Virus record (IMG/VR): IMGVR_UViG_2721755658_000005
Coordinates: 1 to 46,563 of that record
Length of the DNA stretch: 46,563 bases
Strand: one strand, 5' to 3'
From: a virus
Lineage: Duplodnaviria > Heunggongvirae > Uroviricota > Caudoviricetes
Of the stretch, positions 1 to 46,563 are shown piece after piece; the stretch's first letter is position 1, and every line of letters starts with the position of its first letter. Below the pieces are notes generated by a model, which was given only the letters and a program-made list of their open reading frames with translations, made no database searches and was not told the origin of the DNA. Made by a program: the position numbers and the translations under genes.

Positions 1-443
1 TGAAACGTAAAACACTGCCTCTGCTGGCACTGGTTGCCACCACTCTGTTTCTGAGCGCCTGCGATGACAGAAGTGATGAACTGAAGGCCATCAGCAAATT
101 CAAGGACCTCACTCCGCCGCGCTTCAGCGATGTGGTCAGCCGCCAGGATGATGTCAGCGAAGAATGGTCACAGGTTGGCTTCTCATCTGGTCTCACCCTG
201 CAGGTCTTACGTACCCGTGAGTCGCCCGATGGCTGCGAGGGCGGTAGTTACTACTACCTCGCGGATATGCAGGAAAAAACCGTCCAGCCGCTGATGAATG
301 CGCTTTGTATTGCCGATAACATCAAACTGGAATACCAGGAGGTGACGGACCCGTATACCAAAGAAAGATACTTTGAGTACGCCCATGACGGCAAACTGAT
401 GGGGCGACTGCTGATACCCTCAAACCCTGAGAACCACGAATAA
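1..443 (+). CDS. Putative lipoprotein of CP4-type cryptic element, 5' end cut by window edge
   Basis: Frame continuous with ORF 132..443; upstream in-frame translation reads KRKTLPLLALVATTLFLSACDD, a signal peptide with lipobox LSAC; the start codon's A lies just outside the window. Confidence 0.5.
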   Translation, partial: KRKTLPLLALVATTLFLSACDDRSDELKAISKFKDLTPPRFSDVVSRQDDVSEEWSQVGFSSGLTLQVLRTRESPDGCEGGSYYYLADMQEKTVQPLMNALCIADNIKLEYQEVTDPYTKERYFEYAHDGKLMGRLLIPSNPENHE

Positions 444-466
444 AAACAACGATAAAGGAGACAGAA

Positions 467-934
467 ATGACAATAGATTCACTAAGCCGGTTTGTACTGG
501 CATGTTCACTGTTTACCAGCTTTACAGCCTCTGCGGTTCCCGGATTCTGGCAGCAGGGCTATGGCCAGGGCAATACGGAATACAGCGTGACCGATACCAG
601 TGGGAAGATGTTTACCATCAACTGTACTGGAAATCCTGACCAGAATGGTTTCTACCAGCATTCAGTTTTTCTGACCCTGACGGATAACAGAATGGTCAGT
701 TCGCACGATGATGGCACCACAGTCACCGTGGTGATGGACCATAAGCAATATGCCATTCCCTCAACCCTTGGCTGGCGTAACGGCGATAACGCCTGGTATG
801 ACTTCATTATGGATATCCGTAAGACCGGGCAGTTTGACGTTTACGTCAATGACCGTAAAGCGGGGACTTTCACTGTGGACCTGAAGAACGCAGAGAAAGT
901 TCTGCCCACTCCCGGAGACTGCGGTAACGACTGA
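467..934 (+). CDS. Exported hypothetical protein (N-terminal signal peptide)
   Basis: 155-aa ORF with hydrophobic N-terminus [15 protein letters not shown]; followed by a hairpin plus T-run. Confidence 0.5.
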
Positions 935-958
935 AAGCCGTTCCTCCTTACGCAAACC

Positions 959-995
959 AACCCCGACAGCCATCAGGCTGCCGGGGTTTTCTTTT
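959..995 (+). terminator. Rho-independent terminator candidate
   Basis: GC-rich hairpin ccccgacagcc...ggctgccgggg followed by ttttctttt. Confidence 0.45.
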
Positions 996-1010
996 ATCAG
1001 GAGCCCGAAA

Positions 1011-1250
1011 ATGTCCCAATCCGTGTTACTGCCACCGGGGCCTTTCACCCGGAGACAAGCGCAAGCGGTCACTACCACGTACAGCAATATCACCCTCGAA
1101 GACGACCAAGGCAGTCACTTCCGCCTTGTGGTTCGAGACACTGAAGGCCGGATGGTCTGGCGGGCATGGAACTTTGAACCCGATGCCGCTGAAAGTCTTA
1201 ACCGCTACATCCGCACCTCTGGCATCCGTACAGGCACCTCCACCCGCTGA
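1011..1250 (+). CDS. DUF905-like small protein (YkfF/YfjW-type, CP4 cryptic prophage family)
   Basis: 79-aa ORF at the position conserved upstream of the antirestriction gene in CP4-type elements; family assignment from memory. Confidence 0.4.
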
Positions 1251-1345
1251 CCGCGAAGCATTTACCCGCACATTTCACCTCCCCGAACACGCTTTATTCC
1301 CCCATTTGCCAGCCATCGCCGCTGGCGTTTTTTATTAACGGAGAC

Positions 1346-1810
1346 ATGCCCATGACAACACAGACGCAGTACGGCCTCGCACCCGCTAACCAATCAGAAT
1401 TTGAACTGACCGTCACGCAGGTACCCGACGAACAGCGTATCGATTTCTGGCCGCAACACTTTGGCACTATCCCGCAGTGGACAACCCTGGAACCGCGTAT
1501 TTTTGCCTGGATGGACCGCTTCTGTTCGACCTACAGCGGTGGTATCTGGTCCTTTTACACCCTCAGCAATGGCGGGGCGTTTATGGCTCCCGAGTCTGAC
1601 AATGATGAGACATGGCGTCTGTTTAATTGCCTGAACGGCAACGATGCCCAAATGAGTGCAGAAGCCGCAGGTATTGCTGTCTGCCTGATTGCGTACAGCC
1701 ATCACGCCTGTCGCACCCAATGCGATGCCATGACTGAACACTATTACCGCCTGCGGGACTACGCCCTGCAGCATCCAGAGGCCCACGCCATTCTGCGTAT
1801 TATCGACTGA
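1346..1810 (+). CDS. Antirestriction protein (ArdB/KlcA family, YafX/YfjX-like)
   Basis: 154-aa product with the conserved gene order antirestriction - RadC - DUF987 - antitoxin - toxin. Confidence 0.7.
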   Translation: MPMTTQTQYGLAPANQSEFELTVTQVPDEQRIDFWPQHFGTIPQWTTLEPRIFAWMDRFCSTYSGGIWSFYTLSNGGAFMAPESDNDETWRLFNCLNGNDAQMSAEAAGIAVCLIAYSHHACRTQCDAMTEHYYRLRDYALQHPEAHAILRIID

Positions 1811-1825
1811 CCGAAGGAGCAACAG

Positions 1826-2302
1826 ATGAAACAGCTTTCCTTTTTACCCGGCGAGATGACGCCACAGGACCGGTGTCTCATTCAGCGGGCGCTCAGGGCT
1901 CTGGACCGCCACCTGCATGAGCCCGGCGTAGCCTTCACCTCTACCCACGCCGTACGTGAATGGCTGCGACTGCATATGGCCGCGCTTGAGCGGGAAGAGT
2001 TCCGGGTGTTGTATCTGGACAACCAGAATCAGTTGATTGCCCATGAAACGCTCTTCATCGGCACGATTAACCGCACCGAGGTGCATCCCCGGGAGGTGGT
2101 CAAACGTGCTCTGCACTTCAACGCGGCGGCGGTGATACTCGCGTACAACCATCCTTCTGGCGAGACAACACCCAGCCAGGCAGACAAAGCCCTCACGCAG
2201 CGACTGGTACAGGTGCTTCAGTTGGTGGATATCCGCGTCCCTGACCATCTGATTGTCGGCGGCAGGCAAATCTATTCGTTCGCAGAACACGGTTTGCTGT
2301 GA
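1826..2302 (+). CDS. RadC-like JAB-domain protein (YeeS/YkfG/YfjY family)
   Basis: 158-aa product with HxH-containing JAB/MPN-like core (AYNHPSGE) typical of RadC-like proteins. Confidence 0.7.
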   Translation: MKQLSFLPGEMTPQDRCLIQRALRALDRHLHEPGVAFTSTHAVREWLRLHMAALEREEFRVLYLDNQNQLIAHETLFIGTINRTEVHPREVVKRALHFNAAAVILAYNHPSGETTPSQADKALTQRLVQVLQLVDIRVPDHLIVGGRQIYSFAEHGLL

Positions 2303-2532
2303 GGTATGATATGAAAATTATCAGTAAACGCCGGGCAATGACGATATACCGCCAGCATCCTGAGTCCCGAATCTTTCGCTACTGCAGTGGAAAATATCAG
2401 TGGCACGGTAGCATCTGCCATTACACCGGCAGGGACGTTCCGGATATCGCAGGTGTCCTCGCGGTATACGCCGAACGCCGCCAGGACCGCAACGGGCCTT
2501 ATGCCTGCCTGATGAGCATCACTCTGAACTGA
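2299..2532 (+). CDS. DUF987 protein (YeeT/YkfH/YfjZ-like)
   Basis: 77-aa ORF overlapping the radC-like stop, in the conserved position before the CbeA antitoxin. Confidence 0.6.
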   Translation: MRYDMKIISKRRAMTIYRQHPESRIFRYCSGKYQWHGSICHYTGRDVPDIAGVLAVYAERRQDRNGPYACLMSITLN

Positions 2533-2552
2533 CAATACAAAGGAGAGTCGTT

Positions 2553-2870
2553 ATGACTCACATCACATGGGGCCTGCAGCGGAATATCACGCCGCGCCTG
2601 GGAGCCCGTCTGGTGCAGGAGGGGAACCGGTTGCATTATCTGGCTGACCGGGCCAGCATCACCGGCAAGTTCAGTGACACCGAATGCCGGAAGCTGGATG
2701 AAACATTCCCGCACTTTATCCGCCAGATGGAATCGATGCTGACCACCGGTGAAGTCAGCCCCCAACATGCCCACTGCGTCATCATGTACCACAACGGTTT
2801 CACCTGTGAAGCCGACACCCTTGGCAGTTGCGGTTACGTGTACATCGCCATTTATCCCACCCAGCGCTAA
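2553..2870 (+). CDS. CbeA-family type IV antitoxin (YeeU/YafW-like)
   Basis: 105-aa product with C-terminal [16 protein letters not shown], characteristic of YeeU/CbeA antitoxins. Confidence 0.8.
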
Positions 2871-2890
2871 TAACTTTCACGAGAGCAAAC

Positions 2891-3232
2891 ATGAAAACTT
2901 TGCCTGCAACAACTCAGCGGGCGGTGAAGCCCTGCCTGTCACCCGTGGCTGTCTGGCAAATGCTACTGACACGCCTGCTGGAACAGCACTATGGTCTCAC
3001 CCTCAACGACACACCGTTCAGTGAGGAACGTGTTATACAGGAACATATCGATGCCGGGATCTCGCTGGCTGATGCCGTGAATTTTCTGGTGGAAAAATAC
3101 GAACTGGTGCGTATCGACAGGAAGGGATTTAACTGGCAGGAACAATCGCCTTATCTTCAGGCTGTCGATATTCTGCGAGCGCGGCAGGCAACTGGCTTGT
3201 TGCAGCAAAGCCGTAGCAACGTAGTACGATGA
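2891..3232 (+). CDS. CbtA-family type IV toxin (YeeV/YkfI/YpjF-like)
   Basis: Starts [43 protein letters not shown], the canonical CbtA-family N-terminus; ATG at 2891 lies inside the longer tracked ORF 2828..3232. Confidence 0.8.
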
Positions 3233-3619
3233 ACATTGCGTACAACCTTCCCGATTTACATTTCTGAACTTCCTCCCTTGTTTACCTATTGCGTAATGCG
3301 CCTGCTGCTACCCGGCTGGCGCGTTATCTTTTTACGGACAAACCATCATGCAACCAGAAGGTGAAGTATTAACCGATCATAATGAGCTAATTTGTTCAAG
3401 CTTTATTGAACACATTGCCAACACATTGAATTTAGGAGTGGTGTAGACATGGACAACTAAACCTGCAGCCACGGAGGTATAGCGAGTGAAGCCCTATCCG
3501 ACCTTTTTGGTCAGTAGATAAGATTGATCTTCGTTGATAGAATTTACTTACATCAGCAGTTACATGAAAATAATTTTTGGTGGGAAAAAGATAAGACACT
3601 ACGTAACTATTTGATTTCT

Positions 3620-3665
3620 TGGTGCCGATAATAGGAGTCGAACCTACGACCTTCGCATTACGAAT
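3620..3665. repeat. attL: 46-bp direct repeat identical to the 3' end of tRNA-Thr (prophage boundary)
   Basis: tggtgccgataataggagtcgaacctacgaccttcgcattacgaat is identical to 45120..45165. Confidence 0.85.
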
Positions 3666-4080
3666 TATAAGAATCCGCTTCTAATTCAAAGCATTACCCC
3701 ATCAACACTGCGCTCACACGTCCCACCACATCAAAACATGTAAAGCCTTGCAAGTCATTGCGAGGCCTTATGTGTCTCAGTTTTGTCCCACCTTGTATTA
3801 CGACTTGCATAGCCAATGAAGATAAATGTGACGACAAACGGCGCAGCAGTCTTCTTTTCCTTCATACTTTCCCCACCCAGCATGCATACCTTCTACCATA
3901 ACTGTAGTTAATGTCTGTTATGAGCGAAAAGCGGTCCTTAAATACAATTTTCATTGATAACGCCGTCTTGTTGCTATTGAAGACATTATCAACATCATTG
4001 TGTTTTTACTTATATTTGAAGGAGGGCTATTCAAGGGATTGCCCCCTTTTAACAAAAATTCCACCAGAACAGTAGGTCTG

Positions 4081-5793
4081 CTAATTGGTCTCTATAATTG
4101 AGCTTAATTCGTTAATGAGCAGGTGAGGGCTCATTTGAGTTAAGTCATACTGCCGCCCCAATTTCTCTTGCATTCCTCCTCGTATTTTCTTTAATAAATA
4201 TTTGCCTTTAATGTTATTAACTGATGTCGGAACTTGGTTTCCAAATAATGTTAGGTGTCGAGGGCATGCTTCCAGTCTCCCCTTATATAAATTATATTTA
4301 ATCACCTCTCTTTTGGATTGAAAATCAGACTGGATGACAACATGATTTTGTGCGGCTATATCAGTAATCCATGTTTGTATATCTTGCACAGAAGAGCCTG
4401 TAACATGAGATAAATGCTCTATTCTGGTAAAATAACTCTCAATATCACTACCTTCAGTAATGAATGGAATGGCGCCACCTCTTTGAATTTCTGCTTTTAC
4501 TATATCTACTTCTTCATCAGTCATAAAATCGCGGTCACGATGAATTATAACCTTGCAATTAGGGGACATTTCCTTAAGAAGGTCAGCAGATACAATTGCT
4601 CCTTGCACATTTGTGCATGTTTTGTAGCTATAGACTGCAGTTCTCTCCATATCAAAACCATTATATTGTAAAAGGGCCTTGAAATATTTTTTATCTCTAT
4701 CTTCAGTGAGAAATATATTCTCCACAACTCCTTCAGTTACTCTATCCAAGTCATTTAAAGCTCCTAAATCTAAGAACATTGATATTTTGTCCAAATCCAT
4801 GCCTTGATTCTGAACATTACCATCTTTCATCCAAATAAAATTTGCCTCTCCATACAATGAATCAATTATATGTTTGCTATGAGTGGAAAGTATAACTTGA
4901 GTTTCTGATTTGTTATTTTCTGATATTAAACTCAATGAGTCAGTGAGAATATATTGATTATCAGGGTGAAGATGAGAATCCGGTTCATCTAAGAGTAATA
5001 ATTTAGGTTTGAAATATACTATATATGCAAATATCTGTAATGTTTGAAGTAATCCAGTTCCCGCCAACTCGATAGGGTAATTTTTCCCACTTGCATTTTC
5101 TTTAAAATTAACGGTTAGATAAGTATCTTTATCCTCTTTGAAATCCACTTCGATTTCTATATCTGGAAATACAACTTGCAGCATGCTATTGAGATTTACC
5201 AAGTGGTTATCTTTGTTCAGATAGTATATGACATTCCTTAAGTATAAATTTGCATCACCACTTGCCACTCCTCTTCTAACTATTGCTGGCGATTTTAATT
5301 CTTCCTTCTGTGAGATACCAGCCAGACCAGGGACATATATACTAAAGAGATTTTTTTCATCGGTGATTACTGAACCGAAGCCGGTATAATCACCGGTTCT
5401 TTCACATGACATATTTCCATGATTTCGTCCCTTAGATATAATTATATTGTATTCTAATTGTCGACCAGCAAGATCATCATATCCAAAAAGACTCAACACA
5501 CTTTGATTGCCAGGCGACCTCGAATTCTTATAAGGTTCGCCGTTCTTTAAAACAGTGAAGTCTGGGGTGATATTATACATTAAAAGTTCAGTAGAGAATG
5601 TTTGTTGACTTTGTTGCCGAGCGGCAATAGCTGCGCATACTGAAAAATGTATAGCTTGCAGAATACTGCTCTTACCTGAACTATTTGCCCCTACTAATAC
5701 ATTTATATCACTAAGGGTGATTTCTGCTGTGTCAATTTTTTTGAATTTACTAACAGACAAAGACTTAATGAACATTTTCTTTTCCTTTTTCAA
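4081..5793 (-). CDS. OLD-family-like ABC-type ATPase with C-terminal TOPRIM-like region; candidate phage-exclusion protein
   Basis: Walker A GANSSGKSS, Walker B LLLLDEPDSHLHP, H-loop-like LSTHS; C-terminal acidic motifs FLTEDRD and IIHRDRD; gene visibly AT-rich compared with flanking DNA. Confidence 0.6.
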   Translation of the reverse strand: MKKEKKMFIKSLSVSKFKKIDTAEITLSDINVLVGANSSGKSSILQAIHFSVCAAIAARQQSQQTFSTELLMYNITPDFTVLKNGEPYKNSRSPGNQSVLSLFGYDDLAGRQLEYNIIISKGRNHGNMSCERTGDYTGFGSVITDEKNLFSIYVPGLAGISQKEELKSPAIVRRGVASGDANLYLRNVIYYLNKDNHLVNLNSMLQVVFPDIEIEVDFKEDKDTYLTVNFKENASGKNYPIELAGTGLLQTLQIFAYIVYFKPKLLLLDEPDSHLHPDNQYILTDSLSLISENNKSETQVILSTHSKHIIDSLYGEANFIWMKDGNVQNQGMDLDKISMFLDLGALNDLDRVTEGVVENIFLTEDRDKKYFKALLQYNGFDMERTAVYSYKTCTNVQGAIVSADLLKEMSPNCKVIIHRDRDFMTDEEVDIVKAEIQRGGAIPFITEGSDIESYFTRIEHLSHVTGSSVQDIQTWITDIAAQNHVVIQSDFQSKREVIKYNLYKGRLEACPRHLTLFGNQVPTSVNNIKGKYLLKKIRGGMQEKLGRQYDLTQMSPHLLINELSSIIETN

Positions 5794-5822
5794 TGAAAGG
5801 TGTAAAACTTTAACTCATCATT

Positions 5823-6107
5823 TTAGTTGTTAACATTCAAAATCATAAACTGATTCTCTATTTTACCAATGAATAGCAGTCCTATCAGAGTAAAAATAGT
5901 GTTAGATATTTTTCTTACATCTGAATCTGAGAAATATTCGGATTCTTTATAGCAATTATTCCATATGTCGAGTTCTCTAAAATCATAAGCTAAATGAGCA
6001 ATTTTTCCCCAATCTTCATTTACTATATGTTCAGCCATTGTAAAAAAATCACTCTTAGTCGGAATGTCTATTCTCATTGTTACTTGGCCTATTTTTTCAT
6101 TGCTCAC
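5823..6107 (-). CDS. Small hypothetical protein, upstream partner of the ATPase (likely co-transcribed)
   Basis: 94-aa AT-rich ORF ending 30 bp upstream of the ATPase start; hydrophobic stretch TIFTLIGLLFIGKI. Confidence 0.4.
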   Translation of the reverse strand: MSNEKIGQVTMRIDIPTKSDFFTMAEHIVNEDWGKIAHLAYDFRELDIWNNCYKESEYFSDSDVRKISNTIFTLIGLLFIGKIENQFMILNVNN

Positions 6108-6306
6108 ATATATAACTATATGATATTTATATTAAAACTCCAACATTAAGTTTCGGCTTTCTTCAAGTAAACTACATAGCACGATGTAAGCAACTTCCGC
6201 TTTTGGCACATAGCAGTCCTAGAGATACTGGCGTAAAGCCATGGAGGATCGGTGGGAGGAGGTAAAAATCCTCTCATGCAAAAAATACGCAAAATCGATA
6301 ACAGTT

Positions 6307-6386
6307 GGAAATCATTCAATACTCGCACTATCGGAAGTTCACCAGCCAACCGCAGCACGTTCTTGCATACGACATGCCTGCGGTTT
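6307..6386. repeat. Copy A of a ~80-bp repeat family with hairpin-forming 3' part
   Basis: About 88% identical to 8982..9061; its 3' half recurs at 10044..10087. Confidence 0.7.
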
Positions 6387-6535
6387 CAACTCCCGCCAGC
6401 TCCACCAATCATGATTGGACGGTTAAGGACAACACCAATAAAAACAGGAAGTTAGCAGTCTCAGCAGGACACCGACCAGACGGTGAGGAGACAAAAAAGG
6501 ATACGCAAAGGAGCCGCGGCTCCCGAGTGACAAAA

Positions 6536-6560
6536 AAGCCCGCTTATGCGGGCTTTTTTG
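6536..6560. terminator. Bidirectional rho-independent terminator candidate
   Basis: aagcccgc-ttat-gcgggctt hairpin flanked by an A-run on one side and a T-run on the other; lies just downstream of the Bro-N gene stop. Confidence 0.6.
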
Positions 6561-6576
6561 TTTTTTTCCCTCAAGC

Positions 6577-7338
6577 TCACTGACGTGTTCTTGCCTCAAC
6601 TACTTTCTGGTATATAGCGATAGCTTCATCAACCAAAGCTAATGGATAGCAAGAATTTATATTCAATCCGGAGGGGCACTTAATTCTTTCTGCTCCACGT
6701 TCACTACGCAATTTTTCACACCATTGCCAAAGTTCCTCAACTGAATAGGTATCCAAACCTAACTCCATCAATCGTTGAGGAACACTTCTGAACTGAGACA
6801 AATCTCTTAAACTTTCTAACGAGTTAACTTTTAGTTCAACTTGGTTTACTCTACTTTCTAACTCTTCACGTTTTTCTATTTCCATTACCAATGCTTGAAC
6901 CGTCTGCTGCAGACTGTTAGCAAAAGCACTCAGTTCTGAACGTTCTTGTTTAGGTGGCGGAGGATATACACCAAATTCACGAATAGACGGAAGGACCTGA
7001 TGAAAAAGCCAGCGTTGGAATTTTTTCCCCGCAGCAGTAGTATCCTGAGCAAGTACTCTATATAGACCTGGTTCAGTAAGAAATACCTCAGAGATAGTTT
7101 CACCATCCACGACAAGAGAAACATTCCTAAACTCATCTGGATCTAAAGTTTTTATTACCGCTTTTATTACAGTGAGCAAGCTTTGAGAAGTCTTTCCATC
7201 CAGTTTTCTGTTCTCAGCAGAAAGCGTTCTTAGCACATCTGAAAGTGAAACAAAAATCTGCCCTTTTTCATTCATGCTACGGATATAATTTTCTCCACAC
7301 TCTCCTTCGTAGCATAATTGTAACAAATTCTTTTGCAC
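6577..7338 (-). CDS. Bro-N domain protein (phage antirepressor-like)
   Basis: N-terminal region ends in the Bro-N signature EPGLYRVLAQ...FQRWLFHQVLPSIREFGVY; coiled-coil C-terminus. Confidence 0.65.
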   Translation of the reverse strand: MQKNLLQLCYEGECGENYIRSMNEKGQIFVSLSDVLRTLSAENRKLDGKTSQSLLTVIKAVIKTLDPDEFRNVSLVVDGETISEVFLTEPGLYRVLAQDTTAAGKKFQRWLFHQVLPSIREFGVYPPPPKQERSELSAFANSLQQTVQALVMEIEKREELESRVNQVELKVNSLESLRDLSQFRSVPQRLMELGLDTYSVEELWQWCEKLRSERGAERIKCPSGLNINSCYPLALVDEAIAIYQKVVEARTRQ

Positions 7339-7671
7339 GCCATCCCCTCCTTTTTTTATGGATTATACATCCTATAAACATGTTGTCACCGAAAGGGAAA
7401 AGCATAAACCCAATTTATGTTCCACAAGATGTTCAAAAATCAAACAACCATATAGCTGAGGAGCACAAAAGAGCAAAAGTTTACCAACCCCATATATCCA
7501 TACAGCACATAAAATTGACACTACATGTGGTATTTTTTAAGTTACGCCTTGCACCATTTCATGGTTTTATGTAGATTGTCATCACACGCTGAGATTAAAA
7601 AATTCTACAATTTTTGTTGATCTTGAGTTTGGTTTTTAGTATAAGTGAGCATGGATTGTAGGAGGCGCAAC

Positions 7672-8022
7672 ATGGTAACTAGCTTTGGTAAGACTCTCAG
7701 AAAAATGAGAATAGACCGGGGTATGGTGCTCAAAAATATGGCTGATCTGTTAGGCGTTAGTTCGGCTTACTTATCCGCCATTGAATTAGGCAAAAGAGCT
7801 ATACCGGACTCATTAGTAAATACGATTGCAACAACTTTTGAGCTTAGCGGACAAGACATCATCAATCTCAAGAAACAGGCAGAGATTTCTCAACCGTCCA
7901 TTAAGGTTGATATGTCGGATGCAAATGAGCAGAACAAAGAACTAATGCTTGTTTTTGCTCGTAAATTTAAGGACCTGAGTCCAGAGCAACTCGATAAGCT
8001 TAATAAAATGTTAAAGGACTGA
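7672..8022 (+). CDS. XRE-family helix-turn-helix transcriptional regulator
   Basis: HTH region MADLLGVSSAYLSAIELGKR; aggagg RBS 6 nt upstream of the ATG at 7672 (tracked ORF starts at GTG 7645). Confidence 0.7.
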   Translation: MVTSFGKTLRKMRIDRGMVLKNMADLLGVSSAYLSAIELGKRAIPDSLVNTIATTFELSGQDIINLKKQAEISQPSIKVDMSDANEQNKELMLVFARKFKDLSPEQLDKLNKMLKD

Positions 8023-8025
8023 ATA

Positions 8026-8559
8026 ATGATTGCGAAACGAGAACTTGGCCATCGCGTTTCACCTCTCAGCACCAGCATGATTAAATCATACGCTCATCGT
8101 CTGAGAGACGTTCTTCAGATATCAAATCACACATATCTGAGACTGGATGTATTACTAGAAGGTCTTATGGCCTCAGAAAGCATTGAGCTAGAAATTGTTG
8201 AAGATCATGAACTGCCCAAACGCTATGCAGTGACTTATCCAGATAAGAACAAAATTGTTTTACAGCGATCTGTTTACGATGCAGTGTGCAATGGTGAGAA
8301 CCATGCGAGATTCACTGTTGCGCATGAACTTGGTCATTTAGTCATGCATCGCAATCAAAGTATCTATGCACGTAATAAGACTAGTGGAGGGCATAAAATC
8401 TATGAAGACAGCGAATGGCAAGCAGATGTTTTTGCAAGCCACTTCTTAATTGACTCAAGACTAGTTTTGCCCACAATGACTGTTGAAGATATAAGCAAAA
8501 CATTTGGTGTCAGTCAACAAGCGGCTGAAACCTGGATGAGAAAAAATGCAAAAAGATAA
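8026..8559 (+). CDS. ImmA/IrrE-family zinc metallopeptidase
   Basis: HEXXH motif in TVAHELGHLVMH; starts 3 nt after the HTH gene stop, the classic HTH-ImmA pair. Confidence 0.7.
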   Translation: MIAKRELGHRVSPLSTSMIKSYAHRLRDVLQISNHTYLRLDVLLEGLMASESIELEIVEDHELPKRYAVTYPDKNKIVLQRSVYDAVCNGENHARFTVAHELGHLVMHRNQSIYARNKTSGGHKIYEDSEWQADVFASHFLIDSRLVLPTMTVEDISKTFGVSQQAAETWMRKNAKR

Positions 8560-8684
8560 CGAAAAAGCCAGCGAACCGCTGTCGCTGGCTTCTCCTATCG
8601 TAAGCAAATACGAAAAACTTGGCGGTTGTGAGTATACGCTTACCTTAGGTTTTGTCAACAGCGAAACTTTACAGGTAACACGAT

Positions 8685-8828
8685 ATGACCATTGAAAAAG
8701 CTGTATCTGAGGAATACATCACAATTTACCGTCCTTTTATTACGGTCAAAGGTAAACGGATCTTTGCTCGTCAAAAAGGCTTGGCAGCCTTTCCTATCAA
8801 AATTCCTGCCTCTAAGTATCGAGGATAA
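8685..8828 (+). CDS. Small ORF (47 aa), hypothetical or gene remnant
   Basis: ATG-initiated frame MTIEKAVSEEYITIYRPFITVKGKRIFARQKG; below the ORF-track length cut-off; weak RBS. Confidence 0.25.
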   Translation: MTIEKAVSEEYITIYRPFITVKGKRIFARQKGLAAFPIKIPASKYRG

Positions 8829-8981
8829 TCTTTGCTAATCTTAGGCCCTTTTCTAGGGCCTTTTATTACACTTCTGTTACGCGCACCACAGATAGAGTTT
8901 CAGCTAAAACTTTTGTTCATACCTAGGAGTCTGCTGACGAGTGGTTTGTTCACTAATAAACACGTAAAAACGGTAACGGCT

Positions 8982-9061
8982 GGACATCATTCAATATTCG
9001 CACTATTGGAAGTTCACCAGCCAGCCACAGCACGTTCTTGCATACAACGTGCCTGCGGTTT
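8982..9061. repeat. Copy B of the ~80-bp repeat family
   Basis: Aligns to 6307..6386; hairpin gcacgtt-cttgcatac-aacgtgc followed by a T-run. Confidence 0.7.
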
Positions 9062-9153
9062 TTGAGACCGGTCCGATCATCAAACGAAACATAAAATTAG
9101 CTCACACTATGAGGAAAAGTATCTTTTTTTACTATGTAAATTCAAAGAATTAG

Positions 9154-10023
<870 letters not shown>

Positions 10024-10043
10024 GTCTTTAAGTGATAAGCATA

Positions 10044-10087
10044 AACCGCAGCACGATCTTCTTCCATACGACGTGCTACGGTTTCAT
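10044..10087. repeat. Copy C (partial, diverged) of the repeat family; likely bidirectional terminator between convergent genes
   Basis: aaccgcagcacg...cgtgctacggtttcat matches the 3' hairpin half of copies A and B. Confidence 0.55.
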
Positions 10088-10638
10088 TTATCTCCGACCG
10101 GAAACTTCTTATACAGTGTCGATATACCAACATCATAGATGATCGCCACCTTCTGGCGAGGGACGCCTGATGCAATTAATCGCCCGGCCTGCGCCCATTG
10201 TTCTGGTGTAAGTTTGGGACGACGTCCACCAATTCGTCCCTGTGCGCGAGCAGCGTCCAGTCCAGCTTTTGTTCGTTCAACAATCAGTTCTCGTTCCATT
10301 TCAGCCAGGGCACCCATCATATGAAAGAAAAAACGCCCCATCGGTGTGCTGGTATCAATAGCATCCGTCAGGCTGCGAAAATTAACGCCACGTTCGCGCA
10401 ACTCCTCAACCAGAATGACCAGATGCCGCATACTACGCCCCAGCCGATCCAGCTTCCAGACAACCAGAGTGTCACCTGCCGATAATGTCCTGAGCAGTTT
10501 TTTCAGTCCCGGCCTTTCGGACTTTGTACCGCTTATCTTGTCTTCAAAAATCAGCTCGCATCCTGCACAGTTCAGCGCATTACGTTGTAGATCTGTGTTC
10601 TGGTCATTTGTTGACACACGTACATAGCCAATAAGCAT
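10084..10638 (-). CDS. Serine DNA invertase (Pin/Gin/Hin family)
   Basis: N-terminus MLIGYVRVSTNDQNTDLQ with catalytic-serine context; C-terminal HTH; adjacent to the invertible tail-fibre segment. Confidence 0.85.
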   Translation of the reverse strand: MLIGYVRVSTNDQNTDLQRNALNCAGCELIFEDKISGTKSERPGLKKLLRTLSAGDTLVVWKLDRLGRSMRHLVILVEELRERGVNFRSLTDAIDTSTPMGRFFFHMMGALAEMERELIVERTKAGLDAARAQGRIGGRRPKLTPEQWAQAGRLIASGVPRQKVAIIYDVGISTLYKKFPVGDK

Positions 10639-10664
10639 GGTAGATCTCCCTGACAAAAGCAGGA

Positions 10665-11159
10665 ATGATGCCATTTGCTCGTTATTTCTGCATTTTCATA
10701 AACGTTGGTTTGGGAGAATCGGCAAAACGGAATGTGGGCAACGGGGAAAACCAAATCCCTGATATGTCTTTCTGGACGGTTACTGGTGGCAATGGAAATT
10801 TTGTGATTCGTCAACCTGACGGGCTAATCATTCAGATGGTTACTGTAAGTATAAGCGGCCCGGTGGCGATGAATGGAATGACTGATAATGCTTATGCCAT
10901 TACAGGTTCTAATAAGTCTTATATTGCCACAGCCACATTGCCCTTTGTATTTCCTAATAAGGTGCTGGGCGTTATCCCTCTGGTATCAACAACAGCTTAT
11001 GGTGGTGTATCCAGTAATATTACAGGTTCATACGCGACTGCGGTTTGTTCTTTTGCCGCTGTCAGGGGGAATAATACGATTGTGTTCAAAGTCGACAAAC
11101 CACTGAATGCAGCCTTTCCTTCAGATACCAGCGTCTCAGCGTTAATCATTGGACGGTAA
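10665..11159 (+). CDS. Alternative tail-fibre C-terminal variable segment (expressed after inversion)
   Basis: The crossover site falls at a GLGE junction motif shared with the active fibre gene; no independent N-terminal constant region. Confidence 0.55.
   Translation: MMPFARYFCIFINVGLGESAKRNVGNGENQIPDMSFWTVTGGNGNFVIRQPDGLIIQMVTVSISGPVAMNGMTDNAYAITGSNKSYIATATLPFVFPNKVLGVIPLVSTTAYGGVSSNITGSYATAVCSFAAVRGNNTIVFKVDKPLNAAFPSDTSVSALIIGR
10683..10708. repeat. Invertase crossover site (left inverted repeat of invertible segment)
   Basis: ttttcataaacgttggtttgggagaa; its right half is the reverse complement of the right half of 12677..12702; resembles gix/hix-type sites. Confidence 0.6.
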
Positions 11160-11161
11160 GA

Positions 11162-11605
11162 ATGAACTCAGTATTCTTTTCACCCGGAAGTAAAAGTTTT
11201 TATCTGCAAGAATTGTTTCCAGAATATGAGGATGCGGGAACGCTTCCTGATGATGTTATTGAAATTACCAGAGAAACATATGAGCAATTTCTTGGGCTGC
11301 ATCCAGAAGGGAAAGAAATTGGCGCTGACAGTTCAGGACGGCCAGTATGGATTAATTCCCCACCCCCTTCAAAAGAGGATGAGGTGTTGACGGCTGAAAT
11401 GAAAAAAATATCTTTGGTTTCTGAAGTCAATACCTACATCAATACTCATCAGTGGCCTGGCAAAGCGGCGATTGGTCGTCTGAAAAGTGAGGAACTGGCG
11501 CAATATAATTTGTGGCTGGATTATCTGGACGCACTGGAACTGGTTGATACCTCCAGTGCTCCAGATATTGAATGGCCTACGCCTCCGGCAGTTCAGGCCA
11601 GATGA
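11162..11605 (+). CDS. Tail fibre assembly protein (alternative orientation)
   Basis: 147-aa ORF directly after the alternative fibre segment, inside the invertible region. Confidence 0.6.
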   Translation: MNSVFFSPGSKSFYLQELFPEYEDAGTLPDDVIEITRETYEQFLGLHPEGKEIGADSSGRPVWINSPPPSKEDEVLTAEMKKISLVSEVNTYINTHQWPGKAAIGRLKSEELAQYNLWLDYLDALELVDTSSAPDIEWPTPPAVQAR

Positions 11606-12179
11606 CATCCGGCGCGGTGCTGGTATCTGTTGCCGTCACCGTGTCAATGTAATCCAGCACAGCGTTAAGGCGAGTGATTTCTGCTTGCGTCAGCTGCCGC
11701 CCGGCCTGCAATTTCAGCTGAATCAGACTGATGGAAGCCATAGCAGCATCAATCAGCGACTGGCGCTGTGCTTCTGCCACGTCTACTGCGGCGCTATGCT
11801 GTGCCTCAGTATCGGTCACCCATTTCTCACCATCCCATTTATCGAATGGCGTTAACGGGGCGATAGTAGTTGTATTTTCAGAGTAATCACCCGGAGCTGT
11901 GATTTCTTTTGATTCTCCTGTTTCAGTGCTATATACCGTTTCACCGCGATGGTCTGGCACATATTCCCATGAGTTAAAATCTGCAGAACGGCAGATTGCA
12001 TAACCAGCTTTATGTGTGCCGGGCGCATCGGTACAGGAATTGGCAGGAATACCCACCCCCACAGGCAGATACTCAACCGATGAGGATATGTATTCGCGGG
12101 TGTCGCCCCGGTAGTTGTACACAGTGATTTCACCTGCCACGGTGGCAATAAACGCACTGTTTAATTTTGCTTTCGCCAT
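11577..12179 (-). CDS. Tail fibre assembly protein
   Basis: 200-aa ORF directly after the tail fibre gene, inside the invertible region. Confidence 0.6.
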   Translation of the reverse strand: MAKAKLNSAFIATVAGEITVYNYRGDTREYISSSVEYLPVGVGIPANSCTDAPGTHKAGYAICRSADFNSWEYVPDHRGETVYSTETGESKEITAPGDYSENTTTIAPLTPFDKWDGEKWVTDTEAQHSAAVDVAEAQRQSLIDAAMASISLIQLKLQAGRQLTQAEITRLNAVLDYIDTVTATDTSTAPDVIWPELPEA

Positions 12180-12979
12180 TATGCAGCCCTCACGATATAC
12201 GCAAATGCTAGGTTCCGTGGTCTGGTTTCTTTAATTAAAGAGGAGGCATCAGGTGAACTCACTGATTCAGCACCATTTCTTCCACCAGAGGTATAAGTAA
12301 AAACTCTTTCACTGTTAGACCAGTAATCCACACCAACTGTTTTTGCTGATGAAAAAATGGTTTCATCAGATATAACCTGTTCTATTCCATACGGGATATT
12401 AGTAACTGACCCCACTTTTGTAGGTATTCCATGATTATGAGAAATTACTGCATGCTCTTGATTCGTTAATAAAGTACGACCGCTATCCACTCCACGCCCG
12501 TCATCCCAGCCACGAATAAACTCACCACGTAAATCAGGTAATTTATTTGTCGGATAAGCCTTTGCCAGTTCCGGGTATTCTTCAGCAGAAAAAGCGGCAC
12601 CGTTGCATTTCAGCCAGCCTGTCGGCGGTGTGGCTGAAGGCCACGGAACAGGTACGCCAACGGGTAATGCTGAGCCTTCTCCCAAACCAAGGTTTTCAAG
12701 AGCCGTTTTCACCGTGCCATCCGATTTGATATCGCCAAACGGATTATTGCGGCTTAACAGCAGCGCACGAAGCGCGGTAAGCAGCTGGTCGTGCCGAGTC
12801 TTCTCAAGACTGGCACCGGATGCCTCCACCACGCTGCAAAGCTCCTCCTGCAACATGTCAAAGTAGTCATCATCCAGATCGGTGGCAGGTGTGCCGGTCT
12901 GGGGGTTACCACGGGTAAAACCGTTCTTACCCGCGCCGAACTTATCCTTCTGCGCGGTTTTAGTGTCTATGCGATGCAT
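12179..12979 (-). CDS. Tail fibre protein (constant N-terminus, invertible variable C-terminus)
   Basis: 266-aa product; crossover site 12677..12702 lies inside the gene at the GLGE motif. Confidence 0.7.
12677..12702. repeat. Invertase crossover site (right inverted repeat), inside the tail fibre gene
   Basis: ttctcccaaaccaaggttttcaagag; inverted relative to 10683..10708. Confidence 0.6.
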
Positions 12980-12982
12980 GGA

Positions 12983-13567
12983 TTACTCCGGATATTTAAA
13001 AATTACGTAGGTATGCGACGGGCAGAGTTTGTTAAGCACACACTCGACAACGGTGTCGCCCCATATACGCAGCGCGGAATCACAGGGATCGCCACATGTC
13101 ATCCAGGTGGTGTTGGTGGTGGCTGGCATGTTGACCTGCCAGTAATACCGCCATTCAGGCGCATTCACCGCGTCAGTACAGGCCGATGAGCAGGTGAACG
13201 TGCTTTTGTCGTATCGCGTGATGGTGGCATCTGGTCTGCCCAGGGCAGCAAGCTGTGCAAGATAAAAATCCTCGTTGATGCCGCCCGCCAGGTTAACCTT
13301 CGCATCCAGCCGTTGCTGACGCTGGCGAAGGGTCTGCGTTCCCGCCGGAATACATTCATCCGGCAGACCGCACAGACGCTCCCAGCGGTTTATCAGTTCG
13401 GTGGTGGTGCGCGGATCCAGCTCCCGCATCAGGGCATCCGCACGCTGATGAACACGGGTTAATGACGGTGCCGCACCGGCAATCGCCGGCTCGCTGGCTG
13501 ACCACGCCGGACCGGGCGGCAACAGTGCCGATAACAGGCGGATGTAATCATCGTTTGTCACGTCCAT
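12983..13567 (-). CDS. Baseplate/tail protein (Mu gp48-like, DUF2313-type)
   Basis: Position after the baseplate J gene in a Mu-like tail module. Confidence 0.55.
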
Positions 13568-14616
13568 GAAATCGTCCCCAGAACCGCCAGTTCATTTTTT
13601 GCAATGGAGATATTGTCCGCCGGTGCAAGCAACTGATGGCTGTATTCCCCGTTCGCACCGGAAATCGCTTCACTGATACGCGACACCTTCAGTTCTCCCT
13701 GCGGATAACCATCACGCAGCAGGAACGAACGCAACTCCGCAGTAATGGCGGCTCGTATTTCTGGTGTGTCCGGCGTCACGCGGATATGAAAATCCACCGT
13801 ATGTGCCACCGGCCTGAATACATACAAATCAGAGCCTGCCACCGGGGCCAGTGGCCCGATATGTTGTCTTGCTGCCGTTTCCGTTGATTCTTCCGGAATG
13901 GGATTAATCAGGTCACTGCTGGCAATCATCACACCGACAGTTCCCGTTCCCATCCAGTGACGGTATGTCCATGCGCGGGTAATGCCGGGCACTTCTTTAG
14001 CCCAGACGACATAGTCCCCGTCAGCCCCGCCCTGAGGTGTCCAGTAATACCGCTCAATGACGCGGGCGCGCCACGTTTCCAGCTCTTCAGTATCAAATCC
14101 ACCTGTCAGGGTATCTGCCACGCCGGAAGACGGCAGACCATTCACCGGCGTGACCAGGATTAATGACGTACCGTCGTCAGCGTTACCGACCGCGCCTGCA
14201 CTTGAGCAGGCGATCGGCACGCGCAGGACACCACCGGAGCTGGTTGCATCGGCAGTTGCCGTGTACTGAACCAGGTCATCGCGCTGAATAACACTCCCGG
14301 CAGTCACCTTCAGGCCATCACTGACACCTTCCCAGCGCATATACCCGCTGGCAGCCGTGGCCCCCTTGCGCGGACACCGTTTCATCGCAGCATGTCGCGC
14401 CAGCCAGGACTCATCGCACAGGTCAGGCAGCATGTTCATTGCCAGATAATCGATGTACCCGTAAACCGTATGCAGCGCCGCCGCATACACCTTTGCCCGC
14501 ACGTCTTCATCCATGCGCCGGAGCGTGTCGCTGACGTCCAGCCTGGCGAATAAATCGTTACGGAGCATACTGATATTTTCTGCCAGCGTCGGGCGCTGAA
14601 ATTCACTGTCCGCCAT
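13558..14616 (-). CDS. Baseplate J-like protein (Mu gp47-like)
   Basis: 352-aa product in the canonical position of the Mu-like baseplate cluster. Confidence 0.65.
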
Positions 14617-15031
14617 GCGTTATCGCACTCCACAGATCATCAAAAGAAATCATTACCGGTCCGTCACGACGCCAGAGGGTGATACTGTTACCAAGTTCAT
14701 TAATCCCGGTGCGGCGGATATCCAGATCAATACGGGACACCACGCCGTCATCAATCATCCATTGCAGGCATTCACGGATATACCCCTTTACCGTCTGCAC
14801 CAGCTGATTGGTCAGTTTGCTGCGCTGAAGCAGCCACAGTCGGGAGCCGTAACGGTCATTCTGTACCGCAGGCCAGGTATCCCCCCACCATCCCATCGGG
14901 ACGTCGGCGTTGTCATCAGGCTCCGCCCGCCGCCAGGTAAACAGGGAAATCACCACGGCGCGGGTCAGCGGATCCAGCGGTGCGCTGGCGCAGGTGCGTT
15001 TACCGTTCACCGTCAGCCACAGTTCCATCAT
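14603..15031 (-). CDS. Baseplate wedge protein (GPW/gp25 family, Mu gp46-like)
   Basis: 142-aa product between the V-like and J-like baseplate genes. Confidence 0.6.
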   Translation of the reverse strand: MMELWLTVNGKRTCASAPLDPLTRAVVISLFTWRRAEPDDNADVPMGWWGDTWPAVQNDRYGSRLWLLQRSKLTNQLVQTVKGYIRECLQWMIDDGVVSRIDLDIRRTGINELGNSITLWRRDGPVMISFDDLWSAITHGGQ

Positions 15032-15576
15032 GCCTCCATCGCTTTATCAGGTTTGTCGGTGTTACTGCCCTGACCGTTCTCTCTGTGACAATGACCGTTA
15101 TAGGCAAGCCGCATCGCTGACATGGTGGTGCCGCCGGAGTCGCACAGGTCTTTCACCTGTCCGGTCACTTCAAGGTCCATTTCAAAACGTGCTTCAGGTG
15201 CATTGCGAAACGTGATCGTTTTACCTGCACCGTCCACCACGATCCCCTCCCGGGTCAGCGTCACGGACTGCCCCTGATCGTCATAGACAGCCACCTCACC
15301 CGTCTGCAGCCCTTTCAGGCGGTAGCGCCGGTCCGACACCGTAACAACCACCGCATGAGAACGGTCGCCATCCGGAAACAACACCACCGCTTCCGCACCG
15401 CTGTTTGCCCTTGCGGTAAAACCGTAGGGTTCAAGATGTTCAACCCCGGCTTTGGGTTCACCGGCAATCAGGGACACATCCACGGTCTGACATTTCGTGG
15501 CGGCACTGATGCTTTTCACCACGGCCCGCCCAATCAGGCCGAGGAGTTGTCGCTGCATGGCTTCAATCGTCCTCAT
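15028..15576 (-). CDS. Baseplate assembly protein V / spike (Mu gp45-like)
   Basis: 182-aa product in synteny with the Mu tail module. Confidence 0.6.
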   Translation of the reverse strand: MRTIEAMQRQLLGLIGRAVVKSISAATKCQTVDVSLIAGEPKAGVEHLEPYGFTARANSGAEAVVLFPDGDRSHAVVVTVSDRRYRLKGLQTGEVAVYDDQGQSVTLTREGIVVDGAGKTITFRNAPEARFEMDLEVTGQVKDLCDSGGTTMSAMRLAYNGHCHRENGQGSNTDKPDKAMEA

Positions 15577-16655
15577 CAGAACGGGTCCTCCTGTACTCTG
15601 GCTTTTTTCTTTTTCCGCGCGCCGGGGGCTTCTGGTTCAGGCAGATAAGCATCAGGTGGGCCGACACGGATTTCCGTCAGGGTGCCGTTCTGGTCCTGAG
15701 TAAACGTGACTTCCGAGACAAGCAGTTCGGTATTGTCGAAACCACAGACCGGATCGAAGACAATCACCCGCTGGTTGGGCTGCCACAGCGTACCGTTACC
15801 CTGTCGCCAGCCCTGCACCACATAGGTGGTTTCATCCGTCCGCGCCGCCCGTTGTCGGGCTTCAAAGTCAGCACGCGCAATACAGCCTGCCCCCGTGGCC
15901 TGCCCTGTCTGCCTGATATACATCGGACGGTAACGGGCAATAAATGCGTCCTCTGTGCGGGCCCGCAGCGCGGTGGTGGTGGCCTCACCGAAATCATCGT
16001 CGTTTCCGGCACGCTGCCCCGCCACCTGGTAAACTGAAAACCGCTCCCGGATACTCTTCTCCGTATCACAGGAAAGGATGTTTTCCCCAAGTACCAGCGC
16101 GGTATGTGCCCGCGTTGAGCCAATACCGCCAATCACCAGCCTGCCGTGCGGGTCGTCATAAGCCAGCGCCTGCTGCTGACCGAGTATTTTGTTGATCACC
16201 TCGATCACCGTTTCACCGTGATCAGGCTGGACATCAGGAATAACACCCGACGGCGCATCGCTGTTCACCACCTCAATGCCGAAAGGCGCAGCAAGCGCCT
16301 GCGCAATCTGTACCAGCGATCGTCCGTTAAACTGTGTCGGTTCGGCTGCACAGTCAATCAGGTCAGCAGTCAGACTACGTCCGGCAATACCGGTGCTGAC
16401 CGAACGGGCATCGTAACGAACGGGGGTCGCCTCCACCCAGCCGGTGATCACCAGCTCATCACCAATTAGCACTTCCACTTTTGAACCATTTTTAATGCGC
16501 GGCTGAAGCGTGGTGATACCCTCATCTCCCGGCCACTGGCGGGTGATCTCCACGTTGAAATCCCGCGCCAGCCGTTCAATACCGGCACCGATGCGCACCG
16601 ATGTCCAGCCATTCCACTCCCGGCCATTTACCCGTAGCGTGACGTTATCGTTCAT
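15576..16655 (-). CDS. Tail/baseplate hub protein (Mu gpP-like)
   Basis: 359-aa product following the DNA-circulation-like gene. Confidence 0.6.
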   Translation of the reverse strand: MNDNVTLRVNGREWNGWTSVRIGAGIERLARDFNVEITRQWPGDEGITTLQPRIKNGSKVEVLIGDELVITGWVEATPVRYDARSVSTGIAGRSLTADLIDCAAEPTQFNGRSLVQIAQALAAPFGIEVVNSDAPSGVIPDVQPDHGETVIEVINKILGQQQALAYDDPHGRLVIGGIGSTRAHTALVLGENILSCDTEKSIRERFSVYQVAGQRAGNDDDFGEATTTALRARTEDAFIARYRPMYIRQTGQATGAGCIARADFEARQRAARTDETTYVVQGWRQGNGTLWQPNQRVIVFDPVCGFDNTELLVSEVTFTQDQNGTLTEIRVGPPDAYLPEPEAPGARKKKKARVQEDPF

Positions 16656-17986
16656 TGCACTGGCACCTTCAGAGGGATCACCGGCACAAAGCCGGGATGC
16701 GTAATGGCATTACGCCGGATAATGTCCGCGTCACGCGCCGCGTTATCAAACCAGGTCGCCGCCAGCACCAGCGCGGGTAAAACCTCATCCGGTGTGCGAT
16801 GAATGATCCGTGCAGACTGTTCAAGGCGCGTGTTGATATCCGCATTCAGATCTGCTTTCACCCGGCGCAGCGCCAGAAACAGCGCATCACTGGTTGTACG
16901 GGACAACTCCTTATCAATTGCCGTATTCAGTGTGTCGCGAATGTCGGTCAGTTCTTCCCACGTTGGCAGGTCAACCGTGTTTTTCACCGCAGGTGCATTG
17001 TTCAGTGCCGGATGCGTGACGGAAGGCCAGCCAGTGCTCTGCGCGGGTGTTGTTGACTGCCCCACTGTGGCATTCTGCATCACCGCGGAAGTTGTGGGCG
17101 CAGGCAATCGTGTGACGGCATACGCCGCTTCGCTGATTGCGGTCGTACGAAGGGTGCTGGCAACCACGTTACGCTGCTGCGTAGCCGTGGCGGTGGTTTT
17201 ACTGTCCGTTTTCCAGATGCCGCGGGGTTGCAGATTACTGCCGAGACTGACCCCGGAAAACGTTTTGATCATGGTGACCAGGTCGCTGGCGTTACCATAA
17301 AGGCGTTTCCCGGTACGCCACATTTTCTGCACCTGCTCAACGAAATTTTTGCCTGACGATGGCGGCGACAGAAGTACCGAGATATCCCCCTGCAATAGCC
17401 TGGCGGCATCCGATACGGCAGAATCCACCACTTTCATCGCATCAGAAACATACCCAAGCATTGTGCTGGCATTACCGACGACGTCGTTCTGCACAAAATC
17501 TGCCACGCCATCGATACTGAAACTACTGAAACTGTCACTGATGCAGTCATCCAGTGCAGAACAGGATGACATCAGCGTCTGCGCCGTCGCCGCACCTGAT
17601 GTGGGGTAAGAGAGTTCTCCCGCTTCGACAAACTTCAGGTCAAAGCGGACAATACGCCCTTCACTCTTCGATGTGCTGACCCGAACCTCTCCGTCAACAC
17701 AGACTTTCAGCTCACCGTAAGTCGGATGGACAAGCGTGCCGGGACCGGGTTTATTCAGCGCGTCAATCAGGCGATCGCGCTGGTCAAAGCAGTCATCTCC
17801 CACCACATAAGCCGTGATGGACGGGCGGAAAGTGACTTTTCCCAGATCTTCGGTATAGGGTTTGTCGCGGTTCGGATATTCGTGTGTTTCCACACGACGG
17901 CCGGTTCCCGCACTTTCTTCTTCAACCTTAAACGGCACACCTCGAAATGACGCATCCTGAAGCCTGTCTTTCCACGTCATATACAC
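16652..17986 (-). CDS. Mu gpN-like DNA circulation protein (tail module)
   Basis: 444-aa product with N-terminus MTWKDRLQDASFRGVPFKVEEE typical of gpN-like proteins. Confidence 0.65.
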   Translation of the reverse strand: MYMTWKDRLQDASFRGVPFKVEEESAGTGRRVETHEYPNRDKPYTEDLGKVTFRPSITAYVVGDDCFDQRDRLIDALNKPGPGTLVHPTYGELKVCVDGEVRVSTSKSEGRIVRFDLKFVEAGELSYPTSGAATAQTLMSSCSALDDCISDSFSSFSIDGVADFVQNDVVGNASTMLGYVSDAMKVVDSAVSDAARLLQGDISVLLSPPSSGKNFVEQVQKMWRTGKRLYGNASDLVTMIKTFSGVSLGSNLQPRGIWKTDSKTTATATQQRNVVASTLRTTAISEAAYAVTRLPAPTTSAVMQNATVGQSTTPAQSTGWPSVTHPALNNAPAVKNTVDLPTWEELTDIRDTLNTAIDKELSRTTSDALFLALRRVKADLNADINTRLEQSARIIHRTPDEVLPALVLAATWFDNAARDADIIRRNAITHPGFVPVIPLKVPVQ

Positions 17987-17990
17987 TCCG

Positions 17991-18022
17991 AAAATAAAAA
18001 AGCCACCTATTAGAAGGTGGCC
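17991..18022 (-). terminator. Strong rho-independent terminator immediately downstream of the tail-module moron gene
   Basis: Minus-strand hairpin ggccacct-tctaat-aggtggc followed by ttttttatttt; about 15 bp upstream of the gpN start. Confidence 0.65.
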
Positions 18023-18041
18023 TTGTAATGAATTTTATTAA

Positions 18042-18572
18042 TTAGCGAGTCAGAAACAACGAATCTTTATACTTTTGCTGTTGTTCATTTAAATACTTAG
18101 CTGTTTCATCGCTGGCAAATGGAAATATTACCGTATTTTTAGGCATAGTAATTTCTTTTTTGTCCAGCGTCAGAGTAAACATAGGAACATACTGAGCAGA
18201 GTAACGCACCGCAGAAACGAGCTCTAGTTTAGACTCTTCAATAACACTTAAATTATCCAAGCTAACTTTCTCTTCATCTTTTTTCTTTGACGCATTTAAA
18301 GTTTTTATTACTTTATTTAATTTCTCCTGAAAATCCTCCTTAAAGTTTTCAGGATTGCCGTCGACAACAAGAATCTGTTCACCCTGATTATCTGGAAAAA
18401 TAATCTTTGCACTTATCAATTTATTTTCTTTATAAACATCACCAAGTTTTATGGCTCCTCCAGATAACTGAATAATATGTTCATCTTTAAAGGAGATGTT
18501 GCCAGAGATTATGAGAGATGAAAAAATAGCCGCTGCTCCAAGAATTACACTTGCTGTGATATAGCCTTTCAT
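18042..18572 (-). CDS. AT-rich exported/membrane-anchored hypothetical protein (moron in tail operon)
   Basis: N-terminal hydrophobic segment ITASVILGAAAIFSSLIISG; sits between the tape measure and gpN genes; has its own terminator. Confidence 0.55.
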   Translation of the reverse strand: MKGYITASVILGAAAIFSSLIISGNISFKDEHIIQLSGGAIKLGDVYKENKLISAKIIFPDNQGEQILVVDGNPENFKEDFQEKLNKVIKTLNASKKKDEEKVSLDNLSVIEESKLELVSAVRYSAQYVPMFTLTLDKKEITMPKNTVIFPFASDETAKYLNEQQQKYKDSLFLTR

Positions 18573-18663
18573 TTTTCGCCTATTAACATTTTTCTAAATG
18601 TGCATTAATTCTATCACTCTATTTATGACTTACAACCAGCAATACATGTGAGGGGAATCCTGG

Positions 18664-20496
18664 CTACCAAAATCGGGTATAGCCAACATCGTGATTTATA
18701 TCAATGCCACTGGAGCGTGTTTCCGTAACCCGCATACCTGGTGGCATATTTATAAATGATACCTTGATCTCACCATCAACTTTTGACGCGGTAGCTTTAT
18801 TAATCATGAAGGGATTCGAGCCTGTGGCATCGGAGGCGTTGTTTGCCTGAGCCGGATCCACCGCCGGATAAGGCGTGTATCCCCGTGCCGGTATTCCCGT
18901 CCCATAAGCATCATAAGCACCCGCGCCCCACTGCGCCGAGTTAATGGTATCGACCGTGTCACCGGAACTGTCGGTAAACCATTCAATAATCGGCTTCAGC
19001 TTATCCCACATATCCTGAAACCACTTAACAACCGGTCCCCAGTTATTGATCACCATCCCCAGCGGCGACCAGGCAAAAACTTTCTTAAGGAGTTCCCAGC
19101 CAGCCTCAAAATAAGGACCAATGGTTTCCCAGAGCTTCTTGAAATAAGGTCCGACAACATCCCAGTTAGTGATAATTAATCCCGCAGCCAGGGCTATCGC
19201 CGTCGCAATCATGCCAATCGGCGTCATCGACATGATCCTGCTGACAATGCTGATGGCACTGCCCACGCCCATCAATCCCAGTTTCAGAATCGCAAGACCG
19301 GCAGCAAGCCCGACGACGCCGCGAATAACCCGGGGATTTTCATCCGCAAACTTCGTGAATTTCTCCCCCAACTCCCCCAGCCACTGCGTGATGTTCTTAG
19401 CGTCACCAGAAAATGCGCCGCCAATAGCCGCAAGGCCGTTAGTTGCGGTCCCCGTCATTGCCTCCCACAGGTTGGACAGCGTACCAAGCTGAGCCTGAAC
19501 ACGTTTATTCAGGCTGGCCTGTTTATTCATCTTCTGCTGGATCTGATCGTAGCCATCCTTTCCTTTATCGATTAGTGCATTGACCACCTGAAGGGTTTCG
19601 GCATCATCACCAAATATTGCCTTAAGTACACCGGTTCGCTTAACGTCGGTCAGTTTTCGCAGCTTTGCCAGTTGCCTGAACATGTTATCAAGACCGCCAA
19701 AACTCCCTTTGCCATCAGTAAAATCGAGCTGTACCCCGAGTTTCTGGCGGGCCATGATTTTATTGACGTCCCTGATTTTCTTAACGCTTAATCCGGACTG
19801 GATAACTTTTCGCAGGGCATTACCTGCCGACTCCCCGTTCATCCCCATCTGATCCATCATGACACTGATGGGGGCAAGACTCTGTGCAGCCTGAAGACCG
19901 TCCTTATTCACCATCTTCAGAACAGAGCTGGTTTTAGTGAAGAATGACAGCATGTTGGTGTCGTCAACGCCCAGATAAAACGCCTTCTGAATTGTGTCGA
20001 ACAGCCCCATCATGTCTTCTGAGGCCGTTCCGGTAGCATCCTGCATCTTTGCGGCAAACTCGGCAGCCGCTTCCGGTGTTTTTTTCAGTTGTACCGCAAG
20101 ATAAGCTGTCGCTTTACCCACACCACCCAGAATGTTTTCTGCCGGGATCCCCTGACGCACCAGCATCTGCATCATGTTCTGGAAATCAGCCGTTGTACCG
20201 GGTAGCTGGTTACCCAGGCCAATAGCCAGTTTATTGATGTCCTGAAAGCTCTTTCCAACCTCGCCGTTCGCATCCATCATGGCGACTTTCAGCCCGGTAG
20301 CGGCGTTTTCCTGATCGGCATAAGATTTCAGGGAAAGCGTCAGCCCCGCTGCCAGTCCGCCACCAAGAGCCAGCCCACCCTGTGACGCTTCTTCCGCCTG
20401 GCGTTTAAATCCCCGGATTTTCTTTTGCATTTTCGACAGCGCGGGAGAAAGCCTGTCGACACCGGTGATCAACGCCTTAAGCTCAAACTCAGCCAT
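18664..20496 (-). CDS. Tail tape measure protein
   Basis: 610-aa product with Ala/Gly-rich hydrophobic central region; follows the tube and chaperone genes. Confidence 0.75.
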   Translation of the reverse strand: MAEFELKALITGVDRLSPALSKMQKKIRGFKRQAEEASQGGLALGGGLAAGLTLSLKSYADQENAATGLKVAMMDANGEVGKSFQDINKLAIGLGNQLPGTTADFQNMMQMLVRQGIPAENILGGVGKATAYLAVQLKKTPEAAAEFAAKMQDATGTASEDMMGLFDTIQKAFYLGVDDTNMLSFFTKTSSVLKMVNKDGLQAAQSLAPISVMMDQMGMNGESAGNALRKVIQSGLSVKKIRDVNKIMARQKLGVQLDFTDGKGSFGGLDNMFRQLAKLRKLTDVKRTGVLKAIFGDDAETLQVVNALIDKGKDGYDQIQQKMNKQASLNKRVQAQLGTLSNLWEAMTGTATNGLAAIGGAFSGDAKNITQWLGELGEKFTKFADENPRVIRGVVGLAAGLAILKLGLMGVGSAISIVSRIMSMTPIGMIATAIALAAGLIITNWDVVGPYFKKLWETIGPYFEAGWELLKKVFAWSPLGMVINNWGPVVKWFQDMWDKLKPIIEWFTDSSGDTVDTINSAQWGAGAYDAYGTGIPARGYTPYPAVDPAQANNASDATGSNPFMINKATASKVDGEIKVSFINMPPGMRVTETRSSGIDINHDVGYTRFW

Positions 20497-20637
20497 GTGT
20501 GCGTTTCTCCTGCTCTATCCTGTTTGCCTGACTGACCAGCAAGGGAATTTCACTGATCGGCATATTCAGCAATTCGAAGGGATTAATGCGCCAGTAGCTG
20601 GCGCAGTCAAAGAAGCGATCAGTGAGGTATTCAGCCG

Positions 20638-20907
20638 TCAGGCCTGGAGGAAAAAACCAGCCACAAGCCACGCCGCTGCATTCAGGTCTGCCGGAGACAT
20701 CTGGTCGACAGAGCTTTGCGGCACTTTCGCCAGCCGCACAATGTATTTCGACACCACATGCGCCAGAAGTCTGACGGACTCATCCTGATTCATCTGGTAG
20801 GGATACCCCAGCTCGCGGACATCCTTCCCGGTGGGTTCATCAAACTCCAGTACGGAGAGTGTCTCACCATGAGCGATAATCGGTTTCTTTAACTCAAGCT
20901 CTTTCAT
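20638..20907 (-). CDS. Tail assembly chaperone
   Basis: 89-aa ORF between tail tube and tape measure; overlapping ORF 20489..20671 may be a frameshift extension. Confidence 0.5.
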   Translation of the reverse strand: MKELELKKPIIAHGETLSVLEFDEPTGKDVRELGYPYQMNQDESVRLLAHVVSKYIVRLAKVPQSSVDQMSPADLNAAAWLVAGFFLQA

Positions 20908-21263
20908 TACTGGTAATCCCCTTCTTCACCGTGGAACTCAAGATCAACCGTGCCTTCTTCGGCATTATGGTTCGCTTCTCCGTGCAGCCAGGCGGACGAC
21001 AATACATAGACCTGACCGTTCGCCAGCTCGGCAGTGATGGTCATCTCATCAGACGAGGTGATTTTGCTCACCGGAAAATTCTTCGGCACCTTGAAGGTCC
21101 CTTTGACATAAGGCGCACGGTGAGTTTCCTTGCGGTCCACTGAACCGTCCAGGCCGATGATGTCATCATTGACCGTCCTGTTCATGGGCACCTCAATGCC
21201 GCCGGTCAGCGATAGCTGCTGACCGTCAATTTTGAAATAACAGGTTCCCCCGATACGGGCCAT
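20907..21263 (-). CDS. Tail tube protein
   Basis: 118-aa ORF directly after the sheath gene. Confidence 0.7.
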   Translation of the reverse strand: MARIGGTCYFKIDGQQLSLTGGIEVPMNRTVNDDIIGLDGSVDRKETHRAPYVKGTFKVPKNFPVSKITSSDEMTITAELANGQVYVLSSAWLHGEANHNAEEGTVDLEFHGEEGDYQ

Positions 21264-22759
21264 TATGCAGACTCCTCTGAATACTGAAGACGGAACTGGT
21301 TAACCACGGCAAAAACACGCAACTGGTTAACATAGTCAGGCGGGAACAGCGTGTTCAGGCGGTTCGGATCGCTGGCATCACGCTCCACAACCAGATACTG
21401 CTTAAACAGTTCGTAGTTTTCCACGATCCCCGCACGCTCAAGCTGACGGTAGGTTGCCAGCAGTTCCCCTTTGATTACCGCCGGGGTGACAATCGCCTGA
21501 CCGGGACCAAAGCGGGTACCGTCGCTGGCAAGCTTGTGACGCCCGTACTTACTGGTAATGACGGATTTCAGTTTGCGCAGTACATACGCACTGGTATGCA
21601 GCGTCTCGCTGTCGAGGTAGCTGTTATCCGCAACCCCGTAAGCATTTTTCCTGTACGTGGTGACATCACGCTGAATGCGCAGCACCCCGCTTTCGACATA
21701 CGCCGTTGCCACGCCATGAGACAGCAGGGTCTGCTGCTCGGTCATCGTGAACCGTTTCCCCTTCGGCGCAGGCAGCATACCCACCAGCTCACCGGTCTGC
21801 GTGGGACGTGCCGGATCGTTGCGGATAAACACCGCTGCGCGGGCGGTACGGCTTGCCGCCAGCTCGTCGGCAGGCGTCTGGGTGTCTTTTTCGTACCCCG
21901 CCAGGGTAATGTGCTGCTGGTTAAACTGGTCACCTGCGGTCACCAGTTCTGACAGCGTGCCGATCTTTGCCGTATACACATGACCATACAGCTGACGCGC
22001 ATAGCTCCAGCGACCGCTGGTATCGTTCATCTCGGTCACCAGCGTGTTAACGGAGGCCGTGTCGTTGAACGGCAGGCCGATATAATCAAACGGCTCATCC
22101 GCCATTGCAGCCACCGCGCCGGTGAGAACAGGAGCGCCCGTTCCGGCGTTCCCCGTCGCCACGGCAATCTGTACGCCCGCTGGCAGCACTTCGCCCCCAC
22201 CGAAGCCGTAGTAATTGAGGCTGACAGGAATTTCATTCCCGCAAAGCCCCTTATGACGCGCGGTCAGTGTGACCACGCCAGCCGAAGATGAAGCTGTAAA
22301 CGGCAGAGTCGGAACGGCATTGATGGCATCTTTGATACTGCTGGCAATCGTCGTGACGTTATCGCCGTTGGTCACCGGAGCCTGCACGCGGGTACGTCCC
22401 ACATAGACATTCATCGTGCCGCTTTCGGTTGCTTCCCCGGTCACCGTCAGCGTAACCGTTGCCGCCGCGCCTGTGGCTTCCGGAACGGCAATCACATACA
22501 GCTCACCAAACGGGTCGGTCTGGCGATAAGCCTCGACCATACGCGCCAGCTGACTTCCCGCACCACAAATCTGGCGTGCATAGTCTGCCGACGGCATCAG
22601 CACCAGACTGTTGGCAACAATCTCTGCACCGTTATTGGCATGACCAATCAGCAGCGATGCTCCGCTGTCCTGTGCAGTATTCGCAGCCTGGTTATCCATT
22701 TCCGCATAAAACAGCGGAACCAGCGTATTCGACGGAATGGTGTTAAAGCTTATCGTCAT
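21263..22759 (-). CDS. Contractile tail sheath protein
   Basis: 498-aa product; size and position before the tube gene. Confidence 0.8.
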   Translation of the reverse strand: MTISFNTIPSNTLVPLFYAEMDNQAANTAQDSGASLLIGHANNGAEIVANSLVLMPSADYARQICGAGSQLARMVEAYRQTDPFGELYVIAVPEATGAAATVTLTVTGEATESGTMNVYVGRTRVQAPVTNGDNVTTIASSIKDAINAVPTLPFTASSSAGVVTLTARHKGLCGNEIPVSLNYYGFGGGEVLPAGVQIAVATGNAGTGAPVLTGAVAAMADEPFDYIGLPFNDTASVNTLVTEMNDTSGRWSYARQLYGHVYTAKIGTLSELVTAGDQFNQQHITLAGYEKDTQTPADELAASRTARAAVFIRNDPARPTQTGELVGMLPAPKGKRFTMTEQQTLLSHGVATAYVESGVLRIQRDVTTYRKNAYGVADNSYLDSETLHTSAYVLRKLKSVITSKYGRHKLASDGTRFGPGQAIVTPAVIKGELLATYRQLERAGIVENYELFKQYLVVERDASDPNRLNTLFPPDYVNQLRVFAVVNQFRLQYSEESA

Positions 22760-22921
22760 CGGTGTTCACCTTTTTATTCACGCGCCGGATATCACCCGCT
22801 GCTTCACGGCGCAGCCAGTAGTTGTTCTCATCAACATTTCGCCCTTCGGCGGGCAAAAGGTCGCCGTGGGCAGGGTCAGGCACTGACCGCCCTTTAACAG
22901 GTTTCACAAACATGATGATCC

Positions 22922-23482
22922 TCAGGAAGGAAGGGGTATTTCGGTGTGATGTTCGATATCGCCGTCAGGCCCGTTACCGGGATCGAGATAATCAACATCA
23001 ATCGCCAGCGTTCGCAGTTCATCCAGACTGTTCAGGTCATCCTGCTGGCGGGTATCGTCTTCGGTCAGCTCGCTGATGACCGAAAAATCGAACTGATAAA
23101 TCAGCTCATGACGATTCAGATCCAGCAGCGTGCCGCCGTCATAGGTAATCGGGTTACCACACGCTTCCGGGTTCCAGCCCAGCAGAGCCTTAAAGAGCAT
23201 CTGCCGGACATCGTCCACCACATCATACGAGGCAAACTGACCGCGCTCATCACGCCCGTTACTCAGTATGACAACCACGGAGAAGCCCTCTTTCAGCTCC
23301 TGCCAGTAGTCGGTCTGGCTTTTGTTTTCTCCCGGAGAGTCATCACCCGGTACCACATATGCCGCCGGGAGCTTCAGCTTTCCGACCTCCGGCAGATTTT
23401 TGAACTGGGCCGCGCCTGCCACCCGGTTTTCAAAATACGGACAGCGGGCACGCAGCGCAGCAATAACAGGAGTCAGTTTCAT
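22922..23482 (-). CDS. Tail completion/terminator-type protein (Gp37-like, DUF1834-type)
   Basis: 186-aa product between the head-completion genes and the sheath. Confidence 0.5.
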   Translation of the reverse strand: MKLTPVIAALRARCPYFENRVAGAAQFKNLPEVGKLKLPAAYVVPGDDSPGENKSQTDYWQELKEGFSVVVILSNGRDERGQFASYDVVDDVRQMLFKALLGWNPEACGNPITYDGGTLLDLNRHELIYQFDFSVISELTEDDTRQQDDLNSLDELRTLAIDVDYLDPGNGPDGDIEHHTEIPLPS

Positions 23483-23985
23483 CTGTGTCGTCGCTCCGGC
23501 TTCAGTGATTTACGCAATTCCCGCGCCAGAAAATAGCGTGTCCAGCTGCGGTTCTTTTCAAGCGTTTCCACCATGAAGTTATTACGTGGAGCCAGTCGCC
23601 AGCCGCTGCCACCGGATGCACCACGATGATGGCTGCGACGACGCTTTGCCCCTCGCCTCACGCCATAGAACAAAAAAGCCGGATAAAAATCACCGGTGAT
23701 ACGACGGTTTCCCTCTCCATTACGCTGGTTAGGGGCTATACGTGCCATAAAACCAGGGCGATGTTTACTGGCTCTGGGTACCATGTAACCAATCGAACGA
23801 GCCAGGCGTCCGGTCTGATAACCGGGGTTTTCACCCGGTGCCGACCGCGCACGGCGCATCACCAGCCGACGGGCATCACGCATATGACGCTGACCAATCG
23901 TGACAAACGCCCGCCGGACACGGGCGCGGTTAAAGCGCATCTCCGCAGGCTGCTGAAAATCAACGTGCAAAAAGGAAGTCGTCAT
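23479..23985 (-). CDS. HK97 gp10-family head-tail joining protein
   Basis: 168-aa basic protein in the head-completion cluster. Confidence 0.5.
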   Translation of the reverse strand: MTTSFLHVDFQQPAEMRFNRARVRRAFVTIGQRHMRDARRLVMRRARSAPGENPGYQTGRLARSIGYMVPRASKHRPGFMARIAPNQRNGEGNRRITGDFYPAFLFYGVRRGAKRRRSHHRGASGGSGWRLAPRNNFMVETLEKNRSWTRYFLARELRKSLKPERRHR

Positions 23986-24370
23986 TGTTGCCTCCGTGAC
24001 TCTGCCTACATTCGCCCAGCTCCGTACACTCCAGCAGCAGAAAGCGCCGCGCCCCGTTCAGATCGCGCTGACGTTTCACCCGGTACACACTGTCACCGCA
24101 GACCACCTCATAATCAGCGGTGATCCCCCGGCGGTAACGAATGGTGATGTAATGGGTGATGGCGTCCCCGGTCTGCGCGGTTTCCTGCCAGGTGGTGGCA
24201 CTGGTCTGGATAACCTTCGCCCATGTCCGGAACGTAACCGGGTATTGAGGCTCCACGCCAAAGTTATCCGCGGGCATATCCACCCGCTGGCGGATCAGGA
24301 CGCGTTTATTCAGTTCACCGGGGTCCGGCAGAATGTAGGTTGCGCTGGTCTGCGCCTGACGAATTTTCAT
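23960..24370 (-). CDS. Head closure / head-tail adaptor protein
   Basis: 136-aa product following the gp6-like connector gene. Confidence 0.55.
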   Translation of the reverse strand: MKIRQAQTSATYILPDPGELNKRVLIRQRVDMPADNFGVEPQYPVTFRTWAKVIQTSATTWQETAQTGDAITHYITIRYRRGITADYEVVCGDSVYRVKRQRDLNGARRFLLLECTELGECRQSHGGNNDDFLFAR

Positions 24371-24690
24371 TGCGGAAAGTACCTGTACGGGCCGACAAGC
24401 CAGCCAAAACTCTGCGGCATGTCGAGTTTCTCCACTTCCGTAACCGACGAGCGGTTTTCGTAAAAATGGCTGATAAGCATCAGCATCCCCAGACGAATAT
24501 CATCCGGCAGGTGCAGCCCGTCCGGATCGCTGTCCGGAATGGTTTCATCCGGTGCATAGAGCTTCCGGTTCAGATACGTTTCCGTCCGCTTTTGTGCCGC
24601 ACAGGCCAGCAGTTGCAGATGGCGGTCATCAGCATCGAAATCCTCATCCAGCCGGAGTTGGGCTTTAATCTCTTCCATTGTCAGAAGCAT
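24367..24690 (-). CDS. Head-tail connector protein (gp6-like)
   Basis: 107-aa product MLLTMEEIKAQLRLDEDFDADD downstream of the capsid gene. Confidence 0.6.
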   Translation of the reverse strand: MLLTMEEIKAQLRLDEDFDADDRHLQLLACAAQKRTETYLNRKLYAPDETIPDSDPDGLHLPDDIRLGMLMLISHFYENRSSVTEVEKLDMPQSFGWLVGPYRYFPQ

Positions 24691-24692
24691 AC

Positions 24693-24893
24693 TCAGCCCT
24701 CTTTACTGGTCGTGGCTTTTTTCTCTTTTGTCGCTTTACTGCTTTTTGCACTGGTTCCGCGCTCTGCTAACCCGGCCTGAAGTGCAATCTCCTGCACCCG
24801 GGCAGGAAGCGCCCCGTCGTCATACTCACCGGCCCGAATGACCTCAACACGCATACCGTCCGGTGACCATTTCAGATCTTGTTTCAGGATCAT
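24693..24893 (-). CDS. Small hypothetical head-module protein
   Basis: 66-aa ORF between capsid and connector genes with lysine-rich C-terminus. Confidence 0.35.
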   Translation of the reverse strand: MILKQDLKWSPDGMRVEVIRAGEYDDGALPARVQEIALQAGLAERGTSAKSSKATKEKKATTSKEG

Positions 24894-24941
24894 GATTCTT
24901 CACCCGTCAGAACAGGGGCGCGGTTCCGCGCCCCTGAGTGA

Positions 24942-26147
24942 TTACGCCACTGCAATCTTCAGCAGTTTGATGGCCTGCGAATCGACCAGCATGCCGCCGG
25001 TGCGTTTGGTGGTATAAAAACCGACAAACGGTTTATTGGTGTACGGGTCACGCAGAATGCGGGTGCCGATACGGTCAACGATGGTGTAACCCCGTTTGAA
25101 GTTACCAAATGCAATGGCTTTCGCATCAGCGGCGATATCCGGCATCTGTTCGTTTTCAGCGATACCGTAACCCGCCAGAGAGGACGGCTGCCCCAGCTCC
25201 AGCCCCGGACGCCACAGATAGTTACCCTCGCTGTCTTTCAGCAGACGGATGGCAAACAGGCTGTTGTTGTTCATCATGAACTTCGCGCCTGTGCGGTGTG
25301 CCTTACGCAGCGTGTAAATCAGTTTGATAATGGCGTCTGCGGTCACCGCCGTCGCGTCGCCGGATACAATATGCTGAAGTTTGCCGAACGCCCGGACCTT
25401 ATCGGTTTCATCCGTGGATTCATACGCCAGGAACCCTTTCGGCTTCTTGGTACCATCGCCGGTGGTAAAGGCAATTTCTTCCTGTTCGGCAAATTCGGTT
25501 GCCAGCTCGCTGTTGATCCATGCTTCCACGTTGAAAAAGGCATCATCCAGCATTTTCTGGGTGGCCTGCGGGTTACCGTAGATTTCCCCCATGAAAGGTT
25601 CAATCAGGCCCAGTTTTGAGGTGGCAGTCTGGGAGCGCGCGTCAGTCTCGCCAACCCATCCGGAAGCCGTGCCGCCCAGATTCACCAGTTTTTTGTAGTC
25701 GGAACCACCAACGGTGATCACCGTGGCTTCCTGGCGCATCACCACTTCATCTTTCAGCAGGGTGAGAATGTTGCGATCCAGTGCTTCCGGCACGGCATAG
25801 CCGCCGTCTTCATCGGTGCCCACCTGTAATGCCTTGCGCTCCAGATCGCGCAGACCATCTTCACGGCCTTTACGCAGGAAGCCCACAAACGCTTCTTTAT
25901 GCTCGGTGGCCAGTTTATTTTGCGCACCACCTGCCGGACGTTTCAGCTCAAGCAGCTCTTTTTCAAGGTCGCTTTTGAGATTTTCCAGCTCGCTGAGTTT
26001 CCCGTTCAGGGTTTCCACCTGCCCGGCAAGCTTGCCTTTTTCCTGCTCAATCGCATCCACGCGCTTGTCGTTCTTTGCTTTGAAGTCGTCAAACTTCTGC
26101 TGCAGCTCCTGCGCGACCTGTTCGACATCTTTAATATCAACCGCCAT
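24942..26147 (-). CDS. Major capsid protein (HK97 fold)
   Basis: 401-aa product with N-terminal coiled-coil delta-domain-like region; follows the prohead protease gene. Confidence 0.8.
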   Translation of the reverse strand: MAVDIKDVEQVAQELQQKFDDFKAKNDKRVDAIEQEKGKLAGQVETLNGKLSELENLKSDLEKELLELKRPAGGAQNKLATEHKEAFVGFLRKGREDGLRDLERKALQVGTDEDGGYAVPEALDRNILTLLKDEVVMRQEATVITVGGSDYKKLVNLGGTASGWVGETDARSQTATSKLGLIEPFMGEIYGNPQATQKMLDDAFFNVEAWINSELATEFAEQEEIAFTTGDGTKKPKGFLAYESTDETDKVRAFGKLQHIVSGDATAVTADAIIKLIYTLRKAHRTGAKFMMNNNSLFAIRLLKDSEGNYLWRPGLELGQPSSLAGYGIAENEQMPDIAADAKAIAFGNFKRGYTIVDRIGTRILRDPYTNKPFVGFYTTKRTGGMLVDSQAIKLLKIAVA

Positions 26148-26161
26148 CGTATTTCTCCTGA

Positions 26162-26848
26162 TTAGAAGTTCAGATTTTTCAGTGCATTCAGTGCAGAGCC
26201 CACATCCTCAGCGTCGCGCAGGGACAGTGCGCCATAGCCCCCGGCCATGAATGCTTTGGCCTGGGTACGGGAGAGTCCGACATCACGCAGGACTCTTTCG
26301 ATTTTTTTCTGTTCGGGGATTTCCCCGCGGGCCAGTGCGTTCTTGACGTCGCTGATCCGCGCCTCGTCGTTAGACGGGAACGTCACCAGGCTGACTTCCC
26401 AGAGGTCGATTTCTTTCAGCAGAAAGGCTTCTTTGCTCCGGTCGTATTCCCAGTCTTTCAGGACGTACCCAATAGAAAGGCCGGTTAACGAACCGGCCTT
26501 CATGTGTGCATGTGCGCGTTTTGCGAGGGGATCATCATCAATAAGCAACCGTCCCCTGACGTAAAGCCCGACATCGTCTTCCTTCATTTCGGTGTAAACA
26601 CCGATGGGTTCATCCATGCGGTGCTGCCAGAGCAGCGCAGGTAACGCTTTTCTGTCACTCCACGCCCGCAGGGAAGCAGCAAATGCCCCGGACATCACCA
26701 CATCATCGTGGCTGTCCTTTACACCAAAGACGGAGCCATACCCTTCAAACTCACCGGAGTCACTGACAGATTTCAGACTCAGCGGTACATCAAGACGTTG
26801 TTTCGTCTGCATTGGCGTTATCCTTCTGCTTACCGGCTTTACTGCCAT
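26162..26848 (-). CDS. Prohead protease (HK97 family)
   Basis: 228-aa product between portal and capsid genes; start may be at an internal Met. Confidence 0.7.
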   Translation of the reverse strand: MAVKPVSRRITPMQTKQRLDVPLSLKSVSDSGEFEGYGSVFGVKDSHDDVVMSGAFAASLRAWSDRKALPALLWQHRMDEPIGVYTEMKEDDVGLYVRGRLLIDDDPLAKRAHAHMKAGSLTGLSIGYVLKDWEYDRSKEAFLLKEIDLWEVSLVTFPSNDEARISDVKNALARGEIPEQKKIERVLRDVGLSRTQAKAFMAGGYGALSLRDAEDVGSALNALKNLNF

Positions 26849-28031
26849 CGGAGGGTTTCGTGGTCATGTTCATCGGTGTGAGATAGACATCACCACCGGG
26901 ACGCGGATTCATATCTTCCAGGTCGCGGCAGTCATTGGGAGAGTAAATTCCCCAGTTAATCCCGGTGGCGTAGGCTTCAAAACGGGACTTCATATCCCCG
27001 CGCAGTAACGCCCCGGCGTTAAATTTGGCGTAATAAACGCCCTGCTTACTTTTTCGTACCAGTCCGGTGTTGATCCGCTGTTCGATGCGGGTCAGATACG
27101 GCACCAGTGAATAGTTGATAAATCCGAGCCCCAGTTCTTCGATATTGTTGAAGGTGGCGCGATCGGTGTTCTGCACCATGTGCAACGGTACCCGGAACAG
27201 ACGACAGATTTCTTCAAGCTGAAACTTGCGGGTTTCCAGGAACTGGCTGTCCTCGGCGTTCAGCGCCATCGACTTCCAGTCCAGCCCCATCTCAAGGATC
27301 ATCGGGCGGTGAGCATTGCCAAGCCCGGTGTGACGCTCCTCAAAATCTTTCTTCAGGCGCTCGTAAGCCTGATCTGACAGCGTCTGCTCTGTACGCAACA
27401 CACCCGACGTCACCGCGCCATTGCTGAACAGTCTGGCCCCGTGCTCTTCGGTCGCTGCCGCCAGCGATATTGCCTCGCGGGCATAGGCGATGGGATTCAG
27501 CCCCACCAGTCCGTCCAGCGTCAGCGTGCGCACATGCCAGATATCCTCCTGGCTCAGTACATCCGTGGAGCCATCCGGGAATGTGACCTGATAGACCGGC
27601 TCCCAGCTACTGTTAAGCTTCGGTACCACACAGCCGGGATCGACGGGCAGCAGTTCAGCCACTTCGCCAAATGCTTTCACTTTGTAGGCATAAAAGTTTC
27701 CCCGCAGGCACAGACAGGTGACCACCAGCTCCCAGAACTCCTGCGGCGTCATATAGCCATTGGGATGCGTGGAGATCAGCTTATGCAGACGTTCGCCAGT
27801 GGCTCTCTGCTTCAGGCTGCCGTTCAGGCGATACAGGTTGCATGGCAACATCCCGACCGACTCCGCCAGCACCCTGACGCAGGAAAAAACCGCCGTCAGT
27901 CGCATGGCCCTCTGGCTGCTGATCTGCTTTCCGGTATAGGTGTCGTATGACAGCCCGATAGCATCCACCAGCTCTGCTGGCGTGGTCACCGGTGCGTCAC
28001 TTTTTCGTTGAAATAATCCCGAAAAGAACAC
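26790..28031 (-). CDS. Portal protein (HK97 family)
   Basis: 413-aa product directly after the large terminase gene. Confidence 0.8.
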   Translation of the reverse strand: MFFSGLFQRKSDAPVTTPAELVDAIGLSYDTYTGKQISSQRAMRLTAVFSCVRVLAESVGMLPCNLYRLNGSLKQRATGERLHKLISTHPNGYMTPQEFWELVVTCLCLRGNFYAYKVKAFGEVAELLPVDPGCVVPKLNSSWEPVYQVTFPDGSTDVLSQEDIWHVRTLTLDGLVGLNPIAYAREAISLAAATEEHGARLFSNGAVTSGVLRTEQTLSDQAYERLKKDFEERHTGLGNAHRPMILEMGLDWKSMALNAEDSQFLETRKFQLEEICRLFRVPLHMVQNTDRATFNNIEELGLGFINYSLVPYLTRIEQRINTGLVRKSKQGVYYAKFNAGALLRGDMKSRFEAYATGINWGIYSPNDCRDLEDMNPRPGGDVYLTPMNMTTKPSDGSKAGKQKDNANADETTS

Positions 28032-28213
28032 TATTTACCTCCACCAACAGACATCTGTGTACGGTCGAGATATCGCGCCACCAGCCACGACCAGAACAGG
28101 CACAACGCCCCGGCAACAACAAACCCCGCCGGGGGATAAATCAGCCAGGCACCATACGCCAGCAAAAGCACCCCCAGCACGCCCACCAGAGGCGCGAGAA
28201 TCAGCATGATCAT
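28031..28213 (-). CDS. Small membrane protein
   Basis: 60-aa ORF with two hydrophobic helices between terminase and portal genes. Confidence 0.4.
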
Positions 28214-28224
28214 AATTACCTCAG

Positions 28225-29958
28225 TTAAAGCGAGCGGATCCCGTAGGACTCAATGTGGTCGGACAGCGTGTCTTCTTTCTCATACAGCATGGCTCTGCCA
28301 ACCGCCATAATCAGCGCAACTGCACCATCGATTTTGTTTTCCGCCTGCTCTTTGACGGGCTTCACCACATCATCGTTACCCGGAATGGTTTTGCCGACCA
28401 CGTTGCCGATACACCAGGTCATGATGGGATTGCCATCATGATGAAAGCGCCCCGATTCAATTGCCGCTTCCAGCTCTTTCATCGGGTCGGACATGTTGGT
28501 GTAGTTCTGAATGATAGTGATGGGGTTCAGGTCTTCATCAGCAAGGTCATGTGACAACCCGGTCGCCCCGAAGGGGTCAATGGGTGACTCACTGACCGGG
28601 CTGATTTTGTTCGCCGCTTTGGCCTCCTCGAGGATGTAGCGATAATCCACCTCCGCACCATCGGTAACGGTCAGAACGCCCATTTCCACCCATTTCTGAA
28701 AGCGTTCGGCTGTCCGTCGATCTTCATTTTTCTCGACGCTGTACACCGTGTCATACGGTACCCAGAAACGCGGGGCCACACTGTAGTAATGCGTTTTACC
28801 GTCAATCTCGCGGGTATAAAGTCGCGCCATGCTGTTCATATCCAGCTTACGCGCCAGGTCAAAGGCCAGAATGCACGGTTGCCCCTCGAACTGCTCAAGG
28901 GTCAGTGATTTATCCTCGCAGCTCTGCCAGCTCACCAGGTTGAAATACGCCGAACGCGCCGACACCCAGATATTGAGGTGTTTTGTTTTAAAGACGTTTG
29001 CCAGACGGGCGTTATTTTTCGCACGCTGCTGCTGACTTAACAAAAATTCGCGATAAACCGACACGCCAATATTCGGGTTAGCTTTTTCCAGCACCTGCGG
29101 GTCGGTCCAGTCATCGCCTTCGTCAACGGTATAGATGATCCCGAACAATTCATCGTTGGGTACCGAACCGTTGAGCATCTCGATAACTTCCCGCCGCTTG
29201 TCGTAGCACGGCCCCTCAATGTTGTACCCGGCGGTGGTGATGGCCCACATCAGTGGCTGACGTCGCGCGCCCATCCCGGTAAGCATCGTGGTATAAAGCG
29301 CATCGGTGGCGTGCTCGTGATATTCATCCACCACGGCACAGTGGGGTGATGAACCATCACCGGGGTTACCGATCAGCGGTTCAAACCGCGCGCCATCCTC
29401 CGGACGGTTCATGTTTGAGGCGTTAACCTCAATCCCGAACGCTTCCGTCAGCATGGGTGTGCGTTTACACATCAGTCGCGCCGGGCGAAAGACTTCCCAC
29501 GCCTGTTTCTCTGTCGTGGCACCGGAATACACTTCCGCGCCAAACTCGTTATCACAGGCAAAACAATACAGGGCAACACCGGCAGAGATTGCCGATTTGC
29601 CGTTCTTACGGGGGATTTCGGTATACACCTCCCTGAAGCGGCGCAGCCGGGAGCCTTTATTGACCCAGCCAAACGCACAGCAGATCACAAAGAGCTGCCA
29701 CGGTTCCAGCGTGATGGGCATCCTCTTGAATGCCCACTCCCCCTTGGTGTGTGGCAACAGCTGAATAAATTTCGCGGCCCGTTCAGCCAGGTCCTTGTCG
29801 AAGCGGTAACGAAACGACTTACTTTTTTCCGCCATCAGGTCATCAAGATGGCGCTGGCAGGCCTGAATCACAAACTGGCAGGCCACAATCTTTCCGCGCA
29901 CGACATCACGGGCATACTGATTGGCAGCATTTACGTTGGGGTAAGATTTCCGGCTCAT
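28225..29958 (-). CDS. Terminase large subunit
   Basis: 577-aa product; ATPase motif context [10 protein letters not shown]; C-terminal nuclease region. Confidence 0.85.
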
Positions 29959-30458
29959 GATTCGATGATTTTCAGAAACGGGTTAGTGGCTTTCTTCTGC
30001 CCCGCCAGGCCAATCAGACGCTGGCGGCTGCTGGGGTCGAGTCCGAGCATTGCCCCCGTGCTGCTCATCTCGGACTCCTGTTCTTTCTTGGCGGTCAGCT
30101 CCGGATTTTTGACCATACCGCCCATTGCACCGGTGATGGTGTTGCCCTGTCTGGCAATATTTTTCACGGCACGTCGCCAGAACTCATAGGCCACGCACCA
30201 CCGCTCAAGTACCGCTAGGTCAGTCACGCACAGCAGGCCCTGACCGCAGAGTTCTTTGGTTGTCAGTTGCCACATGATCGTGGCGAGAGGGAGATCCTCT
30301 TCAGCGAACCACTCCGGTGGCTCAACACCTTTGATGGGCGTAAAAACAGGTTCATCTTTGTTCAGGGCTCGCTTGCCGGGGTTTCCGGACAGCGCCTTGC
30401 GCGCCGTTGGCTTGGGGCGACGCCCGGAACGCCCCGCCGTTCCAGCCATATGCGGCAC
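29955..30458 (-). CDS. Terminase small subunit (P27 family)
   Basis: 167-aa product with basic N-terminus, immediately upstream of TerL. Confidence 0.75.
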
Positions 30459-30574
30459 TCCTGGTTAAATTTCATTTTTCGCGGGTATAAAAAAACGATG
30501 GGGCGGGCAGTCCGGAAGACGTCAGGCCGCAGGGATTTGACCCGCCCCTCCCCTCAGGCAGTTGAGAATCATTA

Positions 30575-30925
30575 TCACTTCAACCGTTCACGGGCCGTCT
30601 TCGCCTTATGACACGGCCAGCACAGACTCTGCAGATTACAGTCGGCATCAGTGCCGCCATGCGCTTTAGGGATGATGTGGTCAACAGTTTTCGCCTCACG
30701 CACCACACCAGCACGCAGACATAGCTGACACAGGCCTTTGTCACGCTTCAGGACACGCACGCGGATAACATCCCACTTCGAACCATAACCGCGCTGATGA
30801 CGAGATTGTCCTGGCTTGTATTGCTTCCAGCCTTCGCTTTTATGGCTTTCACAATAGCCTGACGGGTCAGTAGTGGTATTGCGGCAACCGCGAACGCGGC
30901 AGGCTTTTGGTGTTCGTGGCGGCAT
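30575..30925 (-). CDS. HNH endonuclease (packaging-associated)
   Basis: Cys-rich 116-aa product with HNH context DHIIPKAHGGTD...CWPCH; sits upstream of the terminase genes. Confidence 0.8.
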   Translation of the reverse strand: MPPRTPKACRVRGCRNTTTDPSGYCESHKSEGWKQYKPGQSRHQRGYGSKWDVIRVRVLKRDKGLCQLCLRAGVVREAKTVDHIIPKAHGGTDADCNLQSLCWPCHKAKTARERLK

Positions 30926-30977
30926 ATCTACTCCAATGAAAAAGCCACCGGTTGATAACCGATGGCTTTGATTGTTC

Positions 30978-31349
30978 TTACCTGTTTTGAAGAATCTCCC
31001 GCTTTCTTACAATACATTCCGTCGTTTCTCTATAGCTGCACACGTGCTCCCGTGAACATTGGTATGTGTGCAATTCGCCGATGGCATCACCGATACCAGT
31101 CAGCACATCTTTTTCATGCAGAATGGTCACCTGCAGACGGTTGGTTGGGCAGATAATGTTTGAATAGTTCATTTTGGTGTCTCCTTTGCTTTCGAGACAC
31201 CAAAATCCCATCACGACACGTTTACCGCCACAAACATTATTGCAGGCACCCATTGAATACCTGCGGGACTGATAAACACAGCCTCCTCCATACGTAGTGA
31301 AACCATTTTCATATCTCCAGTAATGAATTCTTTGAAGAGTCGCAATCAA
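30978..31349 (-). CDS. Hypothetical Cys-rich protein (uncertain; non-ATG start)
   Basis: Tracked ORF begins at a TTG; internal Met alternatives exist; no recognisable family. Confidence 0.25.
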   Translation of the reverse strand: MIATLQRIHYWRYENGFTTYGGGCVYQSRRYSMGACNNVCGGKRVVMGFWCLESKGDTKMNYSNIICPTNRLQVTILHEKDVLTGIGDAIGELHTYQCSREHVCSYRETTECIVRKREILQNR

Positions 31350-31370
31350 TACGACTCACTAATGGGGAGG
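31348..31370 (+). promoter_or_regulatory. T7-type phage RNA polymerase promoter-like motif
   Basis: aatacgactcactaatggggagg against T7 consensus taatacgactcactatagggaga; 14 contiguous matches across -16 to -3, GGG at +1 to +3. Confidence 0.5.
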
Positions 31371-31403
31371 CATGTCCAACGCGTTGGACGAGTTGCCTAC
31401 TTG

Positions 31404-31425
31404 ATTTAGGTGACACTTTAGAAGG
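31404..31425 (+). promoter_or_regulatory. SP6-type phage RNA polymerase promoter-like motif
   Basis: atttaggtgacactttagaagg against SP6 consensus atttaggtgacactatagaag; one mismatch. Confidence 0.5.
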
Positions 31426-31472
31426 ACAGAATGCCTTCCTCACTCAAATAACATCAATTAAGGAGGTTCAAC

Positions 31473-31595
31473 ATGCTTCGTTCCAAAAATCAGTTGACTG
31501 TAATTATTACTACGTCACCTTATGCCGAAGACCTTTTCCGCTTCACTTTGAGCCTGATTCACTTCTACCTGACCGGCTCGCCTCTATCCTTCTGA
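31473..31595 (+). CDS. 40-codon ORF with strong RBS downstream of the tandem phage-type promoter motifs
   Basis: aaggagg 6 nt upstream of ATG; translation MLRSKNQLTVIITTSPYAEDLFRFTLSLIHFYLTGSPLSF; antisense to the Rz1 3' end. Confidence 0.3.
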   Translation: MLRSKNQLTVIITTSPYAEDLFRFTLSLIHFYLTGSPLSF

Positions 31596-31818
31596 TCCCC
31601 GCTTTATCCAGATTGCACTGCCCTAGCGCCGACAACAGACTGACATTCAAATCTAGGCTACCCGCATAAGTCAGCGGTTCAGAAATGGCTGGTTGCGGGG
31701 TTTCAGCGGTCAGACTCGCCGGTAACGGTATAGCCGGAACTGGCACGTAAACTGTCCGCGTACTTCCGCAACCGGTCAGCAGCGGCGGCAGGCACAGGAC
31801 GTGAAGCACAATCATCAT
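31543..31818 (-). CDS. Rz1-like o-spanin lipoprotein (overlapping Rz in another frame)
   Basis: Internal start gives MMIVLHVLCLPPLLTGC with lipobox LTGC; Pro-rich; overlaps the Rz 3' region. Confidence 0.6.
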   Translation of the reverse strand: MMIVLHVLCLPPLLTGCGSTRTVYVPVPAIPLPASLTAETPQPAISEPLTYAGSLDLNVSLLSALGQCNLDKAGIRRIEASRSGRSESGSK

Positions 31819-32095
31819 CCGCAACAGCCACTTTGATATCTTCCTGGGTTCTCTGTGACTCCAGTGCGATCTGCTGTTTTGCATGCTGGTTAACCTCTAT
31901 AACTGTATTGACGATTTGCAGTGATTGCAGGACGTTACGGGTAATGGCTGTTGCAGATTCAACATTTTGTACAGCCTCATCAGCACGTTTCTTTTCGTGC
32001 TGATATTTGCTGTAGTAGTGGTTGGCAGACCAGATGAAAGAACCGATGACAGTAAAGAAGAATGCAGCGATAACCAGCTTATAGCTCAACTTCAT
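31703..32095 (-). CDS. Rz-like i-spanin
   Basis: 130-aa product with N-terminal TM helix then coiled-coil; directly after the endolysin gene. Confidence 0.7.
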   Translation of the reverse strand: MKLSYKLVIAAFFFTVIGSFIWSANHYYSKYQHEKKRADEAVQNVESATAITRNVLQSLQIVNTVIEVNQHAKQQIALESQRTQEDIKVAVADDDCASRPVPAAAADRLRKYADSLRASSGYTVTGESDR

Positions 32096-32555
32096 TTACC
32101 ACCCCACCAGCCTCTTTAAACCGGGAAATCAGGTCACCGATTTTATGTTCATACTGACCGTAACCTGCACCAGGTAACGACGCCCAGATATTGCTGCAAC
32201 GATCGATAGCCTGACGGATATCACCGCGATCAATCATCGGTAAAGCGCCACGCTCTTTAATCTGCTGCAATGCCACTGCGTCCTGGCTTTTGGGGGAGAA
32301 GTCTTTCAAACCAAGCTGTTTACGGTAAGCATCCCACCAGCGTGAAAGAAGCTGATAACGTCCGGCGGCTGTTGATTTGAGTTTGGGGTTTAACGTGACA
32401 AGTTTGCGAGGGTGATCAGAGTAATCAGTAAACAGTTCGCCGCCAACAATAACATCATAACCGTGATTACGTGTCGGTTGTCGCCCGTTATCCGTTCCTT
32501 CTGACCATGCCACCATATCGAGGAAAGCTTTACGCTGGGAATTTAGTACCTGCAT
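32079..32555 (-). CDS. R: Endolysin (lambda R-like lytic transglycosylase)
   Basis: NQRKAFLDMVAWSEGTDNGRQPTRNHGYDVIVGGELFTDYSDHP closely matches lambda R as recalled. Confidence 0.9.
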   Translation of the reverse strand: MQVLNSQRKAFLDMVAWSEGTDNGRQPTRNHGYDVIVGGELFTDYSDHPRKLVTLNPKLKSTAAGRYQLLSRWWDAYRKQLGLKDFSPKSQDAVALQQIKERGALPMIDRGDIRQAIDRCSNIWASLPGAGYGQYEHKIGDLISRFKEAGGVVNEVEL

Positions 32556-32558
32556 AAA

Positions 32559-32885
32559 TTACTCCTTAGAGCCACCAAACTTATTACCGATTACTCTCAT
32601 TGCAGCCCCACGAATAGCATCAACACCGATCAGCCCCACCCCACCACCAATGGCAACAGATAGTGATTTAGGCCATCCGACATACTCAAGAGCGGATGCA
32701 AAAGTCAGCGTCAGAGCGCCACAGAGTAGAATTTCGAGTGTTTTTCGCTTCCAGCCGCCACCACCGCCAAAATAGGCAATACGTAAACCAGCCATAACAA
32801 TCGACATAATCACTGCGCCCAGCGGTGTGTCTCCACGCCACCAGCTCTGGACCAACTCCAGCCAGGTATTTGGGTTATGAGGCAT
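32559..32885 (-). CDS. Holin
   Basis: 108-aa product with two or three TM segments, immediately upstream of the endolysin gene. Confidence 0.7.
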   Translation of the reverse strand: MPHNPNTWLELVQSWWRGDTPLGAVIMSIVMAGLRIAYFGGGGGWKRKTLEILLCGALTLTFASALEYVGWPKSLSVAIGGGVGLIGVDAIRGAAMRVIGNKFGGSKE

Positions 32886-33036
32886 TTGTAGTTATCTCTC
32901 ACCTCGCTGATACAGCAGGTGCAAATTGAGGGAACATCATGTACAGCAAATTAGAAGCGGAAACGTCAAAGAAGCCGAACCAATGGATAACTGCGGAATA
33001 GACCAGGACCAACGAATCCCCATCCCCAGAAACGAC

Positions 33037-33059
33037 AAAACCCGCTCGACGGCGGGTTT
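33037..33059 (-). terminator. Candidate late-operon terminator (tR'-like) upstream of the lysis cassette
   Basis: Minus-strand hairpin aacccgc...gcgggtt followed by uuuugucguuucug; lies between Q and the holin gene. Confidence 0.45.
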
Positions 33060-33231
33060 AAGCTGTGTGGCGAAGTAACCACTCTTAACACAGTAATCTA
33101 GAAAATGCGGACCGCGTTAGTGATTTTTATCTGTTTTTCCATTATTTTTTTGCCACACAGCTTAAAACGAAAAATAAAGCAGGCGTTGCCAAACCTCACG
33201 GTGACAGTTGGCTTAGAATGAGGACATATTT

Positions 33232-34251
33232 TTGGATAAGTTTGATGAGATTCATGTAGACATTGAATCTGAGCAGCAAGCCTTCGATTTGCTTGAAAGC
33301 TATCTTGATGGTTATGGTTTACCTGACAGTTTAAGTTTCAACGGATGGCCAAACCTTACCATCAGATTAACCGGTGAAAAATTCAACAGATCGCTAACAC
33401 CTTCAGTTATGAAGGGATTTGTTGAAATGCAAGCTCAAATCAACAAATCATATGCCCTTGCCAAGTACGGTGTCCCTGACGTCCGCAAACTGACCAAAGA
33501 AGAACTTGATGCCCTAGAAATAGAAGTTACGGTAGAACAGGGTTCTTCAATAGTAGAAATCAACATTGATGGCTTTTTAACCAAACTCACACAGGAACTT
33601 GTTGGTAAAATGAACGCAACTGAGATCATGTTTACTGTTCTCGGCGCAGCAGTCATCTGGGGCGGAGTAACAGTATTTAAACGGTTCTTGGACAACCGTA
33701 AAGATATTCGCCTTGCAGAAATTGCTAAGGATGGAGAGAAAGAACATCTCCGGACTATGCAGATCATGAGCGAGCAAGAAACTAAACGCCTGCGGGTTAT
33801 TTCAGAAATGATTGCGGAAAAACCACTTCTCGATAACATGGACCGTATGTCGTATGACGCTAAAACCCAAATGGTCAAATCCTTTGTGCGTTCAGATAAC
33901 GCTCAAATTGATGGCGTTACTATTGATTCTGAAATGGCGAAAGAGTTGGTTACGAATGCTCGTAGACGTTCATCAGAAATGAGGATTGATGGTATTTACC
34001 GAATTGAAGAAGTCAATAATACTGACCCAGAGAGTTTCAAAGTTAAGGTCCGACGCGTAGATACCGACCAACGTCTAACCTGCGTAGTTCAGGATGTTTT
34101 CCTTGATGAATCCGGAAACAAAGAAGCATTGCAGCGAGCTGAGTGGGAAAGAAAGCCTGTACATTTGAGCATTAACGCAAAACACGTCGATGGTGACATT
34201 AAGTCAGCAGTAATTCTCTATGTTCGAGATGTGGAACAAAAGCCCGAGTAA
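33232..34251 (+). CDS. Hypothetical single-pass membrane protein (moron between Q and lysis genes)
   Basis: 339-aa ORF with TTG start; central TM helix IMFTVLGAAVIWGGVTVF; opposite strand to the late operon; no recognised family. Confidence 0.5.
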   Translation: MDKFDEIHVDIESEQQAFDLLESYLDGYGLPDSLSFNGWPNLTIRLTGEKFNRSLTPSVMKGFVEMQAQINKSYALAKYGVPDVRKLTKEELDALEIEVTVEQGSSIVEINIDGFLTKLTQELVGKMNATEIMFTVLGAAVIWGGVTVFKRFLDNRKDIRLAEIAKDGEKEHLRTMQIMSEQETKRLRVISEMIAEKPLLDNMDRMSYDAKTQMVKSFVRSDNAQIDGVTIDSEMAKELVTNARRRSSEMRIDGIYRIEEVNNTDPESFKVKVRRVDTDQRLTCVVQDVFLDESGNKEALQRAEWERKPVHLSINAKHVDGDIKSAVILYVRDVEQKPE

Positions 34252-34265
34252 TCGGGCTTCAATAA

Positions 34266-34658
34266 TCAATCTTTAATTTCGGGGTCCATCTCTAGACTAA
34301 TTTCCAGCATCGATAGGCAGCCATCAATAAACCCCTCAGCCATCTGTATCTCAATGCGTATTAGTTTCTCATCCTTTTTACGAGCCTTGGCGAGCTTTCT
34401 TTTAGAGATACCGTATAGGTAATGGGCAACAAGAAGCGAATGTTCGTCCGGCCTTTTTTGCCTTAGACGAGCAAGACAACCTTCAATAATTAATGCATCA
34501 CTATCTGAACATGCCTGACGTGTTTTGCTTGTATAGGGAAGAAGCCCTTTAAACCCAGCAGCTATAGGAGAATAGTCTACTCCTGAACTATCACTCGCCG
34601 CCCATGCTCCCCAACGATCCAGAACCATTTGAATATCACGCATCAACTTTCTCCACAA
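34266..34658 (-). CDS. Late antiterminator Q-like protein
   Basis: 130-aa product containing YLYGISKRKLA; position immediately before the late/lysis region. Confidence 0.6.
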   Translation of the reverse strand: MWRKLMRDIQMVLDRWGAWAASDSSGVDYSPIAAGFKGLLPYTSKTRQACSDSDALIIEGCLARLRQKRPDEHSLLVAHYLYGISKRKLAKARKKDEKLIRIEIQMAEGFIDGCLSMLEISLEMDPEIKD

Positions 34659-34660
34659 AA

Positions 34661-35656
34661 TCAGGCCAGCACGCCAATTGCCAGCGCACGATCGATAAAA
34701 CGAAATATCAGCTCCAACTGAGAGCCATACTTTTCTTCAAATACCACGGTATCCGCATGCAGCTCGTCGTGATGCTTTCTGCACAAAGGCAGCACGAAGA
34801 GGTCATGCGCTTTTGTACCCATTCCACCCTGACCGTGGCCTATCAGGTGGTGGGGATCATCTGCAGGCTTTCCACAACATGCACACGGCTGCGTCTTAAC
34901 CCAGCGCGTGTACTTTTCGTTAACCCAGCGGCGACGTTTGGGACGTAACATAAAAGACTCCGGCGACTCCGGATCCACTTTCAGCGCCAGCACCTTTTTC
35001 GCTTTATCCTGGATGATGCTGGTGGCAGGAACCGAAGGCACAAGGTCACTTTCCCGGGTGACAGACGGCACAACAGGCTTCGGTAATCTCAGTGCCTTAC
35101 GGGCTGCGCTTTCCGGTAAGGCATCCGCCAGGTCATTACGAACCAGCCACCAGCACAGTTCCGGCATTGTCACAACGTGACTGTCATCAAAACCGAGATC
35201 CCGACGCACGAGAGACAACACCCAGCGGGCACAGTTATCCGTTGCCATTGATTCCAGCCGTTCCGTGAATTGATCGCGCAGCTGGTTATCGCAGTGCCAG
35301 CACAGACGGATTGCGCCCGGCGCGTGTCGCATTGTTGTCATGTTCTCGCTGTGCCAGTCGGAATGAGGCCACTGGCAGCCTTTTTCACGAAGTAACCAGC
35401 TTTCAAGACATTCCACGCCACCAGCACGACGGATCACTGCCTCATTGCGGAACACGGCCCGAACGGCAGGATCATCCGCCAGCGGTTGTGATGCCGCCGG
35501 AACGGCACCACTGGCAAAAGATGAATAACGTTCCGGCTCAGGCTCCAGCAGGACACGCCCCTGCATAAACAGGGGCATCAGCTCTGAACCTGGTCTGAAC
35601 AATACGATCCCCATACGCGGGGCAATTTCAGGGGTCAGTAGTGCTCTCACGGTCAC
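34661..35656 (-). CDS. DUF968-type phage protein with C-terminal HNH-like Cys/His motif
   Basis: C-terminal CACCGKPADDPHHL...CRKHHDELH; common in lambdoid nin regions. Confidence 0.55.
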   Translation of the reverse strand: MTVRALLTPEIAPRMGIVLFRPGSELMPLFMQGRVLLEPEPERYSSFASGAVPAASQPLADDPAVRAVFRNEAVIRRAGGVECLESWLLREKGCQWPHSDWHSENMTTMRHAPGAIRLCWHCDNQLRDQFTERLESMATDNCARWVLSLVRRDLGFDDSHVVTMPELCWWLVRNDLADALPESAARKALRLPKPVVPSVTRESDLVPSVPATSIIQDKAKKVLALKVDPESPESFMLRPKRRRWVNEKYTRWVKTQPCACCGKPADDPHHLIGHGQGGMGTKAHDLFVLPLCRKHHDELHADTVVFEEKYGSQLELIFRFIDRALAIGVLA

Positions 35657-35657
35657 C

Positions 35658-36467
35658 TCAATGAACGGTATCGAGCAGCTTTAACAGCTCAGGGAATCGG
35701 GATTCGAAAAAGTGCGGCTGCGTCTCGCGCGGATTTGCGGGACTGGTGATGTTCTTGCCGAACATGCAGCCTTTCGCTGTCAGCGACCAGAATTTTTTGA
35801 TGTTGTTAATCGCGGTACGGCTGTATCGTTCGCGCTGCTCGACGATCCCCAGCTTCACCATCTGGTGATATGCCTGATTAGCCGTCAGGCGGATACCATA
35901 CTGCTTCAGCAGTGCACTCAGTGACAGTGTCGGGCGACTTGAGCCATCGTGTGCATCAGCAGGGGCATCAATGGCATAGCGCGGTGCCAGATTCGGTAAG
36001 CCAACAGCCTCCTGGAGTTTCTGACAGGCACCAAGCACTGATGAGTTAGACAGGTTTAATTCCCGGCGCATAAAGTCCAGCAGGATCACGCCAGCCTGCA
36101 TCTTGTCAGCAGCCTGCCCGGATAATTTTTCGGGTGCGCTGGTTACCATATCGAAAGTACGGATCACCTTCAGATGGAATGCCGGGCTGATCCACATTGC
36201 ATAGGCATACACCAGTTCTTTGCAGACATACGTCCCCTGGTTATTTCCGCCATTAATAACGCTAACTGGTTGATTCTTTTCCAGAGGCGGAATTCCACCC
36301 TCGGTGAAAAGTTGTTCAATCAGTTCACAGGTTTGCTTATTGGAGAGCCAGTATTTCGGGCGGTTTTTTTGTTCTCCCCCGGCAGCCCGATGCAGATCGT
36401 TCAGGCTGTAACGACCATAAGCATCACGACGAACTTCAATACCATCAATGACCATCAGATTATTCAT
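35658..36467 (-). CDS. KilA-N domain protein / antirepressor-like
   Basis: N-terminal IDGIEVRRDAYGRYSLNDLHRAAGG...KYWLSNKQT fits the KilA-N pattern. Confidence 0.6.
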   Translation of the reverse strand: MNNLMVIDGIEVRRDAYGRYSLNDLHRAAGGEQKNRPKYWLSNKQTCELIEQLFTEGGIPPLEKNQPVSVINGGNNQGTYVCKELVYAYAMWISPAFHLKVIRTFDMVTSAPEKLSGQAADKMQAGVILLDFMRRELNLSNSSVLGACQKLQEAVGLPNLAPRYAIDAPADAHDGSSRPTLSLSALLKQYGIRLTANQAYHQMVKLGIVEQRERYSRTAINNIKKFWSLTAKGCMFGKNITSPANPRETQPHFFESRFPELLKLLDTVH

Positions 36468-36486
36468 ACTTCGTTTCTCCTCTTAA

Positions 36487-36876
36487 TCAGGCGGCTGCAC
36501 CCGCCGTTTTCTCGTACTTACTGATAGTGATCTCGACCTTCCCTCCCGGGATAACCGGTCCCCACTCAACCAGCATTCTTTTCACCTGACTGTCGTCTTC
36601 CCACACACCCGCGTGGGTCAGGGCGTCAAACAGCGCCTTGTTATAGTTGTCCAGATCGCGGATCCGGTTATCCGGAGGAAACAACACGATCTCCACTGAA
36701 GCAGGTGCCGACGTTGGTTTCGGCAGACGACGTAACTGCTCAACTATTGCTGCGCACGCCGCGCTCTGGAATTTTCGCCCCGCCGTGCTTATCAGGCTCT
36801 TACCAGCAAACGCCCCTTTGTTGGGGTGTCGCCAGTACGTGTTCACACTGGGCGGGAAAGGCAGGATCAGCTTCAT
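36487..36876 (-). CDS. rusA: Holliday junction resolvase RusA
   Basis: 129-aa product MKLILPFPPSVNTYW...DLDNYNKALFDAL, the RusA signature. Confidence 0.8.
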   Translation of the reverse strand: MKLILPFPPSVNTYWRHPNKGAFAGKSLISTAGRKFQSAACAAIVEQLRRLPKPTSAPASVEIVLFPPDNRIRDLDNYNKALFDALTHAGVWEDDSQVKRMLVEWGPVIPGGKVEITISKYEKTAGAAA

Positions 36877-37199
36877 ACTTTCAGGCCCCTCTCATGTAAC
36901 CAGTGGGCTGCACGCAGCCTGCCGTTTTCCTCACCGGCAAGCAGTGCGCGGATAATCCCGACCGCCTCGCTGTCGTCGGCCTTCACCGCGGTATGAAGCG
37001 TTATCCCCCGGGCCACGCCACGCTTTATCGTGATGACGCCTTTTTTCTCCAGTGCGCGAAGATGCTCCACTGCTGCATTCACTGAACGGTATCCCAGCAT
37101 GGTTGCCACCTCCTGATTGGTTGGCGGAAAGCCACGTTCTTTCTGGTAAGAAATCAGCATATCCAGCACCTGCTGCTGGCATTGAGTTAACGTCGTCAT
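36873..37199 (-). CDS. LexA-like winged-helix DNA-binding protein
   Basis: 108-aa product resembling the LexA N-terminal DNA-binding domain. Confidence 0.5.
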   Translation of the reverse strand: MTTLTQCQQQVLDMLISYQKERGFPPTNQEVATMLGYRSVNAAVEHLRALEKKGVITIKRGVARGITLHTAVKADDSEAVGIIRALLAGEENGRLRAAHWLHERGLKV

Positions 37200-37882
37200 G
37201 CCGCCATCCCCCTGACCAGTTTTTCCGCCTGCTGGCGAACCTGCGCCAGAAACGCCTCACCACATGCCTCAAGTTCATCGCGCCCGATGTAGCTGATTGC
37301 CGGTCCCTTCCAGGTCTTGTCGAAAACAGCAATAGCACCAGCGAAGAAAGCGCCTGTCGGCACCTGCTTCTCATCCTTCGGGATAAACCAGGCAGGCAGT
37401 TCAAAACCAATACGCCCGCGAATAAAAGCAATATGATCTGCATCTTCCGGCCACCACACTTCGCTGGTGGCAGCTTTGATCAGGAAAACATAGCGCCCGC
37501 CTTTATCACGCATGGCACTGGCATGCTTCATGATGTAACGCATGCCGGTGATGTATTGCCCCTCATGCTGACTGGCGCGGCTGTATGGGGGATTACCAAA
37601 GGCAGCACCTTTAAGCTCCGCAAGACGTTCTGACCAGTCATGCGCCAACGCGTTGTCTTCCGCCGTGTAATACGCGGCACATTTGGCGTTATCACCGTCA
37701 GTGAACAGATCCAGAACAAACGGACCAAACAGGGTGTTAATTCCCCAGAAAATGTTATCTGGCGTGCGCCACTGATCGCCCACTTCCTTCAGTTCATGGG
37801 CTGGTTTGTTCCGCAGTTCCACCAGTGCCTGACAATATTTATTACTCATTAAGCCCCCACGTAATTCCCTGACAGATACCAC
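37196..37882 (-). CDS. Phage N6-adenine DNA methyltransferase (orphan, Dam-like)
   Basis: NPPY catalytic motif in FGNPPYSRA; no adjacent restriction endonuclease gene. Confidence 0.7.
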   Translation of the reverse strand: MVSVRELRGGLMSNKYCQALVELRNKPAHELKEVGDQWRTPDNIFWGINTLFGPFVLDLFTDGDNAKCAAYYTAEDNALAHDWSERLAELKGAAFGNPPYSRASQHEGQYITGMRYIMKHASAMRDKGGRYVFLIKAATSEVWWPEDADHIAFIRGRIGFELPAWFIPKDEKQVPTGAFFAGAIAVFDKTWKGPAISYIGRDELEACGEAFLAQVRQQAEKLVRGMAA

Positions 37883-38337
37883 TCTTCACCCGATGCAGCG
37901 CGCTTGCTGCTTTTCCGTAAGCACCGCTCACGACGCGCCAGAAAATTGTTTCGTTCTGGCTGGGAGTGGCTTTCACGGAATGCCGCCATCCACACCGTTG
38001 CAGCTCGACGGAATAAGCCCCTGGACTCCAGTTCTTCAGCCTGGCGGGTCAGGCACAAAATCACCCGGGGGTCGTTAGTGCCGACATAGAAATTGCGCAC
38101 AGGTCTGGTTTCACAAACTGGTTCCGGCTCCTGCGATATCTCAGCCTGGCGCGGGAAATGTCTGCGTGTATCCTCTTCACAACGGTGAGCCACACGCCCA
38201 CTCTGACGTAACTTGCTTGCTGACTGCAGAACGCGCTGCCGTGAGTAACCTGCAAAAGCATCCGCAATGTCTCCGGAAGTACACCCCGGATGGGCTTCAA
38301 TGAATTTCTGAACGTCATTTAACAGACTCATGATCAC
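37849..38337 (-). CDS. Hypothetical phage protein (possible PerC-like regulator)
   Basis: 162-aa basic protein; family assignment uncertain. Confidence 0.35.
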   Translation of the reverse strand: MIMSLLNDVQKFIEAHPGCTSGDIADAFAGYSRQRVLQSASKLRQSGRVAHRCEEDTRRHFPRQAEISQEPEPVCETRPVRNFYVGTNDPRVILCLTRQAEELESRGLFRRAATVWMAAFRESHSQPERNNFLARRERCLRKSSKRAASGEEWYLSGNYVGA

Positions 38338-39275
38338 CCTCTGAATCCTGCCGGGATCTGGCTGTAGTCCACGTTGTCGTAACTGGCTTTGAAGTACGGG
38401 TCCTCGCGTTTTTCGGTGTACGTGCTGACGGACGGCGATAAGCGCAGGGAAAGCTCATCCCATTTTTCCCGCAGCTTCGACGGGCTGAGCACGTTACGGC
38501 ACCAGAACGGATCGCGGCTGACGCGGCTGTACATCTCGCAGATTTGTTTGTGAGTACGCCCATCCTGTACACACATCAGGCGAATTTCGTTTGCCCAGGC
38601 TGTCCAGTTCGGTTCTTTGGGACGAACCACCTCGCCGTCACATTCGGCGGCTTGCTCGTACAGGGCGATGATTTTTTTCCAGAGCCACTGTGCGCAGGTC
38701 AAATCATCCTGCGTTCCCCACTGGCGCTTTTTAGGGCTGAATACAACCGCATCAGGATGGCGAGTTAAAAAATCCTGTTCATCCGTCTGCGTGTCCGGTT
38801 GCGAAGCGTCCGGACGAGAAGGTTTTTTATCTGACGGATCATGTTTTGATTTTACTGACGGATCCCCGCCAGATTCTGACGGGTGAAAACCCGCTTTTTT
38901 GCCAGATTTCGACGCATCAAATTTTGACGGGTCAGATTTTGATGCGTCAGATTTTGACGGGTCAGAATCTGACAGTTGAGAAAATGCCGCTGCCTGAAGC
39001 TTCGCAACGTTAAGCTGATAAACATTCGACGCATTGCGGTTACCCTGGCGACGCGCCTTACGCGTTAACCAGCCTTCTGCTTCCAGCCGTGCGATAGCCG
39101 TCCTGACGGTACTCATCCCCGCGCCAATCTGACGGGCAATAGTTTCAATTGATGGCCAGCACACACCTTCGTCATTACTGAAATCAGCCAGGCGGGCCAT
39201 AATTGCCACGCTGGATAATTTCATGCCTGATGCAGCGCAACCATCCCATACATAGCCGGTTAATTTAGTGCTCAT
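38334..39275 (-). CDS. Replication initiation protein (lambda O-like, N-terminal HTH) containing origin iterons
   Basis: N-terminal HTH region; internal SDPSKSDASKSDPSKFDASKS repeat encoded by DNA iterons. Confidence 0.65.
   Translation of the reverse strand: MSTKLTGYVWDGCAASGMKLSSVAIMARLADFSNDEGVCWPSIETIARQIGAGMSTVRTAIARLEAEGWLTRKARRQGNRNASNVYQLNVAKLQAAAFSQLSDSDPSKSDASKSDPSKFDASKSGKKAGFHPSESGGDPSVKSKHDPSDKKPSRPDASQPDTQTDEQDFLTRHPDAVVFSPKKRQWGTQDDLTCAQWLWKKIIALYEQAAECDGEVVRPKEPNWTAWANEIRLMCVQDGRTHKQICEMYSRVSRDPFWCRNVLSPSKLREKWDELSLRLSPSVSTYTEKREDPYFKASYDNVDYSQIPAGFRG
38828..38975. repeat. Iteron array (about 8 copies of a tcagattttgacgg-like unit); candidate replication origin
   Basis: Tandem degenerate direct repeats visible in sequence inside the initiator gene, as for lambda ori within O. 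Confidence 0.6.
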
Positions 39276-39623
39276 GACCGACCTCTATTTCCCTGAATTT
39301 ACGACGAAACTGTTCGAGCGGGCTGAAGCACTCATGCTCATAGCCTTCGCGGAGGTAGATAACTCGTTGTGTTTCCGGCTCCCAACGAATGACTCTGACG
39401 GGCACTCCGTAGTGATCTTTGAACCAGCGGTTAACTTGTCGCAAAGGACTGTCTCCTTCTGCCGGTTGAAATCACCCACAGCCCACTCAGCAAAGCTGTG
39501 GGTTACAATTTCCCTGTCACCTGGTACATTAACTGCATAGCAATACTCCACCTTCGCTTTTCCACCCGGTACAGGAAGCGCAATCAGTTGCGAGCGACGG
39601 TAGTGTGTTGTTAAACTGTTCAT
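39272..39623 (-). pseudogene. Frameshifted phage gene (two protein-like frames joined near 39450..39475)
   Basis: N-terminal frame reads [21 protein letters not shown]...AEWAVGDF; a second frame reads ...[56 protein letters not shown] and ends overlapping the next gene start. Confidence 0.45.
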
Positions 39624-40228
39624 GCGTTAGTTTCTCCACAGTCACGACACGCCACGGCGCCCGGAGCTGCACACTCGCGGGCGTCATTACTTTCTGAAAT
39701 GCAAAAGATTTTGTAGACCAGTGCTGCATGCTCCTGCAGCTTCGAAATTGAGAGATACAGCTCGTCGTTAATTGCTGTCTTCTCATGCGGTTCCACTACA
39801 CCGTCTTCGATTGCTGAACGAATCTGTTTTGAATAACTGCCGATCTGTTCAATGACTTCCAGCAGACGCTGGTTAATATCGGCGTTGTCCACATCCTCGA
39901 CGTCAGGAAGAGACACAAAGACGCCATTGGCAGACTGCGCCACAGCGTCAGCAATGAAGTGAGTTCCACCAGCACGTTGCAAAATCATTGCCCATCCCAG
40001 CGGGAAAATCTGATCGCCATCGGCACGAAGGCGGTTAAATAATGCGTTTTCTGTTACATCCAGCCAGTCAGCTGCTTCAGCGTAACCACCCGGCAACGCT
40101 GCGATAGTTTTTCTGACAGCTTTCACGTACCACTCAGGCTGTTTTTCTACTTTCCAGTGATGCTTACCCACGGTTAGCCTCATCGTTCTGTGGTTTCTGT
40201 TAATCGATTTATCCATTAGATTTTTCAT
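39620..40228 (-). CDS. CII-like phage regulatory protein (YdaT-like)
   Basis: Position directly after the Cro-like gene; start taken at internal Met MKNLMDKS of tracked ORF 39620..40285. Confidence 0.45.
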
Positions 40229-40409
40229 AAAGCTCAGGTTTAAATGGCAACCGTCCGCAAGTTCTATATGCAGCTTCTGCTGCACGTCCTTTTGGAATTA
40301 ACTGGCCCGGACGGTTTCGCCACTGATAAACGGCTTCAGTTGTTATGCCGAAAAAAGCAGCAACTTTCTCAATACTGCCGAAGTAGCTTTCGATATCGTC
40401 AGTTGTCAT
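40209..40409 (-). CDS. Cro-like HTH repressor (YdaS family)
   Basis: 66-aa product with HTH FGITTEAVYQWRNR; divergent from the CI-like gene. Confidence 0.7.
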   Translation of the reverse strand: MTTDDIESYFGSIEKVAAFFGITTEAVYQWRNRPGQLIPKGRAAEAAYRTCGRLPFKPELYEKSNG

Positions 40410-40506
40410 ACGCCCTCCAAACTAAGTTTTATTAGATGCTAATTACAAATCTATCTTTGGTCAATAAAAACTAAGATTACTTAGCAATTCAAGAAATGGT
40501 GCTCCT

Positions 40507-41133
40507 ATGGAAACGGTTGGTCAGCGTATAAAAGCTCTGAGAAGAGTTACCGGAACGTCCCAGAAAGAATTGGGTAAATTTTGTGGAGTAAGCGACGTTG
40601 CTGTGGGGTACTGGGAGAAAGACATCAATACCCCTGGTGGGGAGGCACTTTCGAAATTAGCGAAGTTCTTCAATACGTCAATAGATTACATTCTTTATGG
40701 TGCTGAGTTTGAAGGCAAACTCGTCACAAACATGCGCAGAGTTCCTGTAATATCGTGGGTTCAGGCTGGGCAGTTTACTGAGTGCAGGGCAGCAGAAGTG
40801 TTTAGTGAAGTGGACAAGTGGGTAGATACATCATTAAAGATTGGTGATAACTCATTTGCATTAGAGGTTAAAGGTGACTCCATGACTAACCCTAATGGCC
40901 TCCCAACAATACCAGAAGGCGCAACAGTGATTGTAGATCCAGATGCAGAACCTCGTCATGGAAAAATAGTCATCGCTCGACTTGATGGAACAAACGAAGC
41001 TACAGTAAAAAAATTAGTCATCGATGGCCCTCAAAAGTTTTTAGTGCCATTAAATCCTCGGTATCCCAACATCCCTATCAATGGTAATTGCCTTATCATT
41101 GGTGTAGTCAAAGGAGTTCAATACGAACTCTAA
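40507..41133 (+). CDS. CI-like repressor with S24 LexA-type autopeptidase domain
   Basis: N-terminal HTH; C-terminal catalytic serine context GDSM and lysine in ATVKKL. Confidence 0.85.
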   Translation: METVGQRIKALRRVTGTSQKELGKFCGVSDVAVGYWEKDINTPGGEALSKLAKFFNTSIDYILYGAEFEGKLVTNMRRVPVISWVQAGQFTECRAAEVFSEVDKWVDTSLKIGDNSFALEVKGDSMTNPNGLPTIPEGATVIVDPDAEPRHGKIVIARLDGTNEATVKKLVIDGPQKFLVPLNPRYPNIPINGNCLIIGVVKGVQYEL

Positions 41134-41380
41134 GACCTCTCTTCTCTAACTAAGGCACCGAACTAAGAAAAGTTTGGTGTTTTCTCTTGCCATGATAACT
41201 AAGTTAAGTTAGATTTTATATCAAAGATAACGAACAGGCAGGACGCCCACGAAGTAGCCGCCTGGGGCATATGAAGTCCAGGATGATTCGTTAGCAACAA
41301 AAAAGCGCCCTACAGGACGCTTAGCTCTTTAACAATCTGGTCCCCATCAACAAGTAACTGATAACTTGAGGAGATGTGAA

Positions 41381-41587
41381 ATGCACAAAACAGAACCCAA
41401 AATCGTCGCGCCTGGCTACACAGATGAGGAAATTTATGAGTGGATGACAAAGAAGCTGGCAGCTATAAACCAGCTTCGTGAAGTGCTGTCTTATCGACAG
41501 GAAACAATAGACTCCTTAAAAAAACTGGATCAGGAAATCACGGTTTTATCACAGGATGTTACTTTAGATATTGTGCAGACAAATTAG
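41381..41587 (+). CDS. Small hypothetical protein downstream of cI
   Basis: gaggag RBS upstream of the ATG at 41381 (tracked ORF 41366..41587). Confidence 0.4.
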   Translation: MHKTEPKIVAPGYTDEEIYEWMTKKLAAINQLREVLSYRQETIDSLKKLDQEITVLSQDVTLDIVQTN

Positions 41588-41993
41588 GATCCCATTCATT
41601 TTCGTCAAAATCATCAAAGTGATGAATTTGTGATCTCCAGTCTCGATAATCTAAAAATTTCTGGGCGGTTACGCTTATTTTATCAAGTGTGAGTTCATCC
41701 TGAATTGAAAGAAGAAGTTCATCAAATTTCATCTCATTAATCTGTTTTGGCATCCAGTGATGCTTCATCAGAATAAGGTGAACCAGAGCCTTTTTCCCAT
41801 TCAATTGATTATAGGGAGTGCCGAATTTCTTCCGGTGCTCATGTAAGACAAGGTCCAAAAGAGTAAGTAATGTTGCCCTTGATTCAACTTTGCTTATTTC
41901 GACTGATGACACTACCCCACTGATTTCAATGCCCCGATACTTTCCAACATTTTCACAGTGGGATTTGTACAGCGTATAGATATTACCGGACAT
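41559..41993 (-). CDS. AT-rich hypothetical protein in the immunity region (rex/sie-position moron)
   Basis: 144-aa ORF, AT-rich, convergent with the cI transcription unit; no recognised family. Confidence 0.45.
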   Translation of the reverse strand: MSGNIYTLYKSHCENVGKYRGIEISGVVSSVEISKVESRATLLTLLDLVLHEHRKKFGTPYNQLNGKKALVHLILMKHHWMPKQINEMKFDELLLSIQDELTLDKISVTAQKFLDYRDWRSQIHHFDDFDENEWDPNLSAQYLK

Positions 41994-42520
41994 TTCTTTT
42001 CCTTTTGCGTTGTTGGGGATAACCAGATTAACCGAATCCTTGTTGTTGGGGAATAACTAGGTCCACCTCGCCTGATGTGGCTAAAAGCAGGCACATAACA
42101 GCTAAGTATTTTCAACCAGAGAGAATCCTTAGCGTTGTGGTGAATGCGGCTCAGCGCACGCGGGTTAAGGTTGAGGCTGACAGTCGACCTTCTGTGGATA
42201 CCCACCCGCCTGGTGTGCAACCTTCACCCGGCACCACAACTTTATGCTGTGTGTAGTCCTGGCGGTACCAGTTTGTACCCTTGCTTCCGGCTGGTACCGT
42301 CCTTTTTACAAAACAGAGAAGAGCATCACCGGACGACGGGCTCATAACCCAATCCATCCGGGCGGCTGCCACCGCAGGTGTTCTTCTCTGTTTTGTGGAG
42401 AAACTAACCGCCCCTACGGGGGCATTTATGGAAATGTAATTGACTCAATAATCGCCGGACGGTGAGGGCTTCCTTTTACCCGAATTCAGCGCGGTGCAGC
42501 GCATATACGTGGAGAACAAA

Positions 42521-43057
42521 ATGTCATTTATTAAAACTTTTTCCGGGAAGCATTTTTATTATGACAGGATAAATAAAGACGACATCGTTATTAACGATAT
42601 CGCGGTTTCCCTTTCAAATATCTGTCGCTTTGCAGGACATCTTTCACACTTCTACAGTGTCGCCCAACATGCGGTGCTTTGCAGCCAGCTGGTGCCGCAG
42701 GAATTTGCTTTTGAAGCTTTAATGCATGATGCAACAGAAGCATATTGCCAGGACATCCCCGCACCACTGAAACGACTTCTTCCTGACTATAAACGGATGG
42801 AAGAAAAAATAGACGCCGTAATCCGTGAGAAATACGGGTTACCTCCTGTTATGAGCACGCCAGTGAAATATGCCGATCTCATTATGCTGGCAACCGAACG
42901 CCGCGATCTCGGGCTTGATGATGGCTCTTTCTGGCCTGTGCTGGAAGGTATCCCGGCAACAGAGATGTTCAACGTGATTCCACTGGCTCCAGGCCATGCC
43001 TACGGGATGTTTATGGAACGCTTTAACGAATTATCGGAGTTACGCAAATGCGCATGA
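42521..43057 (+). CDS. HD-domain phosphohydrolase (5'-deoxynucleotidase-like)
   Basis: H...HD motif in VAQHAVL...LMHDATEAY; ggaga RBS before the ATG at 42521. Confidence 0.65.
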   Translation: MSFIKTFSGKHFYYDRINKDDIVINDIAVSLSNICRFAGHLSHFYSVAQHAVLCSQLVPQEFAFEALMHDATEAYCQDIPAPLKRLLPDYKRMEEKIDAVIREKYGLPPVMSTPVKYADLIMLATERRDLGLDDGSFWPVLEGIPATEMFNVIPLAPGHAYGMFMERFNELSELRKCA

Positions 43058-43410
43058 ATGTTTTCGAAATGGAAGGGTTTCTTCGTGGGAGATGTGTACC
43101 GCGAGATCTGAAAGTGAATGAAACGGATGCTGAATACCTGGTGCGTAAATTCGATGCGCTTGAAGCTAAATGTGCAGCACAGGAAAACAAAGTAATACCA
43201 GTGTCAACTGAACTGCCACCAGCAAATGAAAGTGTTTTGTTATTCGATGCTAACGGAGAAGGCTGGCTAATTGGCTGGCGTTCTCTCTGGTACACCTGGG
43301 GACAAAAAGAAACCGGAGAATGGCAGTGGACATTTCAGGTCGGGGACCTTGAAAACGTCAATATCACTCACTGGGCAGTAATGCCAAAAGCACCGGAGGC
43401 TGGAGCATAA
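43048..43410 (+). CDS. DUF551-type phage protein
   Basis: C-terminal Trp-rich region GEGWLIGWRSLWYTWGQ typical of DUF551. Confidence 0.5.
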   Translation: MRMNVFEMEGFLRGRCVPRDLKVNETDAEYLVRKFDALEAKCAAQENKVIPVSTELPPANESVLLFDANGEGWLIGWRSLWYTWGQKETGEWQWTFQVGDLENVNITHWAVMPKAPEAGA

Positions 43411-43715
43411 TGACCACTTTTACCGACAAAGAACTGATTAAAGAAATTAAAGAGCGTATCAGCAGCCTTGACGTGCGAGACGATATTGAGCGCCGTGCTT
43501 ATGAAATCGCACTCCTATCTCTGGAAGTAGAACCAGATGAACGCGAAGCTTATGAATTATTCATGGAAAAGCGTTTTGGTGACTTAGTAGATCGTCGGAG
43601 AGCAAAAAACGGCGATAACGAATACATGGCATGGGATATGACTCTCGGTTGGATCGTCTGGCAGCAACGAGCTGGTATCCATTTCTCAACAATGTCACAG
43701 CAAGAGGTGAAATAA
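43410..43715 (+). CDS. Hypothetical early protein
   Basis: 101-aa ORF translationally coupled to flanking genes. Confidence 0.4.
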   Translation: MTTFTDKELIKEIKERISSLDVRDDIERRAYEIALLSLEVEPDEREAYELFMEKRFGDLVDRRRAKNGDNEYMAWDMTLGWIVWQQRAGIHFSTMSQQEVK

Positions 43716-44065
43716 TGGAGCCATACAGCCTCACACTCGATGAGGCCTGTCATTTTCTCAAGATATCCAGACCGACTGCCATTAACTGGATACGCACAGG
43801 GCGTCTTCAGGCAACACGCAAAGATCCCACTAAGAATAAATCTCCTTACCTCACAACACGACAAGCCTGCATTGCGGCTCTTCAGTCTCCGCTGCATACT
43901 GTCCAGGTGAGCGCGGGTGATGGCATAACAGAGGAAAGAAAATGTCACTCTTCCGCAGAGGTGAAATATGGTACGCCAGTTTCACATTGCCGAACGGTAA
44001 AAGATTTAAACAGTCTCTTGGAACAAAGGACAAAAGGCAGGCGACAGAACTCCATGACAAGCTAA
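43715..44065 (+). CDS. Excisionase-like DNA-binding protein (AlpA/Xis-type HTH)
   Basis: [33 protein letters not shown] is a typical Xis/AlpA HTH; the frame runs on past the integrase start, so the true stop is uncertain. Confidence 0.5.
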
Positions 44066-45105
44066 AGGCTGAAGCATGGCGGGTCAGCAAACTTGGTGAA
44101 ATACCTGATATAACGTTCGAGGAAGCGTGTGTCAGGTGGCTTGAAGAGAAAGCACATAAAAAATCACTGGACGATGACAAAAGCCGGATCGGATTCTGGC
44201 TTCAACATTTCGCAGGAATGCAACTAAGAGACATTACTGAATCAAAAATTTATTCAGCAATGCAGAAAATGACGAACCGGCGTCATGAGGAAAACTGGAA
44301 ACTCAGGGCAGAAGCATGCAGAAAAAAAGGGAAACCTGTTCCAGAATACACGCCAAAACCAGCGTCCGTTGCAACGAAGGCTACGCATCTTTCATTTATA
44401 AAGGCCCTACTAAGAGCCGCAGAGCGTGAATGGAAAATGCTGGATAAGGCACCAATTATTAAAGTGCCTCAACCAAAGAATAAACGGATCCGCTGGCTGG
44501 AGCCCCATGAAGCACAAAGGCTGATTGATGAATGTCCGGAGCCATTAAAGTCTGTTGTTGAATTTGCACTGGCAACAGGCTTAAGACGCTCGAACATCAT
44601 CAACCTTGAATGGCAACAAATAGATATGCAGCGCCGGGTGGCATGGATAAACCCGGAAGAGAGTAAATCAAACCGCGCAATTGGCGTTGCGCTGAATGAT
44701 ACTGCATGTCGCGTATTGAAAAAACAAATCGGGAATCATCACCGTTGGGTATTTGTGTACAAGGAAAGCTGTACCAAACCAGACGGAACGAAAGCGCCAA
44801 CAGTAAGGAAGATGCGGTATGACGCAAACACAGCCTGGAAAGCGGCGCTGAGACGGGCTGGTATTGATGATTTCAGATTTCACGACTTGAGACACACCTG
44901 GGCAAGTTGGCTGGTTCAAGCCGGAGTCCCGTTGTCAGTGTTACAGGAAATGGGAGGCTGGGAGTCTATCGAAATGGTTCGTCGATATGCTCACCTTGCA
45001 CCTAATCACCTTACCGAACACGCACGGCAAATAGACTCGATCCTGAACCCATCGGTCCCAAATTTGTCCCAGTCAAAAAATAAGGAAGGTACTAATGATG
45101 TGTAA
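43942..45105 (+). CDS. int: Tyrosine integrase (phage integrase family)
   Basis: N-terminus [28 protein letters not shown]; C-terminal R...H..R...Y context (HDLRHTWAS...RYAHL); ends 15 bp from tRNA-Thr. Confidence 0.9.
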
Positions 45106-45119
45106 CTTATTGATTTACA

Positions 45120-45195
45120 TGGTGCCGATAATAGGAGTCGAACCTACGACCTTCGCATTACGAATGCGCTGCTCTACCAACTGAGCTATATCGGC
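45120..45195 (-). tRNA. thrW: tRNA-Thr (anticodon CGU)
   Basis: Reverse complement reads GCCGATATAGCTCAGTTGGTAGAGCAGCGCATTCGTAATGCGAAGGTCGTAGGTTCGACTCCTATTATCGGCACCA with anticodon loop TTCGTAA. Confidence 0.9.
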
Positions 45196-45309
45196 CCTGA
45201 AAGGACATGTTCACGAACGTGAATCACGGTGGACAAGGTTAAAACTAACCGGGCGATGCGTCAATGGCCTTGTGAATCAAATGGCTACTTTTGCATCACC
45301 CGGTTTTAT

Positions 45310-46563
45310 TTACGCACGAATGGTGTAATCACCAATGCCGATCCACTTGTAAGTGGTCAGTGCTTCCAGCCCCATTGGGCCACGCGCGTGGAGTTTTTGT
45401 GTGCTTACCGCCACTTCCGCACCCAGACCAAACTGGCCGCCGTCGGTAAAACGCGTAGAGGCGTTAACGTAAACAGCGGACGAATCCACTTCGTTAACAA
45501 AACGCTGGGCGTTGCGCATATCGCGGGTCAGGATCGCATCGGAGTGTTGTGTGCCGTGTTCACGAATATGGGCGATGGCATCGTCAAGATCGCTGACGAT
45601 TTTGACGTTCAAATCTAATGACAGAAACTCATCGTCATACTCTTCGGCTTTAACAGCAACCACCTTCGCAGGGCCTGCCTGCAACTGCGCCAGTGCAGCT
45701 GCATCTGCGTGTAATGTCACGCCGCTTTCCGCCATTTGTTTGCTTAATGCAGGCAGGAAGCTATCGGCGATGTTTTTATTCACCAGCAACGTTTCAACCG
45801 TATTACATGTGCTCGGACGCTGAGTTTTCGCGTTGACGATCACTTTTAATGCTTCAGCGATCTCTACACTTTCATCAACGTAAATATGGCATACGCCTAT
45901 ACCACCTGTGATCACCGGGATTGTCGACTGTTCACGGCACAGTTTATGCAAACCAGCGCCACCACGCGGGATCAGCATGTCGATGTATTTATCCATACGC
46001 AGCATTTCACTGACCAGCGCACGGTCAGGATTATCAATCGCCTGCACGGCACCCGCCGGTAAGCCGCAGGATTTCAGGGCGTCCTGAATCACCGCCACCG
46101 TTGCAGCGTTAGTGCGACACGTTTCTTTGCCACCGCGCAGGATCACCGCATTACCGGTTTTCAGGCACAGCGAAGCGACATCAACCGTCACGTTCGGGCG
46201 CGCTTCATAAATCACGCCAATAACCCCCAGCGGTACGCGACGACGCTCAAGACGCAGGCCGCTGTCCAGTACGCCGCCATCGATTACCTGCCCCACCGGA
46301 TCGGCGAGGTTGCACACCTGACGTACATCGTCGGCAATGCCTTTCAGCCGTGCGGGCGTCAGTGCCAGACGGTCAAGCATCGCTTCGCTAAGGCCATTGG
46401 CTCGCGCGTCAGCAACATCCTGGGCGTTAGCGTTGAGGATGATTTCGCTTTGTGCTTCCAGTTCATCGGCGATTTTTTCCAGCACGCGATTTTTTTCGCG
46501 GCTGGAGAGTTGCGCTAATTTATACGAGGCTTGCTTCGCGGCAATGCCCATTTGTTCCAGCAT
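45310..46563 (-). CDS. proA: Gamma-glutamyl phosphate reductase
   Basis: 417-aa product [38 protein letters not shown] matches E. coli ProA as recalled; start codon at the window edge. Confidence 0.95.

Follow-up and report, generated by a model that had tools for sequence, protein, structure and literature searches.

Two small genes in a lambdoid prophage, beside its immunity region, one for a 68-aa protein of the YdfC family and the other for a 144-aa protein of the ECs1072 family, are arranged as a convergent, overlapping pair that recurs in other phage lineages. Both are real, conserved genes that are linked to each other at three kinds of prophage site under a common orientation rule, and in the window (i.e., the entire analyzed stretch of 46,563 nucleotides) they lie downstream of oL/pL. 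The two families are known but uncharacterized, and their antisense pairing and the orientation rule appear to be previously undescribed. Judging by these sequence relationships, the two ORFs may form one conserved mobile two-gene module, a view that we hold only tentatively. With comparable reserve, we favor a reading in which the pair would resemble the Tha/Ith system of staphylococcal prophages, with the large gene specifying an effector expressed in the lysogen and the small gene an antidote made in lytic growth.

The window corresponds to an SfIV/SfV-like prophage integrated at a tRNA-Thr(CGT) gene (45120-45195), and a near-identical region from E. coli LR-06 has the same annotated gene order. 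The pair and the genes that frame it are as follows:

39620-40285, minus strand: CII-like gene
40209-40409, minus strand: P22-Cro-like gene
40507-41133, plus strand: cI-type repressor of 208 aa with HTH_3 and Peptidase_S24 domains, named 'LexA family protein' in RefSeq (context, outside the pair)
41381-41587, plus strand: the small gene, starting with ATG at 41381 and coding for the 68-aa acidic YdfC-family protein, with a Shine-Dalgarno (SD) sequence GAGGAG at 41368-41373
41559-41993, minus strand: the large gene, coding for the 144-aa ECs1072-family protein, a member of NF033230
43942-45105, plus strand: integrase

The original prediction, made from the letters of the DNA and a list of its ORFs, had pointed to a 68-aa ORF on the cI strand and a convergent, AT-rich 144-aa ORF, and both are present at the above coordinates (the program-listed form of the former begins further upstream, with a TTG at 41366). 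They overlap by 29 nt, correspond to the RefSeq proteins WP_000549623.1 (68 aa) and WP_000016389.1 (144 aa), and have a GC content of 40.6% (small ORF) and 37.7% (large ORF) against 50.1% for the window. The dN/dS ratio is 0.21-0.24 for the large gene (93 substitutions relative to E. albertii) and 0.05-0.17 for the small gene, the latter for its first 47 codons only, where it is the lowest or near-lowest among the six frames in the two comparisons that were run. Both ORFs are genuine genes under purifying selection and not chance ORFs; the idea that the 68-aa ORF is a chance reading frame antisense to the 3' UTR of the large gene was rejected because of its dN/dS and its homologs. The two had been described as unrecognized, a label that does not survive database searches: one is a member of the NCBIfam ECs1072 family and the other a homolog of YdfC. 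Conservation in related prophages, the lack of which had been named as an argument against the prediction, is borne out by distant homologs of both ORFs.

The small protein is 41% identical to E. coli YdfC over 66 of its 68 residues (BLASTP, E 8e-18) and belongs to phrog_1744 (E 6e-35). It has a pI of 4.8 and a maximum mean Kyte-Doolittle hydropathy of 0.29 over 19 residues. There is no curated Pfam or NCBIfam model for the YdfC family, and the ORF has no Pfam match at E<=0.1 and no PADLOC match. A second set of small proteins, typified by Sb50 of ST64B, is related to the YdfC-type set with an hhalign probability of 96.9% (E 1.4e-10), and on this profile comparison the two subfamilies are homologous. 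YdfC itself is a small protein of unknown function, encoded by Qin-type prophages in their dicBF operon (PMC5069750). Like the 68-aa gene, its homolog in K-12 is promoter-proximal in a repressor-controlled early-left operon, where it follows the repressor gene (PMC5069750), as does ydfC in a further relative (L018). In contrast to our pair, ydfC of Qin-type prophages has dicF and dicB after it and is not overlapped by an ECs1072-family gene. Such orphans are frequent: of the 692 E. coli records matching at 60-80% identity, most are of the ydfC type, a YdfC-type gene occurs in 19 phage records, and at the one orphan locus that was examined no remnant of a large gene was found beside ydfC.

The C-terminus of the small protein is truncated or frameshifted across E. 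coli lineages (length variants P0017, P0047, and P0056). The gene contains an A7 run (41518-41524), and its stop codon, TAG at 41585-41587, is TGG in some strains; in P0017 this replacement lets reading continue into ...TNWDP.... The stop lies in the following element:

41585-41594, no strand assigned: TAGGATCCCA, one base off the palindrome TGGGATCCCA

Translations of the pairs from ST64B, Klebsiella, and Serratia display a W-D-P motif at the equivalent of 41585-41594 in both overlapping proteins, and because both show WDP these distant pairs are predicted to have the 10-nt palindrome in its exact form. Between E. coli and E. albertii, the first 47 residues of the small protein hardly differ, and the large proteins of the two are only 72% identical; this comparison gives no sign that the small N-terminus co-varies with the large protein.

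The 144-aa protein matches NF033230 ('ECs1072 family phage-associated protein') with 157.8 bits (E 1.7e-46) over profile positions 2-142 of 142, against a curated HMM cutoff of 70 bits, making it a full-length member of this family; it also falls in phrog_5286. Scores are also available for ECs_5703 of O157 Sakai (105.7 bits; the present locus name for the former ECs1072 of the prophage Sp4), an unannotated ORF of ST64B (167.5 bits), and members from two further relatives (L016, 148 bits; L008, 134.5 bits). NF033230 is a name-only family ('hypoth_equivalog') with no function, partner, or orientation rule attached. The protein has no relative in Pfam, PADLOC, or a PDB sequence search, and searches of Pfam, PADLOC, PDB sequences, and NCBIfam with both ORFs and with the alignment of the large family recovered nothing beyond name-only families. 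When 1.84 billion cluster representatives were searched exhaustively with a profile, only 76 clusters matched, most of which are single-domain proteins of about 145-155 aa, the rest being shorter and apparently partial. In the literature, we found ECs1072 named solely in a microarray table (PMC2241611) and no functional work on it.

AlphaFold predicts an all-α structure for the 144-aa protein (pLDDT 94.1, pTM 0.88, from a 48-sequence alignment). A Foldseek search of the PDB with a first model (pLDDT 78) had a best E of about 1, the HEPN and Bcl-2-like entries among its results being regarded as noise, and a search of BFVD gave no match; the predicted structure is a confident model that matches no known fold. 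The near-invariant residues of the family are L50, R54, L64, G66, A69, H72, and W134. We inspected the family alignment by eye for the Rx4-6H motif of HEPN domains and dropped this idea because the site five residues N-terminal of H72, a conserved residue, is itself not conserved; no catalytic motif was found in the protein. It is soluble and near-neutral, with a maximum mean Kyte-Doolittle hydropathy of 0.84 over 19 residues. Homology and structure prediction, which had been suggested as a way to check the two genes, thereby furnished family assignments for both and a confident all-α model of the large protein, and did not furnish a fold relative.

In lambda, rexAB is situated between cI and oL/pL and shares a transcript with cI; among the exclusion proteins, RexB and SieB are located in the membrane. 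The original prediction saw in the pair the occupants of this rex/sie position. The pair does lie beside cI, with operators and pL in between. Two features directly 3' of cI bear on this point:

41148-41215, plus strand: putative oL/pL, with three AACTAAG operator half-sites and a pL-like promoter
41152-41182, plus strand: terminator-like hairpin directly 3' of cI (13-bp stem, -15.1 kcal/mol, z -2.6)

The half-sites start at 41148, 41161, and 41197, and the same heptamer occurs twice in the cI-cro intergenic region (40420 and 40469), such that five of its six copies in the 46.5-kb window fall in these two patches. The promoter scan detected a pL-like promoter (TTGCCA-17-TAGATT, 41187-41215, plus strand). 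The hairpin probably marks the end of the cI transcript, and SfV has an annotated rho-independent terminator at the equivalent place. SfIV and SfV possess a repressor different from that of the window and, at the place equivalent to pL, different repeats together with a near-consensus TTGACA-16-CATAAT. Homology between the window and these hetero-immune phages begins at 41229, and the immunity-specific DNA 3' of cI amounts to 95 nt that contain the hairpin, operators, and promoter. Because oL/pL directly follows cI, the 68-aa ORF belongs to the predicted repressed early-left operon, and by these signals it is the first ORF of that operon, in the position held by N in lambda; this phage group reportedly has no N (PMC3851460).

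This arrangement displaces the pair from the rex position and the 68-aa ORF from the lysogen-expressed genes with which it had been compared. It also makes it very unlikely that the two ORFs are counterparts of rexAB or sieB, both serving exclusion and both expressed in the lysogen. Their adjacency to cI, AT-richness, and location in a variable slot are compatible with that idea, as is the presence in one relative (L015) of a genuine SieB (71 bits) that adjoins an ECs1072-family member. However, between cI and the pair there are oL/pL and a terminator, and so the 68-aa gene would be under repressor control. Moreover, no similarity to RexA or RexB is seen (neither ORF has a Pfam match at E<=0.1 or a PADLOC match, and the pair is not located between cI and oL/pL), and neither protein has a SieB (PF14163) domain match or a membrane segment. 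The pair resembles lambda rexAB and lambda/P22 sieB, which act in the dormant phage, as a set of accessory genes carried by a lambdoid prophage close to its immunity region, and is unlike the membrane proteins RexB and SieB in that its products are soluble, unrelated, and encoded beyond pL. What endures of the rex/sie proposal is a variable 'moron' slot by the immunity region and an AT-rich, antisense 144-aa gene; the rex position and the likeness to RexA, RexB, or SieB do not.

The slot is delimited by homology breakpoints with related phages (blastn boundaries and alignment):

41229-41292, plus strand: conserved early-left leader, the left flank of the slot
41293-42062, no strand assigned: variable cargo slot of 770 bp with 39.7% GC
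42063-42440, plus strand: GC-rich structured segment of the early-left transcript, the right flank, outside the pair (MFE -155 kcal/mol)

The leader is common to SfIV, SfV, SfII, PhiR29_1, and ST64B, whatever their cargo. Homology of the window with SfV and SfII ends at 41292 and resumes at 42063, and that with PhiR29_1 ends at 41340 and resumes at 42009. Between these limits the window and SfIV have the gene pair, whereas other cargo is seen in SfV (orf33), SfII (a 63-aa minus-strand gene), and PhiR29_1 and strain 5CRE51 (other minus-strand genes); no known domain or defense match was found for the proteins of SfV orf33 and SfII_36 or for the 242-aa protein of PhiR29_1 and the 171-aa protein of 5CRE51. 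ORF35 and ORF36 of SfIV have been noted as unique among the Shigella serotype-converting phages and lacking a clear function (PMC3851460). The same cassette is associated with two different repressors, viz., those of the window and SfIV, and in 5CRE51 the repressor of the window is next to different cargo. Of 5426 complete E. coli genomes, 407 contain 80% or more of the slot. By these comparisons, the locus behaves as a cargo hotspot or 'moron' slot beside the immunity region, and to this extent the original prediction is supported.

As a separate observation on the right flank, the segment 42063-42440 folds with a z of -5.8 (none of 100 shuffles folds as well), and nine of its pairs survive substitutions in both partners, for the most part in the diverged copy of ST64B. 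It has no Rfam match; an Rfam search over 39000-46563 returned the tRNA as its only match.

A search with an alignment of five sequences gave three related loci, and gene contexts were examined on contigs encoding family members. In 10 of the 13 lineages examined, a YdfC-like ORF overlaps the 3' end of the ECs1072-family gene. The pair-bearing lineages are the window together with SfIV; E. albertii; Serratia (S. quinivorans); ST64B; four Klebsiella phages; a metagenomic Rac-like prophage (L014); three genomes (L015-17) that carry P0103; L020/L021; L022; and the Sp4 prophage of O157 Sakai. The large proteins of the surveyed distant relatives are 22-72% identical to that of the window, and the overlapping small ORFs begin with a YdfC-like motif, M..EP....PG.t.EqL.dWl. 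In Sakai, ECs_5703 is overlapped by an unannotated ORF reading ...PHIWRGGLSDVELAEWL..., and Sb50 is the small gene of ST64B, whose large gene has escaped annotation. Seven small-protein sequences were used to build an HMM, which recovered the small partners in L020, L021, L022, and Sakai, all four of which were outside its training set. Of the remaining lineages, two (L008 and L024) have a large gene without a recognizable partner, and the third (L023) has only a convergent coiled-coil ORF that is unrelated and lacks the YdfC-like motif. The gaps in existing annotation are complementary: the large gene is missing in ST64B and the Klebsiella phages and the small gene in SfIV and Sakai.

These loci occupy three kinds of prophage site. 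One is immediately downstream of pL; another is inside the pR operon, with the cII-like gene on one side and replication genes on the other (Sakai, L022); the third separates Q from the holin gene (ST64B, Klebsiella, Serratia, L020). In all 13 lineages the large gene runs antisense to the lytic operon around it, and the small gene, wherever present, runs in the sense direction. This recurrence bears on the alternative that the two genes are functionally independent, with the YdfC-like gene an ordinary conserved early gene, the ECs1072-family gene a separate moron that landed or was retained at its 3' end, and the overlap incidental. The occurrence of either gene without the other agrees with this, as do the dispensable tail of the small ORF and the pattern between E. 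coli and E. albertii, wherein the large gene has been replaced as a divergent block (dS about 0.8) and the 5' two-thirds of the small gene stay with the conserved flank. However, the pair recurs at three unrelated sites and in the 10 of 13 lineages, even where identity of the large protein drops to 22-35%, always with the same convergent overlap, and SfV, SfII, and PhiR29_1, which do not have the large gene, likewise lack the small ORF in the slot. We consider independence unlikely, yet a live alternative.

Signals for the expression of the large gene were sought on the minus strand:

42004-42052, minus strand: putative promoter and leader of the large gene (-10-like element, CA-rich leader, AAGGA SD)
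41452-41477, minus strand: 9-bp hairpin inside the small ORF (terminator scan, fold)
41303-41322, minus strand: intrinsic terminator, AAGCGTCCTGTAGGGCGCTT then TTTTGTTG (terminator scan, fold)

In the window, a -10-like TATCCC (42021-42016) with TGG upstream is followed by the CA-rich leader and the SD AAGGA. The leader motif occurs a second time at 42034-42052 and, upstream of the small ORF, in inverted form at 41334-41354 (repeats D7, D10, I3, and I6). By eye, a TAnnnT hexamer, usually with TG upstream, is found about 20-50 nt before the ATG of the large gene in 9 of 13 lineages; the hexamer of the window, E. albertii, and L008 is TATCCC or TATCCA. The consensus promoter scan found no minus-strand promoter and no recognizable consensus -35 upstream of the large gene, the shared -10-like element having emerged only from a lenient comparison across lineages. 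We infer a weak promoter of the extended -10 type for the large gene of the window, as we do its lysogen expression, the contact between the two proteins, and the anti-phage activity discussed below. For the small gene, which has a strong SD, no promoter of its own was found.

The terminator at 41303-41322 is strand-specific: the minus strand has a G.U pair and a U-tract, whereas the plus strand has a C.A mismatch and no U-tract. It sits in the left boundary (41293-41340) that is shared with the minus-strand cargo of PhiR29_1, and it is probably the 3' end of the 144-aa gene mRNA. Since it lies beyond the small ORF, the predicted minus-strand mRNA crosses the whole of that ORF in antisense; the hairpin at 41452-41477 could possibly provide an earlier 3' end or a processing site. 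Given the antisense orientation to the phage operon, the -10-like element, and the strand-specific terminator, the AT-rich 144-aa gene is plausibly expressed in lysogens. Indirect evidence comes from a different prophage, that of uninduced Sakai, in which the ECs1072 transcript is measurable and falls more than fourfold (log2 -2.13, significant) on entry into stationary phase (PMC2241611, Table 2); a transcript is thus present in the growing Sakai lysogen.

Put together, this anatomy would be that of a switch, as in Tha/Ith, which is why we favor the reading of a lysogen effector and a lytic antidote. In it, the large gene would have a weak promoter of its own, of the extended -10 type, that reads against the lytic operon, and would therefore be expected to be on in the lysogen; its mRNA would end at the strand-specific terminator beyond the small ORF and so be antisense to the small gene. 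The YdfC-like gene, being sense to the pL operon, would be made only once the repressor is lost. The large protein would act in the lysogenic phase as an effector, harmful to incoming phages or, more broadly, to phage growth. Upon induction, transcription from pL would silence the large gene by antisense passage and also deliver the small acidic protein, which might neutralize the large one, with the outcome that the lytic cycle of the prophage itself is spared. The evidence for this reading, viz., the linkage, the sites, the orientation, the expression signals, the cargo hotspot, and the neighboring SieB, is architectural in kind. Weighing against it are the common orphan ydfC genes, the unpaired large genes, the lack of co-variation, and the unstable C-terminus of the small protein, and, among the putative promoter signals, the hexamer TATCCC of the window without a -35. 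Also counting against it, neither protein resembles a catalogued defense protein (PADLOC-DB v2), and the searches for a catalytic motif or a fold relative were negative.

The precedent comes from S. aureus prophages (phage 80alpha; Rostol et al., 2024), wherein the lysogen-active tha is overlapped by the small gene ith on the opposite strand, and the Ith product and antisense transcription have been shown experimentally to switch off Tha at lytic entry (PMC11087260). The cI promoter drives transcription of Tha, a HEPN RNase, and ith has its own constitutive promoter (PMC11087260). Our pair is comparable in that a small gene overlaps a larger one on the opposite strand (by 29 nt) within a prophage, in or next to the lysogeny region, and in that annotation had misread or ignored the small gene. 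It differs in that the 144-aa protein has no HEPN match and no sequence or fold relation to Tha, the large gene apparently has its own promoter, and the small gene rides the pL, pR, or late operon. The likeness is one of gene arrangement, and one in activity, trigger, or inhibition is conjectural. A further lambdoid-prophage defense gene with built-in sparing of its own phage is described for BstA/aba (Owen et al.; bioRxiv 10.1101/2020.07.13.199331).

BstA has no homology to either member of the pair. The bstA gene is reportedly located next to the repressor gene, and its self-immunity is said to derive from a DNA element inside the gene and not from a protein encoded by an overlapping antisense gene.

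The same architecture and orientation would equally well accommodate the reverse polarity, in which the YdfC-like protein is a lytic-phase host-takeover or growth-inhibiting effector, and the large protein and its antisense mRNA serve as a safety catch against leaky expression in the lysogen. The commonness of orphan small genes is what one would expect of a stand-alone effector, and ydfC is found among toxic products in the dicBF operon of Qin-type prophages, its neighbors being DicB, DicF, and YdfD (PMC5069750). However, in the literature we found no toxicity or function reported for YdfC, and partnerless large genes exist. Further, some phages have the small gene in an early operon (pL, pR) and others in the late operon (after Q), which is odd for a stage-specific takeover factor; an off-switch role would fit this distribution better. 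Hence, we regard the reverse polarity as live, like functional independence, and improbable to about the same degree.

Two small, overlapping, mobile genes with one acidic product are also reminiscent of a toxin-antitoxin or addiction module that stabilizes the prophage. The genes are, however, convergent and not co-transcribed, in contrast to the co-directional bicistronic operon of type II systems; there are no matches to toxin-antitoxin families in Pfam or PADLOC, and neither product resembles a hydrophobic type-I-like toxin. As the small gene lies behind a repressed promoter, the antitoxin would be missing in the lysogen. We judge this explanation to be highly improbable.

Returning to the lysogen effector and lytic antidote, a further and more speculative extension, which we regard as doubtful, is that the ECs1072 family represents a new class of prophage anti-phage effectors, with the YdfC peptides as their inhibitors and the orphan ydfC genes as counter-defense. 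Were this the case, orphan ydfC genes, including that of the K-12 Qin prophage, would let a phage grow in cells that harbor an ECs1072-type prophage. The cassette is common in E. coli, with the above 407 of 5426 genomes, and has relatives in Shigella, Salmonella (ST64B), Klebsiella, and Serratia phages and in O157 Sakai. Should the pairing be functionally meaningless, the locus would be just another uncharacterized pair of prophage cargo genes. If instead the defense-plus-antidote reading is true, the Tha/Ith principle would extend from staphylococcal phages to the lambdoid phages of enterobacteria, a new effector fold would be added, and YdfC of K-12 would gain its first testable function.

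The 144-aa ECs1072-family gene (the large gene; 41559-41993, minus strand) and the convergent 68-aa YdfC-like ORF (the small gene; 41381-41587, plus strand) overlap, and in the pairs from ST64B (L003), Klebsiella phage KPP5665-2 (L004) and Serratia (L007) both proteins of each pair contain W-D-P at the point where the genes overlap, the W of this motif being the sole invariant residue of the large-gene family. A 10-nt palindrome, TGGGATCCCA, would specify W-D-P on both strands, and judging from the protein motifs rather than the DNA, these three pairs are inferred to contain it. The corresponding positions of the window (41585-41594) read TAGGATCCCA, and the change relative to the palindrome leaves the residue encoded by the large gene as it was and creates a stop in the small one. 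In some strains this TAG stop (41585-41587) is replaced by TGG, yielding a 103-aa product (database variant P0017) that reads W-D-P at the former stop, just as in the distant homologs. Length variation of the small ORF is also associated with a homopolymer:

Window 41518-41524: run of seven A residues (A7) inside the small ORF.

Gain or loss of one A in this run accounts for the 80-aa and 61-aa products among the database variants P0047, P0052 and P0056. The length variants could represent genuine variation or homopolymer sequencing errors.

Annotation of the pair is uneven in reference records. The ECs1072-family gene is unannotated in two phages:

L003 3281-3715, plus strand: unannotated ECs1072-family gene of ST64B (NC_004313.1; 167.5 bits).
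L004 3818-4291: unannotated ECs1072-family gene of Klebsiella phage KPP5665-2.

In both records only the overlapping small gene is annotated, with an upstream extension (in ST64B as Sb50, 119 aa); the reverse gap occurs in SfIV and O157 Sakai, where the small gene is unannotated. In one relative (L015, GCA_049064105.1) a SieB-family gene (PF14163, 71 bits; L015 4806-5321) separates cI from the gene pair and shares its strand with the large gene.

Two copies of a motif, AATCTGGT..CCCCAACAACAAG, lie upstream of the large gene (42004-42029 and 42034-42052), and a third, inverted copy is found upstream of the small ORF (41334-41354), such that the motif faces both start codons in the same sense. 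These copies may be remnants of promoter and leader copies left after cargo exchange, or a common regulatory site. Directly after the predicted start of transcription from the putative early-left promoter pL is a 64-nt leader (41229-41292), which is retained at 88-100% identity in SfIV, SfV, SfII, PhiR29_1 and ST64B, independently of repressor type or cargo; its predicted fold is no better than that of shuffles (z -0.4).

Beyond the variable region holding the gene pair is a further conserved element:

Window 42063-42440, plus strand: GC-rich structured segment with the cargo slot on one side and yfdR on the other.

On the pL-sense strand it folds at -155 kcal/mol (z -5.8; 0/100 shuffles fold as well), and the opposite strand shows a weaker excess (z -2.9). 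The segment is near-invariant across E. coli, E. albertii, SfV, SfII and SfIV, despite a dS of ~0.8 in the adjoining gene, and nine pairs of the fold are maintained despite changes on both sides, mostly from the 72%-identical ST64B copy. Two stretches present in SfIV, SfV and E. albertii are missing from the window: 17 bp (CGCCAGGCACCGGGAGG) at ~42223, inside the segment, and ~1.25 kb with yfdP-like and yfdQ/DUF2303 genes at ~42421, the latter deletion being flanked by two similar GC-rich hairpins. RefSeq labels the segment a 'frameshifted hypothetical protein', and it has no match in Rfam. Given that N is reportedly absent from the phage group of the window (PMC3851460), the segment may act as a put-like antitermination RNA or as a processing element.

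Follow-up and report, generated by a model that had tools for sequence, protein, structure and literature searches.

A Modular Noncoding RNA Block Ahead of the Early-Left Genes of Lambdoid Prophages: A Candidate Small RNA Unit with an RprA-Type Seed, Followed by an Undescribed Structured RNA

Introduction

Could a GC-rich, ORF-poor, hairpin-rich stretch that lies upstream of the early-left genes of a prophage function as an RNA and, if so, as an RNA of which kind? The question is raised by positions 42006–42480 of a lambdoid prophage of the e14/SfV/ST64B type, read here in its 'leftward' sense. The prophage occupies the window, that is, the whole stretch of 46,563 nt that was analyzed (IMG/VR record IMGVR_UViG_2721755658_000005). 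A preliminary description, made from the letters of this DNA, had offered three readings of the region: a cis-acting RNA resembling the put antitermination elements, a small RNA (sRNA), or a set of operator sites. Here, we weigh these readings, together with several others, against the folding, covariation, homology and distribution of the region.

Results

Genomic Setting

On the plus strand, the order is cI/pL, morons, RNA modules and first early-left gene (Table 1), and early-left transcription from the pL-like promoter must cross 42006–42480. Alignment with the relatives divides the plus strand into five modules, A to E, of which B and C together make up the candidate small-RNA unit (42112–42307). 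The placement upstream of the early-left genes had been described correctly, as judged by the ORF list and by the annotation of the relatives, the closest of which are e14 of K-12, SfV/SfII/SfIV, mEp460, cdtI, some Stx2 phages and ST64B. In all annotated relatives, the block sits between cI (plus variable morons) and the first early-left gene, and the identity of this gene varies: it is yfdP-like, SfV orf32-like, rdgC-like or xisE in the relatives and yfdR-like here.

Of 5426 complete E. coli genomes, 2781 contain DNA similar to 42000–42500. Furthermore, a pattern scan found the element in Atlantibacter, Buttiauxella, Mixta, Mangrovibacter, Enterobacter, Pseudocitrobacter and Klebsiella, and a second scan, with the arm-A loop (see below) left free, returned more than 120 viral contigs; altogether, the element is known from at least eight genera besides E. 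coli. RefSeq annotates the homologous DNA of K-12 as ymfH. The e14 ymfH is a member of the prophage-induction iModulon, and this co-regulation with prophage induction genes fits transcription driven from pL.

Table 1. Features of the region and of its surroundings, in window coordinates.
Feature	Position	Strand	Basis or remark
cro	40209–40409	−	
cI/Cro operators, oR, AACTAAG..CTTAG type	40420–40484		motif common to oR and oL
cI, LexA-family	40507–41133	+	
cI/Cro operators, oL, AACTAAG..CTTAG type	41161–41222		motif common to oR and oL
pL-like promoter TTGCCA-17-TAGATT	41187–41215	+	promoter scan; within oL operators
Conserved pL-proximal leader RNA	41229–41295	+	candidate put/nut-like antitermination site; outside 42006–42480
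Small moron	41366–41587	+	
Small moron	41559–41993	−	
Two C/A-rich repeats, UCCCCAACAAC on the minus strand, 33 nt apart	42009–42057	−	5′ leader/promoter region of gene 41559–41993
Module A, CCACC..GCCUGAUGUGG..AAAAGCAGGCAC block	42064–42100	+	conserved
STnc100-type scaffold	42112–42244	+	SfV homolog aligned to RF02076
Single-stranded seed UGCUGUGUGUAGUC	42245–42258	+	identical to RprA nt 62–75; unpaired in fold
Intrinsic terminator	42261–42307	+	13-bp stem 42261–42273/42289–42301, then UUUUU 42303–42307
Module D, three-way-junction RNA	42303–42404	+	covariation and covariance model
P1 of module D	42308–42327 with 42377–42396	+	20 bp, extendable to 25 by U42303–42307 with conserved GGAGA 42397–42401
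Arm A of module D	42329–42361	+	carries GGGCUCAUAACCC at 42338–42350
Arm B of module D	42362–42375	+	varies in length and sequence
Hairpin E (module E) CGCCCCUACGGGGGCA	42409–42424	+	part of 5′ UTR specific to downstream gene
Spacer and ribosome-binding region of nucleotidase gene	42425–42520	+	same junction in loci L028, L039, L048 and L067
HD-domain 5′-deoxynucleotidase (YfdR/YfbR-like), first early-left gene	ATG 42521	+	Pfam YfbR-like and PHROG 318 matches
xis, then int	int 43942–45105		3′ of nucleotidase gene
tRNA-Thr	45123–45195		sole tRNA of the window

Coding Potential

The base composition and the scarcity of ORFs are as first described: the GC content is 0.49–0.56 over 42000–42499 versus 0.35–0.45 on either side, and only short, overlapping ORFs occur, of at most 73 aa on the plus strand and 102 aa on the minus strand. 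A conserved coding frame, which the preliminary description had named beforehand as an outcome that would speak against it, was looked for across the relatives, and the result was negative. The frame of e14 YmfH does not survive in SfV, where a 1-nt indel shifts it, or here, where a 17-nt deletion breaks it. Module lengths differ by 1, 2, 4, 23 or 25 nt, which are not multiples of 3, and even the best frame has in-frame stops in 2 of 33 representatives (Mixta and Pseudocitrobacter). Among 25 allele events in 22 gapless relatives, 25–48% were synonymous in all six frames, with no clear excess in any, and a Pfam search gave no match. The region is noncoding.

It is thus extremely improbable that it encodes a protein, whether YmfH or the products of the ORFs behind PHROG families 3651 and 33599. 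The annotation of ymfH in K-12 would favor such a product, as would the fact that most relatives have several frames open over more than 150 nt and the matches of the minus-strand ORF 42151–42372 to phrog_3651 (E 3e-35) and of the plus-strand ORF 42281–42439 to phrog_33599. These matches, however, are best taken as ORF calls on DNA that is ~95% identical, and the frames are not kept among e14, SfV and the window.

Folding and Hairpins

Hairpins are indeed abundant. The plus strand of 42230–42480 folds at -101.8 kcal/mol (z = -5.6), a value that none of 200 shuffled sequences equaled, and the minus strand has z = -4.3. The 18-bp inverted repeat reported at 42308–42325 and 42379–42396 is real and longer than claimed: its arms, 42308–42332 and 42372–42396, are 25 nt each and 84% complementary, and their first 18 positions form 17 Watson–Crick pairs and one G·T. 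The further GC hairpin said to follow it was also found (hairpin E in Table 1). Relatives have a different GC hairpin at this site, usually with a (U)GCAG loop, and it changes together with the first gene. To these, we add a 13-bp hairpin at 42261–42301, followed by UUUUU at 42303–42307, which the preliminary description did not contain.

Direct Repeats and Module A

The direct repeats reported at 42009 and 42042 share an exact 11-nt core, GTTGTTGGGGA; the longer pattern, as first written, was slightly off, as the second copy has one extra A. Over the whole window, the repeats are matched 3 times (0.86 expected), and a count of 3 is reached in 4 of 100 shuffles, which places them only marginally above chance. 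Both repeats and their spacer are conserved in Atlantibacter, Mixta and Mangrovibacter, and a third, inverted, related copy lies at 41334–41354 in the plus-strand leader of ORF 41366–41587. For the repeats, the best reading is that of C/A-rich motifs in the leader of the minus-strand gene. Such motifs in leaders are known translational enhancers and GcvB targets, and we infer that the repeats may belong with them. The consensus of GcvB targets, as quoted in a paper on prophage anti-sRNAs, is CACAACA.

Module A is kept in e14, SfV, Atlantibacter, Mixta and Mangrovibacter, where it adjoins otherwise different sequence. In SfV, an AAGACA-17-TATTTT arrangement parallels the TTGACA-17-GCATTT upstream of canonical STnc100. 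By this parallel, module A may be the promoter region of an sRNA; the promoter scan found no convincing sRNA promoter in the window.

A Candidate Small RNA Unit in the Left Half

The small-RNA reading gains from homology, since two known RNAs align with the left half of the region: STnc100, a family of prophage sRNAs, and RprA, in its 3′ half. The unit can be aligned with STnc100 over its full length in SfV, e14 and ST64B, where all the features of the STnc100 architecture are present. The SfV homolog covers the full RF02076 model at 39.5 bits (E 3.6e-7) and the ST64B homolog reaches 35.1 bits, both below the gathering score of 47. In the Rfam search proposed in the preliminary description, the window copy gave noise-level matches only and did not match the STnc100 model even at E <= 10 in a 271-nt search. 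The reason is a private 17-nt deletion: CGCCAGGCACCGGGAGG is absent between 42224 and 42225, which removes the AGGCA (CCGGGAGGCACCCGG) hairpin, the most conserved hairpin of STnc100. The window copy still folds the closing helix, in which GUUGUGGUG (42134–42142) pairs with CACCACAAC (42232–42240) around a variable interior, as well as the unpaired seed and the terminator. Given the lost hairpin and the missing Rfam match, this copy of the sRNA may be impaired.

The scaffold is variable in an informative way. In the hairpin that adjoins the 3′ strand of the closing helix, the loop AGGCA is kept, while the stem changes (CCGGG/CCCGG versus GGUGG/CCACC). In one subfamily (L116), the interior has given way to a tRNA-like sequence that scores 29.5 bits on the tRNA model (gathering score, 29); the closing helix then stands in for the acceptor stem, and the DicF model gives the terminator 29.6 bits. 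ARAGORN called no tRNA on the scaffolds of 10 loci, L116 included, and neither the scaffold of the window nor module D matched the tRNA model.

Downstream of the scaffold lies the single-stranded seed. A literal text search for GCUGUGUGUAGUC led to the RprA sequence, and BLAST then gave identities of 14/14 nt for the window, 16/16 for e14 and 26/26 for phage LLS (E 1.4e-9), the last of which reaches the terminator stem. By this identity, the window, e14 and LLS share the 3′ module of processed RprA (seed plus terminator); processed RprA comprises the last 47 nt of the RNA, is a stable, active species, and represses narP. The full RprA model (RF00034) did not match in the window, and in LLS, it scored 40.8 bits, below the gathering score of 70 and carried by the 3′ half only. 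Other subfamilies combine the same scaffold and terminator with different seeds, such as AGCCACUGCUUU in mEp460 and Stx2 phages, which is the pattern of the prophage anti-sRNAs, where a constant 3′ module is joined to variable seeds. Complements of the seed occur in the window at chance level, and no target was found there.

The terminator is conserved as a structure. A hairpin ending no more than 3 nt from a run of T5–7 is kept in 78 of 81 distinct upstream variants, and the stems comprise at least seven unrelated sequences. The DicF model matches weakly in the window (15.7 bits; gathering score, 48), and variants with a long terminator loop hold AGGAGG-N7-ATG/GTG within that loop. On sequence comparison, the left half appears to be a diverged relative of STnc100 in a new position, and its architecture (exposed seed, terminator hairpin and U5–7 tail) suggests an Hfq-type sRNA.

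Module D, a Three-Way-Junction RNA

The inverted repeat forms the base of a branched structure, module D, which is the most conserved part of the region and almost invariant across genera. The covariation check that had been proposed across relatives was positive: in 33 representatives, 94.8% of the cells are paired, compared with 38–50% when the partners are slid, and nine pairs have changed on both sides, with GC/CG, AU/GC and CG/AU exchanges in P1. A U·G pair is kept in 31 of the 33 sequences and another pair is G·U in 10 of 33; on the other strand, these would be mismatches, which fixes the RNA strand as plus. Similarly, the covariance model built for module D (R1) scores 124 bits on the plus strand versus 42.9 on the minus strand. 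The covarying helices and the strand-specific G·U pairs, together with the missing coding frame, support the suggestion that the region holds a small or cis-acting RNA.

Could the repeats and palindromes instead act as DNA, as operators, recombination sites or origin-like structures? The direct repeats, 33 bp apart and with an inverted third copy, flank the two-gene cassette 41366–41993, and a long inverted repeat is present, as this idea would require. We nevertheless regard it as very unlikely, because G·U is tolerated on one strand only, the covariance score is strongly strand-asymmetric, and the repeat count is marginal against chance. The operator sites suggested in the preliminary description are to be sought elsewhere, as the cI/Cro operators have a different motif and lie in oR and oL.

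The model search found no second copy of module D, either in the pR operon or elsewhere in the window. Rfam holds no family for it, and the mEp460-type relatives are also without any Rfam match. Module D was not found after canonical STnc100 or in HK022. It occurs without an upstream terminator at two loci (L079 and L106), and a recombinant was seen at a third (L108). Module D is an undescribed structured RNA.

Within module D, the stems of arm A are near invariant, while P1 and arm B vary, and the loop reads CUCAU in 110 of 112 distinct cores from the search in which the loop was unconstrained. Pairing of this loop with the start region of the next gene was considered and rejected: AUGAG occurs in some first genes and is absent in others, including that of the window. 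In-window complements of the loop are at chance level.

Why should arm A be so invariant? Its motif GGGCUCAUAACCC equals the three G–C stem pairs and the CUCAUAA loop of the anticodon stem-loop of E. coli tRNA-fMet. Arm A could mimic the initiator tRNA and serve as a decoy or ligand for the P site of the 30S subunit and IF3, for MetRS, or for a VapC-type anticodon nuclease, with P1 only presenting or freeing it. The constancy of the loop and stems beside a variable P1 and arm B agrees with this idea, and so does the tRNA-like replacement in the neighboring scaffold of one subfamily. On the other hand, the match was spotted post hoc, loop positions 37 and 38 vary (AA, UA or UC), the loop of e14 is UUAAUAA, and the fourth stem pair is a mismatch; the tRNA model and ARAGORN results also count against it. 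We rate this mimicry as unlikely.

The adjacency of terminator and module D suggests yet another possibility, namely, an attenuator or riboswitch-like switch that would respond to a signal and adjust read-through or translation of the early-left genes, in which case the upstream RNA would have no function in trans. A terminator in a leader directly before an operon is what such a switch needs, its U-tract can pair with the conserved GGAGA after P1, and the AGGAGG-N7-ATG/GTG of the long-loop variants could link termination with translation. Against this, none of the conserved pairings would form an alternative antiterminator, and module D is transcribed only after the decision to terminate. Moreover, the seed region varies between subfamilies as sRNA seeds do, and the genes downstream are not constant. 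We give this switch a small chance.

The pL-Proximal Leader and the Question of Antitermination

Is any part of 42006–42480 a put-like element? The put RNAs are ~70 nt long, consist of two stem-loops, and bind the zinc-binding domain of β′; in HK022, putL starts at +3 of pL, and putR follows pR. We read putL and putR from HK022 and folded them for comparison. The region shares neither sequence nor fold with them, and position and copy number differ as well, so its membership in the HK022 put family was rejected. The likeness is a general one: in each case, a cis RNA occurs in lambdoid phages that have no obvious N gene. Unlike the two HK022 elements, which directly follow pL and pR, respectively, the region is a single copy that starts about 0.8 kb downstream of the pL-like promoter and is placed about 0.9–1.2 kb from pL. 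The put-like reading in the preliminary description is not supported, on these grounds and also because the most conserved module lies downstream of a terminator.

Module D might still work as a put-like processive antiterminator, whose nascent three-way junction would bind RNA polymerase past the sRNA terminator and take it across later terminators to xis/int. Its two adjacent stem-loops have the near-invariant sequence expected of a protein-contact surface, it stands at the start of the operon irrespective of the next gene, and no N-like gene was noticed in passing. Yet it has no similarity to putL or putR, lies ~1.1 kb from pL rather than at +3, has no partner on the pR side, and has only two weak terminator-like sites downstream of it on the plus strand. 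A better-placed candidate also exists. We consider this role for module D improbable.

The better-placed candidate is the leader at 41229–41295. The same ~65 nt follow at least five different immunity types, and the leader was found in 51 phage records from several enterobacterial genera, Providencia and Aeromonas, ranging from E. coli to Pectobacterium. Its hairpin has three covarying pairs, and no second copy was found in the window. It resembles putL in size and position, not in sequence, which makes it a better put-like candidate than 42006–42480. An obligatory linkage between module D and this leader was considered and dropped, as only 67 of 127 loci have both, which is about half of those with module D.

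Discussion

Taken together, the results lead us to favor, with somewhat better than even confidence, a noncoding, modular RNA leader of the pL operon, in which an sRNA unit with an RprA-type seed is followed by a processing or stability leader. The sRNA unit would consist of an STnc100/PasD-like scaffold, an exposed seed whose sequence was taken from the 3′ portion of host RprA, and an intrinsic terminator. A transcript stopping at 42307, or cut just 3′ of the closing helix, would yield a short RNA made of the seed, the terminator and the U-tail. This layout is that of Hfq-type sRNAs and of processed RprA, and the host RNAs contacted by RprA could then be targets of this short RNA in trans.

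The same terminator would shut off the nucleotidase, xis and int genes unless polymerase from pL reads through. Polymerase lacking termination resistance would stop at 42307 and release the sRNA, and a plausible source of such resistance is the 65-nt leader at 41229–41295. The read-through RNA would fold into module D, whose stem of 20–25 bp would absorb the U-tract of the terminator. As an RNase III-type duplex, module D could then separate the sRNA from the mRNA and set the 5′ end of the latter. By analogy with the lambda N leader and with the maturation of DicF, we favor this processing or stability role for module D; the supplementary lists of one E. coli study of RNase III do not mention a site at the element (only ymfJ-cohE is listed). 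A role in RNase III cleavage leaves the invariance of arm A unexplained, and for this reason, mimicry of tRNA-fMet is kept as a live alternative.

A bolder reading would join several of these threads. In it, module D would represent a new class of structured phage RNA, whose invariant arm would mimic the anticodon stem-loop of the initiator tRNA and act on translation initiation or on tRNA-fMet nucleases (e.g., as a decoy of VapC-type enzymes), the scaffold would be a tRNA-derived processing platform for swapping seeds, including one hijacked from RprA, and 41229–41295 would be a new, protein-independent antiterminator RNA. We think it quite unlikely that all of this holds jointly.

The modular leader that we favor would matter for several reasons. 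About half of the complete E. coli genomes contain the element, yet it goes unannotated, is listed as a hypothetical protein or, in K-12, is called YmfH. Should the sRNA be expressed, a second RprA 3′ seed, this one under phage control, would be present in many strains (among them K-12, by way of e14), prophage induction would be tied to RprA-linked regulation (e.g., of narP), and the assignment of RprA reads in interaction maps would be confused. Few noncoding blocks of these phages are as conserved as module D, for which Rfam has no family. Furthermore, the combination of a scaffold, an exchangeable seed and a terminator offers a concrete case of phage sRNA building from host and tRNA-like parts.

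How does the element compare with known systems? Two other RNAs proved to be different elements or to lie elsewhere: svsR, the sRNA of the NC-SV prophage, is at the 3′ end of cI, and co293 lies elsewhere in e14. Phage-leader hairpins cleaved by RNase III, such as those of the lambda N leader and the T7 intercistronic sites, are, like module D, near-perfect duplexes of 20–25 bp just upstream of the first early gene; unlike them, module D has a conserved, branched top, and its cleavage is putative.

DicF (RF00039), of the Qin prophage, is an sRNA in a prophage early operon that ends at an intrinsic terminator, as is proposed here for the left half, and the 5′ arm GGCGGUAxCAGUUU is common to both. 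Faubladier (1990) is reported to have traced the ends of DicF to termination or to maturation of the operon transcript by RNase III and RNase E. On the other hand, the scores on the DicF model are weak (15.7 bits here and 29.6 in L116, against 48), the seed is different, and DicF has no scaffold of the STnc100 type. Embedding of an sRNA unit in an operon would be a trait that the element shares with STnc100, AsxR/AgvB and DicF alike.

With the processed, 47-nt form of RprA (RF00034), the element shares the seed and the order of seed, terminator and U-tail, and in the LLS type, the 26 identical nucleotides extend into the terminator stem GCCCAUC. Unlike RprA, the element lacks the 5′ two-thirds of the RNA, including most of the rpoS-pairing stretch, is phage-borne, and has another upstream scaffold and, in the window, an unrelated terminator stem.

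The closest likeness in architecture is to STnc100 (RF02076)/PasD, which are prophage-borne sRNAs of ~200 nt. Both have a closing helix of the form ..UGGUG/CACCA.., a CCGGG-AGGCA-CCCGG hairpin (lost in the window copy) abutting its 3′ strand, and a single-stranded stretch followed by an intrinsic terminator. Canonical STnc100 copies, in contrast, are found in the late region, either downstream of stx2B or close to Q and the lysis genes, rather than early-left, carry a different seed, and are not followed by module D, and the scores of the relatives of our element stay below gathering. The left half can be classed as a variant form of an established type of prophage sRNA, with a seed borrowed from RprA.

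Leader RNA and hairpin downstream of pL

The RNA leader that follows pL, the early-left promoter-like site, consists of CGAACAGGCAGGACGCCCACGAAGUAGCCGCC, a hairpin and AUGAUUCG, and three pairs of the hairpin covary. At least five unrelated immunity/promoter types precede this leader, which is present in 51 phage records of Salmonella, Klebsiella, Pantoea, Yersinia, Pectobacterium, Providencia and Aeromonas. The window has one copy, and Rfam holds no family for it. We consider this leader a candidate put/nut-like antitermination site. In many loci, it is kept jointly with the GC hairpin that adjoins it (see table), which looks like a minus-strand terminator and is perhaps a weak terminator on the plus strand as well.

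Coordinates of RNA features and motifs in the window and in two relatives
Feature	Location	Strand	Remarks
pL-proximal conserved leader	41229-41295	+	~65 nt, immediately 3' of pL
GC hairpin AAGCGCCCUACAGGACGCUU	41303-41322		directly 3' of the pL leader; A-run on one flank, U-rich stretch on the other
Motif AAUCUGGU..CCCCA.CAACAA	41334-41354	+	upstream of moron start codon
Same motif	42009-42057	read on -	upstream of moron start codon
tRNA-Thr, anticodon CGU	45123-45195	-	adjoins integrase gene
Recombinant module D	L108 9201-9337		SfV-type 5' arm; 3' arm and arm B of another type
tRNA-like scaffold	L116 4364-4488	-	model score in text
DicF-like terminator module	L116 4266-4314	-	model score in text

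Could both moron genes, at 41366-41587 (+) and at 41559-41993 (-), be under common control? Their leaders have the AAUCUGGU motif in common; translation of the two genes may be controlled through it, or a G/U-rich sRNA such as GcvB may target it.

The tRNA-Thr gene is the probable attachment site, of the thrW type. Two other RNAs, both of known families and both absent from the window, lie side by side in the ST64B locus (193-381, minus strand), beyond the replication-side genes: C4 antisense RNA, which scores 79.7 bits, and IsrK, with a score of 64.3 bits.

Variation of the conserved RNA region

In the window copy of the STnc100-type scaffold, the 17 nt CGCCAGGCACCGGGAGG are absent at 42224/42225; they are kept in SfV, in e14 and in the nearest relatives from E. 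coli and IMG/VR. Because this loss takes out the most conserved STnc100-type hairpin, the window copy may be impaired; alternatively, an assembly error may lie behind the missing nucleotides.

K-12 ymfH (e14 locus, 3076-3387), PHROG 3651 and PHROG 33599, the last two being families without assigned function, appear to be ORF calls over the conserved RNA region. Module D, the three-way-junction RNA, also varies. The arm-A loop of the e14 copy has diverged to UUAAUAA, and in locus L108 the mixed arm types have left two mismatches in stem P1. Recombination breakpoints therefore occur within the element.

Furthermore, AGGAGG-N7-(A/G)TG TTC TG. is found inside the long terminator loops of six relatives (the ST64B locus at ~2945-3010, L013, L015, L031, Klebsiella phage Kp4866-6 and L016). 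In some long-loop relatives, this start opens an ORF of 10-53 codons that continues into module D; the ORF in the Mangrovibacter terminator has 2 codons, and the Kp4866-6 loop has ACG instead of the start codon. These sequence features hint at ribosome binding within the loops, which could couple translation to termination.

In L116, an IMG/VR contig of another subfamily, the tRNA-like scaffold enclosed by GUUGUGG and CCACAAC has a long insertion and scores 29.5 bits with the tRNA model (gathering score 29); ARAGORN called no tRNA there. Its terminator module scores 29.6 bits with the DicF model.

In the mEp460/Stx2 subfamily (loci of mEp460 and Stx2a_1447, ~2990-3010), CACCACAACAGCCACUGCUUU replaces the RprA-like seed, and an Rfam search with this variant gave no match. 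CACCACAACAGCCACUGCUUU contains CACAACA, the GcvB target consensus that the anti-sRNA AgvB uses; judged by this motif, the mEp460/Stx2 unit would be a possible anti-GcvB variant.
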